Of a stretch of DNA of 64,000 nucleotides, positions 1 to 64,000 are shown piece after piece. This DNA comes from Octopus vulgaris (Eukaryota), in NCBI GenBank assembly GCA_951406725.2, contig OX597840.1, positions 16,492,001 through 16,556,000 on the forward strand, written 5' to 3'. Made by a program: the position numbers and the translations under genes. Every line of letters begins with the position of its first letter. Position 1 is the first letter of the stretch. The notes beneath the pieces are model-generated. The model made no database searches. It was given only the letters and a program-made list of their open reading frames with translations, and was not told the origin of the DNA.

Positions 1-187
1 ACGTAGGATGTGTGCAATGCCTAGTAGTGCTATTTTCTGTATGTTATATATATTTGTTAGTCCTGGTGTTTTTGTTATGTATTTTTCTGAATATTTTTTT
101 ATCATACCTAATGAGCCCTTTATGACAGGAATTTCTCTTTTTAGACTCCACATTCGAGTTACCTCTATTTCCAGGCCTTTGTATTTT
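1..187 (-). mobile_element. C-terminal fragment of an RLE-type (R4/Dong-like) non-LTR retrotransposon ORF
   Basis: Minus strand translates KYKGLEIEVTRMWSLKREIPVIKGSLGMIKK...NIQKIALLGIAHILR, matching the KY..L..E..RMW...IPV..G.LG...QK..LLG...ILR tail of restriction-like-endonuclease LINEs. Abuts an (ATT)n tract at 191-205. Confidence 0.7.
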
Positions 188-217
188 AAAATTATTATTA
201 TTATTTTTTTTTTCTAG

Positions 218-337
218 CTAACACAGCTTGCTGTTCATTCCCATGCCAGAACAATGGGATATGTTCACCCACTGGGCGAAATGGTTATATTTGCAATTGC
301 CAGAACAGTGGTTACTATGGCACCAATTGTGAATACG
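218..337 (+). CDS. PTGS: Cyclooxygenase (PTGS/COX)-like gene, exon equivalent to PTGS2 exon 2 (EGF-like domain)
   Basis: T-rich tract + ctag acceptor (AG 216-217), donor gtaagt at 338. Translates (A)NTACCSFPCQNNGICSPTGRNGYICNCQNSGYYGTNCEY, like COX NPCCS.PCQNRG.C......Y.CDCTRTG.YG.NC. Phase 1-1, 120 nt. Confidence 0.93.
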
Positions 338-860
338 GTAAGTACACATGACTCGGACAAGAATTGACTCTGTATCCATTTCTATTGTTGATAAAAATAT
401 TGTCCATTGTGATCCACCAGGCCTTTATACCCAATCAAACATATTCTCTCTGTGACCATTCATCTTCTTGCATTTCAAGGACTGCAGTGTCCAATGAAAT
501 CTTTGTATTTTTTATTTAAGGACAGCAGAGTATGATTTGAGGGAGGTTTGACTACCATTTCTGGAAGGTCAAGTGACCTTGCAGTGGCTCTTCCATGATG
601 AGTGCTTGATAATGTCAGTAATATAGCCAAGTGGTTATAGTACCTGACTGCAGTTCAAAAGATCTTAGGTTCAAATCAACTGCAGACATCTTGGGGAGAA
701 TATTGCCTGAGTTCAACAAATTGTTCACTGGAACTGGAGCCAGATCTGATAAGGATTTTTACCAAAGATTGTGGTGCTTTATCTACAAGAACATTTGTCT
801 AATGAATTCTCAGGTATATATAAGTTCTGAGCTTATAAGGGCCTGTCAGAAAGGAACAAT

Positions 861-1245
861 GGCGGCGAGCTGGCAGAAATGCTTAGCGGTATTTCGTCTG
901 TCGTTACGTTGTGAGTTCAAATTCCGCCAAGGTTGACTTTGCCTTTCATCCTTTCAGGGTCAATAAATTAAGTACCAGTTATGCACTGGGGTCGATATAA
1001 TTGACTTAATACCTATGTCTTTCCTTGTTTGTCCCCTCTATGTTTAACCCCTTGTGGGTAATAAAGAAATAGGTATTTCGTCTGCCATTACGTTCTGAGT
1101 TCAAATTCCGCCGAGGTTGACTTTGCCTTTCATCCGTTCGGGGTCGATTAAATAAGTACCAGTTATGCACTGGGGTTGATATAATCGACTTGATCTATTT
1201 GTCTGTCCCCTCTATGTGTAGCCCCTTGTGGGAAATAAAGAAATA
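861..1245 (+). mobile_element. tRNA-derived SINE (family B, Meta-domain-like) with tandemly duplicated body
   Basis: Head GGCGGCGAGCTGGCAGAA...GAGTTCAAATTCC (B-box); core GCCTTTCATCC.TTC.GGGTC.ATAAA present twice; ~13-bp TSD agaaag(g/a)aacaat at 848-860 and 1246-1258. Other copies at 39478-39710, 45798-46027, 50140-50310. Confidence 0.8.
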
Positions 1246-1279
1246 AGAAAGAAACAATTGGAACTGTAACCAACAGTGA

Positions 1280-1637
1280 ACATTGGATATGTCTTATGTG
1301 TGATTGTGTTCTGTTGTCAAAAGCAGGAAATGTGAATTATATGAAGTCACATGAAAATCAAACTGCCCAGGTGGGTAATTATCTTGAACCCCACCCCCAG
1401 ATGCCTCTTATGACCTGTGTCATATATCACAAAACTTGTAAGACAATATCTGGGCTAAAAAGTCATATGCTAATTCACAAAAACATTCTTTCAGAATCAG
1501 ATTCCAAAGGGCAAAGATGTGAAAGAAACTTGAATAATATCTGTTGCTTGTGTTTTAAGCCCTGTCAGACAGCAGCTGGTCTTAAAAGTCATCAATGGAT
1601 TGTGAGGTGTGACAGGGTGTGTGTGGGGGGGTGTTGA
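1280..1637 (+). mobile_element. Degenerate ORF with three C2H2-like zinc fingers, probably a LINE (RTE-type) C-terminus
   Basis: CLMC...KAG.VNYMKSH, C.KTCKTISGLKSHMLIH and CCLCFKPCQTAAGLKSH motifs; long non-TGEKP linkers; degenerate. Confidence 0.45.
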
Positions 1638-2448
1638 TGGGACAGCTATCATCTGTCAAAAGGAAGCAATTATACACATACACACACACACATCAACCTA
1701 TGAATGGCATTGGTTGGTCTGGAGCTATGCAATGGAAACTGTAGAAGCCCATTGTACACGCACGCACACACATACACACACACATATATACATTATATGT
1801 GTGTGTGTTTGTGTTTGTCCCCCCCACCATTACTTGATAATTGGTGTTGGTTTGTTTATGTCCCTGTGATTTAGCAGTCTACCAAACAAGGCTGCTAGAA
1901 TAAGTACCAGACTCCATAAGGTGCAAGTCTCAGCAGGGTTTATTTGTTTTATTTGAATATCACCGGTTGTCCATGCATGTAAGCCTCTGGCTCCTTTTCA
2001 TGCCATTGATATTATCCAAGAGAAGAACAAAGGCTGATAGAGGTTAGCACTGGTGTCACCACAGGCTTTGCTGTGAATCAGAATACAAAGGGCCTGAATG
2101 GATCCTACAAGATATCCCATTATGTACGCCAACATTACCCCTAACTCACGACCCTGAACCCATTACTTTATATCTTCTGACCTAGGAAAGATGAAAAATG
2201 ACAGCTGACATTAGCAGGATTAGAACTGAGAATGTAGAGATTTGGGATAAATACTGTAAACCATTTGTCTGTCTGATGCTTTAATGATTCTGCGTAGCTG
2301 CCCCATTCCTTTTTAAAGGGTTCAGTCTCAAAGAAGGGACTTTGTGTTCATCTTGAACATTTGTAAGTCAATGCCTACAGGAAACTTATTTTGTGGGAAT
2401 GGAATTTTTGAGGGATAAAGTTCCAGTGAGTAAGGATTGGAAAAGGAA

Positions 2449-2674
2449 TTAACCCTTTCATTATTGTATTTCTGTTGAGATGCTCTGTTTCTTTCAATTA
2501 CTTTAAATATAACAAAGAATTTCGTAAAATAACTTAGATATCATGAAGCTAGTGTTAGGAACATAAATTGTGACTAAGGTTTGGTGGAAGATTTTAATTC
2601 AAATCTTATGAAAACAAGACATTTGTATTCAGAGCCAGAGCCAGTTTCAGCCGGGTTGGTAACGAAGGGGTTAA
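2449..2674. mobile_element. piggyBac-type MITE (TTAA TSD, CCCTTTC...GAAAGGG-type ends)
   Basis: ttaa-CCCTTTCATTA ... TAACGAAGGGG-ttaa. Same family at 54404-54634, 54652-55184 and 62781-63008. Confidence 0.8.
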
Positions 2675-3236
2675 GTGCAGGGATGATAAAAATGGCTCAT
2701 TATGACAATGTGGGTTCCAGCCTGTTCTTGAAAGTAGTCGAGCACTCCACAGACACATGTACCCTTAACATTGTTCTCAAGGAAATTGAATGTGAGATGG
2801 AATGCGACCAGGTTCACCCTTTTGAATTACAGGTACAACTTATTTTTGCCAGCTGAGTGAACTGGAGCAACATGAAATAAAGTGTCTTGCTCAAGGACAC
2901 AACATGCCAATGGAAGTTGAACTGATGAACTTCCAGTCATGAGACAAATACTCTAACCGCTGAGCCATGTACTTTCACTGATTACAGGTGAGAAGTAAGT
3001 ATGGTGGTGAAAAGCAATGCAACAAGTGTGTTTGGTAGGGTTTAGTTCCCAAAGAGTTAATTCTGTGGAGCTGATGGCACTAAAGTGCAGAAAAGTAGAT
3101 AGAATGAAGCAGCTGTGTGTCAGTGAATCAGAAGGGGAAGTATGTTGGTGAGAGCCCTTCTTTACTCAGCCCTGCCTTATTTTTACAAAATATTATTCTC
3201 TGATAAATGTTTTTAACTTTGTTTTAAAACCAAAAT

Positions 3237-3450
3237 AGTGTGAGATATAAGAAATAATGCAAGTTGATGGCTTGTACTTCCACCTTGTATTTCAATATTT
3301 TGGGTTTAGGACACTGTTTAAGACACCTTTTTCAGAACAGAGAAATTAGCTTACAACGTCATATCTCTAAAGATTTCCTGAAGAAGGTGTTCTAACCTTG
3401 AATTATTGAAATACAAACCACCAATTTGTATCATTTCTTATAAACTCACT
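3237..3450. repeat. Degenerate inverted repeat (foldback/MITE-like)
   Basis: Left TATAAGAAATAATGCAAGTTGATGG...TTGTATTTCAATA...ACACCTTTTTCAG is the imperfect reverse complement of CTGAAGAAGGTGT...TATTGAAATACAA...CATTTCTTATA. Confidence 0.6.
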
Positions 3451-3773
3451 TTTATATCCTTGTATTGGATATATATATATATATATATAATATAATGAAG
3501 CAATGGGGCAAAAGTATATACATAACGCACTACTATTATTATTACAGAAGACTCAATGCTCTATATCAAAGGCTCACGGTGAACTGCTACCAACACAAAC
3601 TGCTGACAATGCAACAGTTCACTTTTAGTCACATGGAGGTGGTCAGAATCCTTCCACAACACTCACATTGTTTGTGCTTCTAACAAAAAATTAAAAGACT
3701 TATTTATATCAGACAAAATTTCATACAAACTTATTCTCCGAGTTTTCTTTCTTTCTTTCTTCTTTTTTTTTAG

Positions 3774-3914
3774 CAACTTGGAAGCATTGGTTCCTTAGCT
3801 TCTTCCAATTGTTACCAGAAGACATTCACTCACTTCTTGTGGGCATTCCAGGATTTGGATGTTTACTAAATATGTTACCCTGTCGGAGCCTCATATCAAA
3901 ATTTCTGATGCAAT
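3774..3914 (+). CDS. PTGS: COX-like gene, exon equivalent to PTGS2 exon 3 (membrane-binding helices)
   Basis: Long pyrimidine tract + tag acceptor, gtaaga donor at 3915. Translates ATWKHWFLSFFQLLPEDIHSLLVGIPGFGCLLNMLPCRSLISKFLMQ (amphipathic, aligns to the COX membrane-binding domain). 141 nt, phase 1-1. Confidence 0.85.
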
Positions 3915-4460
3915 GTAAGATAAATTTGCTACCTTCTTCATTGCCATTCATTTTCTATGTTTAAAAGAGCAGAAAAAAAATTATTTATCTATCCATCAAT
4001 GCATCTATCCATTTATCCACAGGCGTGGCTGTGTAGTAAGGAGTTTGCTTCGCAACTGTAAGGTTCTGCGTTCAGCCCCACTGCATCTGTGTCGTCTAGT
4101 ATAGTGCCAGGTTGACCAGAGTTTTGTGTGTGATTTGGTAGATGGAAATTGAAAGAAGCCCATACATGTATATGTGTGTGTATGTGTGTGTTATTGTATA
4201 AGAAAATAAATCAGTTAATTGATATATATGTGTAATTATATGTGTGTGTGTGTGTGTGTATAAAAACACCATCCAAATGTGGCTGATGCCAGTGCTGCCT
4301 GACTGGCTCCCATACTGGTGGTGCGTAAAAAGCATCCACTACACTCTTGGAACGGTTGGTGTTAGGAAGGGCATCCAGCTGTAGAAACATTGCTAGATCA
4401 GATTCAAAGTTGGAATTTCTTTGAGCAATATATTCTTCTATACACAATCATACACACCCA

Positions 4461-4524
<64 letters not shown>

Positions 4525-4665
4525 TCACTTTTACCATTTTTGAAATCAGTATATGAGTTCAACAGTTTCTTATAAGCTGACAAGGTGTGTTGAGTTTAAC
4601 CTTAGGCACAGAAACAGCCACCCATGGGAATTAAGATGCTCTGCAATATATATATCTAATATAGG

Positions 4666-5197
4666 ATAAAATTTTTCGAAAATATTTTATCAATGGCCAG
4701 CATATTAAAAAATACCTTTAAAGGTTAAATTTATAAGCAACTTATAAATAAGGGAAAAAAAAAAATTCTAATGCCAAATATGCCGAAACTAGACACATCG
4801 TCCATAACCATATAATTCATCACTACAAGCACACGTCTCGAAGAAAGCCAACAGAAATTTCTAAAAAATTCTGTTATTACTATATTGGACCCGATTTCAG
4901 AGTTAATTCAAAAGAACCTTCTCTTCGTCAGTGATAAATGCAGCAAAGAAATAAATGAAGAAGCAAACACTAAATCATGAGCCAATTAAGTACCCCAAAT
5001 ATATCCAAAATAGAAATTCTCCAGCCCATTCGAGACACATGCGATTCGAACTGAAAACTCTCATAGAGTGAGAGAGTCCAGAAGTGAACACTATTAAATT
5101 TATATTTAATGTAGTATAAAATTTTTCGAAAAAAATCTTATCAATGGTCAGCATATTAAAAAATACCTTTAAAGGTTAAATTTATAAACAACTTATA
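4666..5197. repeat. ~80-bp direct repeats flanking ~370 bp, probable Penelope-like pseudo-LTR remnant
   Basis: ATAAAATTTTTCGAAAA...CAGCATATTAAAAAATACCTTTAAAGGTTAAATTTATAA.CAACTTATA at 4666-4746 and 5116-5197. A minus-strand CTGACGA...GAAA hammerhead-like core lies between them at about 4888-4935. Confidence 0.6.
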
Positions 5198-5270
5198 TAT
5201 ATATACTAGTTAAGTTAAGTTAAAAAAAGCAAAAAGCAAAGCCATGTAGTGGAGACAGTTATGTTTTATA

Positions 5271-8200
5271 TCATCATCATCATCATCGTTTAATGTCCGC
5301 TTTCCATGCTAGCATGGGTTGGACGGTTCAACTGGGGTCTGGGAAGCCAGGAGGCTGCACCAGGCTCTAGTCTGATCTGGCAGTGTTTCTACAGCTGGAT
5401 GCCCTTCCTAACGCCAACCACTCCATGAGTGTAGTGGATGCTTTTTACGTGCCACCGGTACAGGTGCCAGTCAAGGCTGGCAAACGGCCATGATCGGATG
5501 GTGCTTTTTACGTGCCACCGGCACCGAGAGCAGACGAAGCTGGCAACGGCCACGAATCAGATGGTGCTTTTTACGTGCCACCGGCACGGAGACCAGGCAA
5601 AGCTGGCAACGGCCACGAATCGGATGGTGCTTTTTACGTGCCACCGGCACGGAGGCCAGTCACGGCGGTGCTGGCTACAGCCACGTTCGGATGGTTCTCT
5701 TACGTGCCACCGGCACTGGTATCACAGCTACAAATTCCATTGATGTTGATCGAATACGATTTTGATTTTCACTTGCCTCAACAGGTCTTCACAAGTGGAG
5801 CTTTGTGTCCCAAGAAGGAAAGGAATGCATAAGTGGCCTAGCTACATCCCAGGTAGAGGCCACGGGATTATGGCCTCACTTGTCCTGCCGGGTCTTCTCA
5901 TGCACAGCATACTTCCAAAGGTCTCGGTCTCTAGTCATTTCCTCGGTGTGACCTAAAGTTCAAAGGTCGTGCTTCACCACCTCTTCCCAGGTTTTCCTGG
6001 GTCTACCTCTTCCGGAGGTTCCCTCAACCGCTAGGGTGTGGCACTTTTTCATACAACTATCTTCATCCATTCTCGCCACATGACCATACCAGCGCAAATG
6101 TCTCTCTTGCACATCACAACTGATGCTTCTTAGGTCCAACTTTTCTCTCAAAGTTCTTACACTCTGTCGAGTATGAACACTGAAATTACACATCCATCGG
6201 AGCATACTGGCTTCATTTCTTGTGAGCTTACGCATATCCTCAGCAGTCACGGCCCATGTTTCACTGCCATGTAGCATAGCTGTTCGTACACATGCGTCAT
6301 ACAATCTGCTTTTTACTCTGAGCGAGAGGCCTTTTGTCACCAGCAGAGATAAGAGCTCTCTGAACTTTGCCCAAGCTATTCTTACTCTAGCAGTTACACT
6401 TTCAGTACCCCCACCCCCACTACTGACTTGGTCACCTAGGTAATGGAAGCTATCAACTATTTCTAGTTTTTCTCCCTGGAATGTGGCGAAAGATGGTCTC
6501 TGCGTATTTTCAGTGTTTATTGCTCCTGAGCATCTGCCACATACAAAAACTATCTTCCTAGTTAGCCTTCCTTTGACATTGCTGCACCTCTTATGTGTCC
6601 ATAGCTTACACTTGGTGCATCTTATAGAGTTTCTACCTATGCCTTTTCTACAGATCGAGCAGGGCCATCTACCTGAAGGTGTTTGTGATTTATTTACCTT
6701 CCTACTTATTAGAACTTTGGTTTTAGCTAGGTTGACTCTAAGGCCCTTCGATTCTTATTCCTGCTTCCACACCTGAAACCTCTCCTCCAGTTCTGATAGT
6801 GACTTAGCAATTAGGGCAAGGTCATCAGCATAGAGGAGCTCCCAGGTGCATCCTGTCTTGAATTCCTCTGTTATTGCTTGGAGAACTATGATAAATAGGA
6901 GGGGGCTGAGGACTGAATCTTGGTGGACCCCAACCTCTACCTGGAATTCTTCACTGTACTCGTTGCCAACCCTCACCTTACTAACAGTGTCCCTGTACAT
7001 GGCTCGTACAGCTCTCATTAACCATTCATCTATCCCTAGTTTCCTCATTGACCACCAGATAAGGGATCGGGGGACCCTGTCAAAGGCTTTCTCCATGTCA
7101 ACGAAAGCCAGGTACAGAGGTTTATCTTTGGCTTGGTATTTCTCCTGCAGCTATCTCACCAGAAATATGGCATTAGTGGTGCTTTTCCCTGGCACGAAAC
7201 CAAGTTGACTCTCTCCCTAATCAGTTGGGCTATGACCCTCTCCGTAACCTTCATTACCTGATCCAACAGCTTGATACCTCTGTAATTATTTGTATCTAGG
7301 GCGTCACCTTTACCTTTGTAGCAGTTGACTATTATGCTGCTACACCAGTCATTGGGTATGACTCCTTCGTGTATCACCTGTTTAACTATACGGGTGACTA
7401 GGCCATAGCCGACACTGCCAGATATTTTGAGCATCTCTGCAGTAATTCCTGATGGGCCTGGGGCTTTCCCTGTCTTCATGCTTCTAATTGCCTTAACTAC
7501 CAAAGAACTGTCAACTTGGATAGCTGGTCCCTCTGTTGGGTCGATATTCAGCAGACTCTCTTTATCCCATTCATTTTCTTTATTCAGCAATCTTTCATAG
7601 TGGCATCTCCAAACCTCTCTCTTTGCATCCTCATTTAGCGCAAGTGAACCATCATCCCTGCAAACACATTTCTCTCCTACCACATCATGATTCTCTCTCA
7701 CACACTGTCTTGCAACAGGAAATACCTCCAGTCTTTGGTCCTCACGGTGCAGAACATTAGCAAATTTTTTTTTATCTGCTTCCCCTCTGGCTAAATAAAC
7801 CTGTCTCCTAGCTTCCCTTCTGGCAGTCTGATACAATTCCCTGCTACCTCCGTTCTTCCAGTCCCTCCAAGCCTATTTCTTTTGTCTAATAGCCCTGTCA
7901 ACCACATTGTTCCACCACCATGTTACCTTGGGTTGAGATGGGACTTTGCTCCATCCACAGATCTGGTCGGTGGCTGTCAGCAGATTGTCCCGTAGAAATC
8001 TCCAGTTGTCTTCCACATTAAGTGAAGCTATATCCCCTTCTATTTCGCCAAAGGCATCGAGTAGTATGTCTCTAAATCTCTGTCCATTTGCAGGATCTTT
8101 AAGCTTCCAGACCCTTCTCCTCCAAGCTGGTCTTCTTCTGGGCAGCCATTTAGCCCTGATCCTGAAGTTGCTAACTACTAATCTATGTTGAGGAGTACAT

Positions 8201-9836
8201 TCTTCGCCTGGGAAGGTTTTGGCATTTATAAGCAGCCCTCTTTCCCTCTTTCTGGCGAGGATGTAGTCAATCTGGCTAGTGTGTCTGCCAGAACGGTAGG
8301 TGACTAGGTGAGAGGTGGGTTTCCTGAAGTTGGTATTGCAAACCATAAGGTCATTTGCATAGCAGAACTCCAGCAGCCTGGTTCCCTCCTCATTGCGAGA
8401 ACCAAAACCGTAGCCTCTATATACGCCATGGAAGCCCCCGACATGCAGTCCAACATGTCCATTGAAGTCACCTGCCACAAAGAGAAGGTCCCTGTCATTT
8501 GTCAATGAGGTAGTCTGCAATAGGGTGTCGCAGAATCGGTCTTTCTGTCCTTCGGGTAGCCCCGGTTTAGGGGCATATGCCGAGATGATGGTAGCTGAAC
8601 TATGGTGAAGCACTAATCTAATCTTAAGTACTCTGTCACTTACTCTGACTACCTCAATTACCTTATCTACCCATTTCTCCACAAGAAGTATACCCACGCC
8701 CCCGACCCCTGTCAGTGTTCCCTGCCCAGAAAATCTTGTACCTGTGTTCCTTGCCTGTGAGGAACCTAGCGGAACCTCCTCTCCACCTTACTTCTTGGAT
8801 GCAGCACAAATCCACACGTCTCCTTTCAAGCAGCTCAACAATCTCACCAGACCTACCTTTCAATGTGCCAACATTGAGTGTGCCAACTCTGAGGGTGTGG
8901 GAGGTGTGGGCCTCTGAGACCCTGGGATGAGGGATAGCAGTGTCATGTACCTGAAAAGAAAGCTTGCATTTGGCAGATTTCATACGGAAATACTAGACTA
9001 CAACCTACATACACTACACAGTTTTTGCGCTATATGATCACATAAACCTTACGTAGGCGCGTGGGTGGGATAGACAAGTAAGACAGAGGTAGAAACTTCC
9101 AGTATTGGTGGAGGGGGTGGGTGGGCGGGCGTGCCGCGAAAGAGGAATGAGGTTGAAAGTCAAAATTGCTTAGCTGCTCATTTTCTGAAATCCGTGTTTT
9201 ATCAGCAGGGTAGATGAAAATCGAGTAGAGGAAAGAAGCAGAGCTTACACTAGTTTATATAGAGTTAGGGATTAGCGGGGGTGGGGTGGAGTTGGTGTAT
9301 TAGGTGGTAAATCGAAGAGGGAGAGAGAGAGAGAGGGACAAACACGAGAGAGAAGAGTATTCGTAGGGAATTCTCTGCAACAAAAATTACTGAAACAGCA
9401 AATGCTGAAATCGTGAGATGGAGTTGAAAGTTGAAAACTTTGGGATTTGAGGAAAACATAATTTAAATAAATGAAAACCGCAGTGGTAAGTCGAAAGAGA
9501 GAGAGTGAGTCAGAGAGGGGGGGGGTCAGGTGTTAAGTAAGTAATAAATACGACACGAGGAAGAAAGAATATTTTTTGTTGGAAATTTGGGAGAATTAAA
9601 CAAGTCCTGGAATAACGAAAGGATAACCTTGAAATAAAAGAGGAATAGAAAAATGCATGATCTTAAGACAGACAGGAAGCTATCAGTGCTATGTTTACAA
9701 GATAGAGAAATAGATAATAGAGAACGAAAGGGAAGGGGTTAGGGTTACGAATCTACGCTTAAACAGGAATGGACCAGGTTGAAAGTCAAAATTTCTAAGA
9801 TGCTTATTTTCTGAAATCCATGTTTTATCAGCAGAG
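5271..9836 (-). mobile_element. RTE-clade LINE, near full length but decayed (APE + RT, 3' UTR, (GAT)n tail)
   Basis: Minus ORFs 8663-8983 (GTLNVGTL..CIQE), 7873-8697 (AGDFNGH, QIDYIL, QHRLV), 7156-7836 (KAPGPSGI, NYRGIKLL), 6755-7096 (EKAFDRV, LYADDL), 5960-6340 (GSETW, RGRPRKTW), broken by stops and frameshifts. 3' UTR with ~59-bp tandem units at 5438-5720; tail (CAT)n on + at 5271-5287. Confidence 0.92.
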
Positions 9837-9883
9837 TATATAATTATATATATGTGAGTGTGTGTGTATATATGTATATATAT

Positions 9884-10120
9884 ATCATCATCATCATCAT
9901 CGTTTAACGTTCGCTTTCCATGCTAGCATGGGTTGGACGGTTCAACTGGGGTCTGGCAAGCCCGAAGGCTGCACCAGGTCAGTCAGATCTGGCAGTGTTT
10001 CTACAGCTGGATGCCCTTCCTAACGCCAACCACTCCGAGAGTGTAGTGGGTGATTTTATGTGCCACCGACACAGGTGCCAGATGAGGCTGGCAGACGGCC
10101 ACGCTCGGATGGTGTTTTTT
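9884..10120 (-). mobile_element. 5'-truncated copy of the RTE 3' UTR/tail
   Basis: (CAT)n-CGTTTAACG..CGCTTTCCATGCTAGCATGGGTTGGACGG, same as 5271-5500. Confidence 0.8.
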
Positions 10121-10317
10121 ATGTTTTTTATGTTTTTATGTTTTTTATGTTTTTATGTGATGGGTAAATTGTTGCCATTTTATATTTTCAATTTCGCACA
10201 TGCATATTGTTTGTTTTTGATTTTGTTGACTACACAGTATAGTAGGGTCAGCTGGGCACCATCTGTAAAAAAACAGCACCATGACACAATTTACTGTGCC
10301 AAAAATTTGGAAATGAC

Positions 10318-11017
10318 TGCTTGGCATTCGTGCTGGAAGCTCCAATACAAACATTCAGATTGTTGGGTGTCAATCTATGTCCCCAAAACATGTGTCAAGA
10401 ATGGTAAAGATCAAACATCCAGTCAACATAATGGCATTTGGAGTGATCGCTAGTGATGGTAACATTATGCCTCCCTTCATCTTCCCACACAGCCTCAGAC
10501 TCAACATGGAGGCCTACATCAAGTGCCTGGAGGAGATAGTGCTGCCCTGGGTCAAGAGGGTGGTTGCTGGAAGACCCTATGTCTGGCAACTGGACTCTGC
10601 ACCATGCCACACAAGCAGTAGAATCCAGTCATGGCTTTCAGACAATTTCTGTGACCACACCACCCCTAACATCTGGCCACTTAAATCCCCAGACTGCAAC
10701 CCCCTTGATTATTATGTGTGTGGCCCAGTTGGACGAGAGACCAAAAAAACTCGTAACACCAACGGTGAACAGAAGATACAGATTATGGTAGCATTCCCCA
10801 ACTTAAACAAAGAGACTGTCCAGAAGAGTTGCAGGAGATTACAAAGTTGTTTGGAGGCCATGGTTGAAGCCAATGGCGATTTTATTGAATAAATTTACTC
10901 TTCAGAATTTCAAGATCATTTTATGTCATTTTGGTAAATATATTTGTTAAAAGGAGATGTCAATGTCATTTTCATTTTTCCATAATTTAGTTGACAATTT
11001 ATTCACCGCACCCCGTA
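10318..11017 (+). mobile_element. mariner-like (maT/DD37D-type) transposase 3' fragment with right end
   Basis: ORF 10377-10892: KHPVNIMAFG..WQLDSAPCH..WPLKSPDCNPLDYYV. Ends TTATTCACCGCACCCCG-TA. A related end lies on the minus strand at about 49625-49790. Confidence 0.8.
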
Positions 11018-11114
11018 TATGTAATCATGTGTGTGTGTGTGTATGATCATATGTATGTGTGAGAGAGAGTGAGTGAGTGAGTGAATGTGTGTTCTCATGT
11101 ATATGTAAGTGGCA

Positions 11115-11148
<34 letters not shown>

Positions 11149-11689
11149 CACACATGTACATCCATTTCATATACATGCTCATACATTTTTCACTTTCTCC
11201 TCTCTCACTTTAAAAAAAAAGTAACAGGTGATTTTCAGGATAAAAATTGTTTAAAAAAAGCATCTACTTATGTAAAATTCACACACAAAAGTTTTCAGAA
11301 TTGCAAATATGGCCAGCAGGTAAAGGTTTTCAATTTAGTTGCATTTAGCATAATTTCACTTACTTATGATTAGATTTGATTAAATTTTCATTAGATTTAA
11401 GCTCTTATTTTTCTGTAAATCCTATTCTGACATTAAATGAGTCAACTTCTGGTTGTAACTCTCTAAGGGGAAAAAAATAAAAAAACAAAAAAAAAAAAAC
11501 CGCAGACTTTTTGATGTACACTCACACTGACAAAGAGAAATATCTTTTTTGTGGAGATTGCTTATAGTTTCATCATTTCAGATTTTATTCTATTTCATTT
11601 ATTTGACATTTGCAATCTCTTTGTTGTTTTCATTTAATTTTCTTAATACAACATTACAAAAATAAGCACTAATCAATTATACCATGTGG

Positions 11690-12475
11690 CAAGAGATGGG
11701 GGTCATTGTGGTCAAAAGATGCCAAAAGGTTCTGGGAAGAAGCAAGGGTAAGGAGACAACAAGAAACAACTGAGATAATGGCAGAACGATGGCAGGATAA
11801 CAGAGTCACGCAACAAAGAAGAAGGCAAGGAGAGACTGAGGAAGATAGGAATGCACGTCTCCAGGATGTGAGACAAAGAACAAATAGCAGAAGACTTGCA
11901 GAAATGTCTGAGATGAGGGCTGCATGACTCTTAAACAACAGGGTGAGGAAAGAAAGAAGGACAGAGCGAGCAAGGGAAGGAAATGGATGCACTCTTTCTG
12001 CTGATGTAGGTGTGATGAATAAAATATGTTCTTACTGTCATGCATTCTTATTCCATGGTGAAACTGCAAATTTCTGCTGCAGGAAGGGAAAAGTTTATAT
12101 TGGCAGTTCACAACCTCTATCGAATGAACTTGTCCACAGTGACGACGATCTTTGCAAAAGAATTCAGGAAGAACATCAGACACTACAACTGCCTCTTCCA
12201 AATGACATCATTCGATGGGAAAGAAGTTATTCCTAAAAGAAACATATGGAATCCCTCCGTTGTCATTCATGGCCAAATCCATCACTATATCAGACAGTTA
12301 CTCACAATTTTCTTCAGACATTAAATGTATTACTATTGTTTGGATAGTTCCAATTAAATAACTCCAGAAGTTAGGTTAAATACATATTCATGCATAAGTA
12401 CCATGAATTTTGATTCTGCAAACTGGCAAACAATTCCGTGAATACTTTACCAGGCAACGCTGAGTAGTAAGTCTA
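11690..12475 (+). mobile_element. Helitron Rep/helicase N-terminal fragment (degenerate)
   Basis: Arg/Glu-rich repeats (ETEEDRNARL), MNKICSYCHAFLFHGETANFCCRKGKV zinc motif and FRKNIRHYNCLFQMTSF...IHGQIHH typical of Helitron ORFs. Degenerate 3' hairpin (CCAGGCAACGCTGAG...CTA) near 12450. Confidence 0.75.
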
Positions 12476-12490
12476 TATATATATATATAG

Positions 12491-12526
<36 letters not shown>

Positions 12527-13224
12527 CTATATCTACCGCCCACCACACATATGGTTAAATTTTACAAACTTATTGTTTTAGCAAAGAATCTCTACTTGCA
12601 TTAATTAAAACAACTCTTCAGGAAATAAAAATATTTTGAATCTGTAAATGCCATAAAAATGACCTCAGAACATTTCTTTACAATTTAAGCTCCCCCCCTC
12701 TCTCTCTCCCCTCCCCCCTCTCTCTATATATAAGAAAATAAGATGACAAAGGAATAAAACAGTTGTCTCATGAACTTAATTAGCTTACAGCTGTTTCTGC
12801 TATATAATGCAGTGGACTCATAGTTGAGTGGTGTGCTTACGTCCCCATAACTTAGCGGTTCTGCAAAAGAGACCGATAGAATAAGTACTAGGCTTACAAA
12901 GAATAAGTCCTGGGCTCGCTTTGCTCGCCTAAAAGTGGTGCTCCAGCATGACCACAGTCAAATGACTGAAACAAATAAAAGAGTATATCTATTCATCCAT
13001 CCACCCATCAACCAATCAAGAATGTTGCTAACAGAGATTTCGAAGTTCCAGCAGTTAAGCCATCATCACATGTTTAGTGTAACCTATCAGATCAATGTAA
13101 AATTGTTTTTATTATAATTGAACATAAAAACAAATAGTAATGTCTGTCTGTCTGTATATATGTAACCACATGTGAATCGTTGGTGATTTTCTTCCTCTGT
13201 CTTCCCTTTTTTTGGACTTTCCCC

Positions 13225-13260
13225 TTTTTCTGAAGAAGAGCTTTGCTCGAAACATTAAAC
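13225..13260 (+). ncRNA. Minimal hammerhead ribozyme-like motif (Penelope-associated type)
   Basis: CTGAAGA (13230) - stem II GAGC-ttt-GCTC - GAAA - CAT-TA; stem I is weak. Confidence 0.5.
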
Positions 13261-13856
13261 CACCTTTCTTTCCTTTCCTGAGCGTCTGCTAATACTTAGC
13301 ATGTACCACGTCCTCGCATTGTTGTTTTTCATGTTTGTTCTTCTCTTTTTGGATTTGCGGTATCTATATATATTTAAGTCACATTGTATGGATTCAAGTA
13401 ATCCAATAGTACTCATAAAAAAATCTCCTTAATATATCATTCTACAAAACATATAGATTATATCAAACGTATAGTACAATAAAAAGAGAAACAAAGATTT
13501 TCTTTCACTTGAGGACATAGCTTAAATTCCACATTATTTTGAAGGTTTTTCTTTTGCATTTTGCATTAATGCAGGCATGTAAGTAATTTATATATTATTA
13601 AATATAATTGTTTACATGCTTTTAAGTCATGAAACAATTTGTCATGAAATTAGAATTTTCTTATTTTTAAATAAAATTTCATCAAACTATTTCTCTGTCA
13701 TTTGTGACTTTATATATATATATATATATATAATTTCAACAATTGAGGGTAAAATTAATTAATTATTAATCAATTTCACCAAGTATTCAGTATGTAAAGG
13801 GACCATTTAAGGCGAATTCAAAATATTACATTTTATAAAGGGCTTAGTAAAATAAA

Positions 13857-14073
13857 TTACTTTGCCACATACTGAACTCATTAGAAATAGCAGCCAAAAA
13901 GATTTTTTTAGCCATTTCTAATACTTAAAGAAAATTTCTCTCAGATAGTGTTTACTCAAAATAGCCCATTTTGAGTAAACACTATCTGAGAGAAATTTTC
14001 TTTAAGTATTAGAAATGGCTAAAAAAATCTTTTTGGCTGCTATTTCTAATGAGTTCAGTATGTGGCAAAGTAA
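13857..14073. repeat. Perfect palindrome, 106-bp arms, 5-nt loop
   Basis: 13857-13962 is the exact reverse complement of 13968-14073; loop AGCCC. Confidence 0.95.
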
Positions 14074-14076
14074 AAA

Positions 14077-14599
14077 CTCTACTTGTGAAGACCCGTTGAG
14101 GCAAGTGAGGATCAGAAATGGAAATCGATCAATGGAAATTGCAGATGTGTTACCAGTGCCGGTGGCATGTCGAAACTTTACTTGTGAAGACCCGTTGAGG
14201 CAAGTGAGGATCAGAATGGAAATCGATCAATGGAAATTGCAGATGTGTTACCAGTGCCGGTGGCATGTAAGAGAACCTTCCGTTTCGCGACTGTTGCCAG
14301 CACCGCCCCATTTCGTGTCCGTTGCCAGCCTCGCCTGGCCCTTGTGCCGGTGGCACATAAAAAGCACCATCCGTTCGTGGCCGTTTGCCAGCTCTGTCTG
14401 GCACCTGTGCGGGTGGCTCGTAAAAAGCACCCACTACACTCACGGAGTGGTTGGCGTTAGGAAGGGCATCCAGCCGTAGAAACACTGCCAGATTTGACTG
14501 GGCCTGATGAAGCCTTCTGGCTTCACAGACCCCAGTAGAACCGTCCAACCCATGCTAGCATGGAAAACGGACGCTAAATGATGATGATGATGATGATGA

Positions 14600-14603
<4 letters not shown>
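14077..14603 (+). mobile_element. 5'-truncated RTE 3' UTR copy with internal ~95-bp duplication and (GAT)n tail
   Basis: ACTTGTGAAGACCCGTTGAGGCAAGTG...GTGGCATGT occurs twice (about 14081 and 14179); homologous to the reverse complement of 5271-5800. Confidence 0.8.
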
Positions 14604-14630
<27 letters not shown>

Positions 14631-14634
14631 CTGT

Positions 14635-14706
14635 TCCTTGGTAGTATAGTGGTAAGTATCCCTGCCTGTCACGCGGGAGACCGGGGTTCGATTCCCCGCC
14701 GGGGAG
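14635..14706 (+). tRNA. trnD: tRNA-Asp(GTC)
   Basis: TCCTTGGTAGTATAGTGGTAAGTATCCCTGCCTGTCACGCGGGAGACCGGGGTTCGATTCCCCGCCGGGGAG, 72 nt. Cloverleaf closes (acceptor TCCTTGG/CCGGGGA), anticodon GTC, intact A and B boxes, TTTT at 14715-14718. Confidence 0.93.
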
Positions 14707-14875
14707 GCGAATTATTTTACTACACTCTCGGAGTGGTTGGCGTTAGGAAGGGCATCCAGCTGTAGAAACACTGCCAGATCTGGCTGGCCTGGTGTAGCCT
14801 TCGGGCTCCCCAGACCCCAGTTGAACCGTCCAACCCATGCTAGCATGGAAAGCGGATGTTAAACGATGATGATGA

Positions 14876-14939
<64 letters not shown>

Positions 14940-15466
14940 GTATTTGCCTTAATATGTATGTTAGTGGGATGTGCTGTTTTACTCTATGACTAATTGGTTC
15001 CTCCCTGCCAGAACTTTGGTTCATTGGAAATTCTTAGAAATGAAGGTTGTATTTCTTTGGATCAGAATCACATCAAGTGCATTTGGTGTATTTTCTTTTT
15101 GTTTGAAGGTGGAGGTCTTGTGGGTATCTGCTTTGGTATGTCTGGCTGTTTAGGTTGAGTGGTGGGAGTGCAGGTCAAGTGGAAGGTTGGGTGTAAGTTT
15201 TAGGGGAAGGTGTAAAAGATACATGGTGTGTGTGTGTGTGTGTGTGTGTTTCTTTTCTTGTATAAGAAAAAACCCCAGTTAATTAAAATTTATCTGTGGA
15301 TGAAGTGGTGTACAACAAGGTGGAGTGGAATAACATTTAAAATAAGAACAAGATGTGTGGGTGGGTGTGTCAACAGAATTTGCCAAAAGAAAATTTATCT
15401 TATTTCTGGATAAGAAGAACATGTAAAAATATTTTAATTCTAAATTTATTCAGATATCACAAGATA

Positions 15467-16860
15467 CAGTGGGGGGAAATAGATATTCATACATGTCAAA
15501 ATTCTTTATTTATTTAATTTTTAATGAACATAAATGGGATATACCAATACTATATTTGCATACACATGCATAAACTAAGAATATGCAAAACAAACTAATA
15601 AATTATAGTAACTTAGGAATTTATATTCAATTATAAATATTTAGGGGTGAAAAAAGTATTCGTACAGAACATAAATAACTGATAATTCTGATTTAATACT
15701 TCGTAGCATAACCATTATTCAGTTCCACTTCAACTAATCTCTTCTTGTAATTCTTAATCAATGACTTGCATGTTTCTTTAGCAATTTTTTCCCATTCTTC
15801 TTGACAAATTTTCTTCAAATCTGGATTGCATGTTGGGGCTTTTGAATGAATTTTAATTTTCAAATAACGCCACAAATTTTCAATGGGGTTCAAGTCAGGT
15901 GACTGGCTTGGCCATTCTAATAATTTTATATTGTGATCGACAATCCATTTTTTGGTAGACTTCGCCGTGTGCTTAAGGTCGTTATCCTGTTGTAAAACCC
16001 ACCCTTCACAAAGCTGGAGCTTTTCTATAGAGTCCCATAAATTATTGTTCAAAATATTTAGGTACATCTCTGCATTCATTCTACCATCTATCACATGTAA
16101 ATTGCCATTACCATTTGCAGAGAAACACCCCCACGCCATGATGTTGCCACCTCCAAACTTTATGGTAGGAATTGTGTTTTTCGGTGATAAGGCGGTACCA
16201 TCTTTCCTCCAAACATGGCTATGCGAATTTCATCCAAACATGGCTATGCGAATTTCATCCAAACAATTCAATTTTTGACTCATCTGTCCATAAAACATTT
16301 TCCCAGAATGTATATCTTTATGTTCATAAACAAATTTTAAACGGGCATCTCTATGCCTTTTAGTCAACAGCAGAATTTTTCTAGGAGAGCGTGACTTCAG
16401 TTCATTCCTATGAAATTCATTGCTGATTGTTCGTAGTGTAACACTAGTCCCTGAAGCTAACAAATCTTCTTGCAACTCCTTTCTGGTGATCATTGTGTTT
16501 TTTTTTATTCTTCGCTTCATTTTTCTTAAAGATCTAGGGGAAATCTTGCATGGTGCACCAGATCTTATTCTGTTTTCAACAGTTCCCGATTTTTTATATC
16601 TCTGAATAAATGAAGATATGGTAGAAAATGGAATACAAAGGGTCTCTGATATTTTCCTGTAACTTTTACCTGCTTTCCACTGTTCAATAATTAAGTTTTT
16701 CACTGTATTTGTGAATTCTTTACTTTTCGCAATTATTATGATACTACTTTATGCTGTCTCAGTGCTGAATGAAGAAGCTAGTGTTTTGACACTAAAAAAT
16801 GACAACTGATAAGATTATTGGAATAAACGAGAAAGTACGAATATTTATTTCCCCCCACTG
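15467..16860 (-). mobile_element. Full-length Tc1-like DNA transposon (DD34E), transposase frameshifted
   Basis: TA TSD (15465-66, 16861-62). TIRs CAGTGGGGGGAAATA.ATATTC.TAC. ORFs 16230-16703 (HTH, GKSYRKIS) and 15693-16139 (QQDNDLKH, SPDLNPIENLW); LWTDESKIELFG out of frame; a 25-bp tandem duplication at 16208-16257 disrupts the ORF. Confidence 0.93.
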
Positions 16861-16915
16861 TAAGTTATTTTTAACCATTTCTTCTTGGCATTTTTCAATG
16901 TATTTGGCTTTTCTT

Positions 16916-17087
16916 TAACCCTTTAGCATTCAAGCATGCCATATCAAGCCTCTCACACCTACCCTACAATGTCAGTCTAAAATTAAACAAATACATCATT
17001 GCTACAAGATAATGGATGATTAATTCAAAACAATATGAATAAATAAGAATTACATTTCACTGAGTAATCTGAATGCTAAAGGGTTAA
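16916..17087. mobile_element. Second piggyBac-type MITE family
   Basis: ttaa-CCCTTTAGCATTCA ... TGAATGCTAAAGGG-ttaa terminal inverted repeats with TTAA TSD. Confidence 0.8.
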
Positions 17088-17329
17088 AAACAATTTTTTT
17101 TTTCCTAAATTTTTACTGAAAAATTTTCAAAATTGTTGGTATGGTTTGATATTGAAAAACTTAGTTCACACTTGATTGATTTTTGATATATAAAATAGCC
17201 AATCGGCATTGTTTTGAGATTAAAACAAACTGGAAACTTTTTGTATGACCTCTTGATGTAGAGGTAGAGTTATGGTGGTAACTTAAAGAATGGAAGACCA
17301 TTTTAAAGTGGATTTCAAATTTGAAAATG

Positions 17330-17516
17330 TTACTCTTTACTCTTTTACGTGTTTCAGTCATTTGACTGTGGCCATTAGTCGAGCAAATCAACCCCAGGAC
17401 TTATTCTTTGTAAGCCTAGTACTTATTCTATCGGTCCCTTTTGCCGAACCACTAAGTTACAGGGATGTAAACACACCAGCATCGGTTGTCAAGCAATGTT
17501 GGGTGAGACAAACACA

Positions 17517-17560
<44 letters not shown>

Positions 17561-17728
17561 TATATACGATGGGCTTCTTTCAATTTCTGTCTACTAAATC
17601 CACTTACAAGGCTTTGGCTGGCCCGAGGCTATAGTAGAAGACACTTGCCCAAGGTACCATGCAGTGGGACTGAACCTGGAACCGTGTGCTTCGTAAGCAA
17701 GCTACTTAACACACAGCCACTCCTATGC
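17330..17728 (-). mobile_element. tRNA-derived SINE (family A, CORE-like), internal (CA)n
   Basis: Reverse complement of the family consensus seen at 35735-36172 and 61865-62240. Confidence 0.85.
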
Positions 17729-17729
17729 C

Positions 17730-18720
17730 TTGAAGTTCAACAACAATGGCGGTGTGAATTTGGAACAAAACCTTCAAGACACCTGACAATTTCATGGATT
17801 TGTGATAAATTTGAAACACATGATACTATGTGTGATGAACAACAGGGAAAATGCAGCAGACCTTGTACAGTGACAGGTGCTGCTTTCTCAGCTATGGTGT
17901 TAGAACATTTCACACACTCCTCACAGAAGTTGATTGCACAACGTGCATGCGAGGCAGGAATAAGCAGTACAAGCATGCAGTGCATTCTTGAAAGAACTAA
18001 TTGGAAAATTTACAACCCAAGATTATTACATGCAATTAACGATGATGATTCTGACTGTTGAAGAATTTAGTTTTGTGAGTAGTTTCAACACAAGGATGAA
18101 GTTTTTGTGGGGATGGATGTGTGGTTTGATGAAGCAAAATTTAAGCTAAATGGAACAATGAACAGTGTCATCAAGAGTTTTAATAGGACCATTTTTCTTT
18201 GAAGGTACTGTTTCTGGTCACGCATACCTTGACATGCTATGCTCATACATTGTTACCTGCCATACATGCACTTTATGAAAATGATGAACTTTTCTTTCAA
18301 GAAGACAGTACTCTGCCACACTACTGCCAAAATGTGTGAGCTTACCTGGATGAGAATTTGCAAGGCCGCTGGATAGGACATAGAGGGTGCAGTTGAATCC
18401 CTCGCTCATTCTCCTGATGTAACACCTGCAGACATAAAGAATGTTTTATATCACAGAAAACTGGTTACACTGATGGCCCTTTAGGAAGATATTGAAATGA
18501 CATGTACAAGAATTCCACTGGACACTTTAGCCAATGTTACCCAAGCAGCAGTTTGTCATACTAATAATCAACTGGAAGCTAATGCTCAACACTTGAGCAC
18601 CTCTTATACTAATAGAGGTTAGAGGTAACTCAGATGATGTCAAAATAAATTTGGTATTAAAATATTTCTACACATTTTTCTTTTCTTGAACTGTGTATGC
18701 TTTTTCTGGTAGACTGTGTA
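17730..18720 (+). mobile_element. Degenerate mariner-like transposase
   Basis: EVQQQWRCEFGT.PS..LTI..I.DKFE...RP N-terminus, WFDEAKFKLNG first-Asp motif, SPDVTP remnant; many stops. Confidence 0.65.
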
Positions 18721-18729
18721 TATGTATAT

Positions 18730-18772
<43 letters not shown>

Positions 18773-19371
18773 CTCTAGATAGACAGACAAATAGATAGAT
18801 AGATGTGTATGATTTGGTGTGGTTGAGAAGACACATCAAGCTAAGTAAAACTGTGGCCATCCATGTGTATGTGTAGGTCCTTTATGGCCCATGCCGGCAC
18901 CATGTAAGAAGAACCCATGCTGGTACCACATAAGAAGCACCCAGTACACTTTGTAAAGTGGTTGGTGTTAGGAAGGGCATTCAGCCATAGAAACAATACC
19001 AAAACAGAGTCTGGGCAGATGTCTGGTTGGCCAGTTTCTGTCAAACAGTCTAACCCATACCAGCATGAAAAACAAATGTTAAACGCTGATGATGATGATG
19101 ATATATATATAATACGGAATCACATGACCACCAGGCTATCAGATATTGTTACACATTGCTGTTCACAATGTGCTATTTTAGCTTTCAAATGATGCCACCT
19201 CACTGACTGGGTGAGCAGGCCATAATTCACCCCTGATTGAAAATGGGGATTGGAGCAACATGAAATGAAGTGTTTTGCTTAAGAACATAATGCATTGCAC
19301 AGTTGGGGAATTGAACCTGTGATCTAGCAATTGTGTGTGCAACAGCCTTACCACTAGGCTATGTTCCTTCA

Positions 19372-19713
<342 letters not shown>

Positions 19714-20354
19714 GAGAGAGTGAGGGGTTAGCTGAGCTAGAGGTTAAAATAACCATCTAAAGGGTAGAAGTATCCGTTACACTACCAGTATATTACCTAT
19801 CTTTAACCATGGGCATACATATGCAAGCATATTATGCTCATAAATTATAATGGGATGCAGTCTATTTGTATTGAATTAATGAATAATAATTGATGTAAGT
19901 CAATTGTTGTTCATTGATATTTCTTCATTTGCTCTTTTTAAAATTTTATATATATAATATATATATGTTATATCTTCCTGAGTGTGTGTGTATTTGTTCT
20001 GAGAAACTTTGGTGCATAAAAATTTGGAAGAGTCAGGTTAGAATTAAAGAGTTGCATATGCGGTGAGTGGTCTAGAAGCTGTGAGTGAAAATTTGTTTGG
20101 TGGTTTGGTGAACATCTGGAGATAATGATCACAGGGGGTATAGGTTTTGTTGGTTTTCTGAGCTAATTAAATTTATTTATAGAAGGGTGAGAATATGTTC
20201 ATTAAGGCATTGGTGTTGAGTGGTGGAACTAAAAATCGTGAGTGTGTATATATATTAGAGGTGGGAGGGAAGATTGTTAGTTCAAGTAGAATGCTTATTT
20301 ATATAGATGGTTAGATGTAAGACAACAAACACAGAGAGATGAAAGAAGGCTAAT

Positions 20355-21395
<1,041 letters not shown>

Positions 21396-21764
21396 ACAAT
21401 TGTAGCGTGGAAGGTGTTTATAAGCCATTTAAGAAACACACAAAAACCGTTAGATTCATTTAAACATTTAAATTTAATTTGTCAAAATATTTTTGTTGCT
21501 TTGAGACTGCGACCTGTTCACTGACAAAACTTTGTGCTGCATCATGAAGTGATCAATGGTTTCGCATCCACAAAGGCCTTAGCTCCGGCTTTAGAGCTTG
21601 ATAAGATGTTCTCACAGCCGTTGCATCCATTTTAAATGCTACCTGCTGCAAGTATGGGATTCCCCTTTCTCCAATTAGACCAACTGTAAAATTAAATTTT
21701 GATGTCCTCACTCCATATTCTTTATAATTGTTTCAAATATATATATATATATATATATATAGAC

Positions 21765-21809
<45 letters not shown>

Positions 21810-22087
21810 TATATATAGATAGATAAATTTGGTGATGCAAACAGGAAAAATAGAGCTCAAAATACAAGTACTGGTTTATTTTTATTAATAGTTAGCCGAG
21901 AGATGCAAAAAAAGTAAATAAATAAAAGCACCTGATACACTTCGTAAAAGTGGTTGGCACTAGGAAGGGCATCCAGACTTAGAAGACATTACAAAGTAAG
22001 CATCAGAGCACAATGCATTCCTTGGTGCACAAATCCTGTCACACTGTCCAACACATGCCAGCATGGAACATGGATGTTAAATGATGA

Positions 22088-22197
22088 TGGTGGTGGTGGT
22101 GGTGGTGGTGGTGGTGGTGATGGTGGTGGTGGTGGTGGTGGTGGTGGTAATGGTGGTGGTGGTGATGGTGGTGGTGGTGATGGTGGTGGTGGTGGTA
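22088..22197. repeat. (GGT)n trinucleotide repeat
   Basis: Direct reading; grown from an RTE-type (GAT)n tail, about 65 bp upstream of a COX exon. Confidence 0.95.
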
Positions 22198-22261
22198 ATG
22201 ATGTACATGCATATACATATATATGTCTACACACACTGAACATTTGTTTTTCTCTTTTCAG

Positions 22262-22390
22262 TCCGTATCGGTGGATATATACACACATTAAGTTACTCCA
22301 TGACCGTTACCAATGCCAATGATGAATCAATGAGTCTTCAAATCTTGCCGTCAGTGCCAATGAATTGCCCAACACCCCTGGGTGTAGTAG
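22262..22390 (+). CDS. PTGS: COX-like gene, exon equivalent to PTGS2 exon 4
   Basis: ttttcag acceptor, gtactg donor at 22391. Translates FRIGGYIHTLSYSMTVTNANDESMSLQILPSVPMNCPTPLGVVG, with the COX LP.VP..CPTP.GV.G motif and an Arg120 equivalent. 129 nt, phase 1-1. Confidence 0.9.
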
Positions 22391-22859
22391 GTACTGTGTC
22401 CCTTGATATTCATTAGGAGTACAGCATTGACAGAATCTGTAAAGATGGTGAACCAATTCTGTTGCTTATTAATGATTGTTAATCTATGTTATTTTACATT
22501 TCTGTCGGTAGCAGCCAGATAGAATCGGCTCTTCGTTCTTCAAGTGTTGATAAAATGGTCACCAGTGTCATTGTTATTGTTCAGTTTTGACCCTTTCAGT
22601 TCAGAGTTCAGATGCCAGCTAGGTGAAATATTGTCTTTTATCCCCTTGATACAATGGATACCCATAATATGTGTAGGTGTGACTCTATTCATTATCGTAT
22701 TCAGACAGTTTGCTTTGCAACAATGTGGATACCTCTTATGTGTTTAAATGTACACTGTATTTTATATGAATAATATACAGTATATTGACTAATTTTTCTA
22801 CACGCTAGGCCACAGGTAGTAAAAATTTCTAAAATCTTTATTATCCTGATATTATTAAT

Positions 22860-24202
<1,343 letters not shown>

Positions 24203-24831
24203 TTCTCTTTTTCTCTTTCTCTTTTACTTGTTTCAGTCATTTGACTGTGGCCATGCTGGAGCACCGCCTTTAGTCGAGCAACTCGACCCTGGGACTTATT
24301 CTTTTTGTAAGCCCAGTACTTATTCTATCGGTCTCTTTTTGCCGAACCGCTATATATATATATATATATACATACATATATATATATATATACATATATA
24401 TATTTATATATATATATATATATACATACACATACATACATATATATACACATACATACGTACGTACATACATACATACATACATATATATATGCACATG
24501 CACACACACATGCAGATAGATAGAGAGAGAGAGTGTGTGTGTGTGACCTTGGATCAGAGAGATGAATTTATTGTAGTTACATTACAGTTCAAACCAGTCG
24601 AGTAATTATTATTAGTTTCTAAATAATGAAAGCAAATAATTGAAATGAATGACAATTGATGGATGTGAGTGTGGAAGAAAGTCTAGGAATGGAGGGGCAA
24701 AGGTCATGATAAATGTAGCTAATGGGGCTCCATATTAATATATTGTAGTGTCACCTAGGGTGTTGTATTGTAATGTAATGTCTAGTCATGTATTTTGTTA
24801 GCAAATAACCAAAATCTTCTGTTTTACTCAG

Positions 24832-24989
24832 GTGAATCGATTCTTCCACCAATTGATGATGTAATGCCCCTGTTTATGCGGTCAATGTTTAAACCAGATC
24901 CAATGGGTTCTAATCTATTGTTTGCCACCCAAGCTGACCACTTAAGCCATCTCTTTCTCAAGACTGGTTTCTCTAGTCTCTCTGAAGTG
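24832..24989 (+). CDS. PTGS: COX-like gene, exon equivalent to PTGS2 exon 5 (distal heme helix)
   Basis: ctcag acceptor, gtaaga donor at 24990. GESILPPIDDVMPLFMRSMFKPDPMGSNLLFATQADHLSHLFLKTGFSSLSEV vs COX [26 protein letters not shown]. 158 nt, phase 1-0. Confidence 0.93.
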
Positions 24990-25911
24990 GTAAGACACAG
25001 TATTGTTGTTATTGTTGACGTTTGTATGTCAGACTCTTTGAGAAGATTTTTTGGACAAAATATAGCAGCTAGTGCTGTTCCATGTTTGTATATACATTTA
25101 TAGGGACGAGTGTGTTTGCATGGTTGAGAAACTTGCTTCCCAACCACATGGTTCTGGGTTCAGTCCTACTACATGTCATCTTGGGCAAGTATCTTCTACA
25201 ATAGCCCTATGTTGCATGTGGATTTAGTGGATGGAAACTGAAAGAAACCTGTCACGTGTGTGTGTATGTGTATATGTATGTATGTATGTACATACATATA
25301 TATATATGTATGTGTATGTATGTACATTTATATATATATATTTATATACTAGCTGGACCCATGAAAAATTCACGGAAAGCATAAAAAATTTAAGCATCAG
25401 TAAATTGTGTGCTGGTGCCATGAGAAATGTTTCTTTATTGTGACAGTTACCGGTAATAAAGTCACAATTAATTTATGGGATCCAGATAAAACCTCCCTAG
25501 GACAAAACCCCGTCGGACTCCCACTCCCCGACAAAACACCTGTGACTTTATTACTATGACTTTTTTCCTGTGACTTTCTACCTGTGACTTTTTTACCTGG
25601 ATTCATAAAACCAATAACTAAATAATCCAACCAAAATATCTCAGTTAAGCAGACGTTAACAGAATTACTATTTAGCCTTAAAATACATCGTACATATTCA
25701 AAGACTCTTCTTGGTTTATTGGCATGGAATGATCTTCTGGTATTCTTTTACTTGTTTTAGTCAAAGAAAGCGACCCTTGGACTTATTCCCTGTAAGCCTG
25801 GAGCTTATTCTATTAGTCTCTTCAGCCAAACAACTAAGTTACAGGGGTGCAAACACACCAACACTGGTTGTCAAACAATGGAGGTGGGGGGACAAACACA
25901 AGCAAACACAC

Positions 25912-26143
<232 letters not shown>

Positions 26144-26599
26144 CATATATATATGGTTCCGTTTTCAGCAGAGAAAGACGTGATTGCCTTTGCTCTGTGA
26201 AAAAGTCTGCATAGAACGGCGAAATAACCCACTGTAGTTGCAAAACGTAAAACTCTAAGTCATAGAGATCACTACAACACTTTGGTTAAAAATATTTTAA
26301 AAAATATATATATAAATATATACATATACACAGTAATTTTCATTTTCGCCGAAACGCACATGGTGCAAAAATAACTGAATCAAGTTATCTCCTGCAAGAA
26401 AGAAAAAAGAAGCATCTCTCCCGAAAAAAATCCCGTAAACCAAAAAAAAAATTATCCAGACCACATTGTTGGATTAAGTATCAATTTCATCTATTTCATA
26501 TTTTATTTATTATTCTATTTTATCTTTCACTTAGGCCCACATCTCAGTTAAAGTTGCGATCGTCATTTGGTTTGTTTACATTTTCAATAACTGTTCTCG

Positions 26600-27800
26600 A
26601 TATAATAATTTTCCAGATACTCTATCTTCTAATTAGCCTTAAGATTAAATTAAATAACGTTTAATATTGATACCGTCAAATTAGCCTTAGGATTAAATTA
26701 AATAACGTTTAATATAGTTTAATATTGTTAATAATTATTGTTAATTAGCCTTAAGATTAAATTAAATAACGTTTAATATTGTTTTAATATTGTTAATAAT
26801 TTTTCAGATACTCTATCTTCTAATTAGCCTTAAGATTAAATTAAATAACGTTTAATATTAATAACGTCTAATTAGCCTTAGGATTAAATTAAATAACGTT
26901 TAATATTGTTAATAATTATTGTTAATTAGCCTTAGGATTAAATTAAATAACGTTTAATATTGTTTAATATTGTTAATAATTACTGTTAATTAGCCTTAAG
27001 ATTAAATTAAATAACGTTTAATATTGTCTAATATTGTTAATAATTATTGTTAATTAGCCTTAGGATTAAATTAAATAACGTTTAATATTGTTTAATATTG
27101 TTAATAATTATTGTTAATTAGCCTTAAGATTAAATTAAATAACGTTTAATATTGTTTTAATATTGTTAATACTTCTTCAGATACTCTATCTTCTAACTAG
27201 CCTTAAGATTAAATTAAATAACGTTTAATATTACCCACACTCTAATATAATATTAACATTGCTAATATATTTTCAGATACTCTATCTCCTGATTAGCCTT
27301 AAGATTAAATAACGTTTTTATCCACACTCTAATATAATATTAATATTGCTAATATATTTTCAGATACTCTATCTTCTAATTAGCCTTAAGATTAAATTAA
27401 ATAACGTTTAATATTAATAACGTCTAATTAGCCTTAAGATTAAATTAAATAACGGTTAATATTGCTTAATATTGTATATATAATTTTTCAGATACTCTGT
27501 CTTCTAATTAGCCTTAAGATTAAATTAAATAACGTTTAATATTACCCACACTCTAATATAATATTAATATTGCTAATATATTTTCAGATACTCTATCTCC
27601 AAATTAGCCTTAAGATTAAATAACGTTTTTTTACCCACACTCTAATATAATATTAATATTGCTAATATATTTTCAGATACTCTATCTCCTAATTAGCCTT
27701 AAGATTAAATAACGTTTTTACCCAAATAACGTTTTTACACAAACTTTAATATTGTTAATATTTCTTTTTCAAGTACTCTATCTTCTAATTAGCCTTAATA
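26600..27800. repeat. AT-rich minisatellite, core TAATTAGCCTTA(A/G)GATTAAATTAAATAACGTTTAATATT
   Basis: Roughly 15-20 copies of the core with variable spacers (CAGATACTCTATCTTC, CCCACACTCTAATATAAT), ending just before LINE ORF1. Confidence 0.93.
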
Positions 27801-27859
27801 TCTTCCTGTCTTCTCTCGAACATAATTAGATAGATAAACGGATAGACGGATTATCCAGC

Positions 27860-28771
27860 ATGTCCAGAGCATGGAGACGTGACGAGCTGGATTTATTCGT
27901 ACGAGCATGGGAGTGCGCCGGCGGAGATAGCCCTAGCGAGGTGATTGCGGCTGCGCTGAAGAGCAGAGGCTACAAGAGGACAGCGGCTCAGATGGAGCGA
28001 AAGAGACAGGAATTCGTGCGCTCATATGCGCTTGTACGGTCGCATATTGGCGCACTTGATGCCATCTTTGAGAACGAGCGGGGCAAAGATGGCAAGAATG
28101 GAGACGATGAAAGAAGTCACCCCCACCTGGTGGACGCCCAGGAGGAGGTTTTGAATGAGAAACCTGCCCGGGAAGTGAACCCAGGTGCAAGTTCTCCAAC
28201 CGGCAGCAAGGGCCATGGAGACGGAGAACCCGGTGAAGAGGTAGAGGGAGGAAGAAGAACTAAAAGAAGGACTGGAAGAGCTAAAGGAAAAGAAAAAGCT
28301 CAAGCAGGACCAAAGAGTGAAAGAACCAGGAGTAGAAGTGGAACCGCAAAGGATGGAACCAAACAGCGCACACGGGTGTGTATGTTCTACCTGAGAGGTT
28401 CCTGCTGGCACGGAAAGGAAGGTGCAGGCTGCCGCTTTGCACATCGGGGACCCTGCCACAGAGACACGAGGCAGATGGACAAACCATCAACACAAAGAAA
28501 AGGGATGGACTACGCACCACCTGCCCCAAAGCGGAGGTACGCAGATGTTGTGCGCGCCACAAACAGCCAACATGATGTTGTCGAAAGAGCAGCTGCTGAG
28601 CAACAATCTTTTTTGTGCATGGCACAAAAGATTGTACAGCAGCTGACCTGGCTTCATCAAACCCAAGCCCGCAGGTGGGACTACCCACTATATACCAGAC
28701 CACCACAGCAAACAGACACAGGATGGACACCGCCGGCAACAACATACACCTCACCTCGATACTCCTACTGA
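27860..28771 (+). CDS. LINE ORF1 protein: N-terminal Myb/SANT (trihelix)-like domain, basic linker, CCCH zinc finger
   Basis: 303 aa. WRRDELDLFVRAW...IAAALKSRGYKRTAAQMERKRQEFVRSY (trihelix-like) and CMFYLRGSCWHGKEGAGCRFAH (C-x7-C-x8-C-x3-H). Confidence 0.8.
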   Translation: MSRAWRRDELDLFVRAWECAGGDSPSEVIAAALKSRGYKRTAAQMERKRQEFVRSYALVRSHIGALDAIFENERGKDGKNGDDERSHPHLVDAQEEVLNEKPAREVNPGASSPTGSKGHGDGEPGEEVEGGRRTKRRTGRAKGKEKAQAGPKSERTRSRSGTAKDGTKQRTRVCMFYLRGSCWHGKEGAGCRFAHRGPCHRDTRQMDKPSTQRKGMDYAPPAPKRRYADVVRATNSQHDVVERAAAEQQSFLCMAQKIVQQLTWLHQTQARRWDYPLYTRPPQQTDTGWTPPATTYTSPRYSY

Positions 28772-31718
28772 ACATCAGAGGACTGCAAACACTCAGTAAC
28801 AGGACAAAGATCCCGTTCCTGAGAGACTTTGTTGCATGCAATCAAGCCTTATGCATAGCACTTACAGAAACGCACCTGAAACCGGACATAGCAGATGCGG
28901 AGTTACACATACCACAGTATGCTGTACTACGGACCGACAGGAAAGAAAGGAGTCATGGAGGTGTTGCTATGTACATCCGTGAGGACCTCACACCCCAGGT
29001 CCTCTTGTCATACTCAAACTCGGTGTGTGACACACTAATTGTACATATTAGGCAACTTGATGTAGTTGTGTGTGCTACATATCGCCCTCCAGATGCCCCA
29101 AGCCATGTGGGCAAGTTCGAAGACTGCCTTATAAAAATAGAAGAAATTCTAACCACATTAGAACAACACATAGGTGTGCTTCTTATGGGAGACTTCAATC
29201 TGCCCAATGTCAGATGGCCCGAGGGCCTTTCTCTCCCAGGAATGACAAGATGTGAACGAGGACAGGCGAGGTCCCTCCTGAACCTCATCAACACCCTGTA
29301 CATGGAGCAGGTAATACTCCAACCAACCAGGGCAGGTAACACACTGGATCTCTGCTTCACAAATGACATGGATCTCATCCATAATGTGAAAGTGACACCG
29401 ACACTACTCTCGGATCACAACATGATAGAGCTGACCATGTACGGGCCAAAAGAGAGCACGGACATGCAGCCTACAAGAAACCCTCAAAATCTTTCCAGCT
29501 TGAACTACCATAAGGCAAACTGGAAACAAATTGAAAAGAGATCCTCAAACAAAACTGGCCTGAATGTCTCTCCTCGCCAGACATCGACGTGAAACTTCAA
29601 CAATTCATGTCTGTAATGCAAGCCATATGCTACAAATGTGTCCCAGAGAGAAAGGCCACTGTACACAAGAACAAAATCCCCAGAGAGAGGAAAATTTTAA
29701 TGAGACGGCGTACGAAATTTTCAAATCGCCTAAACCAACAGATTGAAAGCAGTGAAAAGTCCCGCCTAAAAATAAAACTGTTGGAAATCGAAAAATGTCT
29801 GCAACTCTCCCATGAAAAAGAAAGAGCAGACAAAGAAGCCTGGGCTATAGAAAACATAAAATCTAACCCTAGAGCTTTCTACAGGTATGCCAAAGAAACA
29901 GCTACAGTGCACTGTAGAATAGGGCCACTCCTCGAAAAGGATGGCACACTTACAGGAAAACCAATGAGGGTAAGTGAAATACTGAATGAGCAATTCAAGA
30001 GTGTTTTCACTCCACCCCTTGGGCATCTCCAAATCACCAATCCAACTGACTTTTTTACCACTGCAGGTATAAAATCAGAGGCGGCGACGATAGATTACAT
30101 CGATATAAAGGAAGACGATGTAACCAAGGCTATAGATGAAATGAAAACAGACTCAGCTACTGGCCCCGATGGATTCCCGGCAATCCTCCTAAAAGCATGT
30201 AAGAGAGTCCTAGCAAGACCACTGCAGTTCCTCTTTCAGAGCTTCCTTGCAGCTGGCAAACTTCCAGGAAAACTGAAGGAAGGTAAAATATGCCCCATTC
30301 ATAAAGGAGGTAGCAGAGCAGAAGCCAAGAACTATAGACCTATCTCTCTGACCTCACACATCAGCAAGGTCATGGAACGAATAGTCAGAAGGAAGCTGAT
30401 CACCTTCCTTGAAGAGAATGACTTGCTGCCCGACACCCAACATGGTTTCCGACCAGGGAGAAGCTGTTTAACTCAGCTCCTACAACACTATGACTGGGTG
30501 CTGAAACGGCTGCTCAACCACTCAAATGTGGAAGTGATATATCTCGACTTTGCAAAGGCCTTTGATAAAGTCGATCATGGAATGATATGTCACAAACTGC
30601 GTGATCTCAACATAGTTGGAAAACTGGGAGAATGGCTTCATGACTTTCTGAAGGATAGAAGTCAGGTGGTAGTAGCCAATGGGGCCACCTCCATTAACAC
30701 ACAAATAGTGAGCGGTGTTCCGCAGGGCACTGTTTTGGGACCACTACTGTTCATAATGGCCCTCTCAGACATGCCCTCAGCCACGCAGAGAGCCACGATC
30801 ACAAGTTATGCAGATGATACAAAAGTCTCACAGGCAATACAGAACCCTGAGGACACTAAACACCTGCAATGTGAGCTGGACGAAATATACAAGTGGGCTG
30901 AAAAGAATAGCATGCAGTTCAATGCTGGAAAGTTTCAAGCTTTATACTATCAGCATGCAAAACTGAATGCAATACCCAATGAATACACTGGACCCGGAGG
31001 GATTGCAATCCCAGAGGCACAATCAGTGCGTGACCTTGGTATTCACATGAGTGATGACGCGACCTTTCATGTACATGTTGCTAAACTGACAATGAAATGT
31101 AGACGGCTGGCTGGCTGGATTCTTAGAACCTTTAGAACAAGAGAACAAGAAACCATGATGGTCCTCTGGAAGACATTTGTCCTAAGCCACTTTTACTATT
31201 GCTCTCAGCTATGGTCACCATCCAGTGTCAAGTTGATCACAGAACTTGAGGCGATCCAACGAAGCTACACAAAGAAGATAGCCTCTATGCAGAATGTAAG
31301 CTACTGGGAAAGACTCAAGAGATTAAAATTATATTCCCTGGAGCGTAGGCGGGAAAGATATGCCATAATATACATCTGGAAGATCCTGGAGGGAAGTGTC
31401 CTGAACTTTGGCATCGAGAGTTACGCAAATGCCAGAACTGGGCGCCACTGCGTGGTGCCTAGGACTCCAAACCTGCCATCAAGATGTAGGACAAGATTCT
31501 GTGATAGCCTGGGCTTCCGAGGCCCACAGCTCTTCAATATCCTCCCGAAGAACCTGAGAGACCTGCATGGGGTGGATACAGATGTCTTTAAAATGAAGCT
31601 GGATCTCTTCCTGTCAGGTGTCCCAGATGAACCAACTTCACGGCAGGAGGGGCAGATGAGGGCAGCTGCATCGAACTCTCTCATGCACCAAATAGCAGTT
31701 GCTAGAAAGCCTCCATGA
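28723..31718 (+). CDS. LINE ORF2 (apurinic endonuclease + reverse transcriptase), single 1-nt frameshift at about 29534-29537
   Basis: LLNIRGL, IALTETHL, LMGDFNLP, LDLCFTN, SDHN (APE); NYRPISLTS, QHGFRPGRSC, YLDFAKAFDKVDH, GVPQGTVLGP, YADDTK (RT). Adding one A to GAAAAGAG joins the two ORFs. Confidence 0.92.
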
Positions 31719-31834
31719 AGTGAAACCAAGTAGCAACACCAAATGGCGGTGCCCCAGCATGGCCACACCTCATAAGCTGAAACTAGAATCAATCAATCAA
31801 TCAATATATATATACATATATATACACGTGTACA

Positions 31835-32730
31835 CGTGTACACCGGCAACAGATTAGAGACCCAGAGGTCCGTCAGATACCTTTGAGTAACCACCTAGCA
31901 ACATGTGGTCGGAAAATATATATAATATTTCCATTCTACAAATTACACAGCCCAAGTGAAATCGAGAGGAAAATCAGAGAAAAGAATTTTATTGATAAAT
32001 TCGAACCCAAGCTAAATAAGCAATAATAATAATACTTAGAGGTATTACTTCCACTGCTACGACCATGACCACTAACAACAACAACAATACTAAAGGTGAT
32101 CAAGACGAAGATAGCAGGAAAATTATCTTATTTAGGGTTAAAAGTTCTATTGCCACCACCATCACCACTAGCAACAATAATTAAGGTGCTGACAATGATG
32201 ATGATGACAATTGAAATATAAAAATATAAAAATCTCTGACAAAGGATATTTACAACATTTCTAAAAATAACCCAACAATTGCTGCTTCGGCCAGGGTCAA
32301 GATACAGGACTCTTGACCTGTCCAACAAAGCGTGATGCCTAAACCAATCAGCTCAACCAACCAATCAGCTTAAGTAATTGAGTGATACTACACACTGATT
32401 GGTCAGAATACAGTTTGCAAAACCTAGCACTCTGGAGCCTACCCAGCTGTATTTATAGCACAGAATCACTCATCTTGCTACAGTCAAAAATTGTGAAGCA
32501 TGACTGTCAACACTACTACATGAACCCGAAGATTGCAGAATTCAATGCATGAAAGTACTAGTTCAATCAGAATGAATATTTAACATTCTACTATTTCATT
32601 TTATTTTACTCAATTATAATATATTATCTTATAATATATCATTATAAGATTGTAAATAAAACGTGAAAATCAGACAAGGTTGGAATTCTTTTTATTAATA
32701 TATTCTTCTATACACAATCACACACACCCA
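31835..32730 (+). mobile_element. Penelope-like element 3' end (GIY-YIG C-terminus + pseudo-LTR)
   Basis: 31835-32026 translates RVHRQQIRDPEVRQIPLSNHLATCG...IFPFYKL...ERKIREKNFIDKFEPKLNKQ*. The downstream region shares sequence with 37635-37835. Confidence 0.75.
32521..32565 (+). ncRNA. Type I hammerhead ribozyme motif (C at U4 position)
   Basis: TGAAC-CCGAAGA-TTGCA gaattcaa TGCA-T-GAAA-GTAC-TA-GTTCA. Stem I TGAAC/GTTCA, stem II TGCA/TGCA, palindromic stem III AGTACT. Confidence 0.7.
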
Positions 32731-32743
32731 TATATATATATAC

Positions 32744-32800
<57 letters not shown>

Positions 32801-32801
32801 C

Positions 32802-32842
<41 letters not shown>

Positions 32843-34036
32843 CTAGCAGTATCGCCCGGCGTTGCTCGGGTTTGTAAGGGAAATAACTATATAAGCATTT
32901 TTAGAGAGTTATTTCCCTTATATAATAGCGAAAAAATGCATTAAAATGGAAAAATATGATGGTAAATTTTTTTAAATCGTAGACTCATCGTAGACGCGCG
33001 CTAATACCAAGAAGGGCTCGATATGACTCACGACTATAAGATACCCGGTTTGGTTTTTCTTAACCCTTTCGTTACTATATTTCTGACCAAAATACACCCC
33101 TTATGTGTTTCAATTATTTTCTAACTTAATCATAAATTTAGTCTGGTTTCATTAAACAACTATAACTTTTTTATTTATCAATATATTAATGTGATTTTTG
33201 GAAGATAATTTAATGAAATGTCCTCAACCAATTCTATACTATAATTTTTGTCACAAAGTGACTCTAATTGCAGGTAGATACAGGTAAATTCAACAATATA
33301 TAAAATTATTAAAATTTTGTTCAAACATCGCTATAGAAAATGGGTTATTAGCTAATATTCAATTGGGTATACAACAAAATTTTACGATATAATTTGTTAT
33401 TCTGGGTAACTTTCTGATACCTATAATAATATTTATGGCAAAATAGGCCTTAATTTCATTTAAGGTTGTGGGAAATAACAAACTATCCTTTCTTTCGTTT
33501 TGTTTACGTTTAGCGTAACAGTTCATTTCTGCCGTATTGATTTCAAATAGGCTCATTCGAAAAAGTAAATAGAAATAGTTTAAGGCTTTACTCTTCTGGG
33601 AAAGTCTGTGGCTTGGTCCAGTTTCTTCAGAAAAATCACCGAAAGAAACAGTTTTTAAATTTTCACTCCATTCAGGTACCAATTCGTTTTCTTTATCGCT
33701 GTCGGATTCACTGTTTTCACTTTAATAGCTGCAAACTTGCAAAGACAAAGGAGGAGAAGGGTGATAGCATGAGTGAAACAGTTCGCTCCCTTTGTGTGTG
33801 TGTGCGTTTGCGTGTGGTGTAAACCACATTAAGAAGAGCATTTGACATACACACCAGAATGTGAGTTTTCTGTAAATTTTGCTTAATTGGAGTTTAAATT
33901 TTAAAAACTGGACCTGGCATGACCCGATGCATTCTACTCTTAAAAATGCTAGGTAAATTGTAATTGAAGAAATCCTATATTGTAGATTTCTATAACTTAC
34001 AAAGGGAGGCAGATAAAATCTTTTTATAATAAGAGA
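32843..34036 (-). mobile_element. Non-autonomous Helitron-like element containing a piggyBac end and transposase fragment
   Basis: Minus strand ends CCCGAGCAACGCCGGGCGATACTGCTAG (hairpin + CTAG). Internal TTAA-CCCTTTCGTTAC at 33060. ORF 33359-33682 (TGP...YFYLLF...FPTTLNEIKAYFAINIIIGIRKLPRITNY) resembles piggyBac transposase. Confidence 0.65.
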
Positions 34037-34038
34037 TA

Positions 34039-34109
<71 letters not shown>

Positions 34110-34869
34110 TCTATTTTAAGCAGCAGAAAATTCAACAAAATCTGTTACTCTGAGTTTCTCATTGCCGTTCATCAGACAGTTTTTGCTAGAATGGAACCGA
34201 TATATCAATTCAATCTAGACTCTTACAAACGCTACACCTTTAAAAAGAAATGGACTTGTTTGATTGGCCCTTTAGAAAAAACGGTCAATCTTCGAGCGAT
34301 AAACAAAAAGGTCAAAAATATATGTATATATATATAAAAAAAAACTTATAAAAATTATAAAATCCGAGGAAAAAACCTTACATTGAATAAAATACATATT
34401 GACGTTAATGAAGAAAGTATAAATTAATGCATAGAAATTAAACCTGTTATAAATATTACACTGCAATACATATTTATATTAAAATGTACATATATATATC
34501 AACATACACAAAAGGATGCGTGCAAACGCCATACATATACAGACGTATGAATATAAATCTAAATATACACATAAATGCATGTGTACATATATTCACGCAA
34601 ACCATCTCGCACGCAAGTTAAAAATCATCTATGTAGCGATTCTCATATACTGAGTAAGGGGGGAACGAAAGAAAGGAAGAGAGAGAAAAAGGAACGAAGG
34701 AGGGGTGGGGAAAAAAACGAAACAAGAAAAAATTATGTATACAAGCTGTGTAACGGCATTATTGGCATATATGGAGACAAGTATACAAACACAAGTTCGA
34801 ATGGATACATATACATACAGTCGTGTATATGTGTGCTTAAGCACAAACATACTCTCACTTACACATACA

Positions 34870-35170
34870 CATAACGGACAGGAGCTTTCGTTTTTGCAAT
34901 TGCATTTCTTAATGGGCTCGGCACCATGTCTAATCTCAATTAGCTTCCTATTATGTTGGCTAATGTAAGAGGCGAAATTTCTGCAACAAGAATAGCTAAC
35001 CTTCAGGGTTCTTCTATTAAATATCCTATAGAATTTATGACCCTGCTTAAAATGCTTAGAGACTAATCTCAAAAATTCCTTACCTATATTAGTCTTTACG
35101 GCCAAATTGAAAGCCGGGTTGAACCACAAAACTTTCTTGGTCCTAGTTCTTCGTGCAGCATTATTATCAG
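34870..35170 (-). mobile_element. Penelope-like element fragment (linker upstream of GIY-YIG)
   Basis: KKVLWFNPAFNLAVKTNIGKEFLRLVSKHF...IFNRRTLKVSYSCCRN...HNRK...CNCKNESSCPL. Confidence 0.8.
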
Positions 35171-35431
35171 CATTAAGCTGGTTGAACTGGGGGGACAAAC
35201 ACAGACACACAAATACACACACACACACACACACACACACACCACACACACACATACACAGACACACACGATGGGCTTCTTTCAGTTTCCATCTACCAAA
35301 TCCACTCATAAGGCTTAGGTTGGCCGGAGGCTATAGTAGAGGATACTTGCCCAAGGTACCACATGGTGTGATTGGACCTGGAACCATGTGGTTGGGAAGC
35401 AAGCTTCTTACCACACAGCCATGTCTGTGCT

Positions 35432-35462
<31 letters not shown>

Positions 35463-35734
35463 TTTTATTAATCCAAACAAGTGGAAGAATAGAAGAAATG
35501 AAATTGAAAATTCACAGAGAATATACTAGAATTAATTAGAATTTAATTATTTTTTAAAATACAGGAACACACTTGACCAGTTTGGCATTAAATTTTCAAA
35601 AATAGACAGTTAGTAGTGCTGCGAAAAAGGAGAGACGGTTAGCATTCCCCTTGACAAGGACGGAAGAGATCAATCGATCTTTCTAACACATATGGCCATT
35701 GCTCTCTACTTTAGAGCAACCTAATTTTTCTATA

Positions 35735-35899
35735 GGTGCTGGAGTGGCTGTGTGGTAAGTGGCTTGCTTACCAACCACATGGTTCCGGATTCATTCCCAC
35801 TGCATGGTACCTTGGGCAAGTGTCTTCTACTATAGTCTCAAGCCAACCAAAGCCTTGTGAGTGGATTTGCTAGACGGAAACTGAAAGAAGCCTGTCGTA

Positions 35900-35941
<42 letters not shown>

Positions 35942-36172
35942 TGTATGTGTGTGTGTGTGTGTGTTTATGTGTTTGTGTTTGTCCCCCCAACATCACTTGA
36001 CAACCGAAGTTGGTGTGTTTACGTCCCTGTAACTTAATGGTTTGACAAAAGAGATCGATAGAATAAGTACTAGGTTTACACAGAATAAGTCCTGGGGTTG
36101 ATTTGCTCGACTAAAGGTGGTGCTCCAGCATGTCTGCAGTCAAATGACTGAAACAAGTAAAAGAGTAAAAGA
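35735..36172 (+). mobile_element. tRNA-derived SINE family A (CORE-like), full length
   Basis: tRNA-like head (GGCTGTGTGGTAAG...GGTTC), CORE-like ACCTTGGGCAAGT, internal (TA)(TG)n, tail GGTGCTCCAGCATG...GAAACAAGTAAAAGAG. Further copies at 40868-41225, 47470-47875, 58130-58570 (-), 61865-62240. Confidence 0.85.
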
Positions 36173-36731
36173 ATATATGGAGCTGTTTTGCAAACTATGC
36201 TTATTCTAGCCATTACCATACATCCGTGTGTGCATATGTATGCAAGTGTGTGTGTGTGTGTTGGTGTCTCCCTATTGTGACAGTAAGTGGTTCTGGTAGA
36301 TGAGCGTCACCATTCTTGTAATGGTGTTCTGCATTTCTGATCTTCTGTAAAAAAAATGTCCAGCCATGGGAAACAATTACCTTGCTTGGAAAACAGGTGA
36401 GGATTGGTAACAGATTGGGCATCTGGCTGTAAAAATTTGCCTGAAATAAAGACCTTCTCATGCATGCAAGCATGGAAGAGTGGATGTCAAATAATGGTTA
36501 TGGTGATGATGACAAAACAAAAACAGGAAAAATAAGTTTCTTGCTACAACAGTTGATACGTAAAGATAGGAAGAGGCTTGTCTTTTCCTCTACTTCCCTT
36601 GATTTTTGTTTTGTCAAAAGAAAATGAAAAGAAAATTCTTTTGTCTTTATCAAACTGTTTCGTAAATTTTACAAGATAATTTCTACCTGAATAGACTGTT
36701 TTTCTATATGTATATACCTATAGGATGTATG

Positions 36732-36786
<55 letters not shown>

Positions 36787-37049
36787 GTTTGTAATGTGTA
36801 TGTTAGAATGTATATATGTATGAGAAGAATGTAACCTTTAAGATTTTTCTGATTTATATACACATACATATATATACATATCACCGCGATCACCATGACC
36901 GACCAGGCTATCAGATGTTGCTACACATCGCTGGTCACAATGCGCTTCGCATTGTCTTTTAGCCTTCATATGATGCCACCCCGCTGGCTAAGCGAGCAGG
37001 CCAATATATACATATATACATGTATATACATACATATATATAATTATAT

Positions 37050-37835
37050 AAATATTTGAGATTCAGTTGAATTAGTTTGAACAAGAATCTGCACTTGAAT
37101 TTTATTCTAAAGGGTATTTCTGTTTTGTTAAGTTGGATTTGATGTATTTTCAGGTCAATCGCTAAAGTACAGATTTGTCTTGCCATACTGTACGTGGTGT
37201 TCCTTTTGATATGTGAGGGACGGTCAGAGTAGAAATTTGGATATTGATGCATGTCTGTTTTTTTGTAAAATATGTCTGTTGTGATTGTGGAGTTGTGTAT
37301 TTTTATGTGGATATCCAGGAATGGTAATTCATTGCAACTGGATTTACTCATGAATTTGATAGATGGGTGAAGTGTGTTGAGTATGTCATTAGATATTAGT
37401 AGGTCCTCATTTGATCTTTCCTAAAAGATGAAATGTTTCTACTTTTTTATGATGTGTTTCTTTAAATCATTATTAAAAGTTCTATATACCTCCTTGTAAA
37501 GCTTTTGTTCCAAGTACCCTATGACTAAGTTAGCATATGAGGGTGCAAATCTTGTCCACATAGCTGTACCTTTTAATCTGTCGATATGTTTTATTATTGA
37601 ATCATTTACACAGTTGTAAATTGTAAAACATAACTGTCACTACAAATGTATGAACCTGAAGATTGTATAGTTTAATGCATGAAAGTACTAGTTCAATCAG
37701 AATGAGAATTTAATATACTATAATTTCATATCATATTATATTGTATTATATTATTATAAGATTGTAAATAAAACATGAAAATCAAAGTTGGATTTTCTTT
37801 GATTAATATATTCTTCTATACACACTCATACACAC
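37050..37835 (-). mobile_element. Penelope-like RT fragment joined to an inverted pseudo-LTR
   Basis: Minus strand: LKGTAMWTRFAPSYANLVIGYLEQKLY and ELPFLDI...TDIFYKKTDMHQY...HIKRN. From about 37635 a + strand pseudo-LTR matches 32500-32730. Confidence 0.8.
37651..37695 (+). ncRNA. Type I hammerhead ribozyme motif
   Basis: TGAAC-CTGAAGA-TTGTAT agttta ATGCA-T-GAAA-GTAC-TA-GTTCA: canonical CUGANGA/GAAA/UH core, stem I TGAAC/GTTCA. Confidence 0.78.
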
Positions 37836-37848
37836 CCGTATATATATA

Positions 37849-37891
<43 letters not shown>

Positions 37892-38709
37892 ATATATATA
37901 TATATATATGTGTGTGTATATATATGTATGTATATATATGTATAGGGTAAATGTGTTTCTTTGTTGTAGTTTAATTTATAATGTTAGTGTTTAATCCTTC
38001 CTAGAATTAAGATTGAATGAATATGGTGATATCTAAGGTATATTTGTTCCCAAACAACACTTATTTTAGTGCTGTTGACACCGCCGGATTGAATGGTACT
38101 GCCCAGGTGTCGAAACCATAATGACATCCGTGAGGTAGCTGATGATGGAGGTATGTTGGCTGTTATTGCATGTGCAGAATAGTTTTATAGCACATTCATT
38201 TGATATATATATGTACATACATATATATGTGTATGTGTATATATATATATATATATATGCATAAATTTTAAACAATTTTGTGTATGTATTCTATATAAAG
38301 GCATGTCTATGTGTCTACGTGTATGCACACACACATATATATACTGGCATGTCTGGTTGTATATATGTTTATCTTTATGTGTGTATAACTGGGTAACCTC
38401 AAATACATTTATGGACAAACATCAACACTCAGTGATATCCATCTTCCCTTTAATTGAAGCAGACGGCAATTTCCTGTTTTCTTCCGGAATTTACTTTGGC
38501 TATTTAGGAGTCTCAAATATTTTCACTTCATTTCATAGTTATTTTCAGTACATTTTAGCATATTTTCAATACATTTTAAAGCGTATTTTCAATACATTTA
38601 AGCATATTTGATATCATCATTGACAGCCCAGATACTCATGTATATGTGTGTGTGTGTAGGTGAGTGGACTAATGAAAGACAGAGCCACTCAACATATTTA
38701 GTAGGAATA

Positions 38710-38890
38710 ATATATTATTTAAAACAGTTTGATTTGGCTTTGCGCGACTTAGGGTTTCGTAGGCTTCTTATGGAGATCTAGCTTGTTGGTTTTGGTTACT
38801 CAAACTGAACCTGATGAGCTAGGTTTTCTATAAGAATCCTATGAAACCTTAAATCACATGGAGCCAAATCAAACTGTTTAAAATAATATA
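38710..38890. repeat. Imperfect inverted repeat (~80-bp arms) carrying a hammerhead-like core
   Basis: TATATTATTT.AAACAGTTTGATTTGGCT...AGGGTTTCGTAGGCTTCTTA is mirrored by TAAGAATCCTATGAAACCTT...AGCCAAATCAAACTGTTTAAAATAATATA. CTGATGA at 38811, GAAA at 38843. Confidence 0.8.
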
Positions 38891-40546
38891 TATGTATTCA
38901 GTGCCTTGCAGAGGTAATGACTAATGACTAAGACCTTTGGCAATATGTTGTACTTGAGAAGGCCTGTCAAGCCAAGAGAAATCGGAGTCATGGCTGATGC
39001 TGGTGTCTTGTAACTAGCACCCCTGCTAGTGGTATGTAAAAAGCATCTTTTGAGCATTGGGCCTCATGGAGAAAAGCTCCTTTTGAGTGTTGGGCTTCAT
39101 AGAGGTAATGACGAATGACCGAGATCTTTGGCATTATGTCGTGAAGAAGACCGGGAGAGCAGATTGCTGATCGTAAGATTGTCATTTCAATTCCTGGATC
39201 AGGCGACACATTGTGTTCTCGAGCAAAACACTTCATTTCATGTTGCTCCAGTCCATTCAGCTGGCAAGAATGAGTAACTCTGTGACAGATTGGTGTCCCA
39301 TCCAGGTGGGGAATATATATGCCATTGAAACTGGGAAACTGGCCCTCATGAACCTGGCTTGGCTTGAGAAGGAAATATTTATTATTATTTTCTAGATAAG
39401 TAAATGAAAGAGATCACCTGAGGAGGCAGAGTAGCAGTATTTCTGGGTGATGGGATTGATAGAAAAATGGCTTGTGTGCAGCGAGCTGGCAGAAACGTTA
39501 GCATGCCGGGTGAAATGCTTAGTGGTATTTCGTCTGCTGTTACGTTCTGAGTTCAAATTCCGCTGAGGTCGACTTTACTTTTCATCCTTTCGGGGTCGAT
39601 AAATTAAGAACCATTTGTGCACTGTGGTCGATGTAATCGACTTAATCCCTTTGTCTGTCCTTGTTTGTCACCTCTATGTTTAGCCCCTTGTGGGCAATAA
39701 AAAAATAAGAAAAATAGCTTGTTTGGGAGCTAAGGAGGGGACCGATTGGATAGACATCTTCCAAGTGTGGGTGACGTGTGGGGGAGAAGGAGGCAGAGGA
39801 AGGTGTAAGTCAAAGGAAAGAAGAAGGAAGATGAGGAGGACAAGAGGAAATAGATGAGAAGGATGCGTCTGAGGTAAGCGGCTTGTTACGTCATTCCCCT
39901 GGGCAAATAGGTGGAGTCATTGGTAATCTCGTTGTAGGGCTACACAGTAACAACAATAAACTTCAAGATCACCAACACCAGTAGCACTACTGTCATAATC
40001 ACCAATACACCACCATCACCCCCGCAACAGCCAACGCACTGCCACCGCCATCACTGCCTTCGCTCCCACCTCCGTCAACGCTGCCACCACAACCAGCACA
40101 AACAATGAAGCCAATTTTGCTAAGAACTATTTTATTTTGTATGAGAGCAAAAATGAATGAAAGGAAAGAAATGTTGTGATCTAAATATAGAGTTGGGTCA
40201 CTAGGGACATCTACTATAACAAGGAGGTAGTAAAGATAAGGTGTAAGAAGGTGGTGAAAGGGAGAGAGAGGGAAGAGGAAACAGGGCGGAGCAGTGAGAC
40301 AAAGGATATATAAACTATGAAACATTTTGAATGTAATAAGGCGATAAATGTTCCTCCCAGCCATTCTTAAGTAGCATGGGTGTGGGCATGGTTGTGCAGT
40401 TAAGGAGTTTGCTTTGCAATCACTCGGTTTCAAGTTCAGTCCCACTACACAGCACCTTGGCCAACCAATGTGTTGTGTTGTGAGTGAATTTTGTTCAATG
40501 GAAACTGTTTACAACCTTGTCACACATGTGCACACAAAAACACACT

Positions 40547-40603
<57 letters not shown>

Positions 40604-40819
40604 GCATCCAGCTGTAGAAACACTGCCAGATCTGACTGGCCTGGTGCAGCCTTCGGGCTCCCCAGACTCCAGTTGAACCGTCCAACCCATGCTAGCATGG
40701 AAAGCGGACGTTAAATGAGGATGATGATGATGATGATGATGATATATATATATATATATATATTGTTTGTTAGTACTCCACCTGCCTTCTTCTTTTATTT
40801 ATTTTCGTAAACCTTCCCG

Positions 40820-40871
<52 letters not shown>

Positions 40872-40982
40872 TTCTGGGTTTAGTCCCACTGTGTGGCACC
40901 TTGTGCAAGCGTCTTCTACTATAGCCTTGGGCCAACCATAGCCTTGTGAGTGGATTTGGTAGATGGAAACTGAAAGAAGCCT

Positions 40983-41029
<47 letters not shown>

Positions 41030-42877
41030 TGTGTGTATATTTGTGTGTGTGTGTTTGTCCCCCCACCATCACTTGGCAACCGATGTTGGCGTGTTTATGT
41101 CCTCATAACTTAGTGGTTTCGGTGAAATTGACCAAGAGAATAAGTACTAGGCAGTTTGTTTGACTAAAGGTAGTGCTCCTGCATGGCTGTAGTCAAATGG
41201 CTGAAACATGTAAAAGAATAAAAGTATATATATATATACATACATACACACAAGTATATAGTCAAATGTGCATAAAACAAAAGACAGAGACAAGTGAGGG
41301 AACAACAGGCAGGTGTATAGTTTGACACTGAGACAGAATGGAAAAGTCTTTGATGTTTTGAGCCTAAGCTCTTTGATAGAATGAAATGAAGAAGGGAAAT
41401 GAACAGAGAAAAAAACTCAGAGAGAGGAAAATAGAAGCAAACCGTGTTTGGATTAACAGTCTCACATATCAAACTGACTGGAAGTAGTTGAATGGGAGGA
41501 GAGGTGTGTATTTGAAGATGAAGTGTGTGAGTGTGTGTGTGTATGGGCAAGTGTGTGTGTATGTTGACAAGCATAAGACTATGTGAGCCTTTGTGTGTGT
41601 GTAATGCATATATGTATGTATATGTGTGTGAATGAGTTTGTCCCCCCCCCCCTCATTGTTTCACAACTATTATTGGTTTGTTAATGTCCCTCTACTTTAG
41701 TGCTTTAGCAAAAGAGACTGATAGAGTACATCTCAGACTTTAAAAAGTTATATATATTTTAAGCTATAAACATTTTAAGGTAGGGCTTTAGTATGGCTGT
41801 AGACCAATGGCTGAAACGAATAAACGAATAAACGATAAATACATAACCATGGTAACGACAGAAGAAAACTAACAACAACAACAACAACTAATGCTGCTCC
41901 TGCTGCAGTTTGAGAAAATCCCTTCATTAATAAATGCAGTCAGTCTTACCAGTGTGTTCAATATACTACACGTGGTGGATTGACCAGCATGCTGGAAATA
42001 GCAGCCAAACCTCACAGAAATAAACCAATATCACCTCTACCTCATCTTACTGTCATTTTGTATATAAATTATGAAGTCCGGCGAGGGAAGGTTTGGCACA
42101 CAGTTCTGGAAACGGATAAGGTGGGGAGTTGAAAGTCAAGGGCCTGATTGTTTTTGATTTAACTCTTGTTTCTGCAATTTGATTTAACTCTTGTTTCTGC
42201 AATAATATCCTGTACAATCCTGTACAATCTCAACCAACTTAAAATAGTAGCGAAATCTTCACACAAATTGCACACTACTGTTTAGTAGAGACAACCAACA
42301 CTGGAATTGCAGGGATGGTCATGGCTTCAATATTAAATACTGTCTTGAGTTTAGGATTCATAGGACTGGTTACTTTGGTTTCTGAAATTTCTGGCCTTGT
42401 GCCAAAATTTGAAACTATTATTATTAAAATTATTATTATTGAGAGATCAGCAAGATTTGAACTCAGAGCAGGAAGCCCCCCATTCACAAAATACCACAAA
42501 GCAGCTTTCTTGAATGTTGTAATGACTAAAATGTCACTATTGCTATAATTTTTAATTAATTAATTAATTAATATCAATTAGCTGCAGCATTTTTCAGAAG
42601 TGAAGTGGGAGATTCCATACAGCAATTCTACTGAGTTACTGGTTGTATTATGGTAATTAAGAAAGGTTAACCATCTTGGAATTTAGAATAATTGGATATT
42701 GGCTGATTATTGATAAGGATAGGTTTAGGCACAGACCAAAAAGTGAGCAGGACTAATATCTGTAAATATTAAAGCTAATCTTTATATTTCCTCATACATA
42801 CATCAAACACATGCATTTTCTAATACATTAAACAAACTGAAAAACATCTCAGATAAGTAGTCAAAGATGTATACCTG

Positions 42878-43100
42878 CAGTAATTTTGTCAAACACATCT
42901 GGACAGCAATTTTTGTCAAACACAACTGGACAGTAATTTTATCAAACATATCTGGACACTAAATTTGTCAGACACATCTGGATAAAAAATTTATTGAACA
43001 CAACTTGACAATAATTTTTGCCAAATATATCTCGACAGTAATCCTATTGAACACTTCTGGACAGACATTTTGCATCAGGGTAGTAATTTTATCAGACATG
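42878..43100. repeat. ~26-bp degenerate minisatellite (CAGTAATTTTGTCAAACACATCTGGA), about 8 copies
   Basis: Direct reading of successive units. Confidence 0.85.
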
Positions 43101-43797
43101 ACTAAACCGCAATTTCATTGAACGCAGAATATGTAATTGATATTTTATAATATTTCTGTATTCCATATAATTTATATATTAATAATATTAATATTTTTCT
43201 TTTTTCCTCTTTGTCTTCCCCCACCCTCACTTTTTCTGTTTCCTCTCTCCTATTTACTTCACTCTCTCTTTTCCTCTCTCCCTGAACCCTTTTTTGTCTC
43301 TTTTCCTCTACACTCATCTCCCTTATCTTTTCTTTCTTCCTCAACTTTACTATCTCTCTCTTTCCACACCTTAACTTCTCATATCTCTCTCTCTCTTTCA
43401 TGTCTCCCTCTTCCACCCCTTTCTCTATTCTTCTCCCCCATCACATCTCTATCTCTCCTCCTCCACCCTCTCCTCTCTCCTTCCCTCCTTCCCCATCTCA
43501 TCTCTATCTTCTCTCTCCCCTCTCCTCCTCCTCCCTGTCTCCTTCCCCATCTTATCTCTATCTCTTTTCTCTCCTCTCCTCTCTTCCCCATCACTGTATT
43601 CTTTTTCTCCTATCTCATCTCTATCTCTTCACTCTCATCCCCCTTTCTCCCCCTTCTCTCCCTCTCCCTCCTTTCCCATCTTTATTTCTTTCTCTTCCCC
43701 TCTCTTCCCTCCTCCCCCTTCCATCATTCTCTGTATTCTTCTCCCCCGCATCTCATCTATATCTCTTCTCTCTCATCCTCCCCCCTCTCCCTGTCAG

Positions 43798-43881
43798 TCT
43801 GCCATGGGTTACGTGTATGGTGAAACAGACAGAGACAACTATTTGTTACGGAACCACACCAATGGTAAACTGAAGAGTCAG
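43798..43881 (+). CDS. PTGS: COX-like gene, exon equivalent to PTGS2 exon 6
   Basis: Long CT-rich tract + gtcag acceptor, gtaagg donor. SAMGYVYGETDRDNYLLRNHTNGKLKSQ vs COX [28 protein letters not shown]. 84 nt, phase 0-0. Confidence 0.92.
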
Positions 43882-43913
43882 GTAAGGAAAGCCTCTTTGT
43901 GTACGTGTGCATG

Positions 43914-43958
<45 letters not shown>

Positions 43959-45054
43959 ATATGATGATAAAGGGATTTTTTGGTTCCAGGACTCCTCAAA
44001 AGGTATCTAAGTCATTGTCATTCTTAGATCTGCCTTGATCACAAGTTCGATTCCTGGAGAGGGCAGTGGGTTTCTGTCCTTGAGCAGGGCTCTTCATTCC
44101 ACATTGTTTCAGTCCAGTCAGCTGACAATGAATACCAGTGACATCTGGATGGTGGCGTTGGCGTTGGTGGGGATGTGATTGATGATAGTGGGGGATGGTG
44201 GTGCTGCTGTAGTTGTTGGGGGTGTCAAAACCAGATGGTGATAATCTGCCCACCCCCACCTGTGTACAGATACAACCCTGTTCCACCTGGCATGCTTCTG
44301 CATCGTTTCCCCTTTACCAAATCCCATGCCACCAGCCAGAGTTCAGCTTAAAGCCACAATGGAAAATATCTTCTCGTCCAAGATTCCTTGAAGCAACATT
44401 GTGAAGTTAGCTTCTTGATCACACAAGCATGTCTGTTCCTATGGACCTCGCTAATTGCATGTAAAGGGGTGCGTTTGCGGTTTCTGTTCATCCCTAAAAT
44501 GAACAGAAATAACATTAAAGACATCCCATCCATGACCATATTGCCTTTTTCCTATATGGTGTTCAGAACCATATCAATCAGCACCCCTCTTTCTCTCTCT
44601 TTGAGGCAGCAGGGTGTGCTTTGAGGGAGATTTCGTTGCTACTTATAGCAGGTCAAATGACCACATAGAGCAGCGTTTCTCAACCATGTTTTCCCTACGG
44701 ACCTTTTTGGTTTCTATTTTACTCAGAGGTGGTGCTGATGATGATGATAGTGGAAGCGTTACTGTTGTTGTTATTGGTGGTGGTGGTGTTATAGGTGTCA
44801 AGGTATTGGTCACTCTCTGACAGGTTTATGGTCAAGCCTGTAGCAGCAAAGACCACCGACATTCTCAGCCCCCCTGGATCATATCTCTGTTCACTGCTAT
44901 AGGGGTGGATATAGCTGTATGCAAATATGAGCTCTGTGAGTCCAGAGTGGTTGTTCCAGCACATCCCCCTCACCATTTTTCTGGGCAATGCCTTTTCCAT
45001 TTTGTCTTTGGAACCATGAAGCCTTACTCCATATAGTTGTACATATACGTATAC

Positions 45055-45612
45055 TCTCTCTACTCTTTTACTTGTTTCAGTCATGTGATTTTGGCCATGC
45101 TGGAGCACTGCCTTTAGTCAAGCAAATTGACCCCAGGACTTATTCTTTGTAGGCCTAGTACTTATTCTTTTGGGGTCTTTTGCTGAACCGCTAAGTTATG
45201 GGGATGTAAACATACCAGAATTGGTTGTCAAGTGATGTTGGGAGGACAAACACAGACACACAAACACATACACACACATACATATATATATATCATCATC
45301 ATCATCATCGTTTAATGTCCGCTTTCCATGCTAGCATGGGTTGGACGATTTGACTGAGGTCTGGTGAACCAGATGGCTGCACCAGACTCCAATCTGATTG
45401 GGCAGTTTCTACAGCTGGATGCCCTTCCTAACACCAATCACTGGGTGCTTTTATGTGCCACTGGCATGAGGGCCAGTCAGGCGGTACTGGCAAAAGCCAT
45501 GGTCAAATGGCTACCTGCAACAGGAACTAGTCCAGGGGCACTGGCAATGACCTCGCTCGAATGTTTTTTCATGTGCCACCAGCACAAGTGCCAGTAAGGC
45601 GACGCAGGTAAC

Positions 45613-45647
<35 letters not shown>

Positions 45648-46050
45648 GTATATATGACGGGCTCCTTTCATTTCTGTCTACCATATCCACTTACAAGGTT
45701 TTGGCCGGCCTGAGGCTATAGTAGAAGACACTTGCCCAAGGTGCCACGCAGTGGGACTGAACCTGGAACCATGTAGTTTGTAAGCAAGCTACTTACCTAT
45801 TTCTTTATTACCCACAAGGGGCTAAACACAGAGGGGACAAACAAGGACAGACATAGGTATTAAGTCGATTACATCGACCCCAGTGCGTAACTGGTACTTA
45901 ATTTATCGACCCCAAAAGGATGAAAGGCAAAGTCGACCTCGGCGGAATTTGAACTCATAACGTAACGGCAGACGAAATACTGCTAAGCATTTCGCCCGGC
46001 ATGCTAACGTTTCTGCCAGCTAGCCGCCTTACCACACAGCCACTCCTGCA
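45055..46050 (-). mobile_element. Nested SINE cluster: family A SINE containing an RTE-tail copy and a family B SINE
   Basis: Family A halves are interrupted by an RTE tail (about 45292-45615) in the microsatellite and by a family B SINE (45798-46027) with CTTACC TSD (45792-45797, 46028-46033). Confidence 0.8.
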
Positions 46051-47873
46051 TATATATATATGTATATATATATATAATTTGAAAACCAAGAGGAGGGTGA
46101 AGATTTATTCCCATCCAAAGTGTTTTTATTAAAATGTTTCCTACTGCATATATAACAATGACCAACATCTGTTTCTACTGCAGCAACTGCACATTGCTCT
46201 GTATTCAATTATGCATCCTAGTCACTGCAATTTCATCAAGGGTCCATCACTTATGACATTTTCAAAGTAAACTAATTCAAACAAGCTTCCTGTGTTGGTA
46301 TTCAGTTGAAGGTTATAGTAAAACCAATAAAACAATAAAAAAATAAGTGTTCCAATGATGCTGAAGTGAAAATATATTCAAGAACAAAGATTTAACGAAA
46401 ATATTTTTTATCAGAATTTTACTCAGATGAAGCCCCACATTAAGATAAAAAATTCATTATATTTTGATAATTCAATATTATTAGGAATTGTATAAAAAGA
46501 AAAACTTTTTATGATATTTTGTGTGTTGTATGAAGGGGTGCTGAAAGGTTCATGGCTCTCAGTAAAAGAAACTACAGAATTATCTGTTAATTATCATATT
46601 ATTAAACTTGTAAAAGAACTCAGGAAGTTTTGTCTCCAACCAGGCCTTTTGCAACACCCTTAAAACCAGCACATCCTTTTAGATGTATAACAAATTAACA
46701 ACTACATCTTATATGAACCCCCCAAACCATGTAGATCCCCAAGGGCTTTTATGGACCCCCAAGTGGGATATGGGCCCACAAAGAGCCATATGGATCCCAT
46801 TTGAGAACCACTGACAGAGAAGCTTCCTGTTGATTAGACATGAAATTGTTTTGTACATAGAGGTATGAATGTGTGTGTATGTATGTGTATGTTTGTGTGG
46901 GGGTGGGTGAACTTATGCGTGAAGAGGCATGTGTAGTTATATGTATATGTGTGTGTGTCTGTAAAAGTATGTGGGATGAAGTATATATGTGAATGTGGTT
47001 ATGCAGAGAGAGAGAGATGTGAGAGCAGATATTGTGTGGGTGTACTCAGATAACTCAGGAGTAATTAGACACCCAGGCCTCATATCATTTTTTAATCTCT
47101 GTGGACACTACAGTGATACCCAAACAGGTTGTATCATCAAAAGCTGCTCAACAAGGTATGTCTACTAAATTTGTAGACTAAATATCAAATATTTTGTTTC
47201 AAGAAATGAATCCTTCAAATTAAAACAAAAAAAACCCAACAAAAAAATGTGTATATATGTGAAGTTGTATTTATGTATCTATGTGTGTAAAGATACGTAG
47301 GTGTGTGTGGGTGTGGGTGTGTGATTTAATTATGTCTGTAGTGTGGGAGTGGATTCTTGCATTGTTAAGTGAAACCACAAGAAGGGTTGTGTTTGTGTGC
47401 AAAGTGGTTTATGTTTGTCTTTGTGTGTGTGTGTGTGTATGCAAACATATACTCACTCCCCTCCCCACATGTATGGAGTGGCTGTGTGGTAAGAAGCTTG
47501 CTTCTTAACCACATGGTTCTGGGTCCAGTTCCACTGCATGACACCTTGGGCAAGTATCATCTACCATAGCCTGGAGCTGACCAAAGCCTTGTGAGTGAAT
47601 TTGGTAGACAGAAACTGAAAGAAGCCCGTCATATATATGTGTGTGTGTATGTGTGTGTGTATGTATGTATTTGTGTGTCTGTGTTTGTCCCCCCAGCTAT
47701 CACTTGATAACCGATGTTGGTGTGTCTCCGTAACTTAGCAGTTCGCCAAAAGAGACCAATAGAACAAGTACTAGGCTTACAAAGAATAAGTCCCAAGGTC
47801 GATTTGTTCGATCAAAGGCAGTGCTCCAGCATGGCCACAGTCAGATAACTGAAACAAGTAAAAGAATAAAAGA

Positions 47874-47906
<33 letters not shown>

Positions 47907-48129
47907 TATATACGTGGCACTCTGTTGGTTACAATGAAGAGGGTTCCAGTTGATCTGATCAATGGAACAGCCTGCTTGTGAAATTAATGTGCAAGTGGCT
48001 GAGCACTCCATAGACACGTGTACCCTTAACATAGTTCTTGAGGAGATTCAGTGTGACACAGAGTGTGACAAAGACCGGCCCTTTGAAATACAGGTACAAC
48101 AAAAACAGGAAGTAAGAGTGAGAGAAAGT

Positions 48130-48819
48130 TGTGAAAGTGTTCAGAATTTGTCCATAGAGCAGCGGAAGAATATTATTTTCTCAGATGAGTCATCCTTTAC
48201 CTTATTTCTGACCAGCAGCTGAGTATATGTTTGGAGACAGCCAAAAGAAGCATTTGACTCAGACTGCCTTCTTCCAACTGTTATTCATGGAGGAGGATCT
48301 GTGGTGATCTGGGCGGGTGCTATATCCTGGAAATCCACAGGCCCTATGGCTTCCCTTCATGGCACAATTAATAGTCAAGACTATTTAAGCATTTTATCTG
48401 ATCAAATTCATTCTATGGTTGCGGAACTGTTTCTGGAGGGAAACGTAATCTTTCAGGATGATAATGCACCAATTGACACAGCTAAAGTTGTTACTGAATG
48501 GCATGAAGAGCATTCTAATGAAGCTGAACATCTTATCTGGCCACCACAGTCCCCAGATCTCAATATTATTGAACATTTATGGTGCATTTTAGAAAAACAA
48601 ATAAGGTACCGATATCCTCTACCGTCATCACAACATGAACTAGAGACTGTTTTAGCTGAAGAATGGACAAAAATTCCTTTGGAAACAATTCAAAGTTTGT
48701 ACGAGTCCTTACCTCATAGAATTCAAGCTGTAATTACTGCCAAAGGCAGTCCTACCCCATATTAAAATAAATTTGCTTGAAATTTTAAGGTGTTACCATT
48801 ATTTTGTCCAACCCCTGTA
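48130..48819 (+). mobile_element. Tc1-like transposase 3' half with right TIR
   Basis: IIFSDESSFTLF, FQDDNAPID, WPPQSPDLNIIEHLW, KGSPTPY; ends ATTTTGTCCAACCCCTG-TA. Confidence 0.85.
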
Positions 48820-48836
48820 AACATATATATATATAC

Positions 48837-48949
<113 letters not shown>

Positions 48950-49582
48950 GTAAATGAATAATATCATACGATGATTAGTTGTCAGCTGTTTCTTTTGTAA
49001 CATTTTAATAGAAGAATGAGAACGTTCTTATTCTTCTATTAAAAGAAACAGTTATAATGAGGTGACAATTATCCATTGTTTGTTCTTCATTTGATTGTAA
49101 TACACCAAGGGAATTTACGACTTGTCAAACACCCTACACTATACCAACAACATACTATTCAAAGTAACGTGTGATTTGGACCAGCCCCTTAGGCACTAAA
49201 AACTTTTAGGATTGGTTTTCTCTGTGTACACAAAGGAAATATCCTGTTTGATACTCACCAGTCATAGGCCAGAATCACAGAAATTACCCAACCCTACCCG
49301 GAACATATCTTTTCAAGTGCCTGGTTCTATCTGAATCCTTATCCTACTATAAAATACAGTGTACATTTAAACACGTTAAGAGGTTTCCATCATAGGACTC
49401 CCTTATGCTAGAAGGGACAGCTAAAGTCCAAACCACCTAATTAGGGATAAATTCTCGAAGGGAACATTTACCATCTATTTCCTGGACCATGGTTTCTGAC
49501 TTATTTTAGCAAATAAAATAATTTGCCAGGTGAAGTCTTTGTCAACAGGTACGCCAAGATTAAACATGTATATATATGTATA

Positions 49583-49622
<40 letters not shown>

Positions 49623-52600
49623 ATATACAGGGTATGGTGAATACATTCTTGTCTAAATTACACAAAAATGAAAATAACATGGACATCTCATTTTAACAGA
49701 TAAAATCGTTCTCCTTGTTTAAGATGGTGAATGCTGCTATAATCCTTGCCTTCAGTTCATCTTTGGTTTTATAAGGAGTATATAGTTGTGTACTAATGGA
49801 GCTGGTTTCTGTTGGGATGTTTCTGGATGGGATGCTAGTCCATTGTAGGATGACTCGCTTTTGTCAGCTGAGTGGACTGGAGCAATGTGAAATGAAATGT
49901 TTTGCTCAAGAACACAACACTACCTGGTCCAGGAATTGAAACCACAGTCTTCCAATTATGAATCCAACACTGTCACCACTAAGCCATGCACTTTCACCTT
50001 GTATTTGTGTGCATGTGTGTTTGTGTTTTTGTGAGTCTGAGTATATCCTTATATATGTATGTAGGTGTGCAGATATACGTGTGTATGTATATATATATAT
50101 TTTTCTACTCTATGCACAAGCCTCGAAATTTTTGGGGAGATAGGTCAGTCGATTGAAGTGACCCCAGTATGCAACTGGTACTTAATTTATCGAACCCCGA
50201 AAGGATGAAAAGCAAAGTCGACTTCAGCGGAATTTGAACTCAAAACGTAAAGACAGATGAAATACCACTAAGCATTTTGCCCGGCATGCTAACGTTTCTG
50301 CCAGCTCAACACCTTCACTGTTTTATATATTTTTGTTTGCACAGTATGGTCAAATGGTTAAGAAACCCACTTTGCTAGTACAATGTCCTGGGTTCAATCC
50401 CAGTGCATGGCATCCTGAGCTAGTGTAGTTTTCTATAACCTTGTGAATGAAATATTGTTGATGGAAACTCTGTCGAAGCCTCTCGGGTGGATCGTATCCA
50501 TAATTCAAAGCTCCACCCTTGCCACGTACTGTATCACACTGATATAACCTGAGTTTTCCTTTAAGGCTATACATGTCAGTGGAGTATGCAGTCACTTAAT
50601 TGTCAATTTAGCTAGGAGGTAATTCGATCAATAGAACATTTGAATTCTCATCGTCAACTTCGACAAAGGATCTGTCATTTCCCATGATTGTCCAATCTGC
50701 ACCATTCCTGTCCCAAGAGGACGGGATGTGATTTGAGGTACATTTAGCTGGCTGCTATTTCTAGGAGACTGAATAGATCTAACAGAAATAGATGTCCTCA
50801 AAAATGTGTAGTTTCAAATGGTGTTGCCCTGTGGTTGCCCAGTGCCACCTGACCCTCAGATATTTTTAGTGCAATCTACACTGTTGGAAAGTTTGAGAAC
50901 AGGTGTTTGGTTTAAGGATAGCTTTCTCCCCTACCATTGCACCTGACTCAGAGATCTTGGGGGTCATTGCTCTACCTTCACTGACTAAATAAAATCAGTA
51001 ACAAAATCTAGTGGGTCCTATTGTGTCTGTAGTTTTATTGCTTTAACAACAATAACAGCAACAACTTCTATTTAACCAATTAAAGCAGTTTCTGTCTTTT
51101 ATCTTTTATTTTTTACTTGTTTCAGATATTAGATTGTGGCCTTGCTGGAGCAATGCCTTGAAGAAATTTTAGTCAAATTAATCAACCCGTCTTTATTTTC
51201 TTTTTAAACCTGACACTTATTCTATTGGTTTCTTTTGCAACCACATCAGCACCAGTTGTCAAGAGTTGGTGGGCAAGAAATAGATACAAAGACACACACA
51301 TGTTGGCACCCATACTGGTGGCACATAATAAGCACCATTTAAGCGTATGTCAATACCAGTACTGCTTGACTGGCTCCCTGTGATGGTGGCATGTAAAAAG
51401 CCCCATTCAAATATGGTCAATGCCAGTTCCCCACCAACTGGCTCCTCTGCTGGTGGCACATAAAAAGCACCATTCGAACATGGCCGATGCCAGTACTGCC
51501 TGACTGTCTCCTGTGATGGTGGCACACGTAAAAAGCACCCATTACACTCTCGGAGTGGTTGGTGTTAGTAAGGGCATTCAGCTGTAGAAACCTTGCCAGA
51601 TCAGATTGGAGCCTGGTGCAGCCTCCTGGCTTCCTAGTTCCCAGTCAAACCGTCCAACCCATGCCAGCATGGAAAACAGATGTTAAACGATGATGATGAT
51701 GATGATATATATATATACACACACATGACAGGCTTCTTTTAGTTTCTGTGTACAAAATCCAAGGCTTGGGTTGGCCTGAGGCTATTAATAGAAGACATTT
51801 GCTCAAGGTGTCATGAAGTGTGGTCAGGAAGCAAGCTTCTTACAACACAGCCACACCTGCGCCTACACACAATTACTTACCTCACAGCCACACCTGTGTC
51901 TATGCAATTACTGAACAGTTAAAATTAGTAGTGAAAGGGTGGAGTGTTTGATGAAAGAATAATGTGGGTTTCAAAGAGACAAAGTTATGTCAAAATAAAC
52001 CATAAACCAGAGATGAATGACGTTGTGAAAGAAGACACTTAAAAATATACTGGTGTAAAAATAGTGATAAATAAATAAAACTGATAGAATAAGTAAAGGA
52101 TGAAGACTCTGTTTGGTCATGAATGACCATGGGATTGCACCTAGGCACAAGTCTGGGCAAGGTTGTTTATGGAAGACCAGCAGTTGCCCATGCATACTGG
52201 TCTCCCCTTTCCAGGTCCCTGATGTTATCCAAGAGAAAGGCAAAGGCCATGATAAAGCTTGGCACCAGTGATGTTTCAACTCATTTCTACAACTGAGTGA
52301 ACTGAAGCAACATGAAATAAAGTGTCTTGCTCAAGAACACAACATGCAGCCTGGTCCAGAAATTGAACTAGCTACTTCATGATTGTGAGCCCAACACTGT
52401 AACCACTGAGCTATGTACCTTCACATGATAGAATAAGTACTGGGCTTAAAAATAAAAGTCCTGGGGTTGATTTCTTAGGCTAAAACACTTCAAGGCAGTG
52501 CCCCAGCATGGCCACTGTCAAATGACTGAAAGAAGTAAAAGACGTGTGTCTATATAGGGGCTAGTACCTTGTTAAAAGCACCCTGTAAAGTGGTTGGTGT

Positions 52601-54403
52601 TAGGAAGGGCAGCAGCTGTAGAAACCAAACCAAAACAGACTATGGAACCTGGTGTGGCTCCTAGCCTTGCTAGTTCCTGTCAAGCCGTCCAACCCATGCC
52701 AGTATCAAAAACAGATAAGAGTTGATAATGATGATGTTTTTTGTTTGGCAGAAAAGATGTATATATGCCAGAATTGTTCATGTTGATGTTAACATTTTCA
52801 TTCAAGGAATTTAAGATGGCATTTTTTAATGTTAAAACATTGTTAACCCTGCATGCATAAGTGAAGCAGGGTTATTGTTGTCACTCGTCTGCTTGTGTGT
52901 TTGCAAAATTACTGGAAAACGGCTTAACGGATTTTGACCAAATTTGGCAGAAATACTCATTGGGTTAGTGGCTTGCACTCATTAAATTTTGGTTTGATTG
53001 TCTTTTAAACTAGCAGATGCGTGAATTAAAATGTTTTTCTTTTCTTTTCTATGCATAGACTATAAGCAGGGGAAATAACCCTTGATGTCATTTTGTTGAA
53101 ATATGAATTTGTTTGAGAATATATTTATTGAATTAAATTTTATTCTATCCTTGTGTGCACAAGGATATGCATTGCTGCTCCGTTGCCTTATTTTTTTCAT
53201 TGTGTTCTTTTTTACTCATGTTCAAATGTTATTATCTTGTCATGCAATTCAACAACTATTCTCTTGTCTTCATGTTTGTGAACTAAGTTATCTTGTTCAT
53301 TATTAATTTTCCTTTGTAGGTACATAGCTCATTGCCATTTTCTTGAATGTGGACAAAGTGAAAAAGAAATAATGTTTGTCTAAGTACATAACAAACATAT
53401 TTTTCTTTCTGTAAACTTTGTATGAATAAACTCTAAACTTTCAAAAGCTATTTGTATGTCAGCAAGTTCAACAGAACATTGTTCCAAGCAGTAAAAATCC
53501 TCCGCTTCTAGGAGTGAATAGGAAAAAAAATGTGACTAGGTCAGCAGTAAATAATAGTCTTTTATCTTACTATCGTAGAGGCACATGGCTTAGTTGTTAG
53601 GGTGTTGAACTTATGGTCGTAAGGTTGTGGTTTCTATTCCTGAACCGGATGATGCGTTATGTTCTTGAGCAAAACACTTCATTTCACGTTGCTCCAGTCC
53701 ACTCAGCTGGCAAAAATGAGTAATGCTGCAACGGACCGGTGTCCCCTCCAGGTGGGGAATTCCTACACCACTGAAACCGGCCCTTATGAGCCTGGCATGG
53801 CTTGAGAAGGAACATTTATTTTTTTTTATCTTACTATCACATCCCTTGTATATATATATATATATCTTAGATTGGGCCCTCAACTTTTGATGGAATCATA
53901 GGGATTTTGCTTGATGCATGTTTGAACTGGAGAACAAGCTACTCACTGCATTTTGTCATGGGGAATATATCTCGCTTGTTGACAAGTGGTATGTATAGAC
54001 CTCGTTCAGCTCACAGCACCATTTGCTTAGACTGTGAGATACTAATGCTCCCAGTCATCGTATGGTGACTGAGTCTCTCTTAATGATTTGTCTGGCTATT
54101 CTTTGATATTTTCCATTTGTCTTTTCATCCGCCCACTACACAATTCCTTAAAAAATGGTCCTTACAAGACTGCTGGATCTTGTTACATGGCCATACTGTC
54201 TCAGTTTTGTTTTCTTCACCCCCCCTCCCCACCACTCATGGACTTCCATGTCATTAATTTTTCCTCTTCCCATTGCCTTTGTGTCCGACCCCCTCCTACC
54301 ACCAGCACTAACCACTGTGACCAATTCTTCCTCTCAAACATCATCCTCCCTCCCACTCTTGTCTTTCCATCAGGTGTTAACTTACAAAGGCTCAAGACCA
54401 GCA

Positions 54404-55184
54404 TTAACCTTTTTGTTGCCGTATTTATTTTGAGATGCTCTGTGTTTCTATCAATTAATTTAAAATATAATAAAATAATTTAGTAAAATAACTTAGTTAT
54501 CATTAAGCTAGTGTTAGGAACATAAATTGTTACTAAGGTTTGGTGGAAGATTTTAATTCAAAGCTTTTGAAAACAAGTTATTTGTACTACAGAATCAGAG
54601 GTGGTTTCAGCTAGTTTGGTACCAAAAGGGTTAAGAACTGTTTCTCTATATATTCTTTCATTGCTGTATTTCTGTTGAGATGTTTTGTGTTTCTATGAAT
54701 TAATTTTAAATAAAACAAAGAATTTAGTAAAATAACTTGGTTATCATTAAGCTAAATTGTGACATAAGGTTTGGTGGATAGAGGCACATGGCCTAGTGAT
54801 TAGAGCAGCGGACTTGTGGTCGAGGGATCGTGAGCTTGAATCTCAGACCGGGTGGTGTGTGTGTTTATGAGCGAAACACCTAAGCTCCATGTGGCTCAGG
54901 CAGAAGGTAATGACGAACTTCTGCTGACTCTTTCACCACAACTTTCTCTCACTCTTTCCTCCTGCATCTTGCATCTCACCTGTGATGGACCAGCGTCCCG
55001 TCCAGGTGGGGGAATCCTATATGCCAAGGCAACCGGGAAACTGGCCCTTATGAGCCAGGCATGGCTCAAGAAGGAACGAACAACAAGTTTAGGTGGAAGA
55101 TTTTAATTCAGAACTTATGAAAATGAGACTTTTGTACTGCAGAGTTAGAGGTGGTTCCAAGCAAGCTGGTATCAAAAGGGTTAA
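54404..55184. mobile_element. Two tandem piggyBac-type MITEs, the second interrupted by a tRNA-derived SINE (54779-55084)
   Basis: Same family as 2449-2674. SINE has a tRNA-like head (GGCCTAGTG.TTAGAGC), a (CAA) tail and a ~13-bp TSD AAG(G)TTT(A)GGTGGA. Confidence 0.8.
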
Positions 55185-55317
55185 GGATATAAATAACACC
55201 ATTCTTTGAAGGCTGTGGGTACTATGCCTTCCTCTAGACCCACCAAATAAGCCCTTCAACCACCCCCTAGGTCACCGTTTCATAATCAGCTTTTCTAACC
55301 TATTCCCTATTTCACAG

Positions 55318-55564
55318 ATCATAAATGGTGAGGAGTGGCCTCCCTTTGTATTTGAAAGCCCGGTTGACATGCAATATCCTACGGGATTACCCCAAACATC
55401 CCAATTTGCTCTTGGGTATGAATATTACAGCTTACATAGTGGTCATCTGATGTGGTCAACCCTGTGGCTCCGTCAGCACAATCTGTTCTGTGATATCCTG
55501 ACTGTTGAACATCCAGACTGGACTGACGAACAGCTGCACCAAGCCGCAAGAACTGCTGTCTTAG
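55318..55564 (+). CDS. PTGS: COX-like gene, exon equivalent to PTGS2 exon 7
   Basis: ttcacag acceptor, gtaagt donor. IINGEEWPPFVFESPVDMQYPTGLPQTSQFALGYEYYSLHSGHLMWSTLWLRQHNLFCDILTVEHPDWTDEQLHQAARTAVL (WLR.HN..CD.L..EHP.W.DEQL.Q motif). 247 nt, phase 0-1. Confidence 0.96.
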
Positions 55565-56550
55565 GTAAGTTCTTCATCTTCACTTTATGTAGCATATCTA
55601 GAAATGCTCAGGATTATGAGGCTCCACTGTCTTAGCCTCACCACCTCCCTATAACTTTGCTCCTTCTGGAACCTGCTGGAAAAGCTATCAAAAATATCTT
55701 CTCCCTCTATCTCCTTTCTCTTTCTCTCTCACTCCTGTCTCTTTTTTTCTTTTTCCTTCTTTCATTCTTTCTCTCTCTCTTTTTCCCACTCTCTTTCTCT
55801 CCCTCTCTCATTTTCTCTTTCTCTCTCTCCTCTCTTTATCTTTCTCTCTTTCTCCCGCTCCACCTCTCTCTCCCTGTTTCATTCTCTCTCCCCTCTCTTT
55901 CTCCCTCTCATTCTTTCTCTTTCCTTCTCTCCACCCCCTCTCTCGTTCTCACTTTTTCTCTATCCTCTCTATTTCTCCCTCTCCCTCCTCCTCTCTCCCT
56001 CTCCCCCTTTCTCTTAGCCCTCTCTTTCTCCCTCTCCCACTCCCCTTTCTCTCATTCTCTCTCTCCCTTTCCCTCCCCCCCTCTCCTCCTCTCCTTTTCC
56101 AGCAGTCATTAAGTAGACTATGAACAAGTGTATACATACTGACACATGCTTACATATATCTTTCACCTGTTTCTGTCATTAGACGATGGCCATGCTGGGG
56201 CACTGCCTCAAAGAATTTTAGTCAGACGAATCGACCTCAGCACCTTTTTGTCTTTGAAGCATGGTATTTATTCTGTCAGTCTCTTTTGCTGGACTGCTAA
56301 GTTTACGAGGATGTAAACACTCCAGCACTGATTGTCTAATGGTGAGGGGTCAAACACAAAAACACACACATGGATATATATGTATAAATCTATGGAGCCC
56401 TAGTAATCCATTACAGCACTTACCTAACCTACCTAATCGTTTAGATCCCTATCAACTCTCCTAGTTTTTCTCCTTGGAATGTGGCAGAAGTTGTTCTCTG
56501 CACATTTTCAGTGTTTATTGCTCCTCAGCATCTGCCACATACAAAAACTA

Positions 56551-56591
<41 letters not shown>

Positions 56592-57463
56592 GATGGGCTT
56601 CTTTCAGTTTCTGCTGACCAAATCCACTCAAAGATTTGGTTGACCCAAGGCTATTGTAGAAGGCACTTGCCCAAGGTGCCACGCTGTGGGATTGAACCTG
56701 GAGCTATGTGGTTGGGAAGCAACTTTTATTCCTAAACTAATATTTGTACCATTAATAATTGGGGTTCTTGGTTTTGTGACAATCTGGATAAGCTGGGAAA
56801 AAGAAATCAATTACATAATATGTACACTACAAATACAGTTTGTAAGCAGAAGAGTTAAAAATATGCAAGGCTTTTTGCAAGTTCAAAATGTGGCATTGTT
56901 TTGGTAAGCTCTATTCCAATGATGGAGCTTTGCATCTTTGTTAGAAAGCAGCTGCTTTTGTACTGGAAGATTTCAAATAATTAATTAAAAATTGAAGAGA
57001 ACATACATACATTTATACATACTTTGATAGGTTTTGGCCAGTATTGGCCCAGGCCATGTCTAACTTAATAGCACCACCTGGCAAAGCCATTCAAATCAGG
57101 AATCGGACAACGTGGCCCACTCAAGTACTGAGACCCCCTTCAGTCACGACACAGACCATGGGATTGCACCTAGAAAGTTACCCTCCCAGGCACAAGTCCG
57201 GGCAAGGTTGTTTATGGAAGACCAGCAGTTGCCCATGCATACTGGCCTCCCCTCTCCACGCCACCACTGTTATCCAAGGGAAAGGCAAAGGGGCCGATAC
57301 AGCTTGGCACCTGTGATGTCGCAACTCATTTCTACAACTGAGTGAACTGGAGCAATGTGAAATAAAGAGTCTTGCTCAAGAACACAACACACAGCCCAGT
57401 CCAGGATTCGAGCTCACAACCTTACAGTAGTAAGCTCAACGCTCTAACCACTGAGCTATGCAC

Positions 57464-57655
57464 CTTCACTAGCCCACTCAAGTAGAGAGTTACTATTTAC
57501 AGAGACATATCTGGGTGTAGGAGGTTTATCCGGGATTTTTTGAAGGAGTTTGTCCAAAGACTTCTTGAACTTTATGGGGTCTGTTTCTGTTTTGATGTGT
57601 TTTGGTGTAATGTTAAAGAAAGCGGGGCCAATAACATAACACAACTTACGTGGCT
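57464..57655 (-). mobile_element. CR1-type ORF2 C-terminal fragment
   Basis: GPAFFNITPKHIK...FKKSLDKLLQKIPDKP...NSNSL, homologous to the end of ORF2 at 31500-31700. Confidence 0.7.
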
Positions 57656-58101
57656 ATTGATAAGGGGTTTTCAAATCCGTTACCAGGTTTTAAAAAACTA
57701 AGTACTGGGGTTGATTCATTTGACTAAAATTCATCAAAGTGGTGCTCCAGTATGGCCACAGCCTAATGACTAAAACAAGTAAGAGATAAAAGCTATATTT
57801 ATGTGTGTGTGTTTAAGTATCAATTAGAAGCAGCTTGAGGGATATAAACAATATCGAACACACAGACACAAGGTACATGTTTTGCTAGTTCGTGGATGAG
57901 TTGCACTTATAGGCATGAGTGAATATATTCTCATCAAAAGGTGCTGGTGTGGCTGTGTGGTAGGAAAATTGCTTCCTAACCACACCGTTTTGGGGTCAGT
58001 CCCACTGTGTGGCATTTTGGGTATGTGTCTTCTACTATAACCTTAGGCCAACCAAAGCCTTTTGAATGGATTTGGTAGACGGAAATTGAAAGAACGCTGT
58101 C

Positions 58102-58132
<31 letters not shown>

Positions 58133-59000
58133 CTCTTTTACTCTTTTACTTGTTTCAGTCATTTGACTGCGACCATGCTGGAGGACGACTTTAAGGGGTG
58201 TTTTAGTTCAACAAATTGACCCCAGGACTTATTCTTTGTAAGCCTTGTACTTATTCCGATTGTCTCTTTTGCAGAACCACTAAGTTATGGGGATATGAAC
58301 ACACCAGCATCAGTTGTCAAGCGATGTTGGGGGGACAAACACAGACACAAAAGCATATACACACACATAACATATACATACATATATACAATGGGCTTCT
58401 TTCAGTTTCCATCTACCAAATCCACTCACAAGGCTTTGGTTGGCCCAAGGCTATAGTAGAAGACACTTGCCCAAGGTGCCACACAGTGGGATTGAACCTG
58501 GAACCATGTGGTTATTAAGCAAGCTACTTACCACACAGCCACTGCTATGCCTATAGCCACTCCTATGCCTATATATGTATATACATTTATGTATGTGTGT
58601 CTTTGTGTCTCTGTTTGTTCCCCTACCATTGCTTGACAACCGATCTAAGTGTGTTTATGTTGCCGAAACTTAGCAGTTTGGCAAAAGAGACCAATGGAAT
58701 AAGTACTAGGCCTACAAAGAATAAGTCCCGGGGTCAATTTCTTTGACTATAGGCAGTGCTCAAGCATGGACGCAGTCAAAATGGCTGAAACATGTAAAAG
58801 AGTCAAAGAGTAATGTGTCTCTGGTGTTAAAACATATGTATATATGTGTATATTATTATATGTATATATGTGTGTGTGTATATTTTATGTATATATGTGT
58901 GTATATTATTATATGTATATGTATACGTATATATGTGTGTGTGTGTGTATTATTATATGTATATATATATATATATGTGTGTGTGTGTATTATTGCCCAG

Positions 59001-59287
59001 CTATGAACATAAAGATTATTGTGGAGGAATACATTGCCCACATGGCCCGTTACTACTACAATTATGTCTACACTCCGGAGGCTGTATTCCAAGATGGTGC
59101 CCAGTGCAAAGAATTCATGCTGGAAGAGTTCAAGCTGCTTTTACATTGGCACCAAATGTTACCAGACCAAATTGCCTTCAATGGAACCGCTTACGACATG
59201 AAAGACTTTCTCTTCCAGTCACAGTTTCTCATTCAATTTGGAATCGGTCCTTATGTTGAGGCCCTCATTAAACAGTCTGCAGGAAGG
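59001..59287 (+). CDS. PTGS: COX-like gene, exon equivalent to PTGS2 exon 8 (proximal His; Tyr385 position reads Leu)
   Basis: cccag acceptor, gtaagt donor. AMNIKIIVEEYIAHMARYYYNYVYTPEAVFQDGAQCKEFMLEEFKLLLHWHQMLPDQIAFNGTAYDMKDFLFQSQFLIQFGIGPYVEALIKQSAGR aligns without gaps to COX ETIKIVIEDYVQHLSGY...EFNTLYHWHPLLPD...QIAGR. 287 nt, phase 1-0. Confidence 0.96.
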
Positions 59288-60698
59288 GTAAGTTCTTGCA
59301 AGTTCTTGGAACGATTTCTTTTTTTTTATTCACTTTCACTTGGCTGGTTACTGCCTATTGTTCTTTTTTTTTCGTTTTTCTTTTTTCTTTCTCTTTTTAC
59401 TTTCCTCCCCCTTCTTTTCTTCTTCCTTCTTTGTTTTCTTTCTCTCTTCATCTCCTGTCTCCCTGCCCCGTATCCCACCTTACTGTAGAAAGATGATGTA
59501 GTGTTATTCATCCCCCTCTTTTCTTTATTTCAAGATATTTTAAAAGCTAAAAACATTTGGGGTTCTAACTTCCAAGGCAGGACATTGCCCAGAATCAGCA
59601 GAGCACTGGACAAAACACTTCACATTATTTAGTTGTGGTCCTTTATGTTCTTGGTTCAAATCCCACCAGAGTCCAGTTTGCTTTTTTGCTTTTTTTTTAT
59701 CTCTTGGGGGTAGGGGAGTGATGCTACCTCAAAATAAAGAAATAGAGGAAGAGAAATGAGAGAAAGAGATGAAGGGAAACCTTGTATAACATTGCAGAAT
59801 GCAAGAGAAACATGACAGAACACAGCTGAAGACATTGTAAAACATTGATGTTGGAACAACTGCAAAGGAGACGAGGACAGAAGAGAACACATAGGAAGAG
59901 TTTAGTGAAGAGCAGAATATGGTCATAGTAGGAGTCCGTAGAAGATTCTAGAATGTAACATAACACACCAGAATACGATGGAACATATAAGGGCACAAGG
60001 AACACATGACAACATTGTAGGACCTGTCAGACTACAACAGAATGTATCAGAGCAGGACATACCTGAATACAAAGCATCAAATAAGAACACAATACAGAAT
60101 ACAAGAATAGAAAGAACACTGTAGATGGTGGTGGTGGTGGTGGTGGCAGTGGGTGGGTGTGGCAGTAGTGATGGTGGGAGGTGATGGTGTAAGTGGTGGT
60201 GGCAATGAGGATAGTCGTGGTTATTGTGGTGGTGGTGGTGATGGTAAGTGGTTATGATAATGGGTGGTGGTAGCAGTGTTGGTGCTGGTGATTGTGGTAG
60301 GAATGAGGGCAAAATTATTGTGGAATTAGGAATATTTGCTGATAACTGTACCCACGAGTCAATATGGCACCATCTAGTGGATGTTTGTAAATAGGTTTGG
60401 TTTTAATTGACTAATTAGGGTTAAGCATCCCCTCATGTCTTAAATGTGAGTTCACGCACGCACACACACACACACACACGCAAATGTACATGTACACAAG
60501 CACACACAGTCACATACATGCATACATAGACATGTACACCCACTTATAAATACATATTCACACTCACCCATGAACACACACACACACACACACACACATA
60601 CATACACTCACATATATACACACATACACTCACACACACAGACACATACACCCACTTCTTATAAATACATATTCACACACACACACACACATGAATAC

Positions 60699-60731
<33 letters not shown>

Positions 60732-62549
60732 GAGTCACAGATGGTCAGGATAATTAAGATAACAAGATCCACTGACAATATTTACTTTGCTCAATTTTTT
60801 AATTTCTTGCTGCCAAATTCACAGTTCAAATCGCACAGGTGGACCAAATTCATATTTCTGATTTTGATCAATAAACTAAACTAAATCACCTGTGAAGATC
60901 AATCAACTAAAAAATAAGTCACTTGTGAATTACTTTTGAAGAGCCACCTCAAATCCTTTGGTAACAGGATGCTTCATGGGACCATGGGTTACGATTGGTT
61001 AGATTCTCTGTCCAACCAATGGCTCTACTCAGAAATTGAAATGCTTCCTGTTACTTGTGTGATTAGGGAGTGTCAGCTCAATCTGTTTGAACATGTTACT
61101 CAATTTTCTGAGTTGAATTCTATGTGTTGTGTTCTCTTCTCTGAGGAACTGGTTGGAGTGGTGGCTCATATTGGTCGGCCACGTGTCAGATGGTCACAGT
61201 GGGTAACAAAATATCTTGTGGAGACAGGTGATGCCTAGGACTTTGTTCATGCTTGGCAGGGTTGTGTGGAATGGCTGGAGCAAATAGAAGCACAATAGTG
61301 AGAGCAAAGGGATTCAAATGATGATGCCCACTCTTTCTGTCTCTAGATCTTGACTAAAACTGACCAAAAATCAGTGAAAGAGCTCCTCTAAAGTAGTTTG
61401 ATTTCCCTGCTAGAAATACCAACCAAAGCTTTTCATTTGCCTGCAAATTTATTATTTGTTGTTTATATGTAAGAAGGACAGTTGTTGGTAGGTTGTGAAT
61501 GATTGGTTCAGTGTCTGTAGCTGATGAGATGTAATGATGTAGAAACATGTGGCCTGCTGTTCAATGCTATTATTCAGAGCCCCACATTATTTTCTCATAG
61601 ACAATGTAGATCTCCCCATACATAGTCAATCAGGAGAATTTCTGTTCTGAGACAACTACAACAGTAAAAGTCTTTGCATGTTTGGGTGTTGATCAAAGGT
61701 TCTCGACTATTTTTTTCCCCCTACGAATCCCTTTTGATTTCAATTTTACTCAACTGGACCTCCATAGCCATTCACTGTATATATAAAAAGAAAACCTTAC
61801 TGCATTTTTATTGTTAAATATTATTAGGAATTGTATATAAAAAAAATTTAAATTGTTGGATTTAGGTCAGGAGTGGCTGTGTGGTTACCAATCACATGAT
61901 TCCGGGTTCAGTCCCACTGCATGGCACGTTGGGCAAGTGTCTTCTACTATAGCCTCGGGCCGAACAAAACCTTATGAGTGGATTTGGTAGGCGGAAACTG
62001 AAAGAAGCCTGTTGTATATATGTATATATATATGTGTGTGTTTGTCCCCCCAACATCGCTTGGCAACCGATGCTGGTGTGTTTATGTCCCCGTAATTTAG
62101 TGGTTCGGCAAAAGAGACCGATAGAATAAGTACTAGGCTTACAAAAAATAAGTCCTGGGGTCGATTTTCTTGACTAAAGGCGGTGCTCCAGCATGGCCAC
62201 AGTCAAATGACTGAAACAAGTAAAAGAGTAAAAGAGTAATTACAAATAATGGACTGCACATGAATTTTAACAGCAAAACCTTATATGGACCCACAAGGGA
62301 AATACGGACTCTCAAGTGCAATATGAACCCTGGTTGAGAATCACTGGTGTACACAAACTTGTTAAATATAAATATACACAGCTTAATTTTAATTATCACC
62401 AACCTGCTTGGCAACCATGTAGTTTTGAGTTCAGTTCTACTGCACAGCACCTTAGGCAAGTTGTCTCCAACTAATACCCGCAGGGCAACCAAGTGAATTT
62501 GGTAGATGGCAACTGTGTGTATACATACACACACAAATAATATATATAC

Positions 62550-63490
62550 ATCCTAGATGTGAATGGATTTATAATAGAAGAGTAAAGCTACTTAGTGGCT
62601 CCATCATTGATTTACATAAACAGCAGTTAAATACTGGAGTTGATTCAATCTCTTAACTAGAAAATTAAATTTCATGGTTATTCCATTTATGATATTAAAT
62701 ACCTAGCAAAGAATAATTTTTTTTTCTGCAAGACACTTTGCCTCAATAAACTCCACATAGCTTGACAAAGTATAGTTCCATTAATCCTTTCGTTACTGTA
62801 TTTATTTTGAGATGCTCTGTGTTTCTTTCAGTTACTTTAAATATAACAAAGAATTTAGTAAAATAACTGAGTTCTCATTCAGTTAGTGTTAGGAGCATAA
62901 ATTGTGACTAAAGTTTGGTGGAAGATTTTAATTCAAATCTTATGAAAACAAGACATTTGTACTCAGAGCCAGAGCCAGTTTCAGCCGGGTTGGTAATGAA
63001 AGGGTCAAATAGTTCCAAAAATGACATTACCCAACAAAAGATAGACTGATCTTTAAAACTACTTTCTACAGTTAAAGGTAATACAATTTTGAGTTGATAT
63101 ATCTGATTTCAGCAGTAAAAGGTTAATATTTCTGTAGAATATCCTAGATGTAAATGGATTTATAAAAGATTATGACTACCTAGTGGTTCCCCTTTTCAGG
63201 TTTTGTTTTCTTTATTAGCAGTATTTAAATACTGGAGTTGATTTAACTCTTTAACTGCAAAAATAAATTTTAAGGTCATTCAAGTAATGATGTTAAATAT
63301 TTACCAAAATTAGAATTGGTATTTTCTGCAAGTTACATTGCCTCACTAAACTTGACATATATCAACAAAAAATAATTCCAAACATGACATTTCTTCAACA
63401 AAAGATAGACTGGTATGCAGAACATCTTTCTGCAGTTAAGGGCAATGAAATTTTGAGTGGCTGTATCTGATTTCTAGTGCAAAAGGGTTA
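62550..63490. repeat. Diverged ~350-bp tandem duplication, first unit interrupted by a piggyBac MITE (62781-63008)
   Basis: ATCCTAGATGT.AATGGATTTATAA...AAATACTGGAGTTGATT...CAACAAAAGATAGACTG...AAAAGG(G)TTAA at 62550 and 63141. Confidence 0.75.
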
Positions 63491-63600
63491 AGTTAACGAT
63501 TCTCAAGACTGGTATAATGTTAATTAATCAAAGCTCCTCATCATTGTTGTAGTGACAGAAAGCTTGCTAATGGTCTGCTTTGATTGTGTTGTTGCAACAG

Positions 63601-63745
63601 GTCACTCACCATAACCATGGTCCTGCAACTATACTCCATGCCAGACAAGCCCTACTCCATGCCAGGACATTACGACTCCAGTCCTACAACAATTACCTCA
63701 GGCATTTCAAGTTGAAAACTCCAAAGACGTTTATTGAGCTGACAG
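63601..63745 (+). CDS. PTGS: COX-like gene, exon equivalent to PTGS2 exon 9 (gene continues beyond the window)
   Basis: aacag acceptor, gtaagc donor. VTHHNHGPATILHARQALLHARTLRLQSYNNYLRHFKLKTPKTFIELTG vs COX ...R.M.YQSFNEYRKRF.LKPY.SFEELTG. 145 nt, phase 0-1. Confidence 0.93.
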
Positions 63746-63757
63746 GTAAGCTGGTAC

Positions 63758-64000
63758 CTCTCCTATTCCCTCTTCTCTCTCTCTCTCTCTTTCCATCTCT
63801 CCCATTTCCCTCTTCTCTCTTTCCATCTCTCCTATTCCCTTCTCTCTCTCTCTCTCTTTCCATCTCTCCCACTCCCCTCTTCTCTCTCTCTCTCTCTTTC
63901 CATCTCTCCCATTCCCCTCTTCTCTCTCTCTCTCTCTTTCCATCTCTCCTATTCCCTTCTCTCTCTCTCTTTCCATCTCTCCCATTCCCCTCTTCTCTCT
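63758..64000. repeat. CT-rich minisatellite (TTCCATCTCTCC.ATTCCCCT(CT)n)
   Basis: Direct reading. Confidence 0.9.

Follow-up and report, generated by a model that had tools for sequence, protein, structure and literature searches.

An octopus cyclooxygenase paralog in tandem with the canonical gene retains the lipid gate and heme ligands and carries leucine in place of the catalytic tyrosine

In the cyclooxygenases (COX), Tyr385 (residue numbers throughout are those of ovine COX-1) bears the radical that initiates the cyclooxygenase reaction (PMC12756642, PMC9235837). The Y385F/Y385F enzyme is reported to have no COX activity (PMC12756642), and a value of 0% is given for Y385F elsewhere (PMC7329864). 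The COX heme oxidises both Tyr385 and Tyr504 (PMC13049297), His207 and His388 are required for peroxidase function (PMC6372189), and the G533A substitution misaligns the substrate such that COX activity is abolished and the peroxidase spared (PMC12756642); Gly533 itself sits where the substrate groove ends. Additionally, the N144 glycan site is needed for the activity of shrimp COX (PMC8062024), and residues 126-127 and 541-543 cross-link across the COX-2 dimer (PMC12756642). COX-like proteins with no Tyr385 are found in prawns, a sipunculan and several insects (Macrobrachium XP_064099544.1; Aspidosiphon ALG96637.1, named 'cyclooxygenase a-like'; and records from Ladona, Timema, Blattella, Aquatica and Rhynocoris).

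The window analysed here, a stretch of 64,000 nucleotides of the Octopus vulgaris genome (contig OX597840.1), is spanned by a gene for a further protein of this kind, whose public records call it prostaglandin G/H synthase-like without comment. Mapping of a protein record to the genome yielded ten exons with a 593-codon open frame and GT-AG ends at all 9 introns, and the exons overrun the window by 3.5 kb on the 5' side and 3.2 kb on the 3' side; the translation of this frame differs from the mapped record in one residue and two extra Met. The features of this paralog are as follows, in window coordinates and on the forward strand.

3.4-3.5 kb before the first window position, +: exon 1, with the start codon and the signal peptide (protein mapping)
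218..337, +: exon 2, EGF-like domain (mapping; AG/GT ends)
3774..3914, +: exon 3, membrane-binding helices, His90 kept (mapping, alignment, model)
22262..22390, +: exon 4, Arg120 kept (codon 22264) (mapping, alignment)
24832..24989, +: exon 5, distal heme helix with Gln203Asp (GAC, 24936) and His207 kept (CAT, 24948)
43798..43881, +: exon 6, GVD motif replaced, Asp229Ala
55318..55564, +: exon 7, roof of the heme pocket (Tyr291, His295) and the kept EHPDW..EQL.Q loop (319-330)
59001..59287, +: exon 8, Tyr348 (59030) and Tyr355 (59051) kept, 364-379 rebuilt, Lys382, Leu385 and His386-Trp387-His388
59141..59143, +: TTA, Leu for catalytic Tyr385 (reading frame, alignment, runs, protein records)
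59150..59152, +: CAC, proximal heme ligand His388, kept (alignment)
63601..63745, +: exon 9 (mapping)
2.8-3.2 kb past the window end, +: exon 10, Glu524, Ser530, Gly533Ser, rebuilt 535-553 segment and stop

In exon 4 the 121-150 loop behind Arg120 is rebuilt and 5-6 residues shorter, with loss of the N144 glycosylation site, and 6-7 residues are deleted after Thr212 in exon 5. In two of four sequencing runs (X9 and X16; no run is recorded as RNA) the end of exon 7, exon 8 and the start of exon 9 are joined, and since the contigs of these runs pass from exon 8 into both neighbouring exons, a spliced form exists. Isoform X2 of O. bimaculoides skips the 129-base exon 4 in frame and thereby loses Arg120, the rebuilt loop and Cys159. 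An (ATG)n run in exon 1 gives the signal peptide a poly-Met stretch whose length varies among records, and one public record comprises only the last 259 residues, from an internal Met in exon 8, and is probably a split gene model. Intron 3 houses what we take to be a broken non-LTR retrotransposon-like element with endonuclease and reverse transcriptase frames (5963-8992, reverse strand); other intronic frames are presumably Tc1/mariner-like transposase fragments (15696-16748, reverse strand; 10317-10889 and 48223-48762, forward strand), and short frames at 11673-12321 (forward strand) we assume to resemble a Helitron Rep fragment.

The original prediction held that Tyr385 is truly replaced by leucine, with the caveat that a compensating pair of homopolymer errors might have produced the codon. 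The stretch concerned, EEFKLLLHWHQM (59123-59158), is translated E-E-F-K-L-L-L-H-W-H-Q-M, with CAT TGG CAC directly 3' of the TTA codon, and an ungapped alignment of exon 8 with solved COX-2 chains (E 5e-17) places Leu opposite Tyr385. Among the 20 runs containing exon 8 we examined 4, from 4 studies and 3 coded organisms: in each of them a single contig covers the exon with the TTA codon of the window, 0 indels and identical letters over 59062-59175, the only differences within the exon lying at 59035, 59061, 59176, 59194 and 59212. Furthermore, EFKLLLHWH stands in all 4 protein records of the cluster, which come from O. sinensis, O. bimaculoides (two isoforms) and O. vulgaris. As four runs and three Octopus species show the same letters or the same LLLHWH, the replacement is upheld and the caveat refuted, and a sequencing artefact in the CTTTTA run is ruled out. 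The supporting arguments of the prediction stand as well: the neighbouring residues have diverged, N382K, N375E and R376F all being confirmed in the alignment, and A-to-I editing would turn TTA into TTG, which still codes Leu, thereby ruling out rescue by editing. At 59035 the window has a silent T against C in all four runs, which is either a private allele or an assembly letter. Across 177 homologues with His388, drawn from 205 hits among 211 proteins, residue 385 is Tyr in 171 (many of them bacterial), Leu in 4, Phe in 1 and Gln in 1, and all four Leu385 homologues are the octopus paralog itself.

On the same strand, a canonical COX gene extends from about 70.5 kb to about 24.5 kb before the window, its 3' end lying about 21 kb before exon 1 of the paralog. 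It carries EFNHLYHWH, matches the named octopus COX (local matches 84-100%) and has its exon breaks at places matching those of the paralog, with which the canonical octopus COX is 38% identical. Genome searches for exon 8 returned only two COX-like matches, namely these two genes (8 and 47 candidates scored). As the canonical gene adjoins it upstream, the paralog is a tandem copy of octopus cyclooxygenase, and a loss of cyclooxygenase in octopus is ruled out. In the best careful tree (13 rows, other long-branch rows left out) the paralog falls beside octopus and cuttlefish COX (57/49) on a branch of 2.4 changes per site; a test of a sister position to Octopus COX alone ended in borderline rejection (p-AU 0.040). 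An atlas search recovered PTGS clusters only, and homologue and representative searches, which were word-limited or one-per-cluster and hence do not imply absence from squid and cuttlefish, recovered no orthologue outside Octopus. With an An_peroxidase (PF03098) score of 118 bits against a curated cut-off of 25, the paralog belongs to the peroxidase-cyclooxygenase superfamily; its EGF Pfam hit is below cut-off, as is that of the canonical enzyme.

A structural model based on a 150-row alignment has a pLDDT of 86.8, low at residues 123-134 (a 14-row alignment gave 41). It matches COX-2 with TM 0.84 and Z 45 over 535 residues, and COX-1 and COX-2 with Z 44-45 across residues 27-565, against Z 31 for the next family; the paralog is thus predicted to assume the full COX fold. 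This match, together with the disulfide cysteines given below, places it by descent in the PTGS/COX family. In comparison with 12 canonical COX rows it keeps 93 of 140 invariant positions (66%). These include R120, H204, H207, T212, Y348, Y355, F381, H386, W387, H388, G526, S530 and L534, as well as H90 and E524, and thereby both heme ligands (proximal His388, distal His207) and the gate of Arg120, Tyr355 and Glu524 with Ser530 (5/5 gate positions). Retention over all channel positions is no higher than the background of 66%. All ten disulfide cysteines (36, 37, 41, 47, 57, 59, 69, 159, 569 and 575) are likewise kept; the paralog has 16 cysteines against 12 in the canonical enzyme, the extra ones being in the membrane-binding region (3774-3914) and at COX position 373 (exon 8, 59001-59287). 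The losses are Y385L, G533S, Y504I, Q203D, D229A, N382K, F205L, V228S, N375E, R376F, I377M, N144D and I523Q, Gln203 being invariant in 12/12 canonical rows.

Divergence is high in four rebuilt segments, 121-150, 213-231, 364-379 and 535-553, which were drawn post hoc on the alignment and in which 8 of 39 conserved positions are kept versus 134 of 200 elsewhere. Two of them, 121-150 and 535-553, contain the positions corresponding to the COX-2 interface residues 126-127 and 541-543 (PMC12756642). The other two we take to be part of the dimer interface as well. Outside 319-333, only 4 of 28 putative interface positions match octopus COX, versus 15-22 in other canonical enzymes; within the 319-333 loop, the paralog keeps 7 of 11 putative contacts. 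The WKPSTFGG motif is absent, and the 120-129 crosstalk loop and the 541-543 loop are both rebuilt by sequence. In the heme pocket 9 of 23 putative positions match octopus COX, versus 15-18 in other canonical enzymes, and the paralog shows new histidines at 295 and 447 along with F210L.

Because Y385F is inactive and G533A abolishes COX activity, the loss of cyclooxygenase activity (EC 1.14.99.1) is a safe inference, and the paralog is very probably cyclooxygenase-dead. Without a tyrosyl radical there would, with similarly high probability, be no oxygenase turnover and no prostaglandin G2, the synthesis of which is predicted to be absent given that both Tyr385 and Gly533 are missing. An L385Y revertant, which the original prediction had proposed to assay for a gain of activity, would by itself probably not regain cyclooxygenase activity, since Tyr385Leu belongs with a coherent group of further changes (Q203D, D229A, Y504I, G533S and the four rebuilt segments). 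What the protein might do instead is suggested by the residues that it keeps. His207, His386, His388 and the gate are dispensable for the fold, being lost in other Tyr385-less proteins, and their retention despite the long branch therefore points to use. We propose, with a probability of roughly 0.45, that the paralog is a membrane-anchored peroxidase which binds both heme and fatty acid and operates independently of COX. His388 would hold the heme, His207 would serve as the distal base, and His386 and Thr212 would lie near the propionate; we see even chances that peroxides are reduced there, the most plausible substrates being lipid hydroperoxides such as those made by the neighbouring COX; with Tyr385 and Tyr504 gone, both tyrosines that are oxidised by the COX heme would be absent. 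Arg120, Tyr355 and Glu524 would catch the carboxylate of the fatty acid, the channel being altered at its far end by G533S, F205L, V228S, N375E and I377M, and the rebuilt interface loops would block pairing with canonical COX, leaving a monomer or the paralog's own homodimer. A peroxidase with a lipid channel is favoured because His207 and His388, which other dead copies drop, are retained here and because Tyr385 and Tyr504 are gone. Against it stand Q203D, the changed pocket and the lost N144 glycan site: with 9 of 23 pocket positions matching and His295 and His447 newly present, the heme pocket may have become unsuited to peroxide chemistry. In COX-2, mutation of Gln203 reportedly removes most of the peroxidase activity.

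The main rival, which we regard as possible though somewhat unlikely, is that the paralog is a non-catalytic pseudoenzyme that binds a fatty acid or oxylipin, perhaps with heme or metal, as a sensor, carrier or sink. In its favour, the heme pocket is reshaped by Q203D, N382K, F210L and the new His295 and His447, and the gate is fully kept while the far end of the channel is altered as if for another ligand; yet the mere holding of a ligand would not need the distal His207, which is lost in 10 of 11 other Tyr385-less proteins and kept here together with H386, H388 and T212. Use of both the heme site and the lipid channel would explain the whole pattern of retention, including the heme histidines, Tyr348, Trp387, Ser530 and the gate, if the protein were still an oxygenase or isomerase that places its radical on Tyr348, Trp387 or the new Tyr291 and makes a different oxylipin. 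This we consider improbable, since Y385F COX is inactive despite having Tyr348 and Trp387 (PMC7329864, PMC12756642) and Tyr385 is described as common to COX and the fungal and bacterial dioxygenases (PMC13049297), besides being present in 171 of the 177 homologues with His388.

The tandem position beside canonical COX raises another idea, that of a dedicated allosteric subunit which pairs with the neighbouring enzyme, senses fatty acids via Arg120 and tunes its catalytic partner. In COX-2 the Y385F/native dimer keeps >90% of Vmax with the dead subunit as Eallo, and G533A/native has near full activity (PMC12756642); the paralog is naturally changed at both positions, and its gate, EGF domain and 319-333 loop are retained. 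Octopus would then have split the roles of the COX dimer between two genes, with a hard-wired allosteric paralog as the first natural counterpart of Y385F/native and the rebuilt loops as the crosstalk path, a scenario that we rate as quite unlikely. If the paralog paired with an unchanged COX, its surface would be expected still to fit that enzyme; instead, no more than 4 of 28 positions match, the 120-129 loop is rebuilt and WKPSTFGG is gone. The allosteric idea misfits this rebuilt surface because the neighbouring COX has kept its own. A complex prediction for canonical COX 22-527 with paralog 30-523, run without alignments and with the C-termini cut, scored 0.00 twice and weighs neither way.

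That the gene is a mere artefact or a decaying pseudogene is scarcely credible. The CTTTTA run could host errors and the identity to the neighbouring COX is only 38%, but all 4 runs and all 4 protein records agree, the frame is intact, silent changes exceed replacements and conservation equals that of the true COX. O. sinensis and O. bimaculoides are identical at 569 of 591 residues of the paralog (96.3%), the corresponding values for canonical COX between Octopus species being 589-590 of 612 (96.2-96.4%). In exon 8, a single exon, comparison with run X16 gave 1 replacement in 225 sites and 4 silent changes in 60 (ratio 0.07, Fisher p 0.008), or p = 0.03 with 3 silent changes once the private silent letter of the window is dropped. 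These sequence comparisons indicate that, after far-reaching divergence, the paralog is now as tightly constrained as the canonical enzyme. None of the 19 species differences falls in the rebuilt segments (COX 33-583; 71 positions; about 2.5 expected), which is only suggestive.

Our literature search found no paper on the octopus paralog; Havird 2015, whose title mentions low-identity COX homologues, may list it. Work on cephalopod analgesia has so far aligned the canonical XP_014768109.1 only (PMC9953149). As the NSAID-binding gate and Ser530 are kept, the paralog may be a second NSAID target in cephalopods. Its database label of prostaglandin-endoperoxide synthase is probably wrong. More generally, it represents a natural separation-of-function experiment, under selection, on a major drug target, with a predicted loss of the oxygenase, the heme ligands and lipid gate kept, and the dimer surface rebuilt. 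A function as peroxidase or lipid sensor would mean that the COX fold serves a purpose beyond making prostaglandins; a function as allosteric partner would make COX subunit crosstalk testable on a natural heterodimer.

With PTGS1 and PTGS2 (COX-1 and COX-2) and octopus COX (XP_014768109.1, QHX41555.1) the paralog shares the signal peptide, EGF, membrane-binding and catalytic domains, the predicted fold (TM 0.84), the ten cysteines, His207/386/388 and Arg120/Tyr355/Glu524/Ser530. It differs from them in Tyr385Leu, Gly533Ser, Tyr504Ile, Gln203Asp, Asp229Ala, the lost N144 site, the four rebuilt segments, an LSEF rather than SNEL end and an identity of 35-38%. The PF03098 peroxidases, such as myeloperoxidase, lactoperoxidase and DdPoxA, share with it a heme peroxidase fold lacking the radical tyrosine (Z 25-31), but are only 16-18% identical to it and have neither EGF nor membrane domains. 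At what we take to be the acidic covalent-heme-link positions of these peroxidases, the paralog has Ser206 and Leu294, the acidic residues being absent. Like the engineered Y385F and G533A subunits of COX-2 (PMC12756642), it combines the gate and heme ligands with a (here predicted) lack of cyclooxygenase chemistry, but it is a natural separate gene, its interface is unlike that of its would-be partner COX, and Gln203 is changed too.

The Tyr385-less invertebrate proteins are, like the paralog, derived from COX, with Tyr385 replaced and Gly533 mostly replaced as well. The octopus paralog shows, by alignment, an unusual pattern of keeping the gate and rebuilding the interface. The other proteins are 25-33% identical to it, and a quick 29-row tree with long branches does not join them to it. 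With their dimer-surface motifs kept, the prawn, sipunculan and insect proteins are better candidates for dead partners than the octopus gene. In an 18-row alignment, 11 other Tyr385-less rows keep 0-1 of the 5 gate positions, with H207 in 1 and H388 in 3, and most of the rows covering the segment keep the W.P.TFGG interface motif that the octopus paralog lacks. They have lost the gate and kept the interface, whereas the octopus paralog shows the reverse, with all five gate positions and the histidines kept and the interface rebuilt.
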